From Syntrophales bacterium (GTDB taxonomy: Bacteria > Desulfobacterota > Syntrophia > Syntrophales > PHBD01), in NCBI GenBank assembly GCA_963668175.1, contig OY764159.1, positions 2,848,001-2,912,000 of the forward strand: DNA of 64,000 bases, written 5' to 3'. The notes beneath the pieces are model-generated. The model searched no databases. It worked only from the letters and a program-made list of their open reading frames with translations, and was not told where the DNA came from. The position numbers were made by a program, and so were the translations under genes. This document shows, in pieces, positions 1-64,000 of this stretch. How positions within the stretch are numbered: position 1 is the first letter of the stretch; every line of letters starts with the position of its first letter.

Positions 1-229
1 CCGTCGTGGCGGCGGCAAGGTTGGCCTTGGCGTAAAGGGCGTTGGCGCTCTTTTCGTAATCGAGGCGGTAGAGGTACCAGCCGCCGGAAGCCAGGACGAT
101 AAAGGCGAAGACGGCGATGCCGACGTAAAATTTCTGCCGGTGCTCATTGAAAAACGCGATGCCTTTCATGAAATAGACCTGCAGGGTATCGGGTTCTTTC
201 AATTCCTTGTCGATCTTCTTTTCAGCCAT
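1..229 (-). CDS. Membrane-anchored YfgM/TPR-like protein, N-terminal part (runs off window)
   Basis: Manual translation from ATG 229: MAEKKIDKELKEPDTLQVYFMKGIAFFNEHRQKFYVGIAVFAFIVLASGGWYLYRLDYEKSANALYAKA. Charged N-terminus, one TM helix, then a helical segment. Confidence 0.6.
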   Translation of the reverse strand, partial: MAEKKIDKELKEPDTLQVYFMKGIAFFNEHRQKFYVGIAVFAFIVLASGGWYLYRLDYEKSANALYAKANLAAATT

Positions 230-244
230 GGTCTTAAGTATCCT

Positions 245-649
245 TTACAAGTGACGGTTTATTTTCTCGATGAAATCGTTTTTGAATCTCACGATCCTGC
301 CTTCACGGTTCGTGCAGGCGTGTACGGTGTATCCTTCCACGAGCTGCCGGGTGCGTTCCTCGTCCCAGATCTCGTAATCGAACCTGATGCTCGCCCGCCG
401 GACATAGCCGATGGACGTTTCAATCGCGACGACGTCGTCGTACCTCGCCGGCGATAGGTAATGGCAGTAAGCCTCCGACAGCGGCAGGTTGAACTGCTCG
501 GACTCCATCTCGGCGTAGACGAGCCCGATCGAACGCATCATCTCCGTGCGGCCGATCTCGAACCATTTGACGTAGTTCGTGTGATACACGATGCCCATGG
601 CGTCCGTATCGGCAAAGATCACGCGCACCCGGAAGACGTGCTTATTCAA
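245..649 (-). CDS. Acyl-CoA thioesterase, YbgC/4HBT hot-dog family
   Basis: RVIFADTDAMGIVYHTNYVKWFEIGR motif. Likely TTG start at 649 overlapping the upstream stop. Confidence 0.85.
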   Translation of the reverse strand: MNKHVFRVRVIFADTDAMGIVYHTNYVKWFEIGRTEMMRSIGLVYAEMESEQFNLPLSEAYCHYLSPARYDDVVAIETSIGYVRRASIRFDYEIWDEERTRQLVEGYTVHACTNREGRIVRFKNDFIEKINRHL

Positions 650-1859
650 AGGCGCCCCCGATGAATTTTTCCAGGAGCAGGTGGCCGGGCGTGACCAGCA
701 ATCCCGCCTCGCGGGCCGCCTTTTCGCAGAACGGCCGTCCGTAGCCGCGGTTCTCGCAAAGCGCCGAGGACAGTACGGCGAAGGGGCTGGGGTCCGACAC
801 ATGCGTCTTGCGCACGATGGGGGTCGGGTGGTCGGAGAGTACGAGGAGGCGGTACAGCATGCCCGCGCCCTCAAGCCCGGTGAGCACCGTTCCCACGACC
901 TTCTCGTCGAAATCCTCGATGGCCTTGATCTTGCCCTCGATGTTTCCCTCGTGTCCCATTTCGTCGGGGGCCTCCACGTGGACGAAAACGAAGTCCCTAC
1001 TCCTCAGCACTTCCAGGGCCGCCACGGCCTTCCCGCGGTAATCGGTGTCGATGTAGCCCGTGGCCCCGGGGACATGGACGATGTCGAGGCCCGCGTACAC
1101 GCCGATGCCCCGGAGGAGATCGACGGCCGATATCATGGACCCCGTGAGGCCGAACCGCTCCGTGAGCGGGACCATGGCGGGCGCCCTGCCCTGCCCCCAT
1201 ATCCAGATGTTGTTCGCCGGTTTCTTCCCCGCCGCCTGCCTTTCCCTGTTCACGGGATGGCCCGCAAGGATCCCGGCCGCGCGTTTCATGAGGTCGAGGG
1301 CCTCCGCGGCCCCGTCTCCCTGCGGCAGGTAGGCCGCCGACGCGCATCCCGAGATGTCGTGGGGCGGCGTCGTCTTCAGGGCCTCCGGCCCGCCTTTCCA
1401 GACCAGGAGATGGCGGTAGCTCACCCCCGGGTAGAAGCGGAACGGCCCGCCCTTGAGCTTCTCTTCCAGGTCCACGATGATCCGGCGCGCCTCGTCGGAC
1501 GAGATGTTGCCGGCGTTGTATGCTTCCATGGCGGGGTTATCGCCATCGCCCAGCGTCACGAGGTTGCAGCGGAAAGCCACGTCGTCGGGACCAAGGCTTA
1601 CACCCATGCTGGCCGCCTCCAACGGTCCGCGGCCAGAGTAGCAGGTGTTGCAGTCGTATCCCAAAACCGTGAGGTTCGCCACGTCGCTCCCCGGCGGAAA
1701 GCCCCGGGGGATCGTATCGACGAGCCCCAGCCTGCCCGCTTGCGCTATCCGGTCCATGTTGGGCGTCCGGGCGCATTCGAGAGGCGTCCTTCCGTCCAGC
1801 GCATCGACAGGGTAGTCGGCCATGCCGTCCCCGAGGAGGATGGCGTACTTCATCTTCAT
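642..1859 (-). CDS. apgM: Cofactor-independent phosphoglycerate mutase, ApgM type (proposed homoserine-kinase-like family)
   Basis: DGMAD, TPNMD, PGSDVAN, YSGRGPLEA, HVEAPDEMGH and SDHPTP motifs. Start overlaps the hom stop. Confidence 0.88.
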   Translation of the reverse strand: MKMKYAILLGDGMADYPVDALDGRTPLECARTPNMDRIAQAGRLGLVDTIPRGFPPGSDVANLTVLGYDCNTCYSGRGPLEAASMGVSLGPDDVAFRCNLVTLGDGDNPAMEAYNAGNISSDEARRIIVDLEEKLKGGPFRFYPGVSYRHLLVWKGGPEALKTTPPHDISGCASAAYLPQGDGAAEALDLMKRAAGILAGHPVNRERQAAGKKPANNIWIWGQGRAPAMVPLTERFGLTGSMISAVDLLRGIGVYAGLDIVHVPGATGYIDTDYRGKAVAALEVLRSRDFVFVHVEAPDEMGHEGNIEGKIKAIEDFDEKVVGTVLTGLEGAGMLYRLLVLSDHPTPIVRKTHVSDPSPFAVLSSALCENRGYGRPFCEKAAREAGLLVTPGHLLLEKFIGGAFE

Positions 1860-3166
1860 ACCTTGTTGTCCTCGATCCGGATCAGGACGGTCTTGCCCTG
1901 GACGATGTCGAGCCGGTCGATTTCGGCCAGGGCCTCGCGCACGTCGATCTCCCGCGATTTATGCGTCGTCATGACGACGGGGACGGCGCCGACCTGCTTC
2001 CTGCCCTTCTGGATGACCGAAGCGATGCTGATGTTCCTGGAGCCCAGGATGCCCGCGATCTTCGAGAGGACGCCGGGACGGTCCATGGCGGAGAAGCGGA
2101 AATAGTAGTTCGTCATGATCTCGTCCATGGGCATGATGCGGATGTCCTCGATGACGTCCTCGCGGAGCGACCGCGCCGGCACCCGGCAGGAGGCGCTCAT
2201 GATGAGGTCCCGGGCGATATCGACGATGTCGCTTACCACGGCGGAGGCCGTGGGCATCATCCCCGCACCCTGCCCGTACAGGAAAACGGAATTGGCCGCG
2301 TCGCCCATGATATGAAAGGCGTTGTAGTTCGCGTTCACGTTCGCCAGGAGGTGGTCGAAGGGGATCATGGTCGGGTGGATCCTGGCCTCCACGGCATCGC
2401 CCCTTTTGATGGCGATAGCGAGAAGCTTGATCCGGTAGCCCAGTTCCTTGGCGAATTCGATGTCCTGCTGGCTGATGCCCGAGATGCCCTCCTTGTAGAG
2501 GTCGTCCATGTTGACGCGCTTGCCGTAGGCGAGCGAAAGGAGGATGGCGAGTTTGTGGGCCGTGTCGATCCCCTCGATGTCGAAGGTCGGGTCGGCCTCG
2601 GCGAAACCCAGTTCCTGGGCCTCTTTCAGGACGGACGGGAAATCCTTGCCCTCGTCGGTCATCTTCGTGAGGATATAGTTGCAGGTCCCGTTCAGGATGC
2701 CTAGGACCGACAGGATCTGGTTGGCGACGAGGGATTCCTTCAGGGTCTTGACGATGGGAATGGTCCCGCCGACGCTCGCCTCGAAGCCGATGTCGACGCC
2801 GTGGCTCTCCGCCGCCTGGAAGATTTCGTTGCCGTGGGTGGCCAAAAGGGCCTTGTTCGCGGTAACGACGTTCTTGCGACGGGCGAAGGCCCGGAGAATG
2901 AAGTTGCGCGCCGGTTCGTAGCCGCCCATGAGTTCGACGACGATGGCGATTTCCGGGTCGTTGAGAATGGACGAAGCGTCCGTCGTGAGCATCTGCGGAT
3001 CGACGGCCACCGGCCGGGACGTCGTGATATCGAGATCGGCGATCTTCTTGAGGGTGAGCTTCACGCCCAGCCGCTTGGTCAGGATTGATTCGTTGTCGCG
3101 CAGAAGCTTGACGACGCCGCTGCCGATGGTGCCGAAGCCTATGAGTCCGATATTGATTTCTTTCAT
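1856..3166 (-). CDS. hom: Homoserine dehydrogenase with C-terminal ACT domain
   Basis: GFGTIGSG, VVTANKA, FEASVGG, GILNGTCNYIL, GFAEADPTFDIEG motifs, plus DRPGVL in the ACT domain. Confidence 0.95.
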   Translation of the reverse strand: MKEINIGLIGFGTIGSGVVKLLRDNESILTKRLGVKLTLKKIADLDITTSRPVAVDPQMLTTDASSILNDPEIAIVVELMGGYEPARNFILRAFARRKNVVTANKALLATHGNEIFQAAESHGVDIGFEASVGGTIPIVKTLKESLVANQILSVLGILNGTCNYILTKMTDEGKDFPSVLKEAQELGFAEADPTFDIEGIDTAHKLAILLSLAYGKRVNMDDLYKEGISGISQQDIEFAKELGYRIKLLAIAIKRGDAVEARIHPTMIPFDHLLANVNANYNAFHIMGDAANSVFLYGQGAGMMPTASAVVSDIVDIARDLIMSASCRVPARSLREDVIEDIRIMPMDEIMTNYYFRFSAMDRPGVLSKIAGILGSRNISIASVIQKGRKQVGAVPVVMTTHKSREIDVREALAEIDRLDIVQGKTVLIRIEDNKV

Positions 3167-3338
3167 GATGTGTGTCCTTAAGCAAGGGCCTCACTTATGC
3201 CCTCGTGAGGCCGGTAAAAATCCGGCCGTTTGCCCGACCTGGAGGTTCCCGGGGGGCCGGGGAAGCTTTATTGAGAAGCTGCGGGCCGTGCGCGCTTGCG
3301 GCGCAGCCTATATCCTCAGGTTCAAGGCAAACAACGCT

Positions 3339-3366
3339 TCTATAACAGGTTCAGGCCGTTTGTCAA
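3339..3366 (-). promoter_or_regulatory. Putative sigma-70 promoter of the hom operon
   Basis: Minus strand TTGACA, 16 nt, TATAGA with an upstream TG (extended -10). Confidence 0.5.
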
Positions 3367-3415
3367 AACAATTTCGATGATTGCGTGGAAGCAGGAAAGT
3401 CTCTGGGACGGCGGC

Positions 3416-3466
3416 GGGCGCGGCCCCCTATGCGGGGGGCGCGGCCCCCTATGCAGGGGGCGCGGC
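3416..3466. repeat. Tandem 21-bp palindromic repeat, about 2.4 copies
   Basis: GGGCGCGGCCCCCTATGC(G/A)GG at 3416 and 3437, partial copy at 3458. Each forms a GCCCCC/GGGGGC hairpin. Confidence 0.85.
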
Positions 3467-3506
3467 AGGTGCGGCCGTTTGGAAACGCGGGACGGCTCAG
3501 GACGGA

Positions 3507-4298
3507 TCAGGAACAGGAATCCTTTTCCCGCCGCTTCATTTTGTGGATGAATTCCTTCATGATGAATTCGTTCATCCGGGCCTTTCTTTCGGGCCGGGAG
3601 AAGAGGAGCGCCGACGTCCCCAGTTCGAGGTCCAGGGCGGCCGCCCGGTCCAGCCTGGGGGCGATGTCCGTCAGTCGCTTGACGGCCATGATGGCCTCGG
3701 CGGAGCGTTTGGCCAGCTCCTCCGCCATGACGAGGGCCTCGGACATGAAGCACTCGGGGGCGCATACCTTGTTGACCAGGCCGATCCTCAGGGCCTCCTG
3801 GGCGCCGATGGGCTCCCCGAGCATGGTGATTTCCTTGGCTTTCGCCGTTCCGACGAGTTGGGCCAGGGGATTGAAAAGAGGGTTCAGGCCGAATTTCAGT
3901 TCCGGGTGGCCGAAGATGGCCGCCTCGGAGGCGATGATGATATCGCAGACGACCGCCAGGTTGAAGCCGCCGCCGAGGGCAATGCCGCCGACCGCCGCCA
4001 CCACCGGCTTCCTGAACGTATAGATCTTCTTGAGGTACGCCGTCATGGACTGGAAGAAGAGGTCGATCTCCTCGTCCGTAAGGGACGACATTTCCTTGAT
4101 GTCCATTCCCGCCGAGAATACGAACTCGCCGCCCGTCAGGACGACGGACCGGACGTTGCTGTCGTTCTCGATCGCCTTGAAGGCATGGAGGATCTCCCTG
4201 CGCATGTCGGCCGAGAGGGCGTTCATCTCCCGGGGCCTGTTCATCGTGACGACGGCGTATCCAGCTTGTTGATCGACGGTTATCGTGTGATATTCCAT
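3507..4298 (-). CDS. Enoyl-CoA hydratase/isomerase (crotonase) family protein
   Basis: MNRPREMNAL, FSAGMDI, KPVVAAVGGIALGGG and PELKFG motifs. Confidence 0.9.
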   Translation of the reverse strand: MEYHTITVDQQAGYAVVTMNRPREMNALSADMRREILHAFKAIENDSNVRSVVLTGGEFVFSAGMDIKEMSSLTDEEIDLFFQSMTAYLKKIYTFRKPVVAAVGGIALGGGFNLAVVCDIIIASEAAIFGHPELKFGLNPLFNPLAQLVGTAKAKEITMLGEPIGAQEALRIGLVNKVCAPECFMSEALVMAEELAKRSAEAIMAVKRLTDIAPRLDRAAALDLELGTSALLFSRPERKARMNEFIMKEFIHKMKRREKDSCS

Positions 4299-4342
4299 GA
4301 TTTAAGTAGCGAGTCCTTTTCCTGTCTTTCGGCCGTGACGGT

Positions 4343-5251
4343 TCAGGGCGATGTCGGCCTGTAGATGTAGCTCACCCCGGGAGAGGCGGCGGTTTTATTC
4401 CGGATTTCGTCGATCGCCCTGGACATCATGCCCTGAAGGAAATAATCGGCCAGGGAGTCTTTCTTCCTGGGCGGATAGACCGTGTCCGGCATACCCTTGA
4501 TGCCGCTCATGGCCCCGGCCAGGCGCACGGCCGTGTTCAGGTCGCCCAGGTCGTCGATGAGTTTGAGCTGTTTGGCCTGGCGGCCCGAAAAGACCCGGCC
4601 GTCGGCGATCTTCTTCAGTTCTTCTTTGGGAATTTTCCGGCTCTGCACGACGACGTCGAGGAACTGGTCGTAGATGTCGTCGACGAGACCCTGGATCAGG
4701 ATCTTTTCCTCGTCGGTCATCTCCCGGAGCGGCGACCCCATGTCCTTGTATTTGCCGCTCTTGATGACCTGCCCCTTCACGCCGATTTTCTTGAATAGCT
4801 CTTCCACATTCGCGAAATGCATGATGGCCGAGATGCTGCCGGTGATGGTGCCCGGGTTGGCGACGATCTTGTCGGCGCCGCAGGCGATCAGGTAGCCGCC
4901 GGATGCCGCCAGGGTGCCCATGGAGGCGACGACTTTCTTCTGTTTCTTAAGTTCGACGACAGCGCCGTAGATCTCCTGGGACGAGGCCACGCCGCCGCCG
5001 GGGGAATCGATCCTGAGGACGACGGCCTTGATGCTTTCGTCCTGGGCAAAGCTGTTGATCTGGTCGACGATCTCTTTCGATTCGGCGATAACGCCTTCAA
5101 TAGGAACGACGCCGACCTTGTCGTTCAGGGACAAGGCGTGGCGCCGTTTGCTGCTTCCCAGTGAACTGAGACCGAAGATGACGAGGGTAAAGATGAATCC
5201 TGCGATAAACAGGATAAAGAGTCCAAAGAAAACCGGGTGTTTTCTTATCAT
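4343..5251 (-). CDS. sppA: Signal peptide peptidase SppA (S49)
   Basis: RIDSPGG, AASGGY, TITGSI and KSGKYKD motifs. N-terminal TM helix. Downstream of rpsA. Confidence 0.93.
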   Translation of the reverse strand: MIRKHPVFFGLFILFIAGFIFTLVIFGLSSLGSSKRRHALSLNDKVGVVPIEGVIAESKEIVDQINSFAQDESIKAVVLRIDSPGGGVASSQEIYGAVVELKKQKKVVASMGTLAASGGYLIACGADKIVANPGTITGSISAIMHFANVEELFKKIGVKGQVIKSGKYKDMGSPLREMTDEEKILIQGLVDDIYDQFLDVVVQSRKIPKEELKKIADGRVFSGRQAKQLKLIDDLGDLNTAVRLAGAMSGIKGMPDTVYPPRKKDSLADYFLQGMMSRAIDEIRNKTAASPGVSYIYRPTSP

Positions 5252-7008
5252 CAGTTATCCGCTCGATCCGATCCGGCTTCGGCCATTTTGGCCTCGGCAA
5301 GGGCCCTGCCGAGATTGGACCCCAGATTTTCCTTGTTGTTCAGATAATGATGGATATCCTTCTCCTCGGCCTGGGGCGATTCCAGTTCCTTGATGCTCAG
5401 TCTGATCTTCTTGGTCTTCGTGTCGAGGCTCTTGACGACGGCCGACACGCTGTCGCCGACGTGGTAAAGCTCCGACGCGGTTTTGACGCGCTTCTGGCTC
5501 AACTCCGAAATGTGGACGAGACCCTCGATGCCGTCCTCGATCTCGACGAAGACGCCGAAATCGGTGATGTTCGTGATCTTGCCGTTCACGATGGAGCCCG
5601 TGGTGTATTTATGGGCCAGCTCTTCCCAGGGGTTCTTTTCGATCTGCTTGATCCCCAGCGAGAATTTCTCGTTGGCGACGTCGACGTTCAGGACGACCGC
5701 CTCGATTTCCTGCCCCTTCTTGTAGAACTCGGAAGGATGCTTGACGCGCTGCTTCCAGGAAATGTCGGAGACGTGGACGAGGCCGTCGATGCCTTCCTCG
5801 ACGCCGATGAAGATGCCGAAGTTCGTGATGTTGCGGATGACGCCGCGGATGACGGTCCCTTCGGGATACTTCTGCTTGAGCGTCTCCCAGGGGTTCGTCG
5901 TCGTCTGCTTGAGTCCGAGCGATATGCGTTTCGCCTCGGGGTTGACTTCGAGGATCATGACGTTGACCTCGTCGCCCGCCGTGAGGACCTTCGAGGGGTG
6001 TTTGATTTCCCGGGTCCAGAACATCTCGGATACGTGGATCAGGCCTTCGACGCCCGGTTCCAGCTCGACGAACGCGCCGTAATCCATAACGTTGACGACC
6101 TTGCCCTGGACAATCGTCCCTACGTGGTATTTCTCGGTGATTTCGTTCCAGGGGTTCCTCGCCAGTTGCTTGAGGCCCAGGGATACGCGCTCCTTATCGC
6201 GGTCGAAGGAGAGGATCTTCACCTTGATCTTGTCGCCCCGGCTGAAGTTGTCGGCCGGCCGCGAGATCCGCCCCCAGGAAATGTCCGTCACGTGGAGGAG
6301 GCCGTCGATGCCGCCCAGGTCGATGAAGAGGCCGTAATCGGTGATGTTTTTAATGATGCCCTCGACGACCTTGCCTTCTTCGATGTTCGCCAGGGTGTTC
6401 TTCTTCTCGGCCTCTCTTTCGACCTCCAGGATGGCCCGGCGGGAGAGGACGACGTTGTTGCGCTTGCGGTCGTATTTCAGGATGTTGAACATGAAGGATT
6501 GGCCGACGAATTTTTCCAGGTCCCGCACCGGGCGGATGTCCACCTGGGAGCCGGGCAGGAAGGCCGGGACGCCGATATCCACGGAGAGACCGCCCTTGAG
6601 GCGCTCGGTGATGGTTCCCTTGATCGGCTTGTTCTGCTCGTAAGCCAGCTTGATATCGTCCCAAACCTTGATCTTGGCGGCCTTGTCGCGGGAAAGGACG
6701 AGGTTGCCGTCCGAATCCCTTCTGTCCACCAGGATTTCGATTTCGTCGCCGACGGCGATATTGATGTTGCCCTTGCCGTCCCTGAGTTCCCTGGCCGGGA
6801 TGTAGCCTTCCGTCTTCCAGCCGACATCAACCATGACGACATCGGCATTTATCTGCACGACCTTTCCGGTCACGATTTCGCCCATCTGCAGGCTTTGCAG
6901 GCTTTGTTCGTAGAGTTCCTTGAAACCCATGTCTTCCGATGATCCGGAAGCGCTCTCTTTTTCTGAATCTTGCGGTTGATTTTGAATTTCGTTGTTATTG
7001 TTGACCAT
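5251..7008 (-). CDS. rpsA: 30S ribosomal protein S1
   Basis: Six S1 repeats (AFLPGSQVD, DGLLHVTD, EGLIHVSE). Start placed at ATG 7008 after the AGAGGGG RBS. Confidence 0.97.
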   Translation of the reverse strand: MVNNNNEIQNQPQDSEKESASGSSEDMGFKELYEQSLQSLQMGEIVTGKVVQINADVVMVDVGWKTEGYIPARELRDGKGNINIAVGDEIEILVDRRDSDGNLVLSRDKAAKIKVWDDIKLAYEQNKPIKGTITERLKGGLSVDIGVPAFLPGSQVDIRPVRDLEKFVGQSFMFNILKYDRKRNNVVLSRRAILEVEREAEKKNTLANIEEGKVVEGIIKNITDYGLFIDLGGIDGLLHVTDISWGRISRPADNFSRGDKIKVKILSFDRDKERVSLGLKQLARNPWNEITEKYHVGTIVQGKVVNVMDYGAFVELEPGVEGLIHVSEMFWTREIKHPSKVLTAGDEVNVMILEVNPEAKRISLGLKQTTTNPWETLKQKYPEGTVIRGVIRNITNFGIFIGVEEGIDGLVHVSDISWKQRVKHPSEFYKKGQEIEAVVLNVDVANEKFSLGIKQIEKNPWEELAHKYTTGSIVNGKITNITDFGVFVEIEDGIEGLVHISELSQKRVKTASELYHVGDSVSAVVKSLDTKTKKIRLSIKELESPQAEEKDIHHYLNNKENLGSNLGRALAEAKMAEAGSDRADN

Positions 7009-7263
7009 TATCCCGATACCCCCTCTTTTTTTTAAAAACATCCATAAGACAGATAAAGTAACACGATGCAATCCAAATATCAAGCATATTCATGACGCTA
7101 CTCCCTGAAAAACGGAAAAAAATCGCTTTTCGTATGCCTCAGGGCCTTCCCGGGGTATGGTAGGAGGATGCTCGGGGTATTCTCCCCATAGAAATGCGGA
7201 CGGCACGGCGCGATCGGCTGGAAGTCAGGATGACGGGCCGTGTGCGGGTCTTTTCAGCCCCGT

Positions 7264-7896
7264 TCAGGCAACGGCGTCCCAGACGGGGCGCTCGAGGAAA
7301 TGCGACAGGGTTTCCGCATACTCCCGGATCGTCGCCAGGTTTGCCTGGTCCGTCAGATGGATGCGGGTCGCGTCGCGAAGGACGAGGTTCAACTCGTAGA
7401 CGACTTCGCTTTGCATCCGGTTTCGTTTCTCGAGGATCTGCAGGGCATGGATTTCTCCCAGGCGCGCGCAGGAATCGGGACGCTGGCGGGCGCAGACGTC
7501 GTCGGGCTTCTTGTGGCCCCGCCAGAAAAAACCCCGGATCTTGTCGAACACCAGGGGAGTGGTAATGTAAAAGATGACGAGGCCGCTGCCGAGAAAAAGG
7601 AGCACGGAGCCGAGCGCCACGCCGATCATGCCCGCGGACAGGCGGGGCTGCGACACGATGATGAAAAACGCCACTGTGCCTATGATCATGAAATAGACGA
7701 ACAGGCTCACGGCCTCCGGCAGCACCTGGAATTCGAGGCGGCTTGCGCCCACGGCACCGATCCGGCGTATTCGTCCCCATCTTTTCAGGGGCGACCATCC
7801 GGTCTTTTCGGCAACGCCGTCATCGAGATGCGGCGGGCAGACAGAGGCGCGATGTTGCGTTTCGTTTCCCTGTCCAGTATCATTTCCGTTGAGCAT
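7264..7896 (-). CDS. Hypothetical membrane protein with two TM helices
   Basis: Two hydrophobic stretches followed by IHALQI...YELNLVL. Start uncertain. Confidence 0.6.
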   Translation of the reverse strand: MLNGNDTGQGNETQHRASVCPPHLDDGVAEKTGWSPLKRWGRIRRIGAVGASRLEFQVLPEAVSLFVYFMIIGTVAFFIIVSQPRLSAGMIGVALGSVLLFLGSGLVIFYITTPLVFDKIRGFFWRGHKKPDDVCARQRPDSCARLGEIHALQILEKRNRMQSEVVYELNLVLRDATRIHLTDQANLATIREYAETLSHFLERPVWDAVA

Positions 7897-8299
7897 GTTT
7901 TCCAACCCGGAAGTTAAAAAGAAGAGAGGGTTACCGGGGCGAAAACGGGTATTTTTGCGCGTTGCCCCTGACGTAACGATTATATACCGATCGCAATGAC
8001 TGATCGGCCGGGATAAATCGCGTTCCGCTTGTCTCAATACTTCAAGTTTCGGTATATTTCCAGGGACAAAAATAAAGTAATACTATGTATTGCTTTATAC
8101 TTTTTTTCACGGAAAAAGTCAAGTCTATTTCTATTGCGGATCAAATGTATAGATTTCTACACAGAGAAGTACATAAACGGAAAGGGCCGTCTTCCGGTTC
8201 CGCTCCCCGTATCTCAGGGCGGCGGATCGGAAGACGACTGTCGGAGAGGGGGAAAAATGGCAAAGGCGGGCCGGCTGTGTCGCTTCACGGCCCGATTCT

Positions 8300-8611
8300 T
8301 CAGGAGAAAACGATTTCTTCTACGAGAGCGTTCTTTTCAGGGTGTAACCGGCGGGAGGGGACGCTCGCGTTCCTGTCGGCGGTGCGAAGCGATCTTCCCC
8401 GAAGCGATGCATGGTTTTCGTCGAGCCTCTTTCGTGCTTTTTCGATCATCGAAGCATCGACCACGGATTCCAGGTTGTAGTGGTGAACGAAATACATCAT
8501 ATCGTATCCGCAGACAGGGCAAAGGCGGGCCGTGACGTCTTCCTTCCATTCCCGATCGTCGCCTATATATCCGCATCCTCCCAGCTTCCTGTTGCAGACG
8601 GCCAGGCACAT
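8300..8611 (-). CDS. Small hypothetical protein with possible Zn-ribbon
   Basis: GGAGG RBS. Cys pattern C-LAV-C...GGCG and CPVCG. Confidence 0.55.
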   Translation of the reverse strand: MCLAVCNRKLGGCGYIGDDREWKEDVTARLCPVCGYDMMYFVHHYNLESVVDASMIEKARKRLDENHASLRGRSLRTADRNASVPSRRLHPEKNALVEEIVFS

Positions 8612-8945
8612 GGAACACCTCCCTCTCCGGCGGTTCTAAACCGTCGATATCCTGTAAAATATAATATGATTGCGGAGCTTCGTATCGGACCCCCGGGCGA
8701 ATTTCTTTACGACGGGGGACGATACTGGTTTCTTTTAAAAAGAGTATACGCACGGGAGCAATATATAGCTATCGGGATCGGCCTTAATTCGGAAGCTGAA
8801 AAGGCGCATTTTAAACTAGGCATTTGGATGATGACGGGACCGCATGGAAGAGCGGATTGACGGATAATGATCCGTTATCAGAGGAATTTGCGGAAGACGA
8901 CGGGGAGGGGCGGAAGGGCGGTCCCGTTTTCCGATGGCTCCGGGG

Positions 8946-9527
8946 TCACCGTCCGGCCGCGAGGAATTGCTGCAAAGCCCCCAACTGATCCGCCGTGGCC
9001 CTGAATGTGGTATTCTCGCTGTCCATGTATACGCGAAAAGTGTACTCCTTCGCTTTGCGCAGCGCATCTTCGGCTTCCGGCGTTAACTGAAACTTGCCCG
9101 TGATATAGCGGCTTTCCGTCGTGTAGACGGGACCGGGCCAGTAGTAACGGCGGCCGCCCGCCGGATAGGAGCTTTCGGTCTCGGTTTCGGTCTTTTTATT
9201 GTAGATCGGCAGGGTGAAATACGTCCCGTCGATGCGGAGGTAGACCTTCTCCTCCAGTTCGCGGCCGTTGAAATAGGACGGGGCGTAGATGCGGAAGAAG
9301 ACGGTTGCCGGCAAGGGTTTTCCGTCCTTGATTTCCCTTTCGTAGCTTACGGTCTCGTTTTCGAGGCCGCCTTCCACGGCCTTGTGGCGCATGTCCAGCC
9401 GGACCAGAACGCTCTTCTTGTACGGGTCGTCCCGGACGACGATGTTGTAGGACGGCGCGCATCCCGGAAGCACGCATCCCAGAAGAGAGACGATGACGAG
9501 CACGATTGAAAATTTTCGACGCTTCAT
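8946..9527 (-). CDS. Hypothetical lipoprotein
   Basis: Basic N-terminus, hydrophobic core, lipobox-like LLGC/LPGC, GAGGAG RBS. Confidence 0.7.
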   Translation of the reverse strand: MKRRKFSIVLVIVSLLGCVLPGCAPSYNIVVRDDPYKKSVLVRLDMRHKAVEGGLENETVSYEREIKDGKPLPATVFFRIYAPSYFNGRELEEKVYLRIDGTYFTLPIYNKKTETETESSYPAGGRRYYWPGPVYTTESRYITGKFQLTPEAEDALRKAKEYTFRVYMDSENTTFRATADQLGALQQFLAAGR

Positions 9528-9666
9528 ATTCCGCGCAACTCCTCCTCTGCCGTCAGCGTCAGCGACCGGTATATTAAATCGGTGCGCTTAGGAAAGCGAG
9601 GCGGGCATCCGGCAGATTGTTTCGACAGGATAGACCTTGAGGGCCTGTTTGGCAAGAGGCGAAAGA

Positions 9667-10737
9667 TTACGTCTGATCGAACCAGCACTGGGGGTCGTCG
9701 CCGAAGAGATCCCCCGAATGGGCGTAGGCGATGGCCCGGCAGCCCCGGCAATAGCGCCAGCGCACACAGGCGCCGCATTTGCCCTTGTAGTTTCCCCTCT
9801 CGCGCAGTTGCCGGAGTATTTTCGAAGACGACCAGATATGGCGGAGCGACGATCGGCGAATGTTGCCGATCCTGACCCCGATGCGGCGGCAGGGCATGAC
9901 GGAGCCGTCGCTCGTAATCGTGACGCCGAGGACGCCCGCGCTGCATCCCGAAAGTGCCCCGCCGTCCCCCTCTTCCATGGCGTCGTCCCCGCAGAGGCGG
10001 GCCAGGGGATCGCCGGAGGCGGCCTCGAAGTCAGGGCCGTCGAGCGTCCGGATCTTTTTGTAGGCGGCCTCTATCTCCCGCGGGGAAAGCAGGCTGTCCG
10101 CCATGCCCTTCCCTCTCCCGCAGGGAACGAGGCGCGAAAAACCGATGCCGGAAAATCCCATGTTCTTCGCTATGGCGGCCGTCTCCTCGATGCGTCCGAT
10201 ATTGGCGGCCGACAGGGTCATGTTGGCGCTCACGCTGTTGCCCGCCTCGACGAGAAGACGGGCGCCCTTCATGGCCGCCTCGAAGCTCCCGCGCCCGCGG
10301 ACGGCGTCGTGGACGTCCGGGGGCCCCTCCAGGCTGACCTGGATGTCCTTGAGGCCCGCGGCCTTCGCGCTTGCGGCATCGCCGCCCGTCACGAGCATGC
10401 CGTTCGTCAGGAGGGCCACCCGGAATCCCTTCTCTCCCGCATGGCCGACGACGTCCCACAGGCCTCCGTAAAGAAAGGGCTCGCCGCCGGTGAAATGAAT
10501 CGACGGGGACAGGGATATGCCGTACTCACGGGCCCAGGCCTGCAACATCCCTGCGGCCCCGTCGATCTCTCTTTTCACGTCACGGGCATCCATCTCCTCC
10601 GGAATCTTCCGCCCCTGGTAGCAATGGCGGCAGCGGAGATTGCACCTTTCGGTGAGATGCCACTGGATAAAAAAATCGAATGTCGTCGTTGCCGGACCGG
10701 CAACTATTTGCCCTTTCACTTCTTTCAGCTGTAGCAC
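9667..10737 (-). CDS. Radical SAM/SPASM-domain protein, putative peptide maturase
   Basis: QWHLTERCNLRCRHC (CxxxCxxC), FTGGEP, and SPASM cysteines CSAG...DGSVMPC...CGACVRWRYCRGC...DPQC. The true start may be the GTG at 10719. Confidence 0.92.
   Translation of the reverse strand: MLQLKEVKGQIVAGPATTTFDFFIQWHLTERCNLRCRHCYQGRKIPEEMDARDVKREIDGAAGMLQAWAREYGISLSPSIHFTGGEPFLYGGLWDVVGHAGEKGFRVALLTNGMLVTGGDAASAKAAGLKDIQVSLEGPPDVHDAVRGRGSFEAAMKGARLLVEAGNSVSANMTLSAANIGRIEETAAIAKNMGFSGIGFSRLVPCGRGKGMADSLLSPREIEAAYKKIRTLDGPDFEAASGDPLARLCGDDAMEEGDGGALSGCSAGVLGVTITSDGSVMPCRRIGVRIGNIRRSSLRHIWSSSKILRQLRERGNYKGKCGACVRWRYCRGCRAIAYAHSGDLFGDDPQCWFDQT
10688..10704 (-). promoter_or_regulatory. Putative bacterial SECIS element
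   Basis: GTTGCCGGTCCGGCAAC hairpin starting 11 nt after the second TGA. Resembles the E. coli fdhF SECIS upper stem-loop (GGUUGCAGGUCUGCACC, also 11 nt after UGA). Confidence 0.7.
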
Positions 10738-10832
10738 GATTTGCCGGAGTCCGCGGACTTCATCATCAGCCAGAAGGCCTTTTCCCGGCTCTTGGCAATC
10801 TTGCTCAGCTCTTTTCTCCTGAGAGTCCTCAT
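10704..10832 (-). CDS. Putative selenocysteine-containing RiPP precursor, 42 aa: MRTLRRKELSKIAKSREKAFWLMMKSADSGKSCYSUKKUKGK
   Basis: AAGGAGGTGA RBS at 10837-10846, ATG 10832, in-frame TGA at 10727-10725 and 10718-10716, TAG at 10706-10704. SECIS-like hairpin downstream. Overlaps the rSAM start. Confidence 0.75.
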
Positions 10833-11047
10833 CCTGTCACCTCCTTTCCGTGAAAGTGGGCCCGGGTCCCGTAAAACTTACGCGATGCCGCCGGAAGGCA
10901 TACACATCGCAAGGCCTTCATGTTTTATAGGATCGCCGCCACAAGAGCGTCTTTATCGCTTTACGGCAATGCGCCTTTTCCCCAGCTTATGAACGGTCGG
11001 TCGGTGTGGGTACGTTAACGTTTGCGCTTACGTCTTGACGGCGCGGC

Positions 11048-12148
11048 CTAGGCCCTGCCGACAATGAGTACCGGCTTGATCGTGACGCCGCGTTCGGCGT
11101 CGGCGACGGCCCGATTGATCCTGTCGAAAGCGTAGGCGGTGATGAGGCGGTCGAAGGGGAAGAGACCTTCACGGTAGAGTTTGATGAGGCGGGGGATGAA
11201 GCGCTGGGGGACGGCGTCGCCCTGGATGACGCTCAGGGCCTTCCTGCCGCCGGGAAGATGGTCGGGGCCGCTCGCGCCCGTGAGGAACGCCGAAGTGCCG
11301 CCGGGATTGAGGCAATCTGTGGCGAGGCGCATGAGCGTCGGGTCGCCGGTGCCTTCCACGGTATAGTCGACGCCCCCGCGCGCGATTTTCGCGATGCGGG
11401 CGGCGACGTTCGCCCGGCGGCTGTCGATCGTGTGCGTTGCGCCGAGTTCGCGGGCGAGCCGGAGGCGCTTCGGCACGATATCGACGCCGACGATCGTTTC
11501 CGCCCCGGCGATCTTCGCGGCCATGACGGCCGCGAGCCCGACCGAACCCGTTCCGAAGACGACGATGCTTGCGCCTTTCTTCACGGCCAGGGAGTTGAAG
11601 ACGGTTCCGGCCCCCGTCTGCATGCCGCAGCCCAGGGGCGCGAGGATTTCCATGGGCAGGTTTTTCGGGACCTTGACGACGTTTCGCTCCGTCGCCAGGC
11701 AGTACGTGGCGAAGGAGGACTGGCCGAAGAAGTGCCCGGCGACGCCGGAGGCGGCGAGGCCGTTGCTGCCGTCCAGGCGCTGGAAACCGAAGTTGAGGTC
11801 GTAGAAGTGCGTGCAATCGGCGGGACTGCCCTTCTTGCACGGCGCGCAGCGGCCGCAGGACTGGTACGAGAGCACCACGTGGTCTCCCGGGCGGACGGAC
11901 TTCACGCGGCCGCCGACTTTCTCGACGACGCCCGCGCCCTCATGCCCCAAAACAACCGGCTCGCCCGAAGCCCCCCAATCCATCATGCCGATGTCTGTAT
12001 GGCAGATGCCCGTCGCGACGATCCTCACGAGGATTTCGCCGGGACGCGGATTTTCCAGGACGAGGTCTTCCATCCTTAAGGGGCCGCCCGCCCTGCGCAG
12101 GACGGCGGCACGGATTTTCTGCATGGGCTTCTGCGAAACGGCGGTCAT
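11048..12148 (-). CDS. Zn-dependent NAD(P) alcohol dehydrogenase (aryl-alcohol dehydrogenase-like MDR)
   Basis: GICHTD, GHEGAG, CGRCAPC..C, GQSSFA and GTGSVG motifs. Confidence 0.9.
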   Translation of the reverse strand: MTAVSQKPMQKIRAAVLRRAGGPLRMEDLVLENPRPGEILVRIVATGICHTDIGMMDWGASGEPVVLGHEGAGVVEKVGGRVKSVRPGDHVVLSYQSCGRCAPCKKGSPADCTHFYDLNFGFQRLDGSNGLAASGVAGHFFGQSSFATYCLATERNVVKVPKNLPMEILAPLGCGMQTGAGTVFNSLAVKKGASIVVFGTGSVGLAAVMAAKIAGAETIVGVDIVPKRLRLARELGATHTIDSRRANVAARIAKIARGGVDYTVEGTGDPTLMRLATDCLNPGGTSAFLTGASGPDHLPGGRKALSVIQGDAVPQRFIPRLIKLYREGLFPFDRLITAYAFDRINRAVADAERGVTIKPVLIVGRA

Positions 12149-12762
12149 GAATCATCCTTCCCCGGCGGATCGGCCGGCATATCGTGGTCAAGACGGTAAT
12201 GCGATTTGAGGACGCCGTAGAGCCATTCCCTCTCCGGCTCGTTGGCGCTGGCGGCCAGGTCGAGCCTGCGCGCGCCCTGGTCGATCGTCAGGCGGTTTCC
12301 CGAAGCGAAGTCCCGAAGCCTGAGGGTGGCAAGCTCGGATGCGCTGAAGGCCGTCCGGTGCCGTTTTGGAAACAGCCTCTTCCATGCGTCCCGCTGCGAT
12401 CCGATGGCGAAGGAGACCCGCAGGGGGGCGATGCCGGAATCGTAAAGCGGTTCGGGGCTCGCAAGGACAATGGTTTCGGGGACGGCGCGCTGAAAGAGCC
12501 GGTAGAGATAGTACATGGCGAAAAGGCCGCCGACCGTCCACGTCCCGAGCCAGAAAAGCATGAATGCCCGGTAGCCGTTGCCGCCCGTCACCAGGGCTTC
12601 GATGCCGATGGCCCAGCCGACCGCCCACGCCCCGAGCCAGAAAAGCATGAAGACGCCGACAAAATAGCGCATGAACCCGCACTTGCGCTGGGGGATGACG
12701 ATGACGTCTTTCCCGTCGGCGGATTCCACCCTGATCTTCGAGTTGGCGGGGGGTGCGACCAT
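12145..12762 (-). CDS. Hypothetical membrane protein
   Basis: Two Trp-rich TM helices (MLFWLGAW and MLFWLGTW). Stop overlaps the ADH start. Confidence 0.7.
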   Translation of the reverse strand: MVAPPANSKIRVESADGKDVIVIPQRKCGFMRYFVGVFMLFWLGAWAVGWAIGIEALVTGGNGYRAFMLFWLGTWTVGGLFAMYYLYRLFQRAVPETIVLASPEPLYDSGIAPLRVSFAIGSQRDAWKRLFPKRHRTAFSASELATLRLRDFASGNRLTIDQGARRLDLAASANEPEREWLYGVLKSHYRLDHDMPADPPGKDDS

Positions 12763-13086
12763 GCTTCGCGTCCTTCTCTTCCCTGACTGTCATTGCCGGC
12801 GTGGGGGGGCATCTACCCTACCCCCTGTTCTTGAAACCCATGTTCTTCCTTTCGTTCCGGAAAGCGACCCGCTTGCCCTGAATTATACAATTTTTGCCGA
12901 AACAATACAAACGATAAGCAAGGGACATCGGGCACCGTACAAGGAATGGAAATCGATAAGCGGATTAAACGGTGCGACTGCCCGATGCGTCTGCCTGCGC
13001 GGGCATTCCGGCAGGCCCGAACATCGAAGATTGCGGGATGCCGTCCCGAGTCGCTTATCGATCTTTTTTGACAGGGATCGAAGATA

Positions 13087-16000
13087 TCACCTTGTCTTCC
13101 CGATGGGGAAGTTAGCTCCCGTCTGGATCGTAGGCGTCTGCTGCCGTTTGAAGACCTCCTCGGAAAGCCTCAGGACCTCGCCTTCCACGTAGTCCGCCAG
13201 GCCCAGGACGGTGATATAGCCGTCGTTCTTGATATCCGCCTTGCCCTTCAGGCCCTCGATGAGGACGTAGGTGAAGAGGCCGTGACCCTTGTATCCTTCG
13301 AGCGCGAGTTGCGTGTCGGACGACGCCGAGAAGACCGCCGAGCCGATGGCCCTCTGCAGGAGCTTGACCGCCGTCGCGTCGGTGAGGCCGCGCGTCTGCT
13401 GAAGAAGCGCCACCTGGATCTCCTTCCCGCCTTTGCCGGCGTTGCAGGTATCCAGGACGACGACCTTCTTCTGGGCGGGGATGCCGCCGATGAGCCCGGC
13501 AAGCTCTTTCTGGCTGATGGCGTCCCGGCCGAGATGGCGCGACGAAAGCAGAAAGACGTTGCTCGTCAGGAGAAAGTATTGCTCCTCGTTGTCCACGACG
13601 TCCACGACGCCGTGGGAGGCATCGTAGAATACGAAGAGGTCGTTGGGCTTGACTTTCGCACGCATCCCGGCAAAGGCCTTGCCGATGGCCTCCCTGGTCG
13701 TTTCGGCAGGCGTTGCGAGGACCCGGACGTCGACTCCCGCGAAGAGTGGCGACGCCGTTTTCTTCAGCGCCTCGGCAAAGGCCCTGGCGTCCGACACGGC
13801 ATAATTGAGTGAGATGGACTTGTTCTTGTATTCGTTGATGCCGATCACCAGGGCATGGAGATTCGGCTTATCCATCGCCGCACGGGAATTGACCGAAACC
13901 TCCGCAGGGACGGACTCCATGGAGTTGTCCCTGTTGAAGGCGATCGCCCGTATGTCGTTCCGGCCTTCCAAGAGCGGCACGGTGAACGAGAACGCCTGTT
14001 CTCCGGGCGCGGTCTTGCCCTTCACGGCCACCGCCCGCGTTTCGTTCGCCACCTGCGCCCCGTTGATATGGATCATGACGTTTCCGATGCCGCCCCCGTT
14101 GTCGGCGACGCGCACGGTAACCGTGACGCTGCTTCCGGAGACGGAGATTCCCGGCGCAGGGGATGCGATACGGACGGACGGGGCGGGCTTGCTCGCCAGG
14201 ATGTCGCCGAGGGTCTCGCCCTTGGGGATGTTCCTGCCGGCGAGGGCCAACTGCACAAGTTCGGGGCGGTAGAATTTCGAATAGAACTGGTCGACGCCGT
14301 AGACGCGGTTGCCGACCCGGACGTTCAGATACTTCGCGCCGTTCGCCGACGCGTTGAAGTAGCCTTCCGGCGTGATGACGACCCACTCGCCGTCCGTGAA
14401 GCTTAAGAACTTCGCCCTCTCTCTCCCCGTGGCTGCATCCCATGAACGGATCGTATTATCGCTCGATGCGGACAACACCCGCTTCCCGTCCCGCGACAGG
14501 GATGCGGTCCGCACCCAGTTCTCGTGCCCGGCGAATGTCGTGACGATTCGTCCGTCGTCCGTATCCCAAAGTCTGAACGCTTCTTCCGCCCCCGTCGAAA
14601 CGAATCTGTCCCCGCGGACGGAGAATTCCAGGTCGTAGACGATGTCCCTCTGTCCGACGAATCGCTTTATGACCGCACCGGTGGCGGTGTCGGCCAGGAC
14701 GATGGTCTTGTTGTCGCCGGGAAAGAGGATTCGCCCGCCGTCCGGGGAAAAGGCGAAGGCGAGCCCTACCACGGCCGCATAGCACTTCACCGCCAGGACT
14801 TCCTTGCCCGCGTCGAAGTTATACAATCTCAGGGTATAATGCTCAAGCGTTTCGCCTTGCACGGCAACGGCGACGGACTTCCCGTCCGGCGAGAGGGCGA
14901 CGCTGTGGCGGTAAGGTTCCGTCCAGCGGAACGTATCTTTCCGTCCCGTGGCCGTATCGATGCGCGTGGCCGTCTTTTCCGCCACGCTCAGCAGGTGTCG
15001 GTTGTTCTCCGCCAGCATGAAAGAAACGATCTTCCCGGCGGGTTCCGTGTACGTCATGATCTCCCTTCCCGTGGCGATCTCTTTCACCCTGAGCGTCCGA
15101 TCGTCGACGCGTTCCGTCGCATACCGGCCGTCCCGGGAGAAATGCGCGACGGATGCCTTATAAATCGTCTTCCCGGCGGCCACGTCCCACAGTTCCCTGG
15201 TCTTGTCCTCGCTGATCAATTGGAGATATTTCCCGTCGGCGGTGAAGCGCAGCACGCTCGTATAGCCTTCCAGCACCTTGAGGGGCTTCCCGTTTTTGAT
15301 GTCCCAGACCAGGGGGGATTTCTCCGTGTTGACGACGGCCTTGTCGCCGTCGGGACCGAGCGACGCCGAATAAATAACCGTCAACGGACGTCTCGCGAAT
15401 GCCTGTCCCCAGCGGCCGTCGGCGATATCCCAGAGGGTGGGAACATATCGTCCCGTGAAGATGACGGACCTGCCGTCCGGCGAAAAAGCTGCGCCATCGG
15501 TATGGCTTGTCGTGATGGTCGTCAATTCCTTACCCGTCATGGCGTCCCACAACCTTGCGCCCGCCGGCCCCACGGCAATCGCCTTTTTGCCGTCGGGAGA
15601 GAGGGCGATCCGGCGGAATTCCGGCTTTTCGTTCACATTCCAGGAAGAGACAATCTTTCCCTCCCTGATATCGACCATTTCGAACACTAGGCGCTTGGCA
15701 TTGTAATCGTTCTTCAGGAAAAGGCCGTACCGGCCGTCCCGGGACAGGGAGACCGCCGCAAACAGATCGATGCGATTCGTCTCGAACACGGCAACCGCCT
15801 TGCCCGACGTCGATTCCACGACATCGTACTTATCGTGTCCGGTCTCGGCCACAAGGTGCGTTTCGCCCGCGGCGAGCCTGCTGTAACCCCTGACTTTCGA
15901 CACCGTCCTGAGAACCCGTCCGGTGGCAACCTCCCAGACGTTCAGGGTGCCGCCGTCCATGTCCACGGAGGCGACGGTGTGCCCGTCGGGGGAGAACGCG

Positions 16001-16416
16001 AGGAACGTGATGTCGCGATGCCTGCCGGTCGTGGCCATGGTCGTGAGCACCTTTCCCGTAGCGGTGTCCCAGACCTTGATGATCCCCTTCTCGTCGCCCG
16101 AAGCGATCTGTTCGCCGCGGGCGGAGACGGCTACTGCGCCGGTCCTCGCACCTTGGCCGGCGAACGTCCTTATCTCCGCGCCGGACGCGACATCCCAGAG
16201 TTTGACGACATTGTCGTCGCTTCCCGTCGCCAGAAACCTGCCGTCGCCCGAAAAAGCGGCGGCGGTAACACCCGCCTGATGCCCCAGCTGGACGAATATC
16301 TCCGGCTTTTCGGCGCCGCAGGCCGCGCCGGCCGAAAGCCCGCAGACGACTACCGCGGAAAGCAATACTTTGTGAACCGTTGTCCTTATGCCTGATTTTA
16401 TATGATTGTTTTTCAT
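13087..16416 (-). CDS. Exported WD40-repeat protein with C-terminal caspase (peptidase C14) domain
   Basis: Signal peptide, many GH...WD repeats, Ig-like linker, LVIGINEY, and ASHG/LDTC catalytic dyad. Start placed at MKNNH after the AGGAG RBS. Confidence 0.9.
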   Translation of the reverse strand: MKNNHIKSGIRTTVHKVLLSAVVVCGLSAGAACGAEKPEIFVQLGHQAGVTAAAFSGDGRFLATGSDDNVVKLWDVASGAEIRTFAGQGARTGAVAVSARGEQIASGDEKGIIKVWDTATGKVLTTMATTGRHRDITFLAFSPDGHTVASVDMDGGTLNVWEVATGRVLRTVSKVRGYSRLAAGETHLVAETGHDKYDVVESTSGKAVAVFETNRIDLFAAVSLSRDGRYGLFLKNDYNAKRLVFEMVDIREGKIVSSWNVNEKPEFRRIALSPDGKKAIAVGPAGARLWDAMTGKELTTITTSHTDGAAFSPDGRSVIFTGRYVPTLWDIADGRWGQAFARRPLTVIYSASLGPDGDKAVVNTEKSPLVWDIKNGKPLKVLEGYTSVLRFTADGKYLQLISEDKTRELWDVAAGKTIYKASVAHFSRDGRYATERVDDRTLRVKEIATGREIMTYTEPAGKIVSFMLAENNRHLLSVAEKTATRIDTATGRKDTFRWTEPYRHSVALSPDGKSVAVAVQGETLEHYTLRLYNFDAGKEVLAVKCYAAVVGLAFAFSPDGGRILFPGDNKTIVLADTATGAVIKRFVGQRDIVYDLEFSVRGDRFVSTGAEEAFRLWDTDDGRIVTTFAGHENWVRTASLSRDGKRVLSASSDNTIRSWDAATGRERAKFLSFTDGEWVVITPEGYFNASANGAKYLNVRVGNRVYGVDQFYSKFYRPELVQLALAGRNIPKGETLGDILASKPAPSVRIASPAPGISVSGSSVTVTVRVADNGGGIGNVMIHINGAQVANETRAVAVKGKTAPGEQAFSFTVPLLEGRNDIRAIAFNRDNSMESVPAEVSVNSRAAMDKPNLHALVIGINEYKNKSISLNYAVSDARAFAEALKKTASPLFAGVDVRVLATPAETTREAIGKAFAGMRAKVKPNDLFVFYDASHGVVDVVDNEEQYFLLTSNVFLLSSRHLGRDAISQKELAGLIGGIPAQKKVVVLDTCNAGKGGKEIQVALLQQTRGLTDATAVKLLQRAIGSAVFSASSDTQLALEGYKGHGLFTYVLIEGLKGKADIKNDGYITVLGLADYVEGEVLRLSEEVFKRQQTPTIQTGANFPIGKTR

Positions 16417-16827
16417 CTCGCTCCTGTACATAGACCTATGCCTGTCATTGAATGAACGATATCCCAATACACGCGCACGGATAAGCTTCCGGAACAGATG
16501 CTCCCGTGACGGCGCGTCAGTTTAACACACAAATCTCTTCAGCCTTCCATGCAGCTTTGAGAAAATATTGTAAAATAATGTGAAGACAAAGTGTACTGAA
16601 TTTTACGCCGCACCGGTTCGTCCGTACGAAATCGTTGAAGGAACCTGACTCGACAAGGGATTTTTCCTCAGCTAGTCCGGCATCTTACACGATTCTTGCC
16701 GGGAGATTGGAAACGAGATGGCGGGATAGCCGTTTAGACGCGGCGGGAAATACGACCATCTGTCTCCGGAAGTGTTGATATAAGGAATATCGGAGGAAGG
16801 ATGAAAGGGCGCCGTTGTTTGTTGCAC

Positions 16828-17076
16828 CTACAGAGAGTGCCTGCCGACGGTCCATGTCCCCAGCCAGAAAAGCATGAAGGCGCGGTAGCCGTTGCCTCCC
16901 GTCACCAGGGCCTCGATGCCGATGGCCCAGCCGACGGCCCAGGCCCCGAGCCAGAAAAGCATGAAGACGCCGACGAAATAGCGGAAGAATCCGCTCTTGC
17001 GCTGGGGAATGACGATGACGTCGTTCCCGTCGATGGATTTCACCCTGATCTTCGAGTTGGCGGGGGGTGCGATCAT
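16828..17076 (-). pseudogene. 3'-truncated duplicate of the 12145-12762 membrane protein gene
   Basis: MIAPPANSKIRV...WTVG is near-identical to the first ~77 codons of the copy at 12762, then GRHSL and stop. Confidence 0.85.
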
Positions 17077-17519
17077 TGTGGCCTTTCCTTGCCGGTCTCG
17101 TGGATTATAAAGGGCCATTGCCCCTGACGGTTGCGCGTTGCCGTTGCTTGCTCTTCCGTGACTTTCGGCCGGGGCCGGCAGGGTCGCAACACTACCCGCT
17201 GCGAAAGAATCTCCTGTTCTTTCTTCCCTCCCGAAAGCCAGCCGAATCCTCGTAACTTATACATTTTTTTCGGGGACAATACAAACTTTATGGTGCGGCA
17301 GCCAAGCCGCGAAAAGGAAAAAATATCGGTCCCTAGAATATATAAACGAGAGGGAGCGAAGGAAGGATGAAATGGCGCGGTTGTTGGCTACCTACCTATC
17401 TTCATAATTATTTGTGTCCAGAGAGTATTGACAAACAATTTAAAGCGAGTTGCGAAGAAATTTGTCCGGTATTCAACGACACTCACCCACCATGTGGTTA
17501 GTCTTATTCGCTTCCTTTT

Positions 17520-18242
17520 TCACGGAAGAGGTCGACTATGATCCCTTTCGGCTCTTACGACCTTCTTATTGTCAAGTGTCTTCATAAAACCGCCGTTCTG
17601 CCATGTGTACTCCAGAGTCTGTATGAACGTATGGCCCGACTTGCAAGAAGTTATTTCCTGATTAAAGCGAACAATAGGATTGCTGTTGACCTGATGGAGT
17701 ATCTGAAAAGGAATACTTAGCGATTTAACGGCATCATCTTTCTTCCCCAGGTCGGCGCAGAGATGACCGCTTTCCGAATATGCCTCTCCGGCATCCCGGA
17801 AATAGAATACGCTATAACCTCTGTTGTTGACGCTTCTTGGCACCAGAAAGAAAGCATGATAACCCGAACTAAATACCCCATGTGAAAGCCTGGACGCTTT
17901 TAGTAACACATATCCTTTTCCATTCTGCCCGAAAAATCTATGCACCACGGAAAGGTCTGGGAACCAGACACCATCTTCATGTTCATCGCATGACAAGGCT
18001 CCCTCGATTACACTGTTGCAGTAATATATGTTTTCGTCGCCTATATAGACAAACTCTCTTTTATTAAGCCGTTGACAGTAGGAGCCGGATTTGCCTGTCT
18101 CTGAGAAATACTCGCGCAGGGGCTCATATTTTCTGTCATTAATAATTTCTCTGCAATCCTTGAGAAGTTCTTCTGCTGCCACATTTGGTGGGAACGAAAA
18201 AATGAGAAGCACTGCAAAAATGGCGTATGCAACCTTTCTCAT
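17520..18242 (-). CDS. Hypothetical exported protein, low GC
   Basis: Signal peptide MRKVAYAIFAVLLIFSFPPNVAA, several Cys, AT-rich codon usage. Confidence 0.65.
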   Translation of the reverse strand: MRKVAYAIFAVLLIFSFPPNVAAEELLKDCREIINDRKYEPLREYFSETGKSGSYCQRLNKREFVYIGDENIYYCNSVIEGALSCDEHEDGVWFPDLSVVHRFFGQNGKGYVLLKASRLSHGVFSSGYHAFFLVPRSVNNRGYSVFYFRDAGEAYSESGHLCADLGKKDDAVKSLSIPFQILHQVNSNPIVRFNQEITSCKSGHTFIQTLEYTWQNGGFMKTLDNKKVVRAERDHSRPLP

Positions 18243-18556
18243 AAGGGATTCCTTGTCAGATTAGATGACATATACTATTGACCTGATAATATTTACCATA
18301 TTCAGAACTAGGATTCTATACTGTATCTTATTTTATCGATTATTAATTGAAATGTTTATGAACAACTGAAACTGATGGCTCATTGCTAACAGGAAGTACC
18401 CGCGAAAAAAGCTACCCGTAACACTTTTCGAAACGCACACAACGGTTCATCTTAAGCTCTTTCCGAAACCCTGCAGATAGCCATTGACGCGGCAGCGCGG
18501 CAACGGGAAGGCTTCATTTCCGGCGTGGAAGAGTTGTTCCAGTCCGCCCCGGCCTT

Positions 18557-18879
18557 TTACGACGACTTCTGCCTCGCCTCGATGACCGCGACGATGGCCT
18601 GGACGACTTCGTCCACGGTGAGGTTCGACGAATCGACGATGACGGCGTCTTCCGGCGGCTTCAGGGGGGCCGTTTCCCGCTCCGTGTCCTGCCGGTCCCT
18701 GGCGACGATGTCCTTTTTTACCCGGTCGAGATCGGCTTCGCCTGATCGACCCCGGAGTTCCTTGTAGCGGCGCGATGCGCGTTCGTCGGCGTTGGCGTCG
18801 AGGTAGAACTTGAATTCGGCGTCGGGGAAGACGACCGTGCCCATGTCGCGCCCTTCGGCGACGACTCCGCCCCTGGCCG
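18557..18879 (-). pseudogene. Duplicated 3' fragment of cytidylate kinase
   Basis: ARGGVVAEGRDMGTVVFPDAEFKFYLDANADERASRR... is nearly identical to 19985-20295. It lacks the P-loop half. Confidence 0.88.
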
Positions 18880-18932
18880 TCGCGGCGGTTATCGGCAGGA
18901 GGTAAAATCAACGCACGGGGGATATCCCGCTG

Positions 18933-19631
18933 TCATCGATTCATCATCGTTTCGATGGTCTTTTCGTCCGCATAACGCTTATCCCTCCTCAGAGGGCTCT
19001 CCCGTTTCACAAAGGCAAGGTCCACTTGCCACAAAGCGATATCCAGGGGTCGATAGAGGGGATCTAAAATATCGTAGACGACGAATCCGCTTTCCCGCAT
19101 ATAATCGATAACGTCGTGGAATTGTCCGAATAACGTGCTCTCGATGACGATATATTCCGTTTCTTCGAGAATCCGCCTTGCGCCGATAAGGACATCCAAT
19201 TCCCGACCGTCCACGTCTATCTTAATCAGATATGGTCCTTGCAGATTCCTTTCGGCACTTATGCTGTCCAAGGTAATGCCTGGGACGGTTCTGTAACAAT
19301 CGTCATCGTTCGGATCACGGGCATCGACGATAGCCGCGAATCTCCGATTGGGACTGACACTTAGCGTGACCGGCCCAATCCCCTTGGTTGCCGCGGCAAC
19401 GATTAATTCTGCGTCGTTCAGGTTTCTGCATATCTCGGTAAGCGCCAATTGGTGTTCCTGGACCGGCTCGATAAGCAGATGTTTCGATAACGGAAAACAC
19501 TCGTAAAATTCGTGTGTGCCCGTCTGCGCACCCACGTCTATGACGGTGCGCGGATAAAATCCCAGGCTTCGTATGGTATATAAGCTTCCCCGCTTGGTGT
19601 TTCGCGGCAGCTGGATTTCATGATCCGGCAT
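18933..19631 (-). CDS. FkbM-family methyltransferase
   Basis: VIDVGAQTG, LIEPV, LIKIDVDGRELDVLIGA and QVDLAF motifs. Confidence 0.85.
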   Translation of the reverse strand: MPDHEIQLPRNTKRGSLYTIRSLGFYPRTVIDVGAQTGTHEFYECFPLSKHLLIEPVQEHQLALTEICRNLNDAELIVAAATKGIGPVTLSVSPNRRFAAIVDARDPNDDDCYRTVPGITLDSISAERNLQGPYLIKIDVDGRELDVLIGARRILEETEYIVIESTLFGQFHDVIDYMRESGFVVYDILDPLYRPLDIALWQVDLAFVKRESPLRRDKRYADEKTIETMMNR

Positions 19632-19972
19632 GGGGCATCCTGCTCCTTCGAAAACTGTCAGAATGGCGCTTCTCTTCGTCTAATCTGCAGTTTACGGATA
19701 AATCTCCGGTCGCTGGATTTGTCGGCTTACCCCCCTTTTAACTATCAGGAATATAAGACGAGGCGGCTCGGTTTGTCAATAATTTTAAATCACTGATGAT
19801 GTTGTGCGGTCTTGTCGGGATATCCATGGGGCAACATGTCAGGCGACAGGAAGCCCCATGTAAAAAATTACCCTTGAAACCCTGCGTGAAATGAATGAAA
19901 GCCGAAAGGGCATAACGAGCGCTTCAATTTCTGCGTCACGTGAAAGCGTATTTCCAGCCCGCCTCCGGCCGA

Positions 19973-21214
19973 CTATGCCGGTTTCCGGCGGCCTTCGATG
20001 GCCGAGACGATGGTTTGGACGACTTCGTCCACGGTGAGGCGGGACGAGTCGACGATCACGGCGTCGTCCGGGGGCTTCAGGGGGGCCGTTTCCCTTTGCG
20101 TGTCCTGCCGGTCCCTGGCGACGATGTCCTTTTTGACCCGGTCGAGATCGGCGTCGGCCTTGCGCCCCCGCAGTTCCTTGTAGCGGCGCGAGGCGCGCTC
20201 GTCGGCGTTGGCGTCGAGGTAGAACTTGAAATCGGCGTCGGGGAAGACGACCGTGCCCATGTCGCGCCCTTCGGCGACGACTCCGCCCCTGGCCGCCGCT
20301 TCGCGCTGGATGGCGAGCAACGCCTTGCGGACGACGGGCACGGCGGATACCTTCGAGGCAAGAAGCCCGATCTCCTCCGTGCGGATATGGGCCGTCACGT
20401 CTTCGCCGTCGACGAGGACGCAAAGCCCCGCATCCCCGTTCTTAAGCTCGATTCGGGCGCGGCCGAGAAACCCGGCGAGCCCGTCGGCGTCTTCCGGGGC
20501 GATGCCTCTCTTCTTCGACGCATACGCGACGGCGCGGTAAATGGCTCCCGTGTCGAGGTAGATGCAGGACAGACGCTTCGCGAGGGCCTTGCTCACGGTG
20601 CTCTTCCCGGCCCCGGCGGGTCCGTCGATCGTGACGACCATCTTCTTTCCGCTGCCGGCGGGCGCGGCCTTTTCCGCTTCTATGTCGCTGCGGTAACGTG
20701 TGGCGACGGGGCCGTCCTTCCGCCAGAGCCAGCAGCTGTCGATGATCATGGACTGATCCGTCCTGGGCATGTTGACCCGCCCGTCCTCACGGATGCGGCT
20801 GTAATAGGACCAGAGCGCCTGGACGGCAGCCGAGCCCATGGAAAGGATGAGGTTGTTGAGATGCAGGCAGCCCTGGGTCCTGCCGAAAATGGTTCTGACT
20901 TCGTGCTTGAAGCCGGAGTTGATGCTCAGGCCCTTCAATTTCTGGAGCGTCGGGAGGATCTCCGTACATTCCTGCATGGGCGTGTTCGGCATCTCGACTT
21001 CGGCGTCGAGGATTTCCAGTTTCGGGATGGAAAGCGTCAGGGAAACGACCATCTTGTGAACGATACTGGGGTCGCGGTAGACTTTCGTCGTATAGAAGAA
21101 GAACGGGAAGAAGCGTTCGTCGGTCAGCGTGCCCGTCACGAGCAGGCGGTCGTCGTCGATCTCGTAGCAGCGGGTGATGATGTCTCTCTCGTGAATCAGC
21201 TCTTTCTTGCTCAA
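19973..21214 (-). CDS. cmk: Cytidylate kinase fused to an N-terminal DUF2889-like domain
   Basis: C-terminal half has TIDGPAGAGKST, YLDTGAIYR and VAEGRDMGTVVFPDA. N-terminal half has IHERDI, VHKM, GCLHL and DSC. Confidence 0.88.
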   Translation of the reverse strand: MSKKELIHERDIITRCYEIDDDRLLVTGTLTDERFFPFFFYTTKVYRDPSIVHKMVVSLTLSIPKLEILDAEVEMPNTPMQECTEILPTLQKLKGLSINSGFKHEVRTIFGRTQGCLHLNNLILSMGSAAVQALWSYYSRIREDGRVNMPRTDQSMIIDSCWLWRKDGPVATRYRSDIEAEKAAPAGSGKKMVVTIDGPAGAGKSTVSKALAKRLSCIYLDTGAIYRAVAYASKKRGIAPEDADGLAGFLGRARIELKNGDAGLCVLVDGEDVTAHIRTEEIGLLASKVSAVPVVRKALLAIQREAAARGGVVAEGRDMGTVVFPDADFKFYLDANADERASRRYKELRGRKADADLDRVKKDIVARDRQDTQRETAPLKPPDDAVIVDSSRLTVDEVVQTIVSAIEGRRKPA

Positions 21215-21243
21215 GGCGGGAATCCCTCTCTTTTCCTTTCAAA

Positions 21244-22260
21244 TCAGAATCCCAGTTCCTCGGCGTACGAGAACTGGCGCTGCCAGGGTATGCCGGGATG
21301 GGTTTTGCTGAAGACGTCGCGGCCCACGATCTTGACGGACTCGGCGTCGACCTCGACGGGGTGGCAGCCTCCTACGTAGCCGGCATCGGGCGCGATGCGC
21401 GGGTTCTTGCCCGGCAGGCAGTCGCAGTCCGCCGTGATGTTCAGGACGGCGTTCACCAGGACGGACTTCTTTTCGATTTTCTCCCAGACGGCTGCTGCCG
21501 TCTCCACGAGCTTCTCCTGGAAGACGTTCATGTCCGTCTCCCAGATAATCTCCAGGGCGACAGTGGGACACTGGGCGATGCACTGGGCGCAGCCGATGCA
21601 CAGATCGAGGTCGTAGGTGGGGAAGGCGTCGTCGTCCATGCAGGCGGCCCCCGTCGGGCAGACCTCGACGCAGACGCCGCAGCGGGTGCAGAGCTCCGTG
21701 TCAAGGATGGGACGGACGTCGGCGTGCATCCGCTGCTTCTGGGCGCGGGACGCGAAGCCCATGGACAGGTTCTTGATCGCCCCGCCGAAGCCCGAGGCCA
21801 GGTGCCCCTTGAAATGGGAGAAGATGAAGAAGCCGTCGGCTTCGCTAAAGACGTCCGCCACCTGGACGGTCTTGAAATGTTTGTAGTCCGTCTTGAGATC
21901 GACGACCTTGCGGCCGTCCATCCCGTCGGCGATGACGACAGGGCAGCCGAGGAACGACTCGCTGTAGCCGTTCTGCCGGGCCGTCTCCAGGGAGTCGGCG
22001 GCGTTTCTCCGGCCGCCGCTGTAGAGGACCGTCGTGTCGAAGATGAAGGGCTTGGTCTTCTTCTCCGTGAGCCAGCGGACGATCTCCCGGGCCAGGGCCG
22101 GCGGCAGGAAGCTGATATTGCCGCGCTCGCCCCAGTGAAGCTTGATGCCGACGCGGTCGCCGGCCTTGAAAGGGGCCTTCATTTGATCGAGAAGCTTCCT
22201 GAGGGCCTCGACCGACTTCGCGTCCACCCCTTCCGCCTTCTGAAACAGCAAATCGCCCAT
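21244..22260 (-). CDS. DUF362-domain iron-sulfur protein
   Basis: KLHWGE, SHFKGH, GGAIKNL, two CxxCxxCxxxCP ferredoxin motifs and CDC. Confidence 0.88.
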   Translation of the reverse strand: MGDLLFQKAEGVDAKSVEALRKLLDQMKAPFKAGDRVGIKLHWGERGNISFLPPALAREIVRWLTEKKTKPFIFDTTVLYSGGRRNAADSLETARQNGYSESFLGCPVVIADGMDGRKVVDLKTDYKHFKTVQVADVFSEADGFFIFSHFKGHLASGFGGAIKNLSMGFASRAQKQRMHADVRPILDTELCTRCGVCVEVCPTGAACMDDDAFPTYDLDLCIGCAQCIAQCPTVALEIIWETDMNVFQEKLVETAAAVWEKIEKKSVLVNAVLNITADCDCLPGKNPRIAPDAGYVGGCHPVEVDAESVKIVGRDVFSKTHPGIPWQRQFSYAEELGF

Positions 22261-22352
22261 AAAACCTCCGATTGGTTTTTTTATTCATATTCGGCTGGCG
22301 CGTGAGAAAAAAAGCCTCCCGCTGCCCACCGCCCTATTGCTGCCACGTTTAG

Positions 22353-22652
22353 CAGCTTGTTGAAAAATTCGATTTTGAACCCCCTATGCAAGGGGCACGT
22401 CACCTGAAGGTGATAAACAGGCTGCTTGCCCCCTTCAGGGGGTTCAAAAAGTCCAGCTGTAAGGTTTATCCCCTTTAGGGGACGCGCAAAAAGCCCCCCC
22501 TGCGGGGGGCGTCACCTGAAGGTGATAAACAACGAGAATCAGGCATACCTGTGAGTATGTCGATTGACGAGGCTTGCCCCCTCGGCGGGGGCGCAGCAGC
22601 GCAACGCGCCATATGGAATATCTTACGATATCGGGCGTTTTTCAACAGCCTG
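22353..22652. mobile_element. MITE-like non-autonomous element of ~300 bp with nested palindromes
   Basis: Terminal inverted repeats CAGCTTGTTGAAAAA (22353-22367) and TTTTTCAACAGCCTG (22638-22652). Internal 22-bp direct repeat at 22398 and 22510. No credible ORF. Confidence 0.75.
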
Positions 22653-24347
22653 TCAAGGATTCATCTCGTAAACGTCCTTCAACGCGTACACGAACTCATT
22701 GCATACTCTGTCGTACCGGGCCTTGTCAACATTGGGTTTGCGGATCATTTTCAGGCAGTGCTCCATCTGCACCGGCGTGCTGCTCGGCTTGCTGTAGAGC
22801 TGCAGGGCGTAGCGGGAGAAGTCCCGGACGATGAAGTCGAATATCTGGTCGAGCAGATCCTTGTCTACATTGTATATCAAGGCGTTTTCCAGGATGAGCT
22901 GGCCGTAGACGACGCACGTGAAGAGCTCGCCCAAAATCAGGAGGAAGTCGATGTCCTCCGTCTGCTCCTTGTTGGGGGTCGCCTTGAGCAGGAAGGACCT
23001 GAAGACCTCGATCTGTTCCTTCACGATCTGCACGTTGGGCAGGTCGAACTTGCCGTAGGCGATGTTGAAGTCGTGGAACTGGATCTTGCCCAGGCCCTTC
23101 GTCGCGCCCTGGTTGAAGAGGAACGTGTCGTCCGCGGGGTCGGTCCGCTTCGGCACCTCGGGGAACTGGCCGGGATTGAAGAAATAGTTCGCCATGAACT
23201 TGATGATGAGCGCCATGTTGACGTGGGCTGTCCCTTCCAGCTTCGGGAGCGCCCGGATGTCCCGCGCCGCCATCTCGAAGTAGGTGTCTTTCTCGAAGCC
23301 CTTGGCGGCGATGATGTCCCACAGGAGGTTGATGACCTCCTCGCCCTGCATGGTGACCTTCATCTTCACCATGGGGTTGTAGAGGAGGTAGCGCCGGTCC
23401 GTTTCGGACGCGGAGCGCATGTAGTCGATGCCCCGGAGCGCAAAGAGGCGCATGGCGACCAGCCGCGTGTAGGCGTCGACGAAAAGCTGCCTCACCTGCG
23501 GGAATTCCGTGACGAACTTGCCGTAGAGGTTCCGGTGGGAGGCGTGGTTGATGGACTCGTAGAAGGCGTGCGTGCAGATGCCGATGGTGGCCCAACCGAG
23601 GTTGAACTTGCCCACGTTCACGGTGTTCAAGGAATTGTCCCAGGCCTCCCGGCCGCGCGCGAGGATGTCCGCATCGGCGATGGGATAGTCGTGGAGGTAA
23701 TATTCGGCGACGAAGTTCTGGCTCGCGACGACGTTCTTCACCAGCTCGAACCTCTCGTGATGGGAATCGACGGCGAAGAAGACGTAGTCGCCCGTGTCGG
23801 CCATCTTCCCGAAGGTGGAGACGATGACCGCCTCGTTGCCGTTGCCGATGTAGTACTTGTCGCCCTCCGCGAAATATTTCCCGCCGCCCTGCGGCTTCAG
23901 CATCATGTCCGTCGAATAGATGTCCGCGCCGTGCTCCTTCTCGGAGAGCCCGAAGGCGAAGATGCGGCCGTATTTGAGATGCTGCGCCGTCTTCTTCTTG
24001 ACCTCCTCGTTTCGGCTCATCCAGATGGGTCCCAGGCCGAGGATGGAGACCTGCCAGGTGTACCAGTAGGGGAGCCCGTAAAATCCGAGGATTTCGTTGA
24101 ACTCGCAGTTCCGCCACGTGTCCCAGCGGTCCTGCCCCGAACCGTATGCCGCCGGCGTCAGGAGGGTGGCGAATATCTTGTTCTCCTTCACGAACTGGAG
24201 GAAATCGTCGTACCAGACGCGCCACTGGTCATCCTCCTTGAGGCGCCGTTTGCCCTTTCTCTCGAAAAACTTGATCGTCTTTTCCATGATGTCCCGCGAT
24301 GTTTCGTCGGGACAACTGCTTGCGAATTTCCTGGGATTGAACAGCAT
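22653..24347 (-). CDS. Acyl-CoA dehydrogenase (long, 564 aa)
   Basis: AFGLSEKEHGAD, KYYIGNG and KLEGT motifs. Confidence 0.88.
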   Translation of the reverse strand: MLFNPRKFASSCPDETSRDIMEKTIKFFERKGKRRLKEDDQWRVWYDDFLQFVKENKIFATLLTPAAYGSGQDRWDTWRNCEFNEILGFYGLPYWYTWQVSILGLGPIWMSRNEEVKKKTAQHLKYGRIFAFGLSEKEHGADIYSTDMMLKPQGGGKYFAEGDKYYIGNGNEAVIVSTFGKMADTGDYVFFAVDSHHERFELVKNVVASQNFVAEYYLHDYPIADADILARGREAWDNSLNTVNVGKFNLGWATIGICTHAFYESINHASHRNLYGKFVTEFPQVRQLFVDAYTRLVAMRLFALRGIDYMRSASETDRRYLLYNPMVKMKVTMQGEEVINLLWDIIAAKGFEKDTYFEMAARDIRALPKLEGTAHVNMALIIKFMANYFFNPGQFPEVPKRTDPADDTFLFNQGATKGLGKIQFHDFNIAYGKFDLPNVQIVKEQIEVFRSFLLKATPNKEQTEDIDFLLILGELFTCVVYGQLILENALIYNVDKDLLDQIFDFIVRDFSRYALQLYSKPSSTPVQMEHCLKMIRKPNVDKARYDRVCNEFVYALKDVYEMNP

Positions 24348-24530
24348 GCCTGATGCTCCTTTTTTTTGAGGGCGGGGTTACAGCCCGGTCCATTCCGTTA
24401 ATCCATCCAAACGATACTCCTGCCGCTTCTTCCGTTATCCTTTTTCACGCCGCCGCAGAGGGGCGACGCTTCTTATTCACGGGCGAAAGTCTTCGCCGGA
24501 AAAGCATTTGTGCCGAAGCCGGGGCTTCCT

Positions 24531-24983
24531 TCAGCAGGGCACCGGCGAATACGAGACGACGATCGTCCTGTTCAGGAGGCGGTCGCCGACCCTGGATGCG
24601 CTGACGAGGCAGGGGACGTCGCTGCCGTCGCTGTGGCGGCATGTGAATCTCTCCGTGTGGATGCGGTCCCTCTCCAGGGCGGGATAGAAAAGCCGTGCGA
24701 TTTCCTCGAACTCCTCGTCCGACCGGTACAGGACGCGCGTCGTCCCGCCGATCAGGGCCTCCGGATCCAGGCCGAAGACGAGTTTCACGCCGTTGTTGGC
24801 GAAGATGATGTTGCGGTCCCGAAGGCCGAGAACGGCGCAGGGGATTGCGTCGAGGATGGACGCCATGAGGATCTTGAGCTCGTCGCGGCCTTCCGCCTTC
24901 TCCGTCCGCGCCACCCGGCGGCGGAGATCGTTCAGTTCTTCGATCAGCACGTCTTTCGGTCTGTCTTCGTCTTTCATACCCAT
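24531..24983 (-). CDS. Stand-alone PAS-domain protein
   Basis: MKDEDRPKDVLIEEL coiled leader, IIFAN...FG PAS fold, GAGGAG RBS. Confidence 0.75.
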   Translation of the reverse strand: MGMKDEDRPKDVLIEELNDLRRRVARTEKAEGRDELKILMASILDAIPCAVLGLRDRNIIFANNGVKLVFGLDPEALIGGTTRVLYRSDEEFEEIARLFYPALERDRIHTERFTCRHSDGSDVPCLVSASRVGDRLLNRTIVVSYSPVPC

Positions 24984-25355
24984 GTTCTCCTCTCTCGTAT
25001 AGAACCTCGCGTTCGGCCCGGGAGGGAACGCCGTCCGCATGCCCTTCCGCCAGTCTCAAACACGCAGAATCGGACCAAGGTACGCAAGGATCATTGCCAA
25101 GGATCGAAATGGATTATCCGGATGGCCGTAAGGAATGCAAAGCGTCTGGAGAAATTCGCTGCTCGGGAAAGCCCCCGCCGATCGGAACAACGGCGGCAAG
25201 ACGCCGTTTCGCATCCGGACGTTTCCGGACGGTCGCGGACGATGGGTATCATCGGATCAGGATGTTTTTCGCCGCTGAAAGGAGTGTAACACAGCTCACC
25301 GGGCAAGGCAATCATGTTCTCTTGCGTCTGCAGCGCCCCGGTGAGGGCGGAAGCG

Positions 25356-27746
25356 TTAGAAGCCGTTAGCCCGTTCCCGGCCGGCCGCTCGGTTTCCGTC
25401 GGCATCGCGGTGGATGCTTTCCATTGCCGCGAGGAACCGGTCCCAGCGGCGGCGCGCCTCCTGAAGGAGGGCGGCGAGTTTAGGGCCGTCCTTGGCTGAG
25501 GCCGCCTGCTCGATCCTGACGAAACTGTCGTGGAGGGGACCCGCGCAGATCGTTCCGGAAGAGCCCTTGAGACGGTGGGCGATGCGTTCGATCTGGCGAA
25601 AATTCCGGCAGACCGACGCCTGCGAGATGACTTCGAACTGGATGGGGATATCGGCGGTAAAAATGTCGAGGAGGTCTTTCATCATCTCCTGTTTTCCGCC
25701 GATCCTTTTCAGGAGGGCCGCGGCGTCGAAATCGCAGCCGAGGTCCGTCCTTGCCGGCGCCGCGTCATACGGTTCCTGCCCTTCTCCGTCGATAAGGCGA
25801 GACACGGCCTTGAGGACCTGGTCCGGCTCGACGGGTTTGGCGATGTACTCGTCCATGCCGGCCATGAGGCACAGCTGCCTGTCCTCTTCCGTCGCAAAGG
25901 CGGTAAGTCCGATGATCGGCGTATGCCGTCCGCTTCCCTTTTCGCGGTTGCGGATCATCAGGGCCGCCTCGATGCCGTCCATTTCCGGCATCTGCACATC
26001 CATGATGACGGCGTCGTAGATGCCGGCGTCGCAGGCATCCAGCGCGTCCTTGCCGTTGCCCGCCGCATCGACGAGATAACCGGCGTCATGGAGGATGCTG
26101 ACCAGGACTTTCATATTGATGAGGTTGTCTTCCGCGACGAGAACCCTTCTCGGCGGCCTGCCGTTTTCGTTTTTCCCTTCCGGACGGACCGTTTCGGCGT
26201 CCTTGACGCCCGGGCCGTACTGGCGCGCCGGCGTCGTCAGGCAGTATACGAGGCGGCTCATCGTTACGGGTTTGTAAAGGAGCTTGTATCCCCGCTCCCG
26301 GACGGCCATTTCCGTCCGCGTGTTCCGCCGGGACACCATGATCACGACGTCCTGCCTGTCGAAGAGCCCGCGGCTCGTCAGGGTATCGGCGAAGATCACG
26401 GCATCCATGTCGGCCAGGCGCGCATCGACGACCGCCGCCTGGAAAGGATCGCCGCTTCGGGCGGCGGAGGCCGCGGCGGACAGCCCGTCCTTGCCGGTCT
26501 CCATTCCGCTCACTTCGCACCCGAGGGTCGCGAGGTATTCGCCGACGGCGTTTCTCACGGCCGCCGAGGGATCGACGATCAGAATCTTCGTGCCGGGCTG
26601 CACCGGCGAAGACGGCCGGTCGGCCCCGGCCAGGGGGTTCTTGCCCATGACCGCCGTGAACGCAAAGACGGACCCCCTGCCCTCTTCGCTTTCGGCGGTC
26701 AGCGCGCCGCCCATCATCTCGGCAAGCTTCCTCGATATGGCGAGCCCCAGCCCCGTCCCCCCGTATTTCCTGGTCGTGGAAGCGTCGACCTGGGCGAAGG
26801 ACTGGAATATCCGCTCCATGCTGTCCTTCGGGATGCCGATGCCCGTATCCCTGACTTCGAAGCGGAGCGTGACGCGGTCGATGTCTTCGTTTTCAAGGCC
26901 GACCGAAAGGATGACCTCGCCTTCCTGTGTGAACTTGACGGCGTTGCCGATGAGATTCGTCAGGATCTGGCGCAGCCGGTTGTAGTCGCCCTTCAGGCAT
27001 TTCGGGACGCCGCCCGCGATGCGGCAGACGAGGTCCAGCCCCTTTTCGTGGGCCTGGACGGCCATTATGTCCATGAGTTCGTCGATTTCCTTGTAGAGAT
27101 TGAAGTCGGCGATTTCCAGTTCCATGCGCTCCGCTTCGATCTTGGAAAAATCGAGCACATGGTTGACGATATGGAGGAGCGACCGGGCCGAGGCCTGGAT
27201 GGTTTCGGCGTATTCCCGCTGGTCCGGCCGGAGGGGCGTGCGCAGGAGGAGGCTCGTCATGCCGATGATGCCGTTCATCGGCGTCCGTATCTCGTGGCTC
27301 ATGTGGGCCACGAACTGCGTCTTCGCCCGGCTCGCCGCTTCGATCTCCTCCATGCGGAGGCGGTCCTGCCGGAGGCGCTTCTGTTCCATGGCATGGAGCG
27401 ACGATGCTCCCAGGCGAGCGATCCTGTCTTTGAGGAGGTAGTCGCTGGCGCCCTGTTTCATGCATTCCGCCGCGATTTCGTCGCCTACGGCCCCGGTCAC
27501 GACGATAAAGGGGATGTCCAGGTTTCTTTCCTTCATCAATTGGAGGGCGTGGAGCGCTCCAAACCGCGCCAGGGCGTAATCGGACAGGATGAGGTCGTAT
27601 CCGCGGCTCAGGAGGGAGAGGTATTCGTCCTCCGTCTTCACGGAGCGGTAATCGACGGCCTTCCAGACCTTCATGAGCTCGCAAACCATCGATTCGACGT
27701 CGGTTGGATTGTCTCCGATAATCAGGACGCGCAGGATATCCATCAT
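25356..27746 (-). CDS. Hybrid histidine kinase (REC-HisKA-HATPase-REC-REC-Hpt)
   Basis: [38 protein letters not shown] and the Hpt motif AHRLKGSS. Confidence 0.92.
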
Positions 27747-28049
27747 GGTCCGGTCTCCGCATTACAGATTGTTTTTGAAGAAAGGCAGCGGCGGTTATAA
27801 CTGCCCGATGCCGCAAGGATATTACGATAAATGAAGATCGTTATCAAGGTTTATTTATGTACGACAAGGCTTTACGGACGCCGGGGGCCCTGTATCCCGC
27901 GATACGCGGGCATTGCGACGAAGGCGGGCCTTTTTGCTTGACAGAAGGCACGATGATTTGAGAAAAATGACTGGACGTCTTATGGATGTCCGCTCGTCGG
28001 GATGGCCGTATCAAGCGGACTTCGGTCGTACCCGCTGAGGTTAGGTGCA

Positions 28050-28670
28050 ATGCTGTTTCCAAAGACAGAGAATTTCTCCGATCTCTACGAAGAGTTGGCT
28101 GACAATATCGAGCGGAGCGGTCTGTTGTTTATGGAAATGCTCCGTCATTACGACCGCGCCGACGAATATGTCGCGAGGCTTTCCGCCGTCGAGAACGAGG
28201 CCGACTCCGTGACCCACAAGATCTACCGGAAGCTTCACCAAACGTTCATTACCCCCCTCGACAGGGAAGATCTCTACGCCCTGGTCAACAAGATGGACAA
28301 CATCGTCGATATGATCGACACGTGCGCCGAACGCATGGGATTGTACAAGGTCGGATCGCCCGATGCGATGCTCGGGGATCTTGTCCGGGTCATGAACGAG
28401 GCCATCGTCCTCGTGAAGCGGCTTATTTACGATATGAGAAAGCGTAAGGCGAACCACGACATCATCCTCGGCAACTGCAGCCGCATCGACGAGTTGGAAA
28501 CCGAAGGGGACCATATCCTGCGTGGGGCCATGCAGCGCCTTTTCGAGCAGAAGACCGATGCGATCGAATTGATCAAATGGAAGGACATCTTCGAGCGCAT
28601 CGAAGATGCGATCGACACCTGCCGCGACGTGTCCTCCGTCGTGGAAGGCATGATTCTGAAGTACGGATAA
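28050..28670 (+). CDS. DUF47/PhoU-like phosphate transport regulator
   Basis: ENEAD, TFITPLDRED, ETEGD and IKWKDIFE motifs. Confidence 0.9.
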   Translation: MLFPKTENFSDLYEELADNIERSGLLFMEMLRHYDRADEYVARLSAVENEADSVTHKIYRKLHQTFITPLDREDLYALVNKMDNIVDMIDTCAERMGLYKVGSPDAMLGDLVRVMNEAIVLVKRLIYDMRKRKANHDIILGNCSRIDELETEGDHILRGAMQRLFEQKTDAIELIKWKDIFERIEDAIDTCRDVSSVVEGMILKYG

Positions 28671-28922
28671 AGCAGAATATTGAAACATCTTAAAGCAAAA
28701 CGTTTTTCTACTGTTGTTGTTAAGACCCTCCTCCACGCGGACCAGGAACGCCCCTTCGTTTCTTTTCCGGAAATTCTCCACGACATATATCCCAATAAAA
28801 CGAACGCCGGTTATCGCTTGCCGGTGCGGAATAACAGATCGAAATTCGTCAGAATTGCGGACGGACGGGGCCCGCATATGCCCCTGTCTTCAGCGATAAT
28901 TTTTTAAAAGAGGAGAAAAGCT

Positions 28923-30485
28923 ATGAGTGAAGAAAAGAAAAAGAAAACGGCCTTAACGCGGCGCGATTTCCTGAAAAGGACGGGCGGCGCCGCCGCCGTC
29001 GCGGGCATGGCCACGGGCGGCCTGACCCTGGGCGCCTGGAACGCGGAAGCCGCCGCGCTTCCCAAGAAGTGGCACGAGACGTTCGACGTCGTGATCGTCG
29101 GCAGCGGATTCGCCGGACTGGCCGCCGCCTACGAGGCCAAGAAGGCAGGGGCCTCCGTGGTCGTCCTGGAGAAAATGAGGACGCCCGGCGGCAATTCGAT
29201 CATCAACGGCGGCGTCGTTTCGGCCGCAGGATCGCCGAAGCAGGAAAAGGAAGGCGTCAAGGATTCCCCGGACCTCCTTTACAAGGACATGCTTGCGGCC
29301 GGCCTCGGCCTGAACCACCCGGAACTGGCCAGGATGGTGGCGGACAACTCGACGCCGACGGTCTTGTGGACGATCAGCGAACTCGATGTCAAATACAAGG
29401 ACAAGCTGACGCAGGAAGGCGGCCATTCGGTCCCCCGTATGTACAGCACCTACAACCAGAGCGGTTCGGCCATCGTGACCCAGCAGCTTTTGAAGTTGAA
29501 GGAAATCGGCGTCGTTCCCAGGATGCAGGCCTTCCTGACGAAGATTTACCGCGACGAAAACGGGCGGGTCAAGGGCGTCCAGATCCGCGACGGTTATATG
29601 TTCCCGAAGGCCGACAGCGGCACGCTTAAAAACATCAAGGCCCGCAAGGCCGTCGTCATGGCGTCGGGCGGATTCGGCGCGGATGTTACCTTCCGCACCA
29701 TCCAGGACCCGCGCCTCACGGCCAGCGTCGATACGACCAACCAGCCCGGCGCGACGTCCGAGGGTATGCGCGAAATCCTCCGGATCGGAGCGACGCCCGT
29801 TCAGCTTTCGTGGATCCAGCTCGGCCCCTGGGGCAGCCCGGACGAAAAGGGCATGGGACTGGCGCCCTTCTTTGCGCAGCTCTGCTGCGCCATGTACGGC
29901 CTCTGGGTCGATACGAAGACCGGCAAGCGCTTCGTGAACGAGTTGGCGGACCGGAAAATCCGCGCCGACGCCATCATCAAGGCGGGCAACAAGTGCATCT
30001 GCTTCACCGACGCCAAGGGTTACGCCATAGGCGTCAAGCTGCTCGCGGAAAGCATGCCCAAGCTCATTGAAAGAGGCGTCGTCAAATCCTACAATTCGCT
30101 CGAAGAGATGGCCGCCGCCTACAACTGCCCGATCGAACCCCTGAAGGAGACCATCGCCAGGTTCAACAAGGCCGTGGCTGCCGGCAAGGACGAGGAATGG
30201 GACCGCTACCTTCAGAAGAACCAGATGCCCCTCGACCAGGGCCCCTATTACGCCATGCGCCTGATGCCGAAGGTCCACCACTGCATGGGCGGCGTCAATA
30301 TCAACGCCAGCGCGCAGGTCCTCGATATCGTTAACGACAAGCCCATCCCCGGCCTCTATGCCGCGGGCGAAGTGACGGGCGGCGTCCACGGGGCGGTCCG
30401 TCTGGGCAGTTGCGCCACCCTGGACTGTCTCATTTTCGGCCGCATCGCCGGACAGAATGCCGTCAAGGAAAAGGGCTGGAGCTGA
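28923..30485 (+). CDS. Tat-exported flavocytochrome c flavin subunit (FccA/UrdA-like reductase)
   Basis: TRRDFLK twin-arginine signal, GSGFAG FAD motif, GGHSVPR, HHCMGG, GLYAAGE and RLG. Confidence 0.9.
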   Translation: MSEEKKKKTALTRRDFLKRTGGAAAVAGMATGGLTLGAWNAEAAALPKKWHETFDVVIVGSGFAGLAAAYEAKKAGASVVVLEKMRTPGGNSIINGGVVSAAGSPKQEKEGVKDSPDLLYKDMLAAGLGLNHPELARMVADNSTPTVLWTISELDVKYKDKLTQEGGHSVPRMYSTYNQSGSAIVTQQLLKLKEIGVVPRMQAFLTKIYRDENGRVKGVQIRDGYMFPKADSGTLKNIKARKAVVMASGGFGADVTFRTIQDPRLTASVDTTNQPGATSEGMREILRIGATPVQLSWIQLGPWGSPDEKGMGLAPFFAQLCCAMYGLWVDTKTGKRFVNELADRKIRADAIIKAGNKCICFTDAKGYAIGVKLLAESMPKLIERGVVKSYNSLEEMAAAYNCPIEPLKETIARFNKAVAAGKDEEWDRYLQKNQMPLDQGPYYAMRLMPKVHHCMGGVNINASAQVLDIVNDKPIPGLYAAGEVTGGVHGAVRLGSCATLDCLIFGRIAGQNAVKEKGWS

Positions 30486-30575
30486 TTCAAGATAAGGGAT
30501 GACCGGGAGGGGGAGGTTTTCGCAGCTCAACCCTCCCGGTTATGTTATCCCGACACCAGCGATCGGAGACATCAT

Positions 30576-31103
30576 ATGAAAAACCCCTGCAACGGACGAA
30601 AAGTCGGGTTACCGGCCCTGTGGCTCGGATGCCTGTTTCTGATCGTCTTCATGGTTCAGGCGGCGTGGGCGGCACCGAAACTGGCGCCGAAGGCGAAACC
30701 CGGAGACTGTGCGGCCTGTCACGGCAAAGAGAAAGTCCTGCCCGACGGGCACGTCGACACCCGGTCCATGAACTGGGAGGCATGCGCTGCCTGCCATAAG
30801 GACGGAAAAATGGCCCTCGCCGGCAAGATGTCCGGCGGACACCGGCACATGCTCTCCGGCGTCACTTGCGCCCAGTGCCACGGCAAGACCGCCAAACCCA
30901 AAGCCGTCAAGGCGGACAAGTGCGCCGCCTGCCACGGCAGTCCGGAAAAACTGGCCGAAAAGACGGCCAAGGTGAAGCCGGAAAACCCGCATACGTCGCC
31001 GCATTACGGAACAACCCTGGACTGCGGCCTGTGCCATCACCAGCATGCCAAGTCCGAGGACTACTGCGCCCAGTGCCATCAGTTCAAGTTCCGGACGCCC
31101 TGA
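30576..31103 (+). CDS. Periplasmic hexaheme cytochrome c
   Basis: Signal peptide and six CxxCH motifs. Confidence 0.9.
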   Translation: MKNPCNGRKVGLPALWLGCLFLIVFMVQAAWAAPKLAPKAKPGDCAACHGKEKVLPDGHVDTRSMNWEACAACHKDGKMALAGKMSGGHRHMLSGVTCAQCHGKTAKPKAVKADKCAACHGSPEKLAEKTAKVKPENPHTSPHYGTTLDCGLCHHQHAKSEDYCAQCHQFKFRTP

Positions 31104-31358
31104 AAGCATTATAACGCGCTGCGCGGAGGGACGGTCGAACCGCATTCCTCCGCGCGGCTGCTTTCTCCGGTCCACATTCCCCTCCGGCAACCGAAGTTAA
31201 CCTATCGGATTATTATCCTTTTCCATTTTTGACATTTTCCCTTTCGCCCGCCGCCATATTTTCGGCAAACGCTCGTGCTATCCGCCGGAAAATGTGATAC
31301 AGAAACCGCCTCGACTTGTCCCGTAAATGTCTGACGCGACATATTTCAGGAGGTCAGG

Positions 31359-33890
31359 ATGTTCGGCTTTTTCAGGCCACCGGAATACGACGAAGAAGAA
31401 AAGACCCTGGCCGCGCGGAATCTCTTCCTGATCCTCAGGATACTCCTCCTGACCGGATTGATGCCGCTCATGCTCGCCGTGGCGATCCCGGCGACATTCT
31501 GGCGGTGGGCGACGGCGGTGGCATTCGTGGAAGCGGCCGGCATCGGCCTTTTGTTCCTGAATAAAAAAGGGCGCACAAAGCTTGCAGGCCATCTGACGAT
31601 TGTGACGATCTGGGTCCTGGCGACGGCGCTCGCCCTCACCAACGGCGGCGTACATGCGAACGCCATGATGGTCTATCTCCTGGCGGTTTTCGTGGCGGGA
31701 TTCATCCAGAGCGTTACCGCGGGCATCCTGACGTCCATCGTCTGCATGCTCACGGGGCTTGCGCTCGTTGCCCTCGAATACGCCGGCATGCTCTCGCCGT
31801 ACCGGGTACCCCACAACTCCGTGTCGCTGTGGATCATCAATTGCATGTTCATGGCGGTCACCATCGTCATGCAGGCCATCGTCAGCCGCACGGTCAGGAA
31901 CTCCTTCAGGAAATCCCGCGAAGAACTCAGGGCGCGGCAAACGGCCCTTCTGGCCCTCGCCGAAAGCGAGGAGCGTTTCCGGAGCATTTTCGAGAACGCC
32001 CGGGAAGGCATCTTCCAGAGCACGCCTGAAGGCAGGTTCATCAAGGTCAATCCCGCCATGGCCAGAATGTGGGGATACGCCTCGCCTGCGGAGATGATCG
32101 AGGAAGTCAAAGACATTGCGAAACAACACTATGCCGATCCGGATAAACGCGCCGTCTTCTTGGAGACGATGGAAAAGTACGGTGTCGTCGAAGGCTACCT
32201 CCACGAGATATGCCGGAAGGACGGAAGCAGGATATGGGTTTCCTTGAATGCCCGGGTCGTCCGGGACGCCTCCGGCCGGATCGCCTTCTACGAAGGCTCC
32301 CACGAAGACATCACGGAGCGCCTGGAGATGGAGGCGGCGTTGCGCGAAAGCCGCGAGCTTTACCGGGGCATGTCGGAACAGTCGCACACGGCGATCTGTC
32401 TCGTCGACGAGGAGGCGAAAATCGTCTGGGCCAATAAGAAGATGATGGATATCGGGGGATACACGGAAGAGGAATTCTACCGTGCTGAGTCCTTCATACC
32501 TTTCCTGGCGCCGGAATCGATCGAATTCGTCGTCGGTAATTTCCGGAAATTCGTTGCCGGCGAACCTTACGAACGGCACTATTTTCTCAACATCGCCCGC
32601 AAGGACGGGGATAAGCGCTATTGCGAGAAGTACATGACGGACATCATGGACATGTACGGCAAAAGGCATCTCGTGATCAATATCCTCGACATTACCGACC
32701 GGGTCCGCGACGAGGAAGAACGCAAGGCGATGGAAGACCGTCTGCGGCGGTCGGAAAAGATGGAGGCCCTGGGGCTTCTGGCCGGAGGGGTGGCCCACGA
32801 CCTGAACAATATCCTCGGCGTCATGGCCGGTTATTCCCAGCTTCTGCGAAGCGAGATAGGCAAGGACAGCGACCTGCGGGAGCACGTCGATTATATCGTC
32901 CAATCGAGCGAACGGGCCGCGACAGTCGTTCAGGACCTCCTGACCCTGGCGCGGCGGGGCGCGGCCGTAATGAAAACCCTGGACCTCAACAAGACGGTTT
33001 ACGACTATTTCCGTTCGCCCGAATACGAGGGCATTCTTTCACGGCATCCGAGGGTCCGTCTGAAGATCGAACTTTCCGACACGCTTCTTCGGATCAGCGG
33101 TTCGTCGGTCCATCTCATGAAGACCCTCATGAACCTCGTCGCCAACGCGGCGGAGGCCATGCCGAGGGGCGGCGAACTGACCGTCCGGACGGAAAACCGC
33201 TATCTCGACAGGCCGGTCAAGGGATACGACGACCTGCAGCCGGGCGAGTACGCCGTCCTGTCCGTCTCGGACACGGGCGACGGGATACCGGCACAGGATA
33301 TGAAACGGATCTTTGAGCCTTTCTATACGAAGAAGATGATGGGGCACAGCGGAACGGGACTGGGACTGACGGTCGTCTGGGGGACCGTGAAGGACCACAA
33401 CGGCTATATCGACGTGGAGAGCGCCGAGGGCCGGGGAACGACCTTCTCCCTCTATTTTCCGGCAACGCGTGACGAAAACGGGGAACTGTCCGTATTGCCC
33501 GAAGCCATGTACATGGGGCGGGGCGAGTCGATTCTGGTGGTGGACGACGTGCAGGGGCAGCGCGACCTCGCGACGAGAATGCTGACGAAGCTCAACTACC
33601 GGGCGGTCGCCGTCGCCAGCGGCGAAGAGGCCGTCGAGTACCTGAAATGGAACGCCTGCGACCTGATGATCCTCGATATGATCATGGACCCGGGTATCGA
33701 CGGCCTGGAAACGTACCGACGCATCGTCGCGTTCAGGCCCGGTCAGAAGGCCATCATCGTCAGCGGCTACGCCGAGACGGAAAGGGTCGCCAAGGCCCAG
33801 GAATGCGGCGCGGGGGCCTACGTCAGGAAACCCTACATGCTGGAAAGGCTGGGAATGGAAGTGCGGAAGGAACTGGACAAACCGTCGTGA
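31359..33890 (+). CDS. Membrane PAS-PAS hybrid histidine kinase/response regulator
   Basis: N-terminal TM helices, two PAS domains, AHDLNN H-box, GTGLGL and C-terminal REC. Confidence 0.92.
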   Translation: MFGFFRPPEYDEEEKTLAARNLFLILRILLLTGLMPLMLAVAIPATFWRWATAVAFVEAAGIGLLFLNKKGRTKLAGHLTIVTIWVLATALALTNGGVHANAMMVYLLAVFVAGFIQSVTAGILTSIVCMLTGLALVALEYAGMLSPYRVPHNSVSLWIINCMFMAVTIVMQAIVSRTVRNSFRKSREELRARQTALLALAESEERFRSIFENAREGIFQSTPEGRFIKVNPAMARMWGYASPAEMIEEVKDIAKQHYADPDKRAVFLETMEKYGVVEGYLHEICRKDGSRIWVSLNARVVRDASGRIAFYEGSHEDITERLEMEAALRESRELYRGMSEQSHTAICLVDEEAKIVWANKKMMDIGGYTEEEFYRAESFIPFLAPESIEFVVGNFRKFVAGEPYERHYFLNIARKDGDKRYCEKYMTDIMDMYGKRHLVINILDITDRVRDEEERKAMEDRLRRSEKMEALGLLAGGVAHDLNNILGVMAGYSQLLRSEIGKDSDLREHVDYIVQSSERAATVVQDLLTLARRGAAVMKTLDLNKTVYDYFRSPEYEGILSRHPRVRLKIELSDTLLRISGSSVHLMKTLMNLVANAAEAMPRGGELTVRTENRYLDRPVKGYDDLQPGEYAVLSVSDTGDGIPAQDMKRIFEPFYTKKMMGHSGTGLGLTVVWGTVKDHNGYIDVESAEGRGTTFSLYFPATRDENGELSVLPEAMYMGRGESILVVDDVQGQRDLATRMLTKLNYRAVAVASGEEAVEYLKWNACDLMILDMIMDPGIDGLETYRRIVAFRPGQKAIIVSGYAETERVAKAQECGAGAYVRKPYMLERLGMEVRKELDKPS

Positions 33891-33981
33891 CCGGCGCGGT
33901 GTCGGCGATTGCGCGTGCGGTCCCGTCCTGCCTTTCTGTCCGGGCGGTTCTGTCCGGGGCGTCCCGGCATGCTTCCCTATA

Positions 33982-34434
33982 TCACGCTTCCGAAGCGGTC
34001 TTTTCCCGGAACCCCTTCGAAAGTTCTGCCAGGCGTTTTTTCTGGGCCTTCTCCGCGAGGAACCTCTCGGTGATGTCGCGGCCGACGGCCGCCGCTCCCT
34101 GGACCGTTCCGCTATCATCCCGTACGAGGGCAAAGCTCAGATCGACGTAGATCGTCTTACCGCTGCCGTGAAGGGCGCGCGTCGGCATCGACCTGTTCCC
34201 CAGTTTCAGAACACCCGTCGCCACGGCGAGGCGATAGGCCCCCCAGTGCCGGGCGCGAAGCGCCTCCGGGATGATCGCATCGATGCTTTTGCCCTCGATC
34301 TCATGCCGGGCAAATCCGAAGACGGACTCCGCCCCACGGTTCCACAGGCGGACGATGCCATTCACGTCGGCGAAGATGACCGCTTCGGGCACCTGTTCCA
34401 CGATGTGTCGATAGAGGCTGGCGTCGTCGTTCAT
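33982..34434 (-). CDS. Stand-alone PAS-domain protein
   Basis: LWNRGAESVFG, IIPEALRARH and RDITER motifs. Confidence 0.85.
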   Translation of the reverse strand: MNDDASLYRHIVEQVPEAVIFADVNGIVRLWNRGAESVFGFARHEIEGKSIDAIIPEALRARHWGAYRLAVATGVLKLGNRSMPTRALHGSGKTIYVDLSFALVRDDSGTVQGAAAVGRDITERFLAEKAQKKRLAELSKGFREKTASEA

Positions 34435-34462
34435 TGGGCCCGTCTCATGTCCTTTTCCGGGC

Positions 34463-34499
34463 AAAAAAAGACAGCCTTTTCACCAGGCTGTCTTTTTTT
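34463..34499. terminator. Intrinsic terminator, bidirectional shape
   Basis: A7-GACAGCCT-loop-AGGCTGTC-T7 just downstream of the usp gene. Confidence 0.8.
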
Positions 34500-34515
34500 G
34501 TCATTCGGATCGAAG

Positions 34516-34956
34516 TTACTCCTTGACGAGAAGGACGGGGCACTTGGCTCCCCGGACGACCTTGTCCGCGATGCTCCCCAGGTGCTGAATCAGACCCGTT
34601 TTGCCATGCGAACCTATCACGATCAGGTCGATGTTCTTGTCCTGCTGTTCTTTAATGATCGTTTCGTAGGCGTCGCCCTTTTGGACGTCGAAGACGATCG
34701 GGACGCCGTTGGCGGAGACGGCCGCTGTCTCTTTTTTCAGCTGTTCCTCGGCAAACTTCACGCTTTGTTTTTCGACCTGCTCTACGAGTGCGAAGTCGAT
34801 GCAGTAATCGACGGCACATTGGGCGATCCTGTCGACCACGTGTAGGAGGTAAATCTTCGACTTGTGCTGAGTTGCTATATCCACGGCCTTCTGCAAGGCC
34901 TTATCCGAAAAATCGGAGAAATCGGTAGGAACCAGAATATTCTTCGGCGCGAACAT
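34516..34956 (-). CDS. Universal stress protein (UspA family)
   Basis: KNILVPTDFS, DLIVIGSHGKTG and GSIADKVVRGAKCPVL motifs. Confidence 0.92.
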   Translation of the reverse strand: MFAPKNILVPTDFSDFSDKALQKAVDIATQHKSKIYLLHVVDRIAQCAVDYCIDFALVEQVEKQSVKFAEEQLKKETAAVSANGVPIVFDVQKGDAYETIIKEQQDKNIDLIVIGSHGKTGLIQHLGSIADKVVRGAKCPVLLVKE

Positions 34957-34979
34957 GTTCGTTTCCTCCTTTCGTTTCA

Positions 34980-35240
34980 TTACTTGCCGCTGCAAAGTTC
35001 TTCCATCTTCTTGAAATGATCGTCGGCGAACGTCTTGAAACTGTCCCGGCCCTGCCTGTACGTGCCGAACCAGTTATCAACCGTCTTCTTCGCTTCTTCC
35101 GGAAACAGGGGGGACTGGGCCATCATCTGCGCGAAGGCCTTCTCCGTCTGGTCCTGCAAGACACAGATGGCGCCGAAATAATTGTTGAACATGGTCTTGT
35201 TGAACTCAATCATCTGTTTGCCTATCTGCTTGGGGTCCAT
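34980..35240 (-). CDS. Small helical hypothetical protein (phasin-like)
   Basis: MDPKQIGKQMIEFNKT...QDQTEK amphipathic pattern, AAGGAGG RBS. Confidence 0.6.
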   Translation of the reverse strand: MDPKQIGKQMIEFNKTMFNNYFGAICVLQDQTEKAFAQMMAQSPLFPEEAKKTVDNWFGTYRQGRDSFKTFADDHFKKMEELCSGK

Positions 35241-35485
35241 ATCTTCCTCCTTTCTCCTCCCGACGGCGGTAAGTATTTGTATAATATATATAGGGATCGC
35301 AGGGATGAAAAGCAACGGGGGCAGAACGAGAGCCGATTGGTAGGTCGCTGCTTACAATGGTAAAAAATCAGCCTTCATGAAGCTTTCCCGAAGGCAAAGC
35401 AGCGGAGACGGACCGGACCGCAGGGGGCCGGGAGGCGCGCCTTTCGGGGCGGCCGCCTCATCCGTGCCTCACTTGTCGGTCCGGT

Positions 35486-35953
35486 CTAGGAAAGCTGTTC
35501 GGACAGGTAGTTCTGAATGCCGATCTGGTGGATCTGGTCGAGCTGGGCCTCCAGAAAATCGAGATGCTTCTCTTCGTCGTTCAGGATGTCCTGAAGCATA
35601 TCGCGCGTCCCGTTGTCGCCGAGTTCCGCCGCCAGGCGAATACCGTCGTTGTAGCTTGCGATGGCCCCCAGCTCCGAGGCGAGGTCGTTCTTGTGCTGTA
35701 TCGCCACTTCCGCGCCTATCTCGATTTTCTTATAATGGCTCATGTTGGGACGGCCTTCCAGAAAGAGGATGCGGGCGATGAGCTTCTCGGCGTGCTTCAT
35801 TTCGTCGATGGCCCTCTTCTCGTCGGCCTTGTGAAGCTTTTCGTATCCCCAGTTGTCGCACATCTCCGCGTGGACCATGTACTGGTTGACGGCGGTCAGC
35901 TCGTCCGACAGGAGATCGTTCAGTTTTTCGATGACTTTTTCGTTACCTTTCAT
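35486..35953 (-). CDS. bfr: Bacterioferritin
   Basis: MKGNEKVI, ELTAVNQY, DEMKHA (heme Met) and DEEKH ferroxidase motifs. Confidence 0.93.
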   Translation of the reverse strand: MKGNEKVIEKLNDLLSDELTAVNQYMVHAEMCDNWGYEKLHKADEKRAIDEMKHAEKLIARILFLEGRPNMSHYKKIEIGAEVAIQHKNDLASELGAIASYNDGIRLAAELGDNGTRDMLQDILNDEEKHLDFLEAQLDQIHQIGIQNYLSEQLS

Positions 35954-36032
35954 GCAATGGCTCCTTTCCATGCTCTATTTTTAGCCTTTCGCAACCTTCG
36001 GCCGCGAAAGTTTTTTGGTCTTCTCTTCTTCT

Positions 36033-36413
36033 CTATTTCGCCTCGCCGCCGACGGTCATCTCGACGGTCTTGTGCCCGAAGAGGCTGCACGTCGCCGTGA
36101 CTTCGATCTTATCGCCCGCCTTGGCCTCCACTTTATACGTATAGGTGTATGTGTCCGTATCGGGTTGTCTTTCATAGGTGTTGTTGCTTGCTTCGGTCCC
36201 GTTCTTCTTAATCGCAACCGTCTTGATGTAATGCCAGCCGGGCGCCGCCGACGGGTGCGTGATGGCGACGGACAGGGTCTGCGAAGCCGCGTCGTATTCG
36301 AGGACCACATTTTTCGGGGCGTTGGCGAAGGAAGACTGAACCGCCGTCAGAATGAAGATGACGGCGAGGACGGCGATCAGAACGCTTTTTACTTTTTTGC
36401 TTGTCTTTGTCAT
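36033..36413 (-). CDS. Exported protein with superoxide-reductase/desulfoferrodoxin-like motif
   Basis: Signal peptide, THP...WHYI and ATCSLFG, which resemble the SOR H..HYI..CNxHG pattern. Confidence 0.5.
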   Translation of the reverse strand: MTKTSKKVKSVLIAVLAVIFILTAVQSSFANAPKNVVLEYDAASQTLSVAITHPSAAPGWHYIKTVAIKKNGTEASNNTYERQPDTDTYTYTYKVEAKAGDKIEVTATCSLFGHKTVEMTVGGEAK

Positions 36414-36414
36414 T

Positions 36415-37833
36415 CTAAGTCTCCCGGTTATTTCCATGAGTGTTACACATCCGGGACGGGCGGGCCCGCCCCCCCTTGCCCTTTTCCATGCCGTGATATC
36501 GTACTCCCCTGCGTTCCGTTTCGACGGGCTGCGGCGAGAATATCTTCCTGGGAAAGAAGCAGTACGGACATTCCGTATGGGGCTTCCTGCCGTAATACAT
36601 CTTGCCGCATGTCGGGCAGCGGCGCTGGAACAGACCGCCGCGACCGGTGATGATGTCCCTTTTCGCGGCGCGGCAGGCGTCCCGGGAGGACGGCCGCAAC
36701 CGGCCGGGGCTGTTCATCACGGCGCCGGCCAGGACGATGCGCCGGATTTCGCTGACGTTCTCCTGTATCCTCAGGAGACGGATGTCGTGGTACCGCTGCT
36801 CCGCGGCCATCATTTGCGTACAGCCGCACTCTGCGAAGATATCCATGGCGTCGTTGGCGAGTTCCCAGGCCATGGCATAGATCTTGTCCATCGACGGCGT
36901 GAAGGACCGTTCCATGTTCTTGTCGAGTTCCCAGGCCGCTTTCCACGTCAGGAGCCTTGCCGCAACGAGCTTTTTCCGCATTCCGGCGAGTTTCCCTTCG
37001 ATCGCCGCGGTCGTCATCCCCGGGCTTCGGCGTCTGTCGGCATGGTCGGCGGCAAATTCCACGGCCGAACGGGCCGTTCCCACTGCCAGGGCGCTCACCA
37101 TCGGTCTTATACGGCTGAAGGCCTTTACGGCGAGATCCAGGCCTTCGCCGGGTTCCGCCATCACGGCGCGCGCAGGCACGAACACATTGTTGAAGGCGAT
37201 TCCCGCCGTAAGCGAACGGCGTTGACCGTGCCTCGGGACCGTCCGGCACACGGATACGCCCGGGGAGGCCAGTTCGACCAGGAAGGCCCCGATGTCCCCG
37301 GCGCCGCCTGACGCCCCCGTTCCGGCGAAAACGCACATGTAATCGGCGATGCCGCCGTTTACGACCGAATATACCGCCCCGTTCAGGATGAAGCCTCCAT
37401 CCGTCTCGTCTGCGCGGCAGCGGCAATCCGCCGTACTTTCCCCGACGACGGTTTCCGAGGCGGCAAAGCAGATCAATTTGAACGAGGAGGCAATATCCTT
37501 AAGAAAACGGGTCTTCAGCTCTTCGTTCCGTGTGAGTATCAAGGGGGCAATACTCAGGGAGTTGTCGAAGATCGACATGGCGATTCCCGGACAAGCGGCG
37601 GCGATCTCCTCGATCATCATGACGACATCGAGGAACCGATAGCCCCTGCCGCCATACCGGGCCGGGATGTCGGCGCTCAGGATGCCCGCCTCGAAAGCCT
37701 TTTTCAGGATATCGAGGGGCATGTAATCTTCTTCGTCGTAATACCACGCTACGGGCAGGATTTCCTGCCGGGCGAATTCACAGGCCATCCGCCGGATGCT
37801 TGTTTGGTTCTCTGTAAGTCCGGTATCCGGCAT
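36415..37833 (-). CDS. Divergent acyl-CoA dehydrogenase-like protein with C-terminal rubredoxin-like domain
   Basis: Paralog of 37932-39284 with altered FAD and catalytic motifs. CPTC...CPYC present. Start at MPDTG after the GGAGG RBS. Confidence 0.8.
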   Translation of the reverse strand: MPDTGLTENQTSIRRMACEFARQEILPVAWYYDEEDYMPLDILKKAFEAGILSADIPARYGGRGYRFLDVVMMIEEIAAACPGIAMSIFDNSLSIAPLILTRNEELKTRFLKDIASSFKLICFAASETVVGESTADCRCRADETDGGFILNGAVYSVVNGGIADYMCVFAGTGASGGAGDIGAFLVELASPGVSVCRTVPRHGQRRSLTAGIAFNNVFVPARAVMAEPGEGLDLAVKAFSRIRPMVSALAVGTARSAVEFAADHADRRRSPGMTTAAIEGKLAGMRKKLVAARLLTWKAAWELDKNMERSFTPSMDKIYAMAWELANDAMDIFAECGCTQMMAAEQRYHDIRLLRIQENVSEIRRIVLAGAVMNSPGRLRPSSRDACRAAKRDIITGRGGLFQRRCPTCGKMYYGRKPHTECPYCFFPRKIFSPQPVETERRGVRYHGMEKGKGGRARPSRMCNTHGNNRET

Positions 37834-37931
37834 ATCCTTACCTCCTGCCTCGTCCCCCTCGGTGCTCAACGGCGGAAACGGAGCCCAAGACCGGTCGGGA
37901 AGAGACGACATGTTCACGCTTATTGACGTTC

Positions 37932-39284
37932 TCATGCGATCGCCTTTGTTCCTGTAGCCGCCTTCTTGAAGGCCGTGGCCGGGAAGAAACAGTACGGGCA
38001 TTCGGCCGGCGGCTCTTTGCCGTAATGGACGTTGCCGCAGATGCGGCAGCGCCACGCGAAGACGCCTTCCGCCGCCATGGCGGCGATTTCGACCGGATCG
38101 TGCCTGACGAGGGGCAGGTCCTCCAGCGGCGGCATCACGGGCTTGTAGCCATTGAGAGCCGCCCCCGCAAGAATGATGCGCTGGATCTCGCTTGTGCCCT
38201 CGTATATCCGGAGAAGCCTCATGTCGCGCAGGAGCTTTTCGATGGGGAACATCCGCGTATAGCCGTAGCCTCCGAATATCTGCATGGCGTCGTTGACCAC
38301 CTCCCACGCCGCCTCGGTGGCATAGAGCTTGGCGACGGACGCCTGGTTCGTCGCGTCCCGTCCCTGGTCCACTTCCCAGGCGGCCCTCCAGGTCAGGAGG
38401 CGCGCCGTTTCCACTTTCTGGTACATGTCGGCCAGCTTGAACTGCGTCGCCTCGAAATCGGCGAGGGCTTTCCCGAAGGCGCGCCTCTTCTTCGCGTAGT
38501 CGATGGCGAATTCCATGGCAGAGCGCGCAGCGCCGATGGCAAAGGCCCCGATGGCGGGACGCGTCCTGGCGAAGGTCTGCATGGCGAGGATGAAGCCTTC
38601 GCCCGGGGGGGCGAGCATGTTTTCTTTCGATACCTCGACGTCCTGGAATTTAACCCCGGCCGTGTTCGAACAGCGCTGGCCGAGTTTGGGGATCGGACGG
38701 CTGACGGATATGCCCGGCCCGTCCAGCGGAACGAAAAAAGCGGCGATGCCCGCGTAGCCCTTGGACGGGTCGGCGGTGGCAAAGACGCTCATGTAGTCGG
38801 CGATGCCGCCGTTCGTGACCCAGTATTTCGTGCCGTTGAGGACGTAGCCGCCGCTCTTCTCCTCGGCGCGGCAACGGAGCCCCGCCACGTCCGATCCCAT
38901 GCCGGGCTCCGATGTGGCGAAGCAGATCAGCTTTGAGGTTCGGGCGAAAGTCGGCAGAAAAGCGTTCTTCAGGCTTTCATTCTTGGAAAGAAGCAGGGGC
39001 GACATGCCGAGCGAATTGTCGAAGACCGACGTGGCGACGCCCGCGCAGGCCGCCGCGATCTCCTCGATCATGAGGACGATCTCGAAAAGTCCGTATCCCC
39101 TGCCGCCGTATGCGGCGGGAATGTCGGCGTTGGCGATGCCGGCTTCGAAGGCCTTCTTCAGGATTTTTACCGGGACGTCGTCCCGTTCGTCGTAGTACCA
39201 GACCTCCGGCAGGACCTCTTTCAGCGCGAATTCCCTGGCCCGCCGCTGGATATCGATCTGTTCCGGCGTCAAACTGAAATCCAT
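37932..39284 (-). CDS. Acyl-CoA dehydrogenase with C-terminal rubredoxin-like domain
   Basis: SEPGMGSD, NGTKYWVTNG, QIFGGYGY, IYEGTSEIQR and WRCRICG...CPYC. Confidence 0.92.
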   Translation of the reverse strand: MDFSLTPEQIDIQRRAREFALKEVLPEVWYYDERDDVPVKILKKAFEAGIANADIPAAYGGRGYGLFEIVLMIEEIAAACAGVATSVFDNSLGMSPLLLSKNESLKNAFLPTFARTSKLICFATSEPGMGSDVAGLRCRAEEKSGGYVLNGTKYWVTNGGIADYMSVFATADPSKGYAGIAAFFVPLDGPGISVSRPIPKLGQRCSNTAGVKFQDVEVSKENMLAPPGEGFILAMQTFARTRPAIGAFAIGAARSAMEFAIDYAKKRRAFGKALADFEATQFKLADMYQKVETARLLTWRAAWEVDQGRDATNQASVAKLYATEAAWEVVNDAMQIFGGYGYTRMFPIEKLLRDMRLLRIYEGTSEIQRIILAGAALNGYKPVMPPLEDLPLVRHDPVEIAAMAAEGVFAWRCRICGNVHYGKEPPAECPYCFFPATAFKKAATGTKAIA

Positions 39285-39582
39285 CGATGATCTCCCTTAT
39301 ATTGCGCATTACGGACGGCGCAACCTTCCCCCGCAGGTTGACGCTACCATTTATCTTCGGTGCGGCCCTAAATTAATGAAAAGGTCAGGTCATGACAATG
39401 AGGATAATTTACGCGGATTATGGGAGGCTGTTCCTACTGATAGTGCGTCGCTGTCGCCCGCAACGCCTGCCCGGCGCAAATAGTCTTCGGCCGCTTTGAC
39501 CGGATGCGGATGCCATCGAAGCGGATCGGCATGCAAATACCCCGATCTTTACCGTTCGCAAGCGGGACGTCGGCGCGATTCG

Positions 39583-40826
39583 TCAGGAGGCGAGGGAGAG
39601 GAGGTAGGCCCTGAGGTTCGATTTCTGGTTCTTGATGCCGAATTTCGCCCGGAGATTTTTCCTGTGGAAGTCCACGGCCGTGGAGGAGATATTGAGCAAT
39701 TCCGTGATCTCCTTGGTCGTCTTGCCTTCTTTGACGAGGTTCGCCACCTGGATTTCGCGGGGCGTGAGGCCGAGGTAGGACGACGTCAGGTTGTGCAGGA
39801 AGGGCGAGATGATGTCGTTCAGGTGGGCCTCGATGATGTCGAGCTGCGCCATCTGGTACTCGTTCAGCTTGTAATGCCGCATGTTTTCCACGTAGGGCAG
39901 GACGAGCTTCTTGACGTTCGCCAGGACGTGCTCCTGGAGGTTGGACTTGTCCTCCTCCCGGTGCTTGAGGAGGACTTTCAGGGCCGTGTTCGCCTCTTCC
40001 AGGCTCTGGGATTTCATCTCCAGTTCCTGTTCCCGGCGTTTCAGGGCCTCTTCCGTCGCCTTCCGGCCGGTGATGTCCAGCAGGGACATGACGGCCCGTT
40101 TCGCCGACGGCACCATGGCGATATTCGCCAGGACGTTCAAAATGGCCCCCTGCCTGTTGACGATGCGGAACTCGAAGCCATCCGCCGGCGTCTGGAAATC
40201 CTTCTTCCAGGGCTGCCTGCACGCGGATACCGGCCCAGGTCCTCTTCGACGACGAATTCGATCCAGCTCTTCTTGCCCACGATCTCCGAGCGCATGTAGC
40301 CGGATATCCTTTCGAAGCCGCGGTTCGCCAGGACAATGGTCGTGTCCTCCTCGAAAATGATCATCGCCGTGCCGGTGTTTTCGAAGATGGTCCGGTAGCG
40401 GTCTTCCGATTCCTTGAGTTCCGCTTCGACGCGCCGGCGCTCTTCCCTTTCGTTATATTCGTGCAGGGCCCGGGAGACGGCGGGCCCCAGCCGGGAAAGC
40501 CTGCTTTTCAGCACGTAGTCGGTGGCGCCCTTCTTGAGAAGCTCGATCGCCATCTCCTCCCCCAGCGCCCCCGATACGAAAATGAAGGGCACTTCGGGGC
40601 ATATCTCCTGGGCGAGGGTCAGCGCCGACAGCCCGTCGAAGGAAGGGAGCGAATAGTCGGAAAGGATGATATCCGGGCAACGCTCTTCCAGCGCCTTGAC
40701 GAATGAGGCCCTGGTGGAGACGCGCTGGGAAACGAAGACAAGGCCCGATTCCCGAAGTTCGAATTCCATCAGCTCCGCATCCGTCACGACATCTTCCAGG
40801 ATGAGTATCTTCAGTTCGCTGTTCAT
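39583..40826 (-). pseudogene. REC-PAS-LuxR HTH transcriptional regulator split by a frameshift near 40231
   Basis: The REC+PAS ORF (40826) and LuxR ORF (LTPREIQVA...VDFHRKNLR) join into one continuous PAS domain if one G is added at GGC CGG/GTA TCC. Confidence 0.75.
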
Positions 40827-40866
40827 CGCACAACCCCCGCAAATTTAATGGATGCCCCCGCCCGTT

Positions 40867-41304
40867 TCAGTTAAAGACTGTCTTGTTCATCATCAGCCAA
40901 TAGGTGACGATTCGGCCGATATAATCCCTGAACTCGTCGGCGTCGAGAGGCTTGACGATATAACTGTTGGCGCCCAGGAGATAGCTTTCCACGCGGTCGT
41001 TCAGTTCGTTCGACGACGTAAAGACGACAACGGGGATATTCTTGGTGCGTTCGTCGGTCTTGAGGCGTTTCAGGACCTCCAAGCCGCTTACCTTGGGAAG
41101 TTTGAGATCGAGAAGGATCAGTTTCGGAAGCAGGCGCTCGTTACCGATCAGCGGCCCGTCCGTTCCGAAAAAAAGGTCGACGGCCTCTTTGCCGTCCTTT
41201 ACAGGGAAAATGCTTCTGTTGATGCTTAGTTCCCGGAAATTGTCGAGAATCAGTTCGACGTCATGGCGGTTGTCCTCAACGAGAACGATGTCGAATTCGT
41301 TCAT
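40867..41304 (-). CDS. Single-domain response regulator (Rcp-like)
   Basis: LVEDN, LLDLKLP, VVFTSS and GANSYIVKP motifs. Confidence 0.92.
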   Translation of the reverse strand: MNEFDIVLVEDNRHDVELILDNFRELSINRSIFPVKDGKEAVDLFFGTDGPLIGNERLLPKLILLDLKLPKVSGLEVLKRLKTDERTKNIPVVVFTSSNELNDRVESYLLGANSYIVKPLDADEFRDYIGRIVTYWLMMNKTVFN

Positions 41305-41771
41305 GGATGCATCATTCCTTTCACGCGGCCGATGTCAATACCATATAAAAAAAAGGCGGTCCGCTCCAGTATTTTTATCGGACCGGCTGCATTGACCGTA
41401 CGTCACGACAGACAATACCTCCGACCCGCGCCGGAGTGTTCCGTACCTCTCGATACCATTCGCATTTTTTATCGATCTTAAATGAAGAACCCGATCGAAT
41501 CAACGAGGATTGTATGTAAGAAGATTGGCAGGTCATACCTACCATTCTTCTACCTGCCCCGGATGCGCATGGGTCCGAATCCTGCCGGGCGGGACGAAAA
41601 GCCCTATCGGGAAAGGCGGTCCGATCGTTCCTTTTCTTCATGTTATGGATCAGGCCTGCACGTGCAACATAGCGATTCATCAAGACTATATCCTTATCGG
41701 CGATCCGGGATTGCAATTCGAGACGCAATTTCATATGTTGGCCTCCATTACGAATCGAATGGGGGGCAACG

Positions 41772-42527
41772 ATGACGGATCGCCATAGCCCGGTTTGCTA
41801 CCGGGCGAGCTTCGAGATTTATTTTCACGACGCCGACCGGACGGGCTTTGCCACCCTGCCCTCCCTCTGCCGTTACCTCCAGGCGGCGGCCATCAAGCAC
41901 GGACGATCCGTCGGGACGTCTTTCGATCACGTCGCTTCCCGGAACCTGGCCTGGGTCTATTCCCGCTTTCATATTCAAATGCAGGCGTTTCCGCGCTACG
42001 GCGAGACGATCGTCGTCGATACGTGGCGTTCCGGCGTCGAAGGGACCTTTGCCTTCCGCGAATACGCCGTGGCGGACGACGCGGGAAAACCCCTGGGGGC
42101 CGCCACAGCCTCTTCCGCCCTCATCGACAAATCGACGCGCAAACCGGTCGCCGTTCCCGATTACATCAGGAACATGATTTCGTCGGACCGGGGGCATGCC
42201 GTCGCCTCCCCTTTCGCAAAACTGCCCGCCATGCCGGACGCCGAATACAGGAAGACCTTCCCCGTCCGCACGAGCGACATCGACATCAACGGCCATGTCA
42301 ACAATATCAGCTATCTGGATTGGATCATCGAAGGGGTTCCGGAAGAGGACCTTCTTCGCCTGCGTCCTTACGAGGCGGCGATCGAATTCCGCGCCGAGGC
42401 CTTCTACGGACAGTCCGTCGTCAGCGAAGCGTCCCGTTGCGACGATTCTGAAAAGGCCTTCGTGCACCGGCTATCCATAGAAGGCGACGGACGGGAAACA
42501 ACCAGGGCGCGCACGGTCTGGCGCTGA
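41772..42527 (+). CDS. Acyl-ACP thioesterase family protein
   Basis: Double hot-dog fold with SDIDINGHVNN motif. Confidence 0.88.
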   Translation: MTDRHSPVCYRASFEIYFHDADRTGFATLPSLCRYLQAAAIKHGRSVGTSFDHVASRNLAWVYSRFHIQMQAFPRYGETIVVDTWRSGVEGTFAFREYAVADDAGKPLGAATASSALIDKSTRKPVAVPDYIRNMISSDRGHAVASPFAKLPAMPDAEYRKTFPVRTSDIDINGHVNNISYLDWIIEGVPEEDLLRLRPYEAAIEFRAEAFYGQSVVSEASRCDDSEKAFVHRLSIEGDGRETTRARTVWR

Positions 42528-42545
42528 AACCCGCTGCGGGTGCGT

Positions 42546-46037
<3,492 letters not shown>

Positions 46038-46332
46038 GGGAATGTTACAGAAGCTTCCGTGCAGACCGGCGGCCGGATTGGCCGCCGCCTGCGGCGAAAC
46101 ATGCATATTCCCGCATTTTGATATCGATAGGCCGTGTTCATATCCACTTATCGGAAAATAATCAATTTAAAATCATCCGTCATGATAAAATTCGAACCTG
46201 CCTTCCCCGAGGCGCTTTCCGTTTCGTGCGGCATTATAACGGAACAGTCCGCTCGGGGCATGAGCGGCGCGCCGCCTGCCGCCCCGTTCTTGTGGAAAGC
46301 GTTACGGAACGCACGCGACATCCTCGCAGCCG

Positions 46333-46713
46333 CTAAGCACGATTCGATCGGTAATAGATGTCTTCCAGGGATTTTTTCCGTGCGGGTTTGGGAGGCAGCG
46401 TCCGCGCGTAGGAACGGCCGACGGAGAGCCAACCGTCCAGTTCCCTCGCGCCGTCCAGGGCGTTCTTACGCACCATGACCCAACCTTTCATGGGCCTGCC
46501 CGTGATATCGAAGGCACGGACGTTTTTCGACTTGAGCTTCTCCGCGGCCAGTTCGGCATCCATCCGCACGATGAGATAGTCCTTATAGACTCCGAAACAC
46601 ATGTTGCCGTCGACAAGGTAACAGATGCCTCCGAACATACCCTTCTTTTCGATTTCGCTCCACTTGAGAACGGCCGTATCGACCCGTTCGGCCAGCTTCG
46701 CATTGTATGGCAT
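46333..46713 (-). CDS. TfoX/Sxy N-terminal domain protein
   Basis: MPYNAKLAERV, KGMFGG and RPMKGW motifs. Confidence 0.85.
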   Translation of the reverse strand: MPYNAKLAERVDTAVLKWSEIEKKGMFGGICYLVDGNMCFGVYKDYLIVRMDAELAAEKLKSKNVRAFDITGRPMKGWVMVRKNALDGARELDGWLSVGRSYARTLPPKPARKKSLEDIYYRSNRA

Positions 46714-47039
46714 AAAGGCTCCCGGCCGGATCGTGTCCGGCAAAAACGAAAAGCGGTCCTTATCACAAAGGAGAGAAATAGCAAATAGAAGTTTTACGCA
46801 GGCATTACATGCTTTCGCCTTTACCGGGGTCCGGATATGACCCTTGCCGATCCCGGACGGATTGCTGCAGATGGATGGAAATCTCACGGTTTCAGCGGAC
46901 AAGTCCTCCTCCTTTCCTTTACATCGAAGCGCCCGGCATGCTATGAAGACGTCACGGTCCCGTCGGAGAAGATATTCTCCCTTCCGGGACACGGTGTCGC
47001 ACGGGAGCTGCCTCCGGCGACCGGGAGAAGGAAAGAGCC

Positions 47040-47711
47040 TTGAAAGTGAAAGCTTTTCGGATATGGCCGCTTATTTTCTGCCTTTTCCTCTGGCCGACCG
47101 CTTCCCTTGCCCGGGAAATCGGCCCGCATCAGGACAGGGACCGGCAGGTGCTGAGATTCCTTGAAAAAAGGCACGGCACGTGGCACGACCTCAATATCCC
47201 GGAATCCGACGGCAGAATCCTTTACGATCTCGTCCTTAAGAACCGTTACCGGAAGGCCCTGGAGATCGGGACATCGACGGGTCTCTCGGCCATTTATATC
47301 GCCTGGGCGCTGAGCAAGACGGGCGGGAGGCTTATCACCATCGAGATCGATCCCGGCAGGCACGAAAAGGCGCTGGCCAACTTCCGGGAGGCGGGGCTTG
47401 CCGACATCATCGATGCCCGCCTGGGCGACGCCCACGACCTCGTCGGGAAACTGCCGGGTCCTTTCGATTTTGTATTTTGCGACGCCGACAAGGAATGGTA
47501 CAAAAACTACTTCGTCGCCGTTTATCCGAAAATGGAAGAAGGCGGATGTTATACGGCCCATAACGTCACGACCCGCGGTTGGGGCGGCGGAGAAGGCGTC
47601 CGGGAGTTTTACGATTATATCCGGCGGCTCCCCGGGCTTTCTACGACGGTGGACGAAAGCGGCGCCGGGATGTCCATCAGTTATAAACGGTCGGGTACGA
47701 AGAGACGGTAA
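47040..47711 (+). CDS. Class I SAM-dependent O-methyltransferase with signal-peptide-like N-terminus
   Basis: LEIGTSTG, TIEID, FDFVFCDADK and AHNV motifs. Confidence 0.85.
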   Translation: MKVKAFRIWPLIFCLFLWPTASLAREIGPHQDRDRQVLRFLEKRHGTWHDLNIPESDGRILYDLVLKNRYRKALEIGTSTGLSAIYIAWALSKTGGRLITIEIDPGRHEKALANFREAGLADIIDARLGDAHDLVGKLPGPFDFVFCDADKEWYKNYFVAVYPKMEEGGCYTAHNVTTRGWGGGEGVREFYDYIRRLPGLSTTVDESGAGMSISYKRSGTKRR

Positions 47712-47949
47712 AGGGAAGCGGGTTTTACAGAAATGAACGGGCCGGCATAATGGCAAACTGGCGTTACCGGCCCGTCATGCCCGGAATTATCGACATCCTG
47801 CCGGGCTTGAAGATCAGTTTAAGCGAACGCGTCAAGGAAAACCATCGGGCGAAGGATGAAAAGCGTCCGGGCGCGATATGAATTCAGGGTCAGCCGGATG
47901 CCCGGGGCCTCCTAAGAAGGATTCCGGCGACACGGCAATGGGGAGACTT

Positions 47950-48180
47950 ATGAACGAATCGAATGAAGGCAGACAGCGCAAGGCGGGCTATCTGCCGGCG
48001 GTTGTCGGAGCGGCGATGGTCCTGGTCACCGGTTTCGCCTCGTCCGGCGGGGAAGCGACAGGCAAGCTCCTGGGGCTGATTTATCTTGTGCTCTTCATCG
48101 GCGGCTGCTTTCTTCTGGGCTTCGCCCTGATGCAGGGGATTGCCCGGCTCGTCGACAGCGTCAGGGGGAGGAAACGGTAA
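47950..48180 (+). CDS. Small hypothetical membrane protein
   Basis: GGAG RBS and two hydrophobic segments. Confidence 0.5.
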   Translation: MNESNEGRQRKAGYLPAVVGAAMVLVTGFASSGGEATGKLLGLIYLVLFIGGCFLLGFALMQGIARLVDSVRGRKR

Positions 48181-48257
48181 TCGCGGGGCGGAGAGACGGT
48201 TTTCCCGCCGGCACGGAAGCGCCGCCCTTTCATCGTTGTTTCACAAGGAGCTTCATT

Positions 48258-48641
48258 ATGAAAAAGTCAAATCCTTTCGACGTCCTCCGCACGATGCCGG
48301 TCGTTCTCGCCGCAATCTTCTTCCTGGCCGCGGCTGCGCCGTCCGCCGGCGCCGACAGGCTCATGTGCGCGGCGACGGAATATGCCGGGGCGACGTGCGA
48401 CTTCCAGGGCGACATCGCCGGGGGAAGCCGCGTGGCCTTTACGTGCAGACTGCCCTCGGGCGATCCGTTCGACAAGGCGTGCATCAGGCTCTATTCCCCG
48501 ATATTCGGCGAAACGATCACGGGAAGGCGGGGCTTCAACTGGCAGTGCGACGGCGGTGCCGTCGTTCACGATACGGTGCTCAAGGACATGAAGGAGATGT
48601 GCACCAAGTTGTGCGGAATATGCCGGGACGAGTGGAAGTAA
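48258..48641 (+). CDS. Exported cysteine-rich hypothetical protein
   Basis: AAGGAG RBS, signal peptide, eight Cys in the mature part. Confidence 0.65.
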   Translation: MKKSNPFDVLRTMPVVLAAIFFLAAAAPSAGADRLMCAATEYAGATCDFQGDIAGGSRVAFTCRLPSGDPFDKACIRLYSPIFGETITGRRGFNWQCDGGAVVHDTVLKDMKEMCTKLCGICRDEWK

Positions 48642-48678
48642 GCGGGGAGCGAGAACGGCGGCCTATACGCCGCCTTCT

Positions 48679-49545
48679 TTAAAAGGCTTGGCAGAGCTGG
48701 TCGATCTCTTCCTCCAGCGGCTGGTGCCATTCGGACATAGGCCCCAGACGTTCGAAGAGGGGCAAAAATTCCGGGCGGTCGCTCAGGATTTCATCGAAAC
48801 CCGATTCCTGGAACTGCCCGTTGACGACGATATTGGCGGCGTAAATGCAGGCATTTAAGCTGCAGACGGCCGCCTGCTCTCCCGTGATTTCGTGATGGCG
48901 TTCGATGGCTTCGATAAGATGATCGGGAAAGCGCCATTTCCGGACGAGGTAACCGCCGATCAGGGCGTGGTTGGCGGGCAGAACCCTTTTTTCCGCATCG
49001 ACGAAAGACAGGCCCTCCTCCTTCTGAAGTTTCAGCACCTGACCGAAGAAATCCCTGAAGTGCTCCTCCATGATGAGTTTGCCGATGTCGTGAAGCAGGC
49101 CCGCCACGAAGCAGTCGTGCGGCGACGCCCGGCGCGATTTCTCGGCGATGTACCGGCTGACGATGGCCACGGCGATGGAGTGCTTCCACAAATCCCTGAT
49201 GTCGAAGTTGTCGTACCGCTGCTTCATGCGGAAGATGTCGATGACGGCCACGGACGCGATCGCATTGCGGACCATGCCGAACCCCAGGATCACGAGCGCC
49301 TGGGAGACGTCCACGATCTTCGTGCGGCTTCCGTAAAAGGAGGAGTTGACCAGCTTCAGGATCTTGGCGGTAATGGCCTGGTCCTTTTCGATCACGTCCT
49401 TGAGCCGGTTGATGGAAACGTCCGGATCGAGCAGCATTTTGTTGATTTCCAGAAGGACGTGCGGAATCGTCGGCAGGTCCGTGATCGTGTCGATCTTCGC
49501 CAGGATCGCATTGCGCTCCGCCGTCGCCCTGATGTCTTCGTTCAT
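48679..49545 (-). CDS. HDOD-domain protein
   Basis: LPTIP, KILKLVNSSFYG, LWKHS, AGLLHDIGK and IERHH motifs. Confidence 0.92.
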   Translation of the reverse strand: MNEDIRATAERNAILAKIDTITDLPTIPHVLLEINKMLLDPDVSINRLKDVIEKDQAITAKILKLVNSSFYGSRTKIVDVSQALVILGFGMVRNAIASVAVIDIFRMKQRYDNFDIRDLWKHSIAVAIVSRYIAEKSRRASPHDCFVAGLLHDIGKLIMEEHFRDFFGQVLKLQKEEGLSFVDAEKRVLPANHALIGGYLVRKWRFPDHLIEAIERHHEITGEQAAVCSLNACIYAANIVVNGQFQESGFDEILSDRPEFLPLFERLGPMSEWHQPLEEEIDQLCQAF

Positions 49546-49857
49546 GTAGCCCTTACCCTCCGTTCTTTTTCCCGGGATATATTTTTCCTATATACGGGAT
49601 ACTGGCGTTCTCCGGAAAGCTGTACCAGTATAGAAAAATAGCCTACCTATGTCAACGATATATTCCTCATATCCCCTGAACCCTAAAAAAATCGCACTGC
49701 GCCGCGTTTTTCCGGTGGCGTAATCGAAAATTATATTGTAGAGGAACCGTACTTTTTTACAATGCAGCAAGTAGTATCTGATCCGGCAGGTGGGGCGGAC
49801 CTTTGCCCGGAAAGATCGCATGCAAGGGCCCGTTTTTTTTCATCCGAGAGCTACGAC

Positions 49858-51612
49858 ATGAAAAAGATTAAGCGAGTCTTGATTGCCAACAGGGGCGAGA
49901 TCGCCCTGCGCATTACCAAAACCCTGAAAGAACTGGATCTGGAGGTGGTCGCCGTCTACGAAAAGCCGGACAGCGACGCCTATCACCTGCGTTTCGTCGA
50001 CAAGGCCGTCCTCATCGGCGACGGTCCCGTCACGGACTATCTCAACATCGACAAGATCATCCGCGCCGCTCTCGAGAACGGCGCCGACGCCGTCCATCCG
50101 GGATACGGCTTCCTGTCTGAAAACGCCGCGTTTGCCGATGCGTGCAAAAGGGCGGGGCTGATCTTCATCGGCCCCCCGGGCTCCGTCATCCGGAATCTGG
50201 GCGACAAGCTCGTGGCCCGGGGCCTGGCCTCCGGCGCGGGACTGCCGCTGATTCCCGCGACGGACACCCTGCCGCCGGGGAATGCCTGTCTCGACGCCAT
50301 CCAGGATTTCGCCGCCGAGCACGGCTATCCCGTCATTCTGAAAGCGCTGGCCGGGGGTGGAGGACGGGGCATCCGGATCGTCCGCGACGCCACCTATCTC
50401 AAGATGCAGCTCGGGCAGGTCCAGGCCGAGGCGAGACTAGCCTTCGGGGACGAACGGATCTATGTCGAGAAGGTCATCGAGAAGGCCCGCCACATCGAGG
50501 TGCAGATCCTGGCCGACGTTTACGGCAACGTGGTCCACCTGGGCACGAGGGACTGTTCGATCCAGCGGCGGCAGCAGAAGCTCCTGGAGATCGCCCCGGC
50601 GCATCTTCCGCCGTCGCTTGCGGAGACGCTTCACGGCCACGCCGTAGACGTGGCGAAGGCGGCCGGGTATGTCGGCGCGGGCACCGTCGAATTCCTGGTC
50701 CGTCCCGAAACGAAGGAATACTGGTTCCTGGAGGTCAATCCCCGCCTTCAGGTGGAACATACCGTGACGGAGATGATCACGGGCTTCGACATCGTCCGCC
50801 GTCAGATCCTCATCGCCGAAGGGCGGGCGCTCGACTTCCACCAGGAGGAGGTCCGGATCAAGGGCATCGCCGTCGAAGTCCGGATCAACACGGAGGACCC
50901 GCACAACGACTTCATGCCCGAGGGAGGCAAGCACATCGACATGTACGAGCCGCCGGGCGGCCCGGGCATCCGCCTGGACGGCGCGATCTACCGGGGATAC
51001 CGCATCCCCGCCGTGTACGACTCCCTGCTCGTCAAACTCATCGTCTGGGGGTACGAGTGGGAGCAGACGATCAAGCGCCTGAAGCGGACCCTGAGCGATT
51101 TCACCATCGTCGGCCCCAAAACGACGATTCCCCTGTATCTTTCCATCTGCGACGAGTCCCATTTTCAGAACCAGGATTTCGATACGGGCTACCTGGAAGC
51201 GCATCAGGAAATCTTCAACTATCCCGAACACATCCATTATCTGATCGAAGACACGGTTTACAAGGCCAAGGCCGACGACGTCGAGCAGAAAGGCGCCGAG
51301 GCCGCTCCCGCGGCGGCCGATTCGGACGATATGGTCGCCCTGGCGAAGAAGAAGCACGTCACCGCCCAGGACATCGAAACCCTGCGCAGGGTCGGCGTCA
51401 TCCGTTCGCCCATCAAGGGAAAGATCGTCAAGGTTTTCCTGGAGATCGGGGAGGAGGTCCTCGCCGGGGACATCCTCATCGACCTGGAGGCCATGAAGAT
51501 GCACACCCATATCATGTCCGAGGTGGACGGCAGGATCTCCGACATCCTCGTGGAGCCGGGCGACGCCGTCGACGTCGGCGACACCCTCATGACCATCCAG
51601 ACAGGGGCTTAG
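49858..51612 (+). CDS. Biotin carboxylase fused to a biotin carboxyl carrier domain (acyl-CoA/pyruvate carboxylase alpha-type subunit)
   Basis: LIANRGEIA, HPGYGFLSE, GGGGRG, RDCSIQRR, EVNPRLQVEH and EAMKM biotinylation site. Confidence 0.92.
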   Translation: MKKIKRVLIANRGEIALRITKTLKELDLEVVAVYEKPDSDAYHLRFVDKAVLIGDGPVTDYLNIDKIIRAALENGADAVHPGYGFLSENAAFADACKRAGLIFIGPPGSVIRNLGDKLVARGLASGAGLPLIPATDTLPPGNACLDAIQDFAAEHGYPVILKALAGGGGRGIRIVRDATYLKMQLGQVQAEARLAFGDERIYVEKVIEKARHIEVQILADVYGNVVHLGTRDCSIQRRQQKLLEIAPAHLPPSLAETLHGHAVDVAKAAGYVGAGTVEFLVRPETKEYWFLEVNPRLQVEHTVTEMITGFDIVRRQILIAEGRALDFHQEEVRIKGIAVEVRINTEDPHNDFMPEGGKHIDMYEPPGGPGIRLDGAIYRGYRIPAVYDSLLVKLIVWGYEWEQTIKRLKRTLSDFTIVGPKTTIPLYLSICDESHFQNQDFDTGYLEAHQEIFNYPEHIHYLIEDTVYKAKADDVEQKGAEAAPAAADSDDMVALAKKKHVTAQDIETLRRVGVIRSPIKGKIVKVFLEIGEEVLAGDILIDLEAMKMHTHIMSEVDGRISDILVEPGDAVDVGDTLMTIQTGA

Positions 51613-51756
51613 GAAAACTGCTTTCAAAAGAAATATTTCGGATGATTATTACTGCTTAGGTTGACTTGACGCCGGCGATGTATTGCTGGCGGATGTTAGC
51701 GGAGGCGGTTTTCGCAAATTGGAATAAACAGTGATATTTCGACGTAGCTCTGTTAC

Positions 51757-52725
51757 TTAAAAATGAAGTCGCCCTTGCTTTTTAAACGAATCAGCTATTG
51801 GCCGAACTTCTAAATTCGCGAGTTGAGAAAATACATGCTTCTCACAAAAAAATTCAAATGAAGTTGATTCTGCGGATATCTGAAGGTATTTCCCCTCTCT
51901 GCGCTCAAGAAAGCCTGTAGCATGAGCAGAACATATTTCTTTGGATTGCCTGGTAACAAAAGTGTACATAGGGGGATCCGAGCACTTTATCCCATACAGC
52001 ACATTGATCCCTATTTCTCCGTACCCCGCGTCATTGCATCGTATCTTACAAGGCGTTCCATCCGGGTATTCTGCAAAAAGTACTACACCACCCTCAGGCG
52101 GAATTGTATCCGGATCAAGATTGAAAGCATTTGCTTCGATAAATCTATTCACAGCGAATGTTAATAAATTTTCGCAGGCACGAAGCCGAACTTTGCTTAC
52201 CCTGTTATATCTTGGTTTTTCCGGAGGCGGTCCGTTTGGATCACGAGTCTTTATGATGTAACCGTCGTCTCGATAGAGCGTTGTACCATCAGTTGCGACT
52301 ATCGAAGATCTTCCATATTGAGTTAGACAGTGTGTCAGTCTGTGTCCATCACCGAGCCCGTGAATATGCTGTTCCAGACAAAACGGGCATGGATCGGTCT
52401 TACTTTTGGGAGTCTGTCGATAAAGCACTAAGTAATTTTTATCACCATGCCTTTCATACTCAGCGTCGAAAATGCCTTTTGCGAGATTGCACAGCTCTTC
52501 ATTGAACGTGAACCACTCTCCCCGAATATTATATGGAGCAAATCTTCTCAGAAGAACGGTTTCAAGACGTTGGTGGCCAGGTATTTCTTTTCCTAGACGT
52601 TTAATTTCTTCGTAATTGAATGTCTGAGCTTGCTTCAATCTCCGCTCCACGTTAAAGGTAATGCCGATCTTTATCGGCCCCTTCTCTCCAATCTGTATAA
52701 AATATAAGAACTGTTCCCGACGCAT
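51757..52725 (-). CDS. GIY-YIG-like (T5orf172/Mug113-type) nuclease-domain protein, low GC
   Basis: LYFIQ...PIKIG.T...RRLKQ...RGEWF motif, followed by CPFC..H.HG..H...HC. Confidence 0.7.
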   Translation of the reverse strand: MRREQFLYFIQIGEKGPIKIGITFNVERRLKQAQTFNYEEIKRLGKEIPGHQRLETVLLRRFAPYNIRGEWFTFNEELCNLAKGIFDAEYERHGDKNYLVLYRQTPKSKTDPCPFCLEQHIHGLGDGHRLTHCLTQYGRSSIVATDGTTLYRDDGYIIKTRDPNGPPPEKPRYNRVSKVRLRACENLLTFAVNRFIEANAFNLDPDTIPPEGGVVLFAEYPDGTPCKIRCNDAGYGEIGINVLYGIKCSDPPMYTFVTRQSKEICSAHATGFLERREGKYLQISAESTSFEFFCEKHVFSQLANLEVRPIADSFKKQGRLHF

Positions 52726-52834
52726 ATTGGCCTTCCCTCGATCAACATCGTTTACGACAGAAAAGGGGCCGGTTGTCCCCTTTTTTGTTCGCGGACGCCC
52801 GAGACCATCCGGCCATGATCGTTGCGATATCGAC

Positions 52835-53197
52835 CTACGGCCCGACTTTCTGGAGGGTCCAGTTCCCAAGCACTTTGCCGATATGACCCCAGGTGCCGCT
52901 CATGGATTGTCCGTCCGCCGACAAGGTAAAGATGTGTTCGTTATCCCCTTTATCGTTGGAATTGGCATGATGGAGTGTATAGCGAACCTGATTGCCGGAG
53001 ACAGAACCCGTGCCGAACCATGTGACGATGTTGCTGCCGTTCCGGTAGGTGCACATGACCTTGATGGCATTTCCTTCCTGGAAAAAAATCATGGTCTGGT
53101 TGTTTCCGGAGAACTTCCAAAGACCGTTCACATCGGCGGCAAATGCGGACACAGTCCATAACATACACAATAAGCCGGTAAGAAATATTTTCTTCAT
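52835..53197 (-). CDS. Exported small beta-barrel-like hypothetical protein
   Basis: GGAGG RBS, signal peptide ending AFA, DVNGLW...MSGTW pattern. Confidence 0.7.
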   Translation of the reverse strand: MKKIFLTGLLCMLWTVSAFAADVNGLWKFSGNNQTMIFFQEGNAIKVMCTYRNGSNIVTWFGTGSVSGNQVRYTLHHANSNDKGDNEHIFTLSADGQSMSGTWGHIGKVLGNWTLQKVGP

Positions 53198-53238
53198 ATC
53201 GACCTCCATTAATTTTTTATGTAAAACCCATTCGGGTT

Positions 53239-53310
53239 TATTCCAAGGCAATTCCAATGGCAATTCCCGGCGTAATTCCGGGATAATTCCGGGGACACCA
53301 TACTTAATTC
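53239..53310. repeat. AATTCC-based short tandem repeats ending in TAATTCCGGGGACACCATACTTAATT
   Basis: (C/T)AATTCC at 53249, 53261, 53273 and 53284, period 11-12 nt. Confidence 0.6.
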
Positions 53311-53372
53311 TTTTCCCCTTTCGGTCATGTTTGATTCCGTGGACATCCATCCCCTTTTCAGGGGACGTGGTC

Positions 53373-53723
53373 TTATTTATTGCCCCGGTCAGGGGAGTTT
53401 GCGATAAGCGTCTTTCGCGGCGGGATTTTGTAGATGCCGGCGTCGAGATTGCCGCGGAAGTAGCCGGAGGCCTCCCGCGTCACGATGAAGTAATACCGCC
53501 ATTCTTCCGCATCTTCCCTCAATCGGTTGTAGGCCCGGATCATCCCGTTGATCTCCTCGCCGGGCAGGCTCCGGCGCATCGCATCCTCGATTCCTTCATG
53601 CATTGCATGAAGCTCCCGCAGACAGCTCGCAAGATGCTCCGAAATCCTCCGCAGGGCCGCGAACTTCTCCCTTGCGATCTCATTCTGCAGATTGTCGAAA
53701 GGCGAATTGGTTTGATTGAACAT
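53373..53723 (-). CDS. Hypothetical helical protein
   Basis: Coherent ORF with LQNEIAREK and WRYYFIVTREASG, preceded by a purine-rich RBS. Confidence 0.65.
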   Translation of the reverse strand: MFNQTNSPFDNLQNEIAREKFAALRRISEHLASCLRELHAMHEGIEDAMRRSLPGEEINGMIRAYNRLREDAEEWRYYFIVTREASGYFRGNLDAGIYKIPPRKTLIANSPDRGNK

Positions 53724-54164
53724 TCCCCATCCTTAAACATTTTCGCATCCGGAATATGTCCGATTCCATAATATCCCGGATTTATACATTTTATCTGCTA
53801 ATCGCCCTCGTTTTCGCGTTTCGCGGCGATCACAGGCAATGATACGTGATGACGGTCATAAATCTCATTAAATACGTATAATGTCCATATCAATTTATAT
53901 CGTTTTCATCCACTCCGGGCAGGTTCCGCCCGACAGAGGCGTCTTTCCCCCCTGCCCTTCCCCGTAATCTTCACCCCGTCGGCCGGGCCTATGCCTCCGT
54001 CATTGCCGTAAGGGAAATTCGAATACCCGAACGGGCATTTCCCCGATTGCGGAACGACCCGGCGATGCTTACCGTCTTTACAGGAAGTCGCCGGCAAGTC
54101 TGCCGGATCGTTGTCTTTCCGCAATCTCCCGGCGGCTCCGAATTCGATGAGGAGGTACGGGAAC

Positions 54165-54383
54165 ATGGCAAAAGTAAGAGTTAAAGTCGAAGATATGAAC
54201 TGCGAATCCTGCATCAGAATTGTCACGCATCAACTGGAGCTCATGAACGGCGTGAAGGATGTGGCCGTCGACCGGGACCACCGGGAGATCGTTGTCACCT
54301 ATGACAACCCCGAATTCTGCGTTGACGATTTTACATGCAGAATAGAGGACTTAGGCTACAACAGGGTCCAGATCGTACCGTAA
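54165..54383 (+). CDS. Heavy-metal-associated (CopZ-like) domain protein
   Basis: DMNCESC motif, GAGGAGG RBS. Confidence 0.85.
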   Translation: MAKVRVKVEDMNCESCIRIVTHQLELMNGVKDVAVDRDHREIVVTYDNPEFCVDDFTCRIEDLGYNRVQIVP

Positions 54384-54454
54384 CGTGCGGCAGGACCTGC
54401 GATAACGGAGCGGTCGCGAAATGAAGGCATGTGCCGCAGTCATGAAAAAAAGAC

Positions 54455-54487
54455 TTGACAAAAGACGCTGATAAGAATTATTCTTAT
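54455..54487 (+). promoter_or_regulatory. Promoter -35 (TTGACA) with adjacent Fur/PerR-type operator
   Basis: TTGACA at 54455-54460. Perfect 8-1-8 palindrome ATAAGAAT-T-ATTCTTAT at 54471-54487. Confidence 0.75.
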
Positions 54488-54542
54488 ATCGTAACGAGAT
54501 GACATCTTGTGCAGGCATCTCGAAATAACGCCGGGAAACGAA

Positions 54543-54995
54543 ATGGACGCACACAGCGACTGCAATATGCCGATAGAGGAAAGGCTCCGGGCCTTCGAGC
54601 AGATATGCCGGGAAGCAGGGCTGCGGCTCACCTACCAGCGGCAGGAAATTTACAGGGAGCTCGCCCTGCGGCCCGACCATCCCTCGGCCGAAACGCTCCA
54701 CCAGCGCCTGCGCGAGCGGATACCGACCATGTCCCTAGACACGGTCTACAGGACGCTTGCTACCTTCGCCGGGCACGGCCTCGTCAACAAGATCGAGACG
54801 GTGGAGAACCAGGCCCGGTTCGAGGCGGACATCGGCTGCCATCACCACATGATGTGCGTCAAATGCAAAGAGATCGTCGATTTTCAGTGGCCCGCCGTGG
54901 ACGAAGCGCCTCTCCCCGATGAGGCGAAAGCCTGGGGCCATATCATGGCAAAGAGCGTCGTCGTGTACGGCACATGCCGCAACTGCATGGAATAA
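54543..54995 (+). CDS. Fur-family regulator, probably PerR
   Basis: LRLTYQR, HPSAE, SLDTVYRTL, HHHMMCVKC and GTCRNC. Adjacent to rubrerythrin. Confidence 0.88.
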   Translation: MDAHSDCNMPIEERLRAFEQICREAGLRLTYQRQEIYRELALRPDHPSAETLHQRLRERIPTMSLDTVYRTLATFAGHGLVNKIETVENQARFEADIGCHHHMMCVKCKEIVDFQWPAVDEAPLPDEAKAWGHIMAKSVVVYGTCRNCME

Positions 54996-55037
54996 AAATG
55001 CATCGTCGCATCATGACGATTTTTTTATTCCGTAATA

Positions 55038-55054
55038 ATAAGAATTATTCTTAT
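55038..55054. promoter_or_regulatory. Second identical Fur/PerR-type operator, upstream of rubrerythrin
   Basis: ATAAGAATTATTCTTAT is identical to 54471-54487. Confidence 0.8.
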
Positions 55055-55208
55055 ATGATAACGATACCTGTTTATCCGGTTCCCATTTTCATCCGGCCCC
55101 GGTAAACCACGAAAACGGCCTCGTCCTGCCGTCGTACTTAAGGAATTAAAGAACGGAATAAATATTAAAGTTAAACATTAAACAATACCATGAAAGGAGT
55201 TATGCACT

Positions 55209-55706
55209 ATGTCGAAATCGGAAAATTGTCTTAAGGAAGCGTTCGCGGGGGAATCCCAGGCCAACCGTAAATACCTGGCCTTTGCCGTGAAGGCCGATCA
55301 GGAAGGGTTCCCGCAGGCGGCCCGTCTCTTCCGGGCGGCGGCCGAGGCGGAAACCATCCATGCCCACAACCATCTCCGCGCCCTGAAGGGCATCAAAGAC
55401 ACGAAGGAGAACCTCATGGAGGCGGTCGCCGGCGAAACCCATGAATTCAAGAAGATGTACCCGGAGATGATCGAAGCCGCCAAGGCCGAGGGCAACAAGG
55501 CGGCGGAGCGGAGTTTCACCTACGCCAACGAAGTCGAGAAGATCCATGCGGCGCTTTATCAGAAGCTCCTGGACGGCCTCGGGGGAAAACAGGCGGAATA
55601 TTCATACTATATATGCCCTGTCTGCGGCTACACGGCCGAGAAGGAAGCCCCGGGCAAATGTCCCGTGTGCGGAGCCGGGGCCGACCATTTCTATGAAGTG
55701 AAGTAA
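55209..55706 (+). CDS. rbr: Rubrerythrin
   Basis: AFAGESQANRKY, AETIHA, VEKIHA and CPVCG...CPVCG. Confidence 0.93.
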   Translation: MSKSENCLKEAFAGESQANRKYLAFAVKADQEGFPQAARLFRAAAEAETIHAHNHLRALKGIKDTKENLMEAVAGETHEFKKMYPEMIEAAKAEGNKAAERSFTYANEVEKIHAALYQKLLDGLGGKQAEYSYYICPVCGYTAEKEAPGKCPVCGAGADHFYEVK

Positions 55707-55941
55707 TCCCGTCCGCCGAAGGGTCCACCCGGCGGCTCATTTTGATAACATTAATCGTTACAGGAAGATGAAGACCGTCCGGCATCCCGTTTCGAGACGG
55801 TCTTTTTCTTTCCGATAGTTCCGTTTCATGGTTCGACAGTGGCTCCCGTCGCTTTATCCAGCGCGTAATTTCTATTAAAAAAAACATAACAAACCGATAT
55901 GATTAGATAATAAATTTTTTCATAAATAATGGAAAAAAATT

Positions 55942-55968
55942 TAAGTTTTTTTATAAATATGCCGATAG
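55942..55968 (+). promoter_or_regulatory. Sigma-28 (FliA)-type promoter
   Basis: TAAG-N15-GCCGATAG compared with consensus TAAA-N15-GCCGATAA. Confidence 0.65.
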
Positions 55969-56022
55969 CCCTTATAGGATTGGTGTATAAAGAAGTCGTT
56001 TATCGATCTTCGGGCAGGTTTT

Positions 56023-56439
56023 ATGGGTATCTCGATAACAACAGGCGTCGCTCCAGCCGCATACGCAAATACCGGAGCAACTACGACTGCTCCCGCACAG
56101 ACGACTGCGGCCCAGACGCCGGCGCCGGCACCCGCGGCCACGTCGCAACCCGCGAAAGCAGTTCAGGCGCCTACCGTTCAGACCGCCGTGCAGAGCCAGG
56201 CGGCCGAAAGCGCCCAGGCCAGGGAAGAGGCCAAGAAACCGGGCGGCTCGACCGTCAAGCACAAGGATGCGGTTACGATAACCTATGACAGCCAGGCCGG
56301 AGTAAACGTCTTCAAATCATACGACAGCAAAGGCAACGTCGTTGTCCAGGTCCCGCCTTCGCAGCTTCTTAAAACCATGCAGCTCGAAGGAAAGAGCAGT
56401 GAAGAAATTACGGGGAAGTTGATCAATACGAAGGCATAA
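56023..56439 (+). CDS. FlaG-like flagellar-regulon protein
   Basis: Ala/Thr/Gln-rich N-terminus and C-terminal DSKGNVVVQVPPSQLLK...GKLINTKA, as in FlaG. Confidence 0.65.
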   Translation: MGISITTGVAPAAYANTGATTTAPAQTTAAQTPAPAPAATSQPAKAVQAPTVQTAVQSQAAESAQAREEAKKPGGSTVKHKDAVTITYDSQAGVNVFKSYDSKGNVVVQVPPSQLLKTMQLEGKSSEEITGKLINTKA

Positions 56440-56485
56440 TAAACAAGTTTGTTCGAACTTGTGATTACTTTGAAAGGAGCGGAGT

Positions 56486-56692
56486 ATGAAAGTAGACAGT
56501 ATCGGTGGCGGTTCACAAAACAAAATGGCTGTCGAAGCCCTGAAGACGCAGCAGAATCAGGTGCAGCAGAACCAGCAGCAGACCGGAAAGGAAGCCCAGA
56601 AGACGGTCCAGTTTAAAACGTCTCAGGACAAGGTCACCATTTCTCCGGAAGCGGCCAAGGCCGCCAGCGAAGCGCAAAAAGGCGGACAGTAA
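56486..56692 (+). CDS. Small Gln-rich hypothetical protein
   Basis: AAGGAG RBS, MKVDSIGG start, DKVTISPEA motif. Confidence 0.65.
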   Translation: MKVDSIGGGSQNKMAVEALKTQQNQVQQNQQQTGKEAQKTVQFKTSQDKVTISPEAAKAASEAQKGGQ

Positions 56693-56946
56693 CATTCAGT
56701 AAGTACTTTCGTGTCGTTGACGGTCTGCATGCCGCAGCTGCGCACAGGCAGCGGTTCATGAACGTCTACGATCGCTCGTTTTTCATGGCCTTCTTATTCT
56801 GCGCTGTCGTAAGCCGTACCATAGTATAAATGGTTGCGTTTTATCGCGTTGCCTTCTATAATAGAATACCCCAGCCGAAGGACCTCGGACGGGGTATTTT
56901 GCATTGCGTATTTCGTCGTTATTCTTGTCAATCCGGGGTGTTCCGT

Positions 56947-58332
56947 ATGTTTCGATATACGAATAGCGTCTTATCGCGTCATAGCTTGATTCAACTTGCC
57001 TTATGCCTTTCCCTCGCGTGCGCCCTGAGCCTCGGTTGGCCTTCGGCGGCCGGCGCCGAACGGCGGATAGCCCTCGTCATCGGGAACAGCAGCTACGAAA
57101 CGGGACCCCTCAAAAACCCCGTCAACGACGCCACGGACATGGCGGCCGCGCTCCAAAAGCTCGGATTTACGGTCATACTCAAGAAGAACGCCAATCTCCA
57201 GACGATGGAGGAAGCCCTGGAGGATTTCGGCAACCGTCTCAAAAGGGGCGGCGTGGGTCTCTTCTATTATGCAGGCCACGGCATCCAGATGAACGGCGCC
57301 AACTACCTGATCCCCGTCGGTACGAAGATCAACAAGGAATCGGACATCCGCTACAAGGGCCTGGACGCCGGGCGGATCCTTGACGAGATGGCGAATGCGA
57401 ACAACGGCCTGAACATCGTCATGCTCGACGCCTGCCGCGACAATCCCTTTGCCCGGAGCTTCCGCAGTGCGGCGCGGGGCCTGGCCATCGTGAGCAGTGC
57501 GCCCACGGGCACGTTCATCTCCTATTCGACGAGTCCCGGCCAGGTGGCGCGCGACGGCGACGGCCGGAACAGCCCCTACACAAAGGCCCTCATCCGTTAC
57601 ATGAAGGAACCGGGACTCACTATCGGCGACGTTTTCATCAAGGTCCGCCAGGAGTTGCGCAAAGATACGGGCCAGACCCCCTGGGAGTTGTCCTCCCTGG
57701 AAGGCAATTTCTACTTCGTTCCCACAAAGGGCGGAAAACCGGCGCCTACCGTGCAGGAAGAACCAACCGCCCGAACGGACGACTTCGATGCCGAACAGCG
57801 CAAGATCGACGCCGAGACGGAAAGGCTTCGCAGGGAGCGGGAACTCGTTGAGAAGAAGCGCGCCCTGGAGGAAGAGAAGAAGCGCCTCGACGACGCCCGG
57901 AAGAAACTCGCTTATGTGCCGGCGCCCGACCCGGCCAGGGATGCAGGCTATGTCCGCATCATTAACGGCAAAGCCACGACAGTTCAATTTTTCGAAAGCG
58001 GCTACAATCATCCCGACAAGAAGGATCGCGTCTACCGGGGCAGCTTTTCGAGAACGCAGACACGCTACGTCAACTGGGAAGTCGCCTTCGAATACCCTGC
58101 CCCGGGCCGCCGGATCGACTTCAAGATCGAATCCATCTGGTACGCCAACGGCGCCGAAATATGGCGAGGCATGTGCGACGCTTACGTCCAGGCCGACTGG
58201 ACCACCTCCTTTTCGGCCCAGGGCTACGGATGGGCGAATGCGGGCTCGAACACCTGGGCGTCCGGCACTTACCGCGTGGACCTCTATGTCGAAGGAACCA
58301 AAATCGCCAGCGGCAACTATACCGTCTATTAA
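56947..58332 (+). CDS. Exported caspase-family (peptidase C14) protein, copy 1
   Basis: Signal peptide, RIALVIGNSSY, LKNPVNDA, YAGHG, LDACRDNP, coiled coil and C-terminal beta domain. Confidence 0.9.
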   Translation: MFRYTNSVLSRHSLIQLALCLSLACALSLGWPSAAGAERRIALVIGNSSYETGPLKNPVNDATDMAAALQKLGFTVILKKNANLQTMEEALEDFGNRLKRGGVGLFYYAGHGIQMNGANYLIPVGTKINKESDIRYKGLDAGRILDEMANANNGLNIVMLDACRDNPFARSFRSAARGLAIVSSAPTGTFISYSTSPGQVARDGDGRNSPYTKALIRYMKEPGLTIGDVFIKVRQELRKDTGQTPWELSSLEGNFYFVPTKGGKPAPTVQEEPTARTDDFDAEQRKIDAETERLRRERELVEKKRALEEEKKRLDDARKKLAYVPAPDPARDAGYVRIINGKATTVQFFESGYNHPDKKDRVYRGSFSRTQTRYVNWEVAFEYPAPGRRIDFKIESIWYANGAEIWRGMCDAYVQADWTTSFSAQGYGWANAGSNTWASGTYRVDLYVEGTKIASGNYTVY

Positions 58333-58585
58333 CCCCATTTGTCCCAGCCCTTTGAACAATTCTCCACGGACGCATAACCTCTGACGCGTCATCCTGGGCT
58401 TCGCTTCTCCGGCCGGACCGTCGTATCGTATCCCCCCGCTTTTCCGCAGCACCGCTGCTTCCGATGAAGATGACTCTGAAAAAGTGTTGCATTGTGTCGC
58501 ATTACCTTGTAATATCATGACGTTCTTTACGCGTATTCTATTTGGGGGTTTTCGTATTTAACATTGTTATTCCAGGATGTTTCGT

Positions 58586-59974
58586 ATGTTTCATTATCCG
58601 AATAGCCTTATGTCATGTCGCAGCCTGATACAACTGGCTTTATGCCTTTCCCTTGCATGCGCCCTGGGCCTCGGTTGGCCTTCGGCGTCCGGCGCCGCCG
58701 AACAGCGTCTGGCCCTCGTCATCGGGAACAGCAGCTACGAAACGGGCCCCCTCAAGAACCCCGTCAACGACGCCACGGACATGGCGGCCGCGCTCCAGAA
58801 GCTCGGATTCACGGTCATACTCAAGAAGAACGCCAATCTCCAGACGATGGAGGAAGCCCTGGAGGATTTCGGCAACCGTCTCAAAAGGGGCGGCGTGGGT
58901 CTTTTCTATTATGCAGGCCACGGCATCCAGATGAACGGCGCCAACTACCTGATCCCCGTCGGTACGAAGATCAACAAGGAATCGGACATCCGCTACAAGG
59001 GCCTGGACGCCGGGCGGATCCTTGACGAGATGGCGAATGCGAACAACGGCCTGAACATCGTCATGCTCGACGCCTGCCGCGACAATCCCTTTGCCCGGAG
59101 CTTCCGCAGTGCGGCGCGGGGCCTGGCCATCGTGAGCAGTGCGCCCACGGGCACGTTCATCTCCTATTCGACGAGTCCCGGGCAGGTGGCGCGCGACGGC
59201 GACGGCCGGAACAGCCCCTACACGAAGGCCCTCATCCGCCATATCAAGGAGCCGGGGGTCACGATCAACGACGTCTTCATCAAGGTCCGCCAGGAATTGC
59301 GCAAGGAGACCGGCCAGGTTCCCTGGGAGTTGTCTTCCCTGGAAGGCACCTTCTACTTCGTTCCCGCAAAGGGCGGAAGACCGGCGCCGGCCGTGCAGGA
59401 AGAGCCGGACGGACGGGCGGAAGAACTCGATGCCGAACAGCGCAAGATCGACGCCGAGACGGAGAGGCTCCGCAAGGAGCGGGAACTGGTGGAGAAGAAG
59501 CGCGCCCTGGAGGAAGAGAAGAAGCGCCTCGACGACGCCCGGAAGAGGCTCGCCTACGTACCGCCCCCCGACCCGTCCAGGGACATGGGTTATGTCCGCG
59601 TCATTAACGCCAATGTGACATCGGTCAAATTTTTCGAAAGCGGCTACAACCATCCCGACAGGAAGGATCGCATCTACCGGAGCAGCTTTTCGAGAACGCA
59701 GTCCCGCTATATCAACTGGGAAGTCAACTTCGAGCACACCGCTCCCGGCCGCCGGATCGACTATAAGATCGAATCCATCTGGTACGCCAACGGCGCCGAA
59801 ATATGGCGCGCCCAATGCGACAGCTATGCACAAGCCGACTGGGTCAACTCGTATTGGGCCCAGGGCTACGGCTGGGCCAATGCCGGCCCGAACACCTGGG
59901 CGTCCGGCAATTACCGCGTGGACCTCTATGTCGAGGGCACCAAGATCGCCAGCGGCAACTTCAGCGTCTATTAA
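58586..59974 (+). CDS. Exported caspase-family (peptidase C14) protein, copy 2
   Basis: Tandem paralog with the same motifs. Alternative start at 58577. Confidence 0.9.
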   Translation: MFHYPNSLMSCRSLIQLALCLSLACALGLGWPSASGAAEQRLALVIGNSSYETGPLKNPVNDATDMAAALQKLGFTVILKKNANLQTMEEALEDFGNRLKRGGVGLFYYAGHGIQMNGANYLIPVGTKINKESDIRYKGLDAGRILDEMANANNGLNIVMLDACRDNPFARSFRSAARGLAIVSSAPTGTFISYSTSPGQVARDGDGRNSPYTKALIRHIKEPGVTINDVFIKVRQELRKETGQVPWELSSLEGTFYFVPAKGGRPAPAVQEEPDGRAEELDAEQRKIDAETERLRKERELVEKKRALEEEKKRLDDARKRLAYVPPPDPSRDMGYVRVINANVTSVKFFESGYNHPDRKDRIYRSSFSRTQSRYINWEVNFEHTAPGRRIDYKIESIWYANGAEIWRAQCDSYAQADWVNSYWAQGYGWANAGPNTWASGNYRVDLYVEGTKIASGNFSVY

Positions 59975-60133
59975 CCGCGTTTAAAGACTGCCTTCTTCTT
60001 TTCTTTTCACGCTTCCCCTGCGCTCTTGCCTTATCCCTATCCCTGCGCACGCCGGGACGCCGCTCGGGCGTTATCCTGCCTTCCATCCAGTCAATGTTTC
60101 TCATTTTACAGGGATGCTTCGCCGGCGCACCGG

Positions 60134-61138
60134 TCAATGGATGTGCATATCGGCGGTGTCCGGTTCAAACGGAACGACCAGCCCGGCAACGAGGGGGAAG
60201 TGGTCGGAGGGAAAACTCTTTTGCCTTCTCCGCATGACGATTTCGGCGTCCCTGACGCGGATGGAGGCCGGAGCGAAAATATAGTCGATCCGGTAACGGA
60301 CAAGATAGCGGTTGAAGCCGTGGAAAGTGGCCATGCCCCGCCGCCGGTCCGGATGACGGACCCGAAGCGAGTCGATCATCGGCTCGGGATTCCCTACCTT
60401 CCCCAGGCCTCCGATCCGGATGGGGGATTCCCCTTTCAGATACTGCATGGGCCGGCTCTTCTCCCGGGCGTTGAAGTCGCCCGTCACGACGAAGGGGTCC
60501 GGGAAGCGCCGCGCATGAATGTGCTGCGTCAGCAGATGGACGCTCTTTTTCCGCGAACGCTGGGACAGGTGGTCGAGATGAACGTTGTACACGTAAATCC
60601 CCTTTCCCGATCTCTTTTCGATCAGACGCACCCACGTGCAGTTCCGCGGCAGGATGTTGCCCCACCCCCTGGAACCCGGGACGTCGGGCGTATCGGAAAA
60701 CCAGAACGTGCCGGAGGCGGACAGGACGAACCGCAGTGCGTCGTAAAAAACGGTGTTGTGGAGCCCCCTGCCGCTGCTGTTCGTGCCTGACCCTACGTGC
60801 CGGTATCCGGGAAGCATTGCGGAGATTTCCGCAATCTGAAAATCCATGGCCTCCTGGAGCCCCAGAACGTCCGGACGGTATTCGTTCAGGACATCGTCCA
60901 CGAGCATGCGTCGGTATACCCAGTGATGTTTTCCGTCTTTCGCCGTTCCCCGCCTGATATTGAAGCTCATGATCCTGATATCCCATCCCTCGACCGCCTC
61001 GTCCGCGGCGCGGAAGTCCCTCGTCGGCTCAACGCGTTTTCGCCTGGCGAATTGCAGCGGCGGGACGGTCGGCCAGTCCATCGGGACAATCATTTTCCGG
61101 GAAAAGAGTCGTTTTCTGATGGATATCCTGCTTTTCAT
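60134..61138 (-). CDS. Endonuclease/exonuclease/phosphatase family protein
   Basis: MSFNIR, GLQEA, NVHLDH, GDFN, RIDYIF and PSDHFP motifs. Start uncertain. Confidence 0.9.
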   Translation of the reverse strand: MKSRISIRKRLFSRKMIVPMDWPTVPPLQFARRKRVEPTRDFRAADEAVEGWDIRIMSFNIRRGTAKDGKHHWVYRRMLVDDVLNEYRPDVLGLQEAMDFQIAEISAMLPGYRHVGSGTNSSGRGLHNTVFYDALRFVLSASGTFWFSDTPDVPGSRGWGNILPRNCTWVRLIEKRSGKGIYVYNVHLDHLSQRSRKKSVHLLTQHIHARRFPDPFVVTGDFNAREKSRPMQYLKGESPIRIGGLGKVGNPEPMIDSLRVRHPDRRRGMATFHGFNRYLVRYRIDYIFAPASIRVRDAEIVMRRRQKSFPSDHFPLVAGLVVPFEPDTADMHIH

Positions 61139-61360
61139 AGTAACATTATAACGACGATCGGCGAAATGGCAAGGCCATAGGGGGCCGCCGGGAGGCGGGA
61201 CGCTTTTGAACCTTCCCGGTGAAATCACCGAGTGAAAGGCGCTTTGACGGATGGATCGGGGGCGATTTGATGCAGGACGGATGAAGACCAGGGGAACCGG
61301 CTGAGGCCGTCCGGGCCGCTAAAGGGATGAACGGCCGTTGGGAAGAAGCTGTTTTGCGAT

Positions 61361-61654
61361 TCAGCGGCCGCCGGAGCGAAGCAAAACACCCATCTCTGCA
61401 GGGAGTTTTCGCCTCGCGGGAGGCGCCTTGCGCATGCCTTCCCTGAACCATTTCTCCCATTTTCTCGCTGCAACGGCGTCGAAGGATTCCGCCGGGATCA
61501 GGTTGATTGTCTCCCCCTCGTATGTAACGATCCGGCACAGGAACACGGGACAGGACTTACACGTGTCTCCCATGACGAAACTCTTGTACTCGTCCAAGAA
61601 CGGGCAATTGTCCGGGCAGCGGTCCGGTATACGAAACTGTTTGGCTATGATCAT
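61361..61654 (-). CDS. Small cysteine-rich hypothetical protein
   Basis: AGGGG RBS. CPDNCPF...CKSCPVFLC. Confidence 0.55.
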   Translation of the reverse strand: MIIAKQFRIPDRCPDNCPFLDEYKSFVMGDTCKSCPVFLCRIVTYEGETINLIPAESFDAVAARKWEKWFREGMRKAPPARRKLPAEMGVLLRSGGR

Positions 61655-62052
61655 TATGTGTTTATCCCCTTTTTCCCGCAGGTTTATCGCAATGGCATCG
61701 TCCTGCGGCCTGCCGCCGGCATGGTTTCCGGAATAATGAATGTTTTCAGGGGGTCTCCCCTATTGTCATAGTATGCGTACAGGACGATTTACGGCTTCGA
61801 TTTCCCGACGGCGCATGCGATCCTAACACAGTTCAACTTCATGTATTACATGATGAATTGTAAAGAATTGTAACGAATTATCAGGATATGGATTATAACA
61901 GAGATAGAGGTCGTATCCGGGGAGACGGCGGTCCGATCTTTTTTTAACGGTGCGATTGTTAAGAAGGCAGAGATGGTGTATGTTTCGATCCAAACCGAAT
62001 GATGACGTTTCCCGGCTGCGAACGGGCGTCTGCAGGAAAAAGGAGGAAAACG

Positions 62053-62898
62053 ATGGCGGGATTGAAATTGGATGGAAAGGCCCTGGCCGGGCAACTCGAA
62101 CGCGAGCTTTCGGTTCGCGTGGAACGTATCAAAGAGCGTCTCGGCGGGAGGGCTCCCGTCCTGGCGACGATTCTCGTCGGCGACGATCCGGCCTCCGCGA
62201 CCTACGTCCGGATGAAGGGTAACGCCTGTACCCGTGTCGGGATGGAATCCCTGCGGATCGTTCTGCCCGCGGAAACCGCCACCCCGGAATTGCTCGCGGC
62301 AATCGACCGCCTGAACGCGGACGCGGCCGTTCACGGCATCCTCCTCCAGCATCCCGTTCCCCCGGCCATCGACGAGCGCCTCTGCTTCGACCGTATCGAC
62401 ATCTCGAAGGATGTGGACGGCGTGACCTGCCACGGCTTCGGACGGATGGCCATGGGCGAGCCGGCCTACGGATCGGCGACGCCGGCAGGCATCATGCGCC
62501 TGCTTACGCACTATGAGATTCCCCTGGAAGGCAGGCGCGCCGTCGTCGTGGGACGCAGCCCCATCCTGGGCAAACCGATGGCAATGATGCTGCTCAACGC
62601 CCACGCCACGGTGACCGTATGCCATTCCCGGACGAAGGACCTCCCCCTGTTGGTCAGGGAGGCCGACATCGTCGTCGGCGCCGTCGGCAAACCCGAATTC
62701 ATCAAAGGGAGCTGGATCAGGGACGGGGCCGTTGTCGTGGATGCAGGCTATCACCCAGGCAATATCGGCGATATCGAGCTTGCCGCCGTCGTCGATAAGT
62801 GCTCGGCCTATACGCCTGTACCGGGAGGGGTGGGCCCGATGACAATCGCCACGCTCATCGCCCAGACCGTCGAAGCCGCCGAGAAGATCGTGAAGTGA
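62053..62898 (+). CDS. folD: Methylenetetrahydrofolate dehydrogenase/cyclohydrolase
   Basis: [27 protein letters not shown] and [11 protein letters not shown] motifs. AGGAGG RBS. Confidence 0.96.
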
Positions 62899-63007
62899 TT
62901 CCGGCCTGCGCCGCCGTTGCGCGGTCTGTTCCCGGGGGCGTTCAGGCGGGAGGGATGAACGGGCCGCGGCGCATGGCGGAAGAGACTGCACCCGGCCGTA
63001 GCGGACA

Positions 63008-63421
63008 TCAGTATTCGTTGTTGAGGTAGAGCCGGAGCAGAACGTCCAGGGCCCGGCCGAATTTGTCGACATCGACCGATTTGTGCAGATAGCTCGATGC
63101 GCCGGTGTAAAAAGCCGCTTCCTGGTCGGTTTCCAGGGACGACGACGTCAGGATGACGACGGGAATATTCCTAAGCTTTTTGTCGGCCCGTATCTCGCGC
63201 AGCGTGTCGATCCCGCTCATACCCGGCATCTTCAGGTCCAGGAGGATCAGGGCGGGCAGGTTCTCGCCCTGGCGCAGAAGCTTCAGCGCCAGTTCCCCCC
63301 GCGAGGCCGCCTCGACCTTTTCAGGGCGTCCCAACTCCGCCATGACCATTTTGGTGATCTCGACGTCGTCGGGATTGTCGTCCACGATCAGAATGGATTC
63401 ATTGCTGCGCGCGATTTTCAT
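63008..63421 (-). CDS. Single-domain response regulator
   Basis: IVDDNPDD, LLDLKMP and VILTSS motifs. Confidence 0.9.
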   Translation of the reverse strand: MKIARSNESILIVDDNPDDVEITKMVMAELGRPEKVEAASRGELALKLLRQGENLPALILLDLKMPGMSGIDTLREIRADKKLRNIPVVILTSSSLETDQEAAFYTGASSYLHKSVDVDKFGRALDVLLRLYLNNEY

Positions 63422-63803
63422 TATGTCTTAAGGGGAGGCCGACGGAAACCCGTACCTCCTTCTCCTTTTCATGAGGATGAAGATCCGCAAACGTCACGCA
63501 TATCCCATGCATGACGGGTATTCCTTCCCGTATCCCGGTACATCCGCTTACCGGTTCGATTCTGATACTATTTTAAATGATTGTTACCGGAAAACAAGCG
63601 GAATAAATCGCGGGTTTATCGGTAGCCGAACCCTACCCTGCAGCCCTTTACGCCGTTTTCATTATGACAATCCCCGGACGGTCATTCTTTTCCGGGCGCG
63701 GCCATTCAATTTCATCCGCGAGGTTGTTGAGTTGGTCATGCAAGAAACGGCCCGGGGAATGATACGCAGGCCGCATGCATTCCGTCTGCTTCGAACAAAT
63801 CCG

Positions 63804-64000
63804 TTATAACGATGCTTTCTTAAAGCGATTGATCAGGGAATCCAGATCGTTGCCGTATTGATCGATATCGAACGCCTTGTAGAGATAGTCGCTGGCGCCG
63901 GCGTCCATGGCGCTCTTCCTGTCCTCGGGATAGTTGGACGACGTCACAACGGCCACGGGTATTTGCTGAAGCCGCCGGTCCGCCCGGATCTCTTTGAGGC
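63804..64000 (-). CDS. Response regulator, C-terminal part (start outside window)
   Basis: Manual translation LKEIRADRRLQQIPVAVVTSSNYPEDRKSAMDAGASDYLYKAFDIDQY..., paralogous to 63008-63421. Confidence 0.8.
   Translation of the reverse strand, partial: LKEIRADRRLQQIPVAVVTSSNYPEDRKSAMDAGASDYLYKAFDIDQYGNDLDSLINRFKKASL

Follow-up and report, generated by a model that had tools for sequence, protein, structure and literature searches.

The window analyzed here, a 64,000-nt stretch of a Syntrophales bacterium genome (PHBD01; assembly GCA_963668175.1, contig OY764159.1, positions 2,848,001 to 2,912,000 of the forward strand), carries on its minus strand a small putative precursor peptide gene whose 3' end and trailing hairpin are overlapped by the gene for a radical SAM/SPASM enzyme (Table 1). 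When both in-frame TGA codons are read as selenocysteine (Sec), the peptide gene encodes MRTLRRKELSKIAKSREKAFWLMMKSADSGKSCYSUKKUKGK and then terminates at a TAG; the tail of this product is C33-Y-S-U36-K-K-U39-K-G-K, and the codons at the end of the gene follow one another in the order AGC, TGA, AAG, AAG, TGA, AAG, GGC, AAA, TAG. The first TGA lies 9 nt upstream of the second and 20 nt from the start of a 17-nt hairpin found immediately behind the true stop codon. Folding with RNAfold gave a 7-bp stem with a GUC loop (-8.9 kcal/mol). This bears out a first-pass annotation of the region, which had pointed to a TGA followed by 11 nt (AAGGGCAAATA) and a perfect 7-bp hairpin with a GGTC apex, and had also read the hairpin correctly as coding for V-A-G-P-A-T of the radical SAM protein; the frame is +1 and the radical SAM/SPASM ORF has 356 aa. 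Scanning the window for sigma-70 and terminator consensus sequences returned nothing useful upstream of the peptide gene.

Table 1. Features of the peptide/radical SAM locus (coordinates are those of the window).
Feature	Position	Strand	Basis or remark
Shine-Dalgarno region AAGGAGGTGA of the peptide gene	10837..10846	-	Read from the sequence
Putative precursor peptide gene, ATG 10832-10830, 42 codons if both TGAs are Sec	10704..10832	-	Homologous ORFs in 56/57 related loci
Cys33 codon, TGC	10734..10736	-	TGC 47, TGT 10 among 57 rows
First in-frame UGA, residue 36, proposed Sec	10725..10727	-	TGA in 57/57 rows
Second in-frame UGA, residue 39, proposed Sec	10716..10718	-	TGA 56, TAA 1 among 57 rows
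True stop of the peptide gene, TAG	10704..10706	-	Hairpin begins at its G
Candidate SECIS hairpin GTTGCCGGTCCGGCAAC, 6-7 bp, apical GGUC	10688..10704	-	Fold and comparison
Radical SAM/SPASM enzyme gene, 356 aa from GTG 10737	9667..10737	-	Overlaps peptide tail and hairpin in the +1 frame

Related loci were fetched by way of the radical SAM protein and came from 57 species-level genomes, mostly labelled Syntrophales, Nitrospirota or Geobacteraceae. The 57 comparison rows are themselves related, so that the counts given below overstate independence. An ORF of about 40 codons with a strong ribosome-binding site is found at all of these loci except one (L058); nearly everywhere the site is of the GGAGGTGA type and lies 6-9 nt 5' of the ATG. 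In the leader alignment E17 and C33 are invariant and W21 nearly so, and the peptides end in C-x-x-U-K-x-U-K-x(-x)-stop, encoded as C-x-x-TGA-AAR-NNN-TGA-AAR. The Cys codon varies only synonymously, as do the two Lys codons (AAG 53/AAA 4 and AAG 29/AAA 28 in the 57 rows). AAR follows the second UGA in every row, though at both UGAs this triplet may act at the RNA level, as a context signal, and not as a Lys codon. The first position is TGA throughout, a count that must be read against a search pattern which required TGA there and was matched by 56 of the 57 loci. At the second position the sole exception is L037, with TAA. The terminal stop, 2-4 codons past the second UGA, is TAG in 21 rows, TAA in 20 and TGA in 16. 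With a second TGA missing from a single row and a terminal stop that changes freely, the two TGAs are unlike ordinary stops.

This pattern is relevant to a reading in which neither UGA is decoded, the product being a 35-aa peptide ending in C-Y-S and the hairpin an element for transcript stability, attenuation or translational control of the enzyme gene. Gene callers do stop the ORF at this point: among 124 peptide clusters found in public data by profile, 114 end exactly at C-x-x, the site of the first TGA, and in one match three TGA positions had been rendered as W. The terminator-like hairpin that comes right after in loci with a separate enzyme gene, and the fact that the hairpin by itself does not stand out in its genome (see below), would also suit such a reading. 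But an ordinary stop would be expected to vary as the downstream stop does, and position 1 is TGA in every row; the in-frame codons farther downstream are conserved with synonymous variation; the hairpin matches the core and spacing of the fdhF SECIS; and the first TGA is replaced by a sense codon in a few loci outside the 57 rows. These are the metagenome loci L096-L098, together with P0210, where TGC (Cys) occupies the first position, giving a Cys/Sec pair at residue 36, and where the second TGA is retained with the hairpin ATTGCCGGTTCGGCAAT 11 nt behind it. We regard undecoded UGAs as very unlikely. No Cys variant was seen at position 39 in the 57 rows.

Perfect 6-bp hairpins whose loop is GGTY(N) number 51 in the window genome, compared with 36-43 in shuffled sequences; seven of the 51 have a TGA 9-13 nt upstream, and the z-score of the 71-nt fold at the hairpin is -0.57. 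Judged on one sequence alone, a single hairpin of this kind is not unusual. Set beside its relatives, it lies far beyond chance. The hairpin is present in all 57 rows, with 97.8% of 324 alignment cells paired, a result reached by none of 500 shuffles; positions slid along the alignment as controls are 14-57% paired. Covariation of the stem across homologous loci, a check proposed in the first-pass annotation, came out in favor of the structure: compensatory changes affect four of the six stem pairs, and 38 cells are changed on both sides. The alignment had been fitted to the structural model and is biased in its favor for that reason; a count by hand on the 41 unique hairpins agrees. The loops in the 57 rows are GTC (17), GTT (12), GGTCA (10), GGTC (8), GGTCG (3), AGTTC (3), TGGAT (2), GGT (1) and GGA (1), all with G at loop position 1 or 2, as the rule for bacterial SECIS elements has it.

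Since the hairpin of the window sits within the radical SAM ORF and the single-sequence statistics are weak, one might ask whether it is a by-product of coding constraint on V-A-G-P-A-T, or a chance palindrome. Its retention in the 30 loci whose enzyme gene starts more than 100 nt downstream, leaving the hairpin non-coding, speaks strongly against this; there the compensatory changes occur outside the radical SAM ORF and in different reading registers. Among the overlap-clade loci the closing pair has changed between G-C and A-T, which alters the protein (V/T to I/I) and keeps the pairing, and the encoded segment belongs to residues 1-17 of the enzyme, which are predicted to be disordered (pLDDT below 50 in an AF2 model). 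An origin in coding constraint or chance thus has next to no probability.

The distance from the second UGA to the stem is 11 nt in 44 of the 57 rows and 10 nt in 10. Measured to the loop, the distances across all 57 rows are 16-24 nt for the second UGA and 25-33 nt for the first (27 nt for UGA36 of the window). Both sets of distances fall inside the 16-37 nt that the cited account gives for bacterial SECIS elements (PMC10778597), and accordingly agree with the bacterial spacing rule. Four bona fide selenoprotein genes of the window genome have UGA-to-loop distances of 17-23 nt, as read from their folds; UGA36 exceeds this range, which counts against its being served by the hairpin.

The E. 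coli K-12 fdhF gene has the same layout of TGA, 11 nt and a hairpin of 16-17 nt (GGTTGCAGGTCTGCACC in fdhF, GTTGCCGGTCCGGCAAC in the window and GTTGCAGGTCTGCAAC in L044), and in E. coli the 11-nt spacing reportedly matters. The two elements have in common a GTTGC-N-GGTC-N-GCA core, the spacing, an apical GGUC and G at the first loop positions. They differ in that the stem of the window is perfect whereas the fdhF stretch cannot pair perfectly, and in that the fdhF hairpin lies inside its ORF whereas the present one lies behind the stop of its own gene. Two further differences from fdhF are the presence of two UGAs upstream of a single hairpin and, in one clade, of another ORF crossing the hairpin in the +1 frame. 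An Rfam scan of positions 10400-11000, with E up to 10, gave only chance matches to eukaryotic lncRNA and sRNA families.

The arrangement raises the question of which UGA the hairpin serves. The first-pass annotation had weighed two models, one with both UGAs as Sec and one with Sec at the first and a stop at the second, the latter coupled to initiation of the maturase. In the second model UGA36 alone would be recoded, the peptide would end in U-K-K, and the GTGA overlap at UGA39 would couple termination to the start of the radical SAM gene. L037, with TAA at the second position, is what one would expect of such a stop, and among 28 cases (27 overlap-type rows plus L097) there are 23 in which the second TGA shares bases with a GTG or TTG. 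In L040, moreover, the upstream ATG is followed by a TAA, which leaves the radical SAM gene no start but a GTG that overlaps the first or the second TGA. Yet the second TGA persists in 56 of 57 rows while the stop 2-4 codons farther on switches between TAG, TAA and TGA; the canonical 11-nt spacing belongs to UGA39, not UGA36; AAR after UGA39 is universal in the rows; and the 30 loci with a separate enzyme gene require no radical SAM start at UGA39. The Cys-containing loci bear on the issue too: the hairpin is kept in L096-L098 although the first position is Cys, so that the second UGA alone is left for it to serve. Decoding of both UGAs from one hairpin thus fits better, given the near-constant second TGA, the 11-nt spacing and the Cys variant, and we find recoding restricted to UGA36 improbable.

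Pfam identifies only Radical_SAM (PF04055, 76.5 bits) and SPASM (PF13186, 40.3 bits) domains in the enzyme, and the cysteines of the CX3CX2C motif and of the SPASM domain are invariant in the enzyme alignment. Its best profile and fold matches are SPASM/twitch enzymes that modify peptides: SkfB (6efn, E 1e-24; Foldseek E 5e-16, TM 0.64), followed among PDB entries by anSME (4k37), SuiB (5v1q), PqqE (6c8v) and CteB (5wgg). The present enzyme differs from these in having no N-terminal RRE/PqqD-like domain; none was found by Pfam, and the alignments to PDB entries set in around residue 16. Across 58 loci the pair has no further conserved neighbor, the next-best ORF cluster occurring in 12 of them, and no protease, exporter or PqqD partner could be named. 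The enzyme misses all curated NCBIfam cut-offs. Its best match there, the AhbD heme b synthase model, was rejected as an identification (TIGR04545, 186 bits with a cut-off of 500); some databases name relatives of the enzyme 'AdoMet-dependent heme synthase'.

The start of the enzyme gene deserves separate consideration. The earlier suggestion of a GTGA overlap holds insofar as GTG 10719-10717 does overlap the second TGA in frame with the radical SAM ORF; as the place of initiation it has a competitor in GTG 10737, also a start-type codon and the first one in the ORF, situated 10 nt upstream of UGA36. No in-frame ATG, GTG or TTG occurs between 10719 and the CX3CX2C motif, and GTG 10737 and GTG 10719 are the two candidate starts. 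The N-terminal extension encoded by the hairpin falls within the segment predicted to be disordered (see above). The claim that the overlap is accessible only to ribosomes that have passed UGA36 finds no support in that form: apart from GTG 10737, the first start codon is an ATG in 22 of 25 open overlap-type loci, and no start position is common to all loci of this type. Nor does the requirement hold in general, as 30 of the 56 peptide-bearing loci start the radical SAM gene more than 100 nt downstream; in all four of these that were folded, the gene stands behind a terminator-like hairpin. The overlap is confined to one of two branches of the enzyme tree, the other having a separate enzyme gene, so selenium-dependent translation of the maturase would be clade-specific at best. 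An ORF in the +1 frame of the separate-gene loci, starting at an ATG over the Cys codon, was considered as a second peptide and discarded, its sequence not being conserved past the overlap. Four sequencing runs of one sample contain the whole stretch, and wetland metatranscriptome contigs of relatives cover the hairpin region; as contigs cannot show transcription, strand or ends, they were not taken as evidence of expression.

The window genome possesses selA, selB, selC (tRNA-Sec, anticodon tca) and selD, with matches of 605.8 bits for SelA and 386.7 bits for SelB, as well as three fdhA genes with in-frame TGA. Of 151 genomes of the order, 140 have a SelB match above the cut-off, which makes co-occurrence of SelB with the cassette uninformative at that level. 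One cassette-bearing genome, 85% complete, has no SelB match. The invariance of the TGAs, the covariation, the Cys variant and the presence of the Sec machinery together indicate that the hairpin is most likely a bacterial SECIS close to that of E. coli fdhF, the fdhF type having been proposed in the first-pass annotation and now backed by the shared core and spacing and by covariation across the 57 rows. An element of this kind might also direct SelB-mediated insertion of cysteine through a tRNA of the tRNA-ReC type, or the UGAs might be read by near-cognate tRNAs. According to PMC13582414, genomes that contain UXXU motifs are enriched for tRNA-ReC, and either UGA may be Cys. Of the top matches to the tRNA-Sec model in the window genome, however, ARAGORN calls the best tRNA-SeC (tca) and the second tRNA-Ser, and decoding as anything but Sec strikes us as highly improbable.

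We therefore favor, with good though not full confidence, an arrangement in which one SECIS behind the stop of the 42-codon gene serves both UGAs as Sec codons and the resulting peptide is paired with the radical SAM enzyme. SelB-GTP carrying Sec-tRNA(Sec) would bind the hairpin and recode UGA39 at the fdhF-like spacing of 11 nt; the same hairpin would most likely recode UGA36, 9 nt further upstream, so that a single SECIS would yield two Sec residues spaced by three codons. That Sec enters at each UGA, and that one hairpin serves for both, is deduced here from comparative data. The neighboring radical SAM/SPASM enzyme is presumed to take the peptide as its substrate and would probably modify the Cys/Sec tail, for example by introducing thio- or seleno-ether cross-links. 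In the clade of the window, the enzyme ORF has acquired a +1-frame overlap with the peptide tail; the hairpin of the other clade is not part of a coding sequence. A bolder version, which we hold to be unlikely though worth stating, is that a two-Sec peptide cross-linked or made metal-binding by the radical SAM enzyme represents a second, unrelated selenium RiPP family and that, in the Syntrophales-type clade, the enzyme starts within the recoding zone, with SelB occupancy and pausing or termination at the UGAs tuning the enzyme/substrate ratio to the selenium available.

The nearest known system is SbtA/SbtM ('selenobacteriocin', TIGR04081/TIGR04082; a thio(seleno)oxazole RiPP), which likewise has a small Sec peptide gene adjoining a radical SAM/SPASM enzyme. 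In the table of a 2026 review it carries 2 Sec and is the sole Sec peptide/radical SAM system among 119 prokaryotic selenoprotein families. The present enzyme scores 134.6 bits on TIGR04082 against a cut-off of 350, matching profile positions 199-515 of 516, with the N-terminal half of SbtM missing; the peptide motif is C-x-x-U-K-x-U-K and not SGUG as in SbtA. Seven peptide versions gave no match to TIGR04081 or any other NCBIfam model at E up to 1 or 10, and the peptide family is absent both from the NCBIfam models and from the 2026 list. Queried with the 42-aa peptide, a protein search limited by its word index brought up nothing beyond the 35-aa ORF of the window itself, and the literature searched contained no account of a C-x-x-U-x-x-U peptide that has a radical SAM partner.

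Other parallels concern the recoding signal. In the UXXU-type Group 4 [NiFeSe] hydrogenases described in PMC13582414 (2026), two UGAs likewise lie 9 nt apart with one predicted SECIS downstream, and the authors suggest that this single SECIS may decode both. Those proteins are large enzymes with Ni-ligand cysteines, a SECIS inside the ORF and many Cys homologs, whereas the product here has a length of 40 aa and Cys homologs of it are all but absent. The C-terminal 'star' selenoproteins (such as KCU-star/DUF466 and UXX-star) have Sec within the last few residues and, by the account in PMC4607533, consequently have their SECIS beyond the stop codon; they differ in being unrelated in sequence, in having mostly one Sec and in lacking any link to a radical SAM enzyme.

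If the favored reading of two selenocysteines and one SECIS is right, the pair would constitute a second Sec-peptide/radical SAM system, unrelated to SbtA/SbtM, and a widespread one, with 57 species-level genomes, 124 peptide clusters and at least 1780 enzyme clusters. Selenoprotein discovery is described as relying on Cys/Sec pairs and on longer ORFs, and a peptide that gene callers cut at its first UGA (see above) would fall into a blind spot of that approach. The locus would also offer a compact natural test case for the question raised by the UXXU hydrogenases (PMC13582414), namely whether one bacterial SECIS can decode two nearby UGAs, and an instance of a SECIS read in a second frame by the downstream gene.

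The minus strand of the window carries a 42-codon peptide gene with in-frame TGAs at residues 36 and 39 (UGA36 and UGA39), its tail overlapped in the +1 frame by the ORF of a radical SAM/SPASM protein, hereafter the enzyme. The hairpin beyond the TGAs sets in 20 nt past the first and 11 nt past the second, has a fold energy of -8.9 kcal/mol and is translated as V-A-G-P-A-T in the enzyme frame. The E. coli K-12 fdhF sequence, retrieved for comparison, reads TGA, 11 nt, then GGTTGCAGGTCTGCACC, and its selenocysteine insertion sequence (SECIS) has the GTTGC-N-GGTC-N-GCA core and the 11-nt spacing in common with the window hairpin. Every element described in the first-pass annotation (both TGAs, the two spacings, the perfect 7-bp stem, V-A-G-P-A-T, the GTG/TGA overlap) is present in the window, and the fdhF likeness that it claimed is borne out by core and spacing.

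Coordinates of the peptide gene, the hairpin, the enzyme ORF and flanking genes in the window
Feature	Position	Strand	Remarks
Peptide gene start	ATG 10832	minus	preceded by AAGGAGGTGA
First in-frame TGA	10727-10725	minus	after 35 codons; then AAG AAG
Second in-frame TGA	10718-10716	minus	then AAG GGC AAA
Terminal stop TAG	10706-10704	minus	G is the first base of the hairpin
Hairpin GTTGCCGGTCCGGCAAC	10704-10688	minus	perfect 7-bp stem and GUC loop, or 6 bp and GGUCC loop
Enzyme ORF, 356 aa	10737..9667	minus	+1 frame relative to peptide gene; spans both TGAs and hairpin
GTG in enzyme frame	10719-10717	minus	overlaps second TGA
Flanking ORF, 193 aa	8946-9527	minus	lipoprotein-like; no Pfam family
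Flanking ORF, 205 aa	12145-12762	minus	membrane-like; no Pfam family
Zinc-type alcohol dehydrogenase	11048-12148		
ORF, 1126 aa	13087-16467	minus	N-terminal signal-like segment, many WD40/beta-propeller repeats, C-terminal caspase (Peptidase_C14) domain

Folding 71 nt of this region gave a z-score of -0.57, unremarkable by itself. The genome has 51 hairpins with a perfect 6-bp stem and a GGTY(N) loop, as against 36-43 in local shuffles, and seven of the 51 have a TGA 9-13 nt upstream. Judged from its own sequence alone the window hairpin is not beyond chance; the case for it rests on comparison with relatives.

Scanning species-representative genomes with the radical SAM protein yielded 57 loci, labeled mostly Syntrophales/Syntrophaceae, Nitrospirota/Thermodesulfovibrionia or Geobacteraceae, two being Syntrophorhabdales or Smithellaceae. 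Directly upstream of the enzyme gene, 56 of them have an ORF of about 40 codons with a GGAGGTGA-type site and the common ending C-x-x-TGA-AAR-NNN-TGA-AAR-x(-x)-stop; no peptide ORF was found in L058, the sole exception. Codons were counted over 57 rows, that is, the window and these 56 loci. The Cys codon is TGC in 47 and TGT in 10, the codon after the first TGA is AAG in 53 and AAA in 4, and that after the second is AAG in 29 and AAA in 28; in the peptide frame the sense codons around the TGAs undergo synonymous changes only. The first TGA is found in 57 of 57 rows, being required by the search pattern that 56 of the 57 loci matched, and the second position is TGA in 56 and TAA in one (L037). 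At the genuine stop, 2-4 codons beyond, all three stop codons are used (TAG 21, TAA 20, TGA 16, with L037 entered by its later TGA), a drift without parallel at the two upstream TGAs. Although the G of each TGA falls on a wobble position of the +1 frame, 113 of 114 cases retain it, and so it is the peptide frame that is under selection. In L037 (3002-3063), the only locus with TAA replacing the second TGA, the enzyme frame is likewise interrupted by a TAA, which leaves the enzyme no start but the ATG that overlaps the later TGA (ATGA), at the base of the hairpin. This TAA may represent a real single-selenocysteine variant, decay or an error of MAG assembly.

The hairpin was found in all 57 rows, and the spacer between the second TGA and the closing pair measures 11 nt in 44 of them; ten rows have 10 nt, one has 13 nt and two have 17 nt. 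By hand count, the 41 distinct hairpins maintain all core pairs; their closing pair is G-C in 28, A-T in 11 and G-T in 2, and the sixth pair alternates between C-G, T-A and A-T. The hand count agrees with a covariance-model alignment (57 rows, 54 distinct) that is itself fitted to the model and has 97.8% of 324 cells paired, with changes on both sides in four of six pairs (38 cells), a figure matched by none of 500 shuffles; slid controls were 14-57% paired. Conservation of the hairpin and covariation of its stem in TGA-bearing homologs, proposed as a check in the first-pass annotation, are thus both observed. Position 1 or 2 of the apical loop is a G in every row. The UGA-to-loop distance is 16-24 nt from the second UGA and 25-33 nt from the first, placing both within the 16-37 nt quoted for bacterial SECIS elements in PMC10778597. 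That coding constraints on the enzyme might have produced the hairpin, which is translated in the window, is excluded: in 30 of the 56 loci (separate-type loci) the enzyme gene starts 140-250 nt past the Cys codon and the SECIS-like hairpin is kept, non-coding and in other reading registers, and therefore such constraints cannot explain it. Where the closing pair is swapped from G-C to A-T among overlap-clade loci, the enzyme residues change and the pairing is preserved. The comparison indicates that the hairpin is very probably a genuine fdhF-like bacterial SECIS.

In four separate-type loci that were folded, the SECIS hairpin is directly followed by a long second hairpin and then by the enzyme gene. 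Three of these second hairpins (L062:2842-2960, L066:2821-2940, L048:2859-2990) end in a U run and have z-scores of -3.1 to -4.1; the fourth (L045:2844-2965) is weaker, with a z-score of -1.6 and no U run. This arrangement resembles a partial terminator separating the peptide gene from the enzyme gene. A promoter-like site close to consensus (TTGACA, 16 nt, TATCAT) is found in L062, about 70 nt upstream of the peptide ATG.

A search of 1.84 billion representatives with a profile of the peptide leader (alignment A2) gave 124 matches, 114 of which terminate precisely at the last profile position (C-x-x); the first TGA is where gene callers end the ORF. In one exception, three TGA positions are rendered as W. 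A second, P0210, reads ...GKQCLKCKS; a pattern scan found its DNA, with the same sequence, in three metagenome contigs: TGC CTC AAG TGC AAG AGC TGA AAA AGT AAA TGA, then ATTGCCGGTTCGGCAAT and the enzyme gene. This variant has Cys in place of UGA36 and retains the second TGA, with 11 nt between it and an intact hairpin. The arrangement favours a Cys-like residue at UGA36 and a role for the hairpin at the second UGA. Of the two models initially put forward, selenocysteine at both UGAs or a second UGA acting as a mere stop, the latter would leave the hairpin without a role in the P0210-type variant; both UGAs probably encode selenocysteine. One SECIS decoding two UGAs 9 nt apart has been raised as a possibility, without test, for UXXU hydrogenases (PMC13582414, 2026), and a SECIS past the stop codon is known for bacterial selenoproteins with a C-terminal selenocysteine (PMC4607533).

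In a maximum-likelihood tree of 35 enzymes (midpoint root for drawing only), a single branch, supported at 100/100, divides 13 overlap-type from 22 separate-type rows. Dual coding in the overlap is real and restricted to one side of the tree: the suggestion that the SECIS doubles as radical SAM coding sequence holds in the window and its overlap clade but not in separate-type loci. No in-frame ATG, GTG or TTG occurs in the window between 10719 and the cluster motif; the enzyme therefore starts at GTG 10737 or GTG 10719, with the hairpin inside its ORF. An AF2 model of the enzyme has a mean pLDDT of 86, with residues 1-17 below 50, and the overlap is predicted to encode a disordered extension. 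No enzyme start is conserved among overlap loci. In the 25 overlap loci with that frame open, the NTG over the Cys codon reads ATG 22 times and GTG, TTG and CTG once each. In L040 a stop follows this NTG and the enzyme must use a GTG overlapping a TGA, and an ATG overlaps the terminal TGA (ATGA) in L037, L042 and L097. A start-type codon would lie within about 30 nt of a ribosome terminating at UGA36, UGA39 or the true stop, so that, contrary to the original proposal, read-through of UGA36 is no precondition for reaching the overlap. Putative selenium-dependent translation of the enzyme, a proposal that none of the analyses supported, could apply only to the overlap clade.

In 49 of the 54 loci scored, the base before the conserved Cys codon (10737 on the minus strand of the window, and its equivalents in relatives L017-L073) is an A; this creates a +1-frame ATG 10 nt ahead of the first UGA. 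This ATG occurs in 27 of 29 loci whose enzyme start is far downstream, though that codon's amino acid varies; conservation here is at the nucleotide level. The ATG might be left over from the overlap, belong to a regulatory +1 uORF that would melt the SECIS and terminator hairpins, or provide decoding context.

The genome encodes SelB (386.7 bits), SelA (605.8 bits), a SelD with an in-frame TGA, one tRNA-SeC (anticodon tca) and three fdhA genes with in-frame TGA. The second match of the tRNA-Sec model is a tRNA-Ser, and no tRNA-ReC candidate was seen among its top matches. Read from folds, the UGA-to-loop distance in the four bona fide genes (SelD and the three fdhA) is 17-23 nt; in the window it is 18 nt for the second UGA and 27 nt for the first. 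Elsewhere in this genome, the third FdhA match (L076/L077) comes in two parts, N-terminal and C-terminal, that lie in different frames. The N-terminal part has two in-frame TGAs, the first with a SECIS-like hairpin and the second, at the junction, without one; the junction TGA could be the site of a frameshift or of a two-gene arrangement.

The enzyme matches radical SAM (PF04055, 76.5 bits) and SPASM (PF13186, 40.3 bits) families, and an alignment of relatives, for which 35 of the 57 were used, shows its CX3CX2C and SPASM cysteines to be invariant. It falls below every curated NCBIfam cut-off, the best being AhbD (186 of 500) and SbtM (134.6 of 350), where the match covers the C-terminal part of the profile only. 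The nearest solved structures by profile and fold (SkfB, anSME, SuiB, PqqE, CteB) all act on peptides or proteins, several at cysteines. Pfam and PDB profile matches revealed no RRE/PqqD domain in the enzyme, and public names of its relatives are generic. Among the loci compared, no further neighbour gene is conserved beside the pair, which therefore constitutes a two-gene cassette; neither the 193-aa nor the 205-aa flanking ORF is conserved beside it in relatives. The cassette is single-copy in the genome. In a sample of 151 genomes of the order, strong matches to the RNA/peptide-tail model were obtained in 19, this genome included, whose own family is represented by 8 further genomes, all without such a match; distribution within the order is patchy.

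The sole peptide/radical SAM entry among the 119 prokaryotic selenoprotein families tabulated in a 2026 review is 'Selenobacteriocin' (TIGR04081), and the C-x-x-U-x-x-U peptide is absent from that table. An NCBIfam search with seven versions of the peptide (E up to 1 or 10) gave no match, and no description of such a peptide with a radical SAM partner was found in the literature. The SECIS is assigned to the gene of a peptide that probably has two selenocysteines, is uncatalogued and has a radical SAM/SPASM enzyme as its partner.

In the source sample (runs X1 and X3 against window positions 9600-11100), lower-depth contigs of other organisms have a diverged enzyme N-terminal region, with different hairpin-like sequences at the place of the hairpin.

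Follow-up and report, generated by a model that had tools for sequence, protein, structure and literature searches.

A short peptide gene with two conserved in-frame TGA codons and a radical SAM/SPASM enzyme form a candidate selenopeptide precursor/maturase pair in anaerobic bacteria

The SbtA/SbtM pair (TIGR04081/TIGR04082) is described in PMC9204691 as the one known natural case of radical SAM maturation of a selenocysteine (Sec)-containing peptide, and SbtM is credited there and in PMC11002830 with the first Sec-containing RiPP modification installed by a radical SAM enzyme. SbtA is a short precursor with probably two UGA-encoded Sec residues, within a GGUG/SGUG motif according to PMC9204691 and PMC13188914, followed by a SECIS element just downstream and an adjoining radical SAM/SPASM gene. 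Two other enzymes, PapB and Tte1186, form selenoethers in vitro when they are supplied with Sec-substituted peptides (PMC10177961). In the SCIFF, ranthipeptide and sactipeptide pairs (Tte1186a/Tte1186, CteA/CteB, SkfA/SkfB), a single radical SAM/SPASM (or twitch) enzyme accompanies a peptide some 40-45 residues long whose C-terminal core is rich in chalcogen residues. SCIFF itself is widely conserved, as a cassette of two genes that has no exporter. Here we analyze a locus that has the general layout of both kinds of systems. The best reading of its sequence is that of a new selenopeptide precursor/maturase pair, which would work like SbtA/SbtM or SCIFF while being a member of neither family.

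The window, that is, the whole stretch of DNA analyzed, spans 64,000 nucleotides of a Syntrophales bacterium genome (contig OY764159.1, positions 2,848,001 to 2,912,000). The original prediction had placed a strong ribosome-binding site and an ORF missing from the ORF track on the minus strand, and both were present at exactly that site (Table 1), where the peptide gene is without annotation. By translating the window DNA with TGA read as U, we confirmed a 42-codon ORF with the tail C33-Y-S-TGA36-K-K-TGA39-K-G-K-TAG, and the translation reproduced the basic, leader-like N-terminus and the C33-Y-S-U36-K-K-U39 core that had been announced, the latter continuing as K-G-K. In most of the homologous loci, the 18 bases upstream of the peptide ATG include a Shine-Dalgarno of the AAAGGAGGTGA type. 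The AF2 model of the peptide shows a helix at residues 2-26, with a mean pLDDT of 74. As for the databases, the copies of the peptide that they contain (57 copies; 82 representatives) are unnamed and nearly all end at the first UGA.

The enzyme gene begins inside the peptide gene. Its GTG start (10737) lies on the Cys33 codon, in a different frame, which gives an overlap of 34 nt, and another possible GTG start, at 10719, shares bases with the second TGA (GTGA). The two genes are translationally linked, because the enzyme start lies on the Cys33 codon and the first enzyme codons run over the peptide core and the SECIS-like element. A promoter and terminator scan of 8800-11300 yielded nothing exceeding the shuffled expectation.

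Table 1. Features of the candidate selenopeptide locus (positions in the window)
Feature	Position	Strand	Remarks and evidence
Shine-Dalgarno AAGGAGGTGA	10837..10846	-	4 nt upstream of peptide ATG; read from sequence
Candidate precursor peptide gene, 42 codons + TAG stop	10704..10832	-	translation, homologous loci, codon statistics
Peptide ATG	10832-10830	-	followed by MRTLRRKELSKIAKSREKAFWLMMKSADSGKSCYS, then first TGA
TGA codon 36, read as selenocysteine	10725..10727	-	TGA/TGC exchange in loci; hairpin spacing
TGA codon 39, most likely selenocysteine	10716..10718	-	TGA in 77/77 parsed loci; hairpin spacing
Peptide stop TAG	10706-10704	-	after K-G-K
Radical SAM/SPASM gene, 356 aa, proposed maturase	9667..10737	-	Pfam, NCBIfam, homologs
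SECIS-like stem-loop GTTGCC-GGTCC-GGCAAC	10688..10704	-	folding, covariation, covariance model

We collected 2189 homologs of the enzyme and, as the original prediction had advised, translated the DNA upstream of homologs with UGA readthrough. Of 267 matching genome stretches, the best 80 loci were examined, and the assessable set comprised 80 loci (the window and 79 others). The short peptide gene was found in all 80, with TGA at both positions in 75, TGC then TGA in three and TGA then TAA/TAG in two. Loss of the peptide, or TAA/TAG at the TGA sites, had been named beforehand as the outcome that would count against the proposal; it was encountered in these 2/80 loci only, and at the second position only. 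Codon-level parsing covered 77 loci, with L036 and L050, which carry TAA/TAG, counted separately. At the first position, 74 of the 77 had TGA and three (L020, L033, and L035) had TGC, encoding Cys. The second position was TGA in 77/77. In L036 and L050, it is occupied by a true stop, which indicates that a one-Sec form exists. The sole Cys replacement seen at the second position is at the protein level, in a database homolog (P0176) that is known as a protein sequence alone: it has Cys at both positions and ends in ...CLACKSCKGK, matching the ...CLAUKSUKGK tail of Sec forms from Chloroflexota. Both signs by which bacterial selenoprotein genes are recognized, namely an in-frame TGA conserved among homologs and Cys aligned with that TGA, were thus found at this locus.

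Conservation was not confined to the core. A Lys directly follows the second TGA in 77/77 parsed loci and the first in 71/77, giving the contexts [KSGEQ]-U-K and [SKAN]-U-K, respectively, and in all loci compared the frame was closed by TAA, TAG or TGA within 2-4 codons of the second TGA. In an alignment of 34 peptides (A3), E17, U36, U39, and K40 were invariant and C33 and K37 were conserved at 90% or more; an E-A-x-F-W segment and the core C..UK.UK were kept across phyla. The leader bore the mark of a coding sequence: among 48 distinct sequences of the overlapping class, variability at the three codon positions was 0.72, 0.81, and 1.05 bits, the third being the most variable, and synonymous codon differences amounted to 6434/22588 in frame vs 3097/22571 and 2765/22942 in the shifted frames. 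As judged from these sequences, the short TGA-containing ORF is more than a chance frame, and the 42-residue peptide most likely carries two selenocysteines. The peptide and the enzyme are found together in anaerobes belonging to at least four phyla. Among the taxa carrying it are Syntrophales, Nitrospirota, and Dehalococcoidia.

A SECIS-like hairpin, which was not among the evidence given in the original prediction, sits in the opening codons of the radical SAM gene, its first base being the G of the peptide TAG stop. It folds with a 6-7 bp stem and a GGUCC loop, at -10.3 kcal/mol. The stem begins 11 nt past the second TGA, and the apical loop lies 17 nt past the second and 26 nt past the first. 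The bacterial SECIS model set out in PMC13188914 has a stem of 4-16 bp, a loop of 3-9 nt with a G in its first two positions, a distance of 16-37 nt from the UGA, and a value of -7.5 kcal/mol or lower; the hairpin falls within all four constraints of that model for both TGAs. In Escherichia coli fdhF, the TGA is followed by 11 nt and then by GGTTGCAGGTCTGCACC, a spacing equal to that of the second TGA in the window.

The same arrangement was recovered in homologous loci, where 68 distinct sequences were compared. The stem began 11 nt after the second TGA in 52/68 and 12 nt after it in 9/68, and the loop was GGTCC or GGTTC in 45/68. Pairing was formed in 88.6% of the hairpin cells vs 80.7% in shuffles, and changes on both sides of a pair were counted in 66 cells; neither value was reached in any of 500 shuffles. 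Compensatory pair types were AU 34/GC 30, UA 55/CG 12, and CG 60/UA 7/AU 1. When the partner columns were slid by 1-3 as a control, at most 44.6% were paired. In 19 loci the peptide gene is set further upstream, and in every one of them 60 nt or more separate the Cys codon from the earliest possible start of the enzyme; the hairpin there is non-coding and outside any ORF. In these non-coding hairpins, the five pairs at the center of the stem (columns 39-53 to 43-49) were formed in 17/17 distinct sequences and pair 38-54 in 15/17, with UA/CG and CG/UA/AU exchanges. A covariance model (R1) had one true match in the window, the hairpin locus itself (72.2 bits, E 1.8e-16). Its second match, at 19368-19410 (E 0.16), was weak and was rejected as a selenoprotein gene, because a GGU loop was missing and the TGA was not in frame. 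Rfam gave no SECIS or other relevant family, either for the whole window at gathering score or for 10600-10860 at E up to 10.

The partner gene had been described as a radical SAM enzyme of about 350 aa with a full SPASM Cys set, overlapped at its 5' end by the ORF and devoid of an obvious RRE extension, and this description held. Both the radical SAM (PF04055, 76.5 bits for a cut-off of 29.5) and the SPASM (PF13186, 40.3 bits for a cut-off of 21.5) domains were recognized by Pfam. In 30 homologs, the CxxxCxxC motif (C32-NLR-C36-RH-C39) was invariant, as were eight more Cys (C206, C265, C283, C321, C324, C330, C333, and C351). Profile matches begin at residue 22-24, leaving no RRE-like extension. 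By sequence and fold search, the closest solved structures were SkfB, SuiB, CteB, anSME, and PqqE, all peptide- or protein-modifying enzymes. SkfB and CteB ranked first in the sequence comparison (E 2.4e-22 and 1.9e-17) and near the top in the fold comparison. Structures of this type share only 17-22% identity with the window enzyme, however, and the matches start at CteB/SkfB residues 101-113, as the window enzyme does not have their N-terminal RRE/peptide-binding domain. The anSME enzyme offers another parallel: it is of similar size (370 aa), combines a radical SAM core with SPASM, has no RRE, acts on polypeptide Cys/Ser, and matches the window enzyme by fold (TM 0.64 over ~349 columns). 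It has eight cluster-ligating Cys, and eight auxiliary Cys are invariant in the window enzyme family. These could ligate both auxiliary clusters in an anSME-like manner, a setting that would fit oxidation rather better than cluster-bound cross-linking. Yet the sequence relation to anSME is weak (E 6e-06 for the single sequence), and the window system has a dedicated co-encoded peptide and no sulfatase substrate motif.

Peptide and enzyme genes were on the same strand in 80/80 assessable loci, either overlapping or separated by ~30-290 nt, and such conserved co-localization of a peptide gene with a modifying enzyme is what is expected of a RiPP pair. Where the genes did not overlap, the earliest possible enzyme start came at most about 250 nt downstream of the peptide stop. 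The core overlapped the enzyme N-terminal codons in 51/77 parsed loci, and there was no overlap in 19 loci. Since up to ~290 nt with stops separates the two genes in these 19 loci, a frameshift fusion of peptide and enzyme was rejected. Around the peptide, the enzyme alone was conserved (81/81 loci), the best other neighbor family being present in 13/81. The original prediction had noted that no peptidase or exporter is adjacent in the window; this extends to the family, as no protease, exporter or RRE protein was conserved near the pair among the neighbor families of the 81 loci. In a quick tree of 78 rows, peptide core types tracked enzyme clades, a pattern that kinship alone could also give.

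None of the described families claimed the pair. SbtM was a case in point: the window enzyme scored 134.6 bits for a cut-off of 350 and has only ~22 residues before the radical SAM core. Its match covers positions 199-515 of the 516 of the SbtM profile, and it is therefore without the N-terminal 200 residues of SbtM. On the peptide side, the Sec residues of the window family occur in C-x-x-U-K-x-U-K at the extreme C-terminus, in contrast to the GGUG/SGUG of SbtA, and TIGR04081 matched 0/34 peptides at E up to 10, in agreement with the earlier remark that the peptide does not resemble SbtA. The taxa differ as well, Geobacter and Desulfobacteria carrying SbtA/SbtM as opposed to those listed above. 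With regard to the SCIFF and sactipeptide pairs, the difference is that Sec is genetically encoded in the window family. Other maturase scores were also under their cut-offs, namely ACGX (150.9 vs 400), GeoRSP (151.2 vs 400), MftC of mycofactocin (130.8 vs 265), and PqqE (94.4 vs 381), and so were those of the tetrapyrrole enzymes AhbD (186 vs 500), NirJ2 (155.9 vs 500), and NirJ1 (132.2 vs 650). NCBIfam and Pfam searches with the window peptide, and NCBIfam searches with the 34 aligned peptides, returned three chance-level matches (best E 0.054), and neither peptide nor enzyme reached any NCBIfam family cut-off. A literature search of main articles found no description of the peptide or of the pair. 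Together with the conservation of the pair, the scores under the cut-offs support the idea, put forward in the original prediction, of a separate and undescribed family of Sec peptides and radical SAM enzymes.

Other readings of the locus were considered. The ORF and its TGAs might be a chance by-product of the enzyme N-terminus in another frame, an idea that the 51 overlapping loci could accommodate, given that the enzyme N-terminal codons appear conserved there (MLQLKEVK.QIVAG). However, the 19 non-overlapping loci keep the core, both TGAs, and the hairpin, and the leader, which lies outside the enzyme gene throughout, has the substitution pattern of a coding sequence. Moreover, the enzymes of the non-overlapping clades do not have the 'IVAGPAT' segment, which indicates that constraint runs from peptide and SECIS to enzyme and not the reverse. 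These loci refute the by-product explanation, to which we give practically no credit. It also seems very unlikely that the short ORF is a regulatory uORF, with UGAs that respond to the supply of Sec-tRNA or selenium and thereby control translation of the enzyme, the peptide itself being without function. The proximity of the two genes on the same strand in all loci is consistent with such a device, and no Shine-Dalgarno of its own is evident ahead of the enzyme start in the window. Yet the amino-acid sequence is kept across phyla with an excess of synonymous change, the Cys-for-Sec forms (L020, L033, L035, and P0176) would not sense selenium at the replaced codon, and direct coupling of peptide and enzyme is lost in 10 loci, where over 100 nt lie between the end of the peptide and the earliest start available to the enzyme. 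A further possibility, unlikely though not far-fetched, is that only the first TGA is Sec and that the second is a stop, yielding a 38-residue U-x-x-stop peptide, with the enzyme translated from the overlapping GTG and the later codons left untranslated. In the window, the overlap of GTG 10719 with the second TGA would fit a stop/start junction, and loci of the L035 type, in which the enzyme ATG is overlapped by a later TGA (ATGA), show that such junctions are used in this family. Furthermore, L036 and L050 have TAA/TAG exactly at the second position, where a Cys codon was found in 0/77 parsed loci at the DNA level. On the other hand, TGA is retained in 77/79 loci although TAA/TAG would suit the enzyme frame equally, and in many loci the codon over the second TGA in the enzyme frame is CTG, which is not a start. 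The hairpin stands at the 11-nt spacing of the decoded UGA of E. coli fdhF, so a stop at the second TGA would be read through. The Lys after the second TGA in every parsed locus, the real stop 2-4 codons on, and the Cys of P0176 with the same KGK tail also argue for decoding of both.

One more alternative, which we hold to be quite improbable, concerns the relation between the two products: the selenopeptide would be a partner and not a substrate, that is, a C-x-x-U-x-x-U carrier of a metal or Fe-S(e) center, of selenium or of electrons, and the enzyme would act on a small molecule, for instance a tetrapyrrole-like one. The spacing of the peptide motif parallels C-x-x-C-x-x-C, the ferredoxin-type cluster motif. 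Conservation over the entire peptide, beyond its core, and the absence of a conserved protease or exporter near the pair are in keeping with a carrier, and a 'metal-binding protein' figures among the UxxU-motif selenoprotein families tabulated in PMC13188914. The best NCBIfam scores of the enzyme went to the tetrapyrrole enzymes AhbD, TIGR04053, and NirJ2, and the AhbD/NirJ enzymes are also of similar length. As the AhbD and NirJ2 scores are slightly above those of peptide maturases (~151), sequence alone does not settle that the substrate is a peptide. Nevertheless, they are far from the cut-offs (186 vs 500 bits for AhbD), genes for tetrapyrrole or other pathways are not conserved near the pair, AhbD and NirJ have no co-encoded peptide, and the closest solved structures all modify peptides or proteins. 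The tight 1:1 pairing and clade-matched cores are usual for precursor-maturase pairs, even if kinship could also explain them.

We therefore return to the precursor/maturase reading and regard it as likely that the locus is a self-contained cassette of a di-Sec precursor peptide and a radical SAM/SPASM maturase. The recurrence of the pair in at least four phyla makes it probable that this is a second family of modified peptides containing selenium. In such a cassette, a single SECIS-type stem-loop with a GGU-containing loop would direct the decoding of both UGAs of the C-x-x-U-K-x-U-K core as selenocysteine. The minimal enzyme (~350 aa, no RRE) would bind the peptide leader and split SAM to a 5'-deoxyadenosyl radical, which would take a hydrogen atom from within the Sec/Cys-rich core. 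The outcome may be one or more Se-C or S-C (selenoether/thioether) cross-links of the sactipeptide/ranthipeptide type, to which we tentatively assign somewhat less than half of the weight, in line with the selenoethers that PapB and Tte1186 make. Next in likelihood would come an oxidation at the beta-carbon of Sec, in the manner of SbtM/anSME. Given that the pair has no conserved protease or exporter alongside it, the mature product probably remains intracellular, as SCIFF or a cofactor derived from a peptide would. A bolder version, possible but doubtful, holds all of the following together: a widespread di-Sec peptide family of at least four anaerobe phyla, whose enzyme builds an intracellular Se cross-linked peptide or a redox/metal cofactor, with one SECIS for two UGAs and dual coding. 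If true, the C-x-x-U-K-x-U-K family would stand beside SCIFF, mycofactocin or PQQ as their selenium counterpart, and would not be a secreted antibiotic.

A second, unrelated, and much wider family next to SbtA/SbtM would make selenopeptide maturation a recurring strategy in anaerobes. Its enzyme would provide a natural route to Se-C bond or Sec-oxidation chemistry, and its peptide would extend the prokaryotic selenoproteome by a family overlooked by gene callers. The locus would also be a compact natural test case for one SECIS decoding two UGAs three codons apart, and for dual coding, with the SECIS and the peptide core lying over the first codons of the enzyme.

On the side against a di-Sec cassette, selA, selB, selD, and tRNA-Sec were all absent from the 64-kb window, which holds no tRNA and whose 55 ORFs were scanned for sel genes, and no tRNA-Sec was found in 40 related loci. 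On the side in its favor, some of the related loci are assigned to the genus Syntrophus, which includes Syntrophus aciditrophicus, a species with 19 selenoproteins in the table published in PMC1794560.

On the minus strand of the window, sequence reading, translation and domain scans confirmed the arrangement put forward in the original prediction, namely a ribosome-binding site and a 42-residue ORF with two TGA codons that overlaps the start of a radical SAM/SPASM gene. The GTG start of the enzyme lies on the Cys33 codon of the peptide, so that the core C-Y-S-U-K-K-U-K-G-K (U, proposed selenocysteine, Sec) and the first residues of the enzyme share one DNA. The two genes are translationally linked: in the window they overlap by 34 nt, and loci of the L035 type have an ATGA stop/start overlap. 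Pfam scans identified Radical_SAM (76.5 bits) and SPASM (40.3 bits) domains in the enzyme, and its CxxxCxxC motif and eight further cysteines were invariant among 30 homologs. Only ~22 residues precede the radical SAM core, and the enzyme therefore has no RRE-type domain, as had been expected.

Features of the peptide/enzyme locus and of other genes in the window
Feature	Position	Strand	Remark
Shine-Dalgarno, AAGGAGGTGA	10846-10837	-	4 bases ahead of peptide ATG (10832)
Peptide, 35 sense codons (MRTLRRKELSKIAKSREKAFWLMMKSADSGKSCYS)	between ATG 10832 and first TGA	-	sequence read and translated
First TGA	10727-10725	-	AAG AAG next
Second TGA	10718-10716	-	AAG GGC AAA next
Peptide stop TAG	10706-10704	-	read in sequence
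Hairpin GTTGCC-GGTCC-GGCAAC	10704-10688	-	folds, 3' of second TGA
Radical SAM/SPASM enzyme, 356 aa	9667..10737	-	frame other than peptide's
Antisense ORF, 365 aa	9637-10734	+	antisense to radical SAM gene
Zinc alcohol dehydrogenase	11048-12148		flank; not conserved with pair
Lipoprotein-like ORF, unmatched	8946-9527		flank; not conserved with pair
TGA and palindrome GTTGCCGCGGCAAC	19368-19420	-	rejected hairpin candidate
Caspase-like domain	13087-16467	-	68.1 bits
Caspase-like domain	58577-59971	+	65.1 bits
Two acyl-CoA dehydrogenase-like ORFs	36418-39284	-	long, overlapping

Relatives of the enzyme numbered 2189 among the candidates scored (E ≤ 1e-3), carried no other name than 'radical SAM protein' and were mostly 59-78% identical to it (best 120). 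Scanning 185,579 species genomes yielded 267 stretches that encode a relative; the top 80 of these 267 loci were fetched and examined. One of them (L054) begins inside the enzyme gene and was not judged, which left 79 loci and the window, that is, 80 assessable cases. A short same-strand ORF was found directly upstream of the enzyme in all 79 loci and the window, and with UGA read through, as had been proposed, the peptide appeared in 80/80. C-x-x-TGA-x-x-TGA was present in 75 of the 80 (the window and 74 loci); three had TGC (Cys) first and TGA second (C..C..U in L033 and L035, N..C..U in L020), and two had TGA first and TAA or TAG second (CLKUKS-stop in L036 and CRKUGS-stop in L050, from Actinomycetota). 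Cys had been expected to align with the TGA codons, and does so at the first position in these three loci and at both positions in the database protein P0176. Ordinary stop codons had been named as counter-evidence: they never occurred at the first position, but did at the second in the two loci just cited.

The peptide homologs have 35-43 residues and can be aligned end to end. Among 34 aligned sequences, E17, both Sec positions and K40 were invariant, C33 and K37 were kept in at least 90%, and E17 was followed by an aromatic pair (FW, YW or FF). The ATG is preceded by a AAAGGAGGTGA-type Shine-Dalgarno in most loci. Within the overlapping class (48 distinct sequences), the leader always lies clear of the enzyme and changes in the manner of coding DNA in the peptide frame: entropy at codon positions 1, 2 and 3 was 0.72, 0.81 and 1.05 bits, and synonymous codon differences amounted to 6434/22588 in frame versus 3097/22571 and 2765/22942 in the shifted frames.

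The core overlaps the enzyme start in 51 of 77 parsed loci, as in the window. There is no such overlap in 19 loci from Chloroflexota, several Nitrospirota and other Thermodesulfobacteriota, whose first possible enzyme start comes 60 nt or more past the Cys codon, beyond the peptide stop and the hairpin. These loci retain C-x-x-U-K-x-U-K, which rules out that the TGA codons are a by-product of the enzyme frame. Syntrophales enzymes share a conserved-looking N-terminal segment, 'IVAGPAT', and since this segment is missing from the enzymes of the non-overlapping clades, its conservation is dictated by the RNA element together with the peptide core, and not the reverse. Incidentally, two database versions of the enzyme (P0032, P0070) have ~40 extra N-terminal residues, apparently because over-extended start calls took in the region of the peptide gene out of frame.

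A conserved, covarying SECIS-like hairpin lies downstream of the peptide TGA codons. Among 68 distinct sequences, the second TGA is separated from the stem by 11 nt in 52 and by 12 nt in 9, and the loop reads GGTCC or GGTTC in 45. Paired cells reached 88.6% versus 80.7% after shuffling, and changes on both sides were seen in 66 cells, values matched by 0/500 shuffles in either case (shuffles keep relatedness). Exchanges included AU 34/GC 30, UA 55/CG 12, UA 64/CG 3 and CG 60/UA 7/AU 1. When the 3' partner was slid by 1-3 columns, at most 44.6% remained paired; this failure of the slid controls, and the number of pair types that arose independently, speak for a genuine helix. In the intergenic hairpins, five central pairs were formed in 17/17 distinct sequences and the sixth in 15/17, also with UA/CG and CG/UA/AU exchanges. 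The bacterial SECIS model asks for a stem of 4-16 bp, a loop of 3-9 nt with G in its first two positions, a distance of 16-37 nt to the UGA and an energy of -7.5 kcal/mol or below (PMC13188914). The window hairpin lies within these bounds for both UGA codons, with a 6-7 bp stem, a GGUCC loop at 26 nt from the first UGA and 17 nt from the second, and a folding energy of -10.3 kcal/mol. The E. coli fdhF gene (K-12 record) has the same spacing, with TGA, 11 nt and then GGTTGCAGGTCTGCACC; its loop is GGTC, and the string TTGCAGGTCTGCA is common to fdhF and the L068 hairpin. No Rfam family catches the hairpin. Run over the window, a covariance model derived from these 68 sequences matched it once (72.2 bits). 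A further match (12.8 bits, E 0.16), with a palindrome 20 nt after a TGA inside an FkbM-family methyltransferase gene, was dismissed as chance because this TGA does not stand in frame and there is no GGU in the loop.

A third TGA, abutting the hairpin, ends the peptide ('UKS-x-TGA') in 21 of 77 loci (L013, L014, L021, L022, L035 and others). It is too near the stem for SECIS spacing, and in L035 (4020-4033) it shares bases with the enzyme start codon in an ATGA, the classic form of coupling between stop and start.

Comparison of the loci strongly indicates that the first TGA encodes Sec: three loci have TGC there at the DNA level, and translation clearly proceeds beyond. For the second TGA the evidence is good, if thinner than for the first, and we consider it likely that the peptide would contain two Sec residues. 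A one-Sec 'U-x-x-stop' peptide would fit the true stops in L036 and L050, and P0176, the only full-length all-Cys homolog found, was seen as protein only; we hold the one-Sec form to be improbable, as the second TGA is present in 77/77 parsed loci with Lys always next, stands at the fdhF-like 11 nt from the stem, and is replaced by Cys in P0176, whose ...CLACKSCKGK equals the Chloroflexota ...CLAUKSUKGK, tail included. That a single SECIS should serve both UGA codons, as the two-Sec peptide would entail, would have precedent, since several families with UxxU motifs appear in the family table of a prokaryotic selenoprotein review (PMC13188914). As regards the Sec machinery that such a peptide would need, related support comes from the genus Syntrophus, to which some related loci are assigned and which includes S. 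aciditrophicus, tabulated with 19 selenoproteins (PMC1794560).

The evidence suggests that this peptide/enzyme family is so far undescribed. Neither NCBIfam (June 2026 release) nor Pfam has a family for the peptide. Its 57 relatives in a collection of 5.8 billion proteins are unnamed or 'hypothetical protein' and, with few exceptions, are cut off at the first TGA; almost all of 82 matches among 1.84 billion cluster representatives likewise stop at profile position 33. One 49-aa representative (P0205) reads ...CHKWKSWKSW..., through three TGA codons, apparently a mistranslation by a gene caller that chose a TGA=Trp code for its contig. No C-x-x-U-x-x-U peptide entry appears in the family-table passages of the 2026 review (PMC13188914), and a search of the openly readable literature returned no description of peptide or pair, which may have been mentioned elsewhere. 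The enzyme reached no NCBIfam cut-off (bits versus cut-off: AhbD 186/500, TIGR04053 158/395, NirJ2 156/500, GeoRSP 151/400, ACGX 151/400, SbtM 135/350, MftC 131/265). As far as PMC9204691 and PMC11002830 state, SbtA/SbtM is the sole described system of such kind, and the present pair differs from it in score, architecture and Sec motif. The proposed distinctness from SbtA/SbtM and ACGX thus held.

Among solved structures, the closest all belong to enzymes that modify peptides or proteins, by profile SkfB (2.4e-22), CteB (1.9e-17) and anSME (1.7e-11), and by fold SkfB, SuiB, CteB, anSME and PqqE (TM 0.59-0.66, from an AF2 model of mean pLDDT 73 with a poorly modelled SPASM part). The peptide was modelled as a helix (2-26) followed by an unstructured core. 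We propose that two Sec residues would be inserted in a SelB-dependent manner, and that the RRE-less enzyme would recognise the helical leader and perform radical chemistry on the core. In anSME-type enzymes, both clusters are fully ligated, and the eight invariant auxiliary cysteines mildly favour the main alternative as to this chemistry, an SbtM/anSME-like oxidation at the Sec beta-carbon. By analogy, we favour selenoether or thioether cross-linking, because its closest relatives in structure form links of this kind and because PapB and Tte1186 accept Sec for Cys and form selenoethers (PMC10177961).

When the ORFs with 70 aa or more from the 80 loci and the window were clustered, only the enzyme was common to 81/81; the other widespread clusters were antisense or overlapping frames of its gene, and the best real neighbour families reached at most 13/81 loci. 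The antisense ORFs (64 and 55 of 81 loci) are most likely spurious and merely shadow the conserved gene. In agreement with the original prediction, this clustering found no protease or exporter conserved with the pair, which suggests that the peptide product is intracellular.

Five metagenome-assembled genomes hold two cassette copies (L031/L034, L033/L036, L042/L045, L056/L063 and L059/L080). L056 and L063 lie at opposite ends of one 67.6-kb contig, and L033 has Cys in place of the first Sec whereas its partner L036 has a stop in place of the second. A quick maximum-likelihood tree built on 78 enzymes shows peptide core types tracking enzyme clades, with CLAUKSUK in Chloroflexota, CRKUSSUKS and CHKUKGUKS in Nitrospirota and allies, and CYS, CFS and CLK types in Syntrophales, including the window; since related enzymes would share core types in any case, we take the pattern as descriptive.

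Elsewhere in the window, both caspase-like domains are of the 'EACC1-associated' type and score below the family cut-off of 140; the minus-strand product has 1126 aa, a signal-like N-terminus and many WD40-like repeats. The two ORFs matching acyl-CoA dehydrogenase families (630 aa, match 162-532; 450 aa, match 1-381) may represent a tandem pair in which a start was miscalled.
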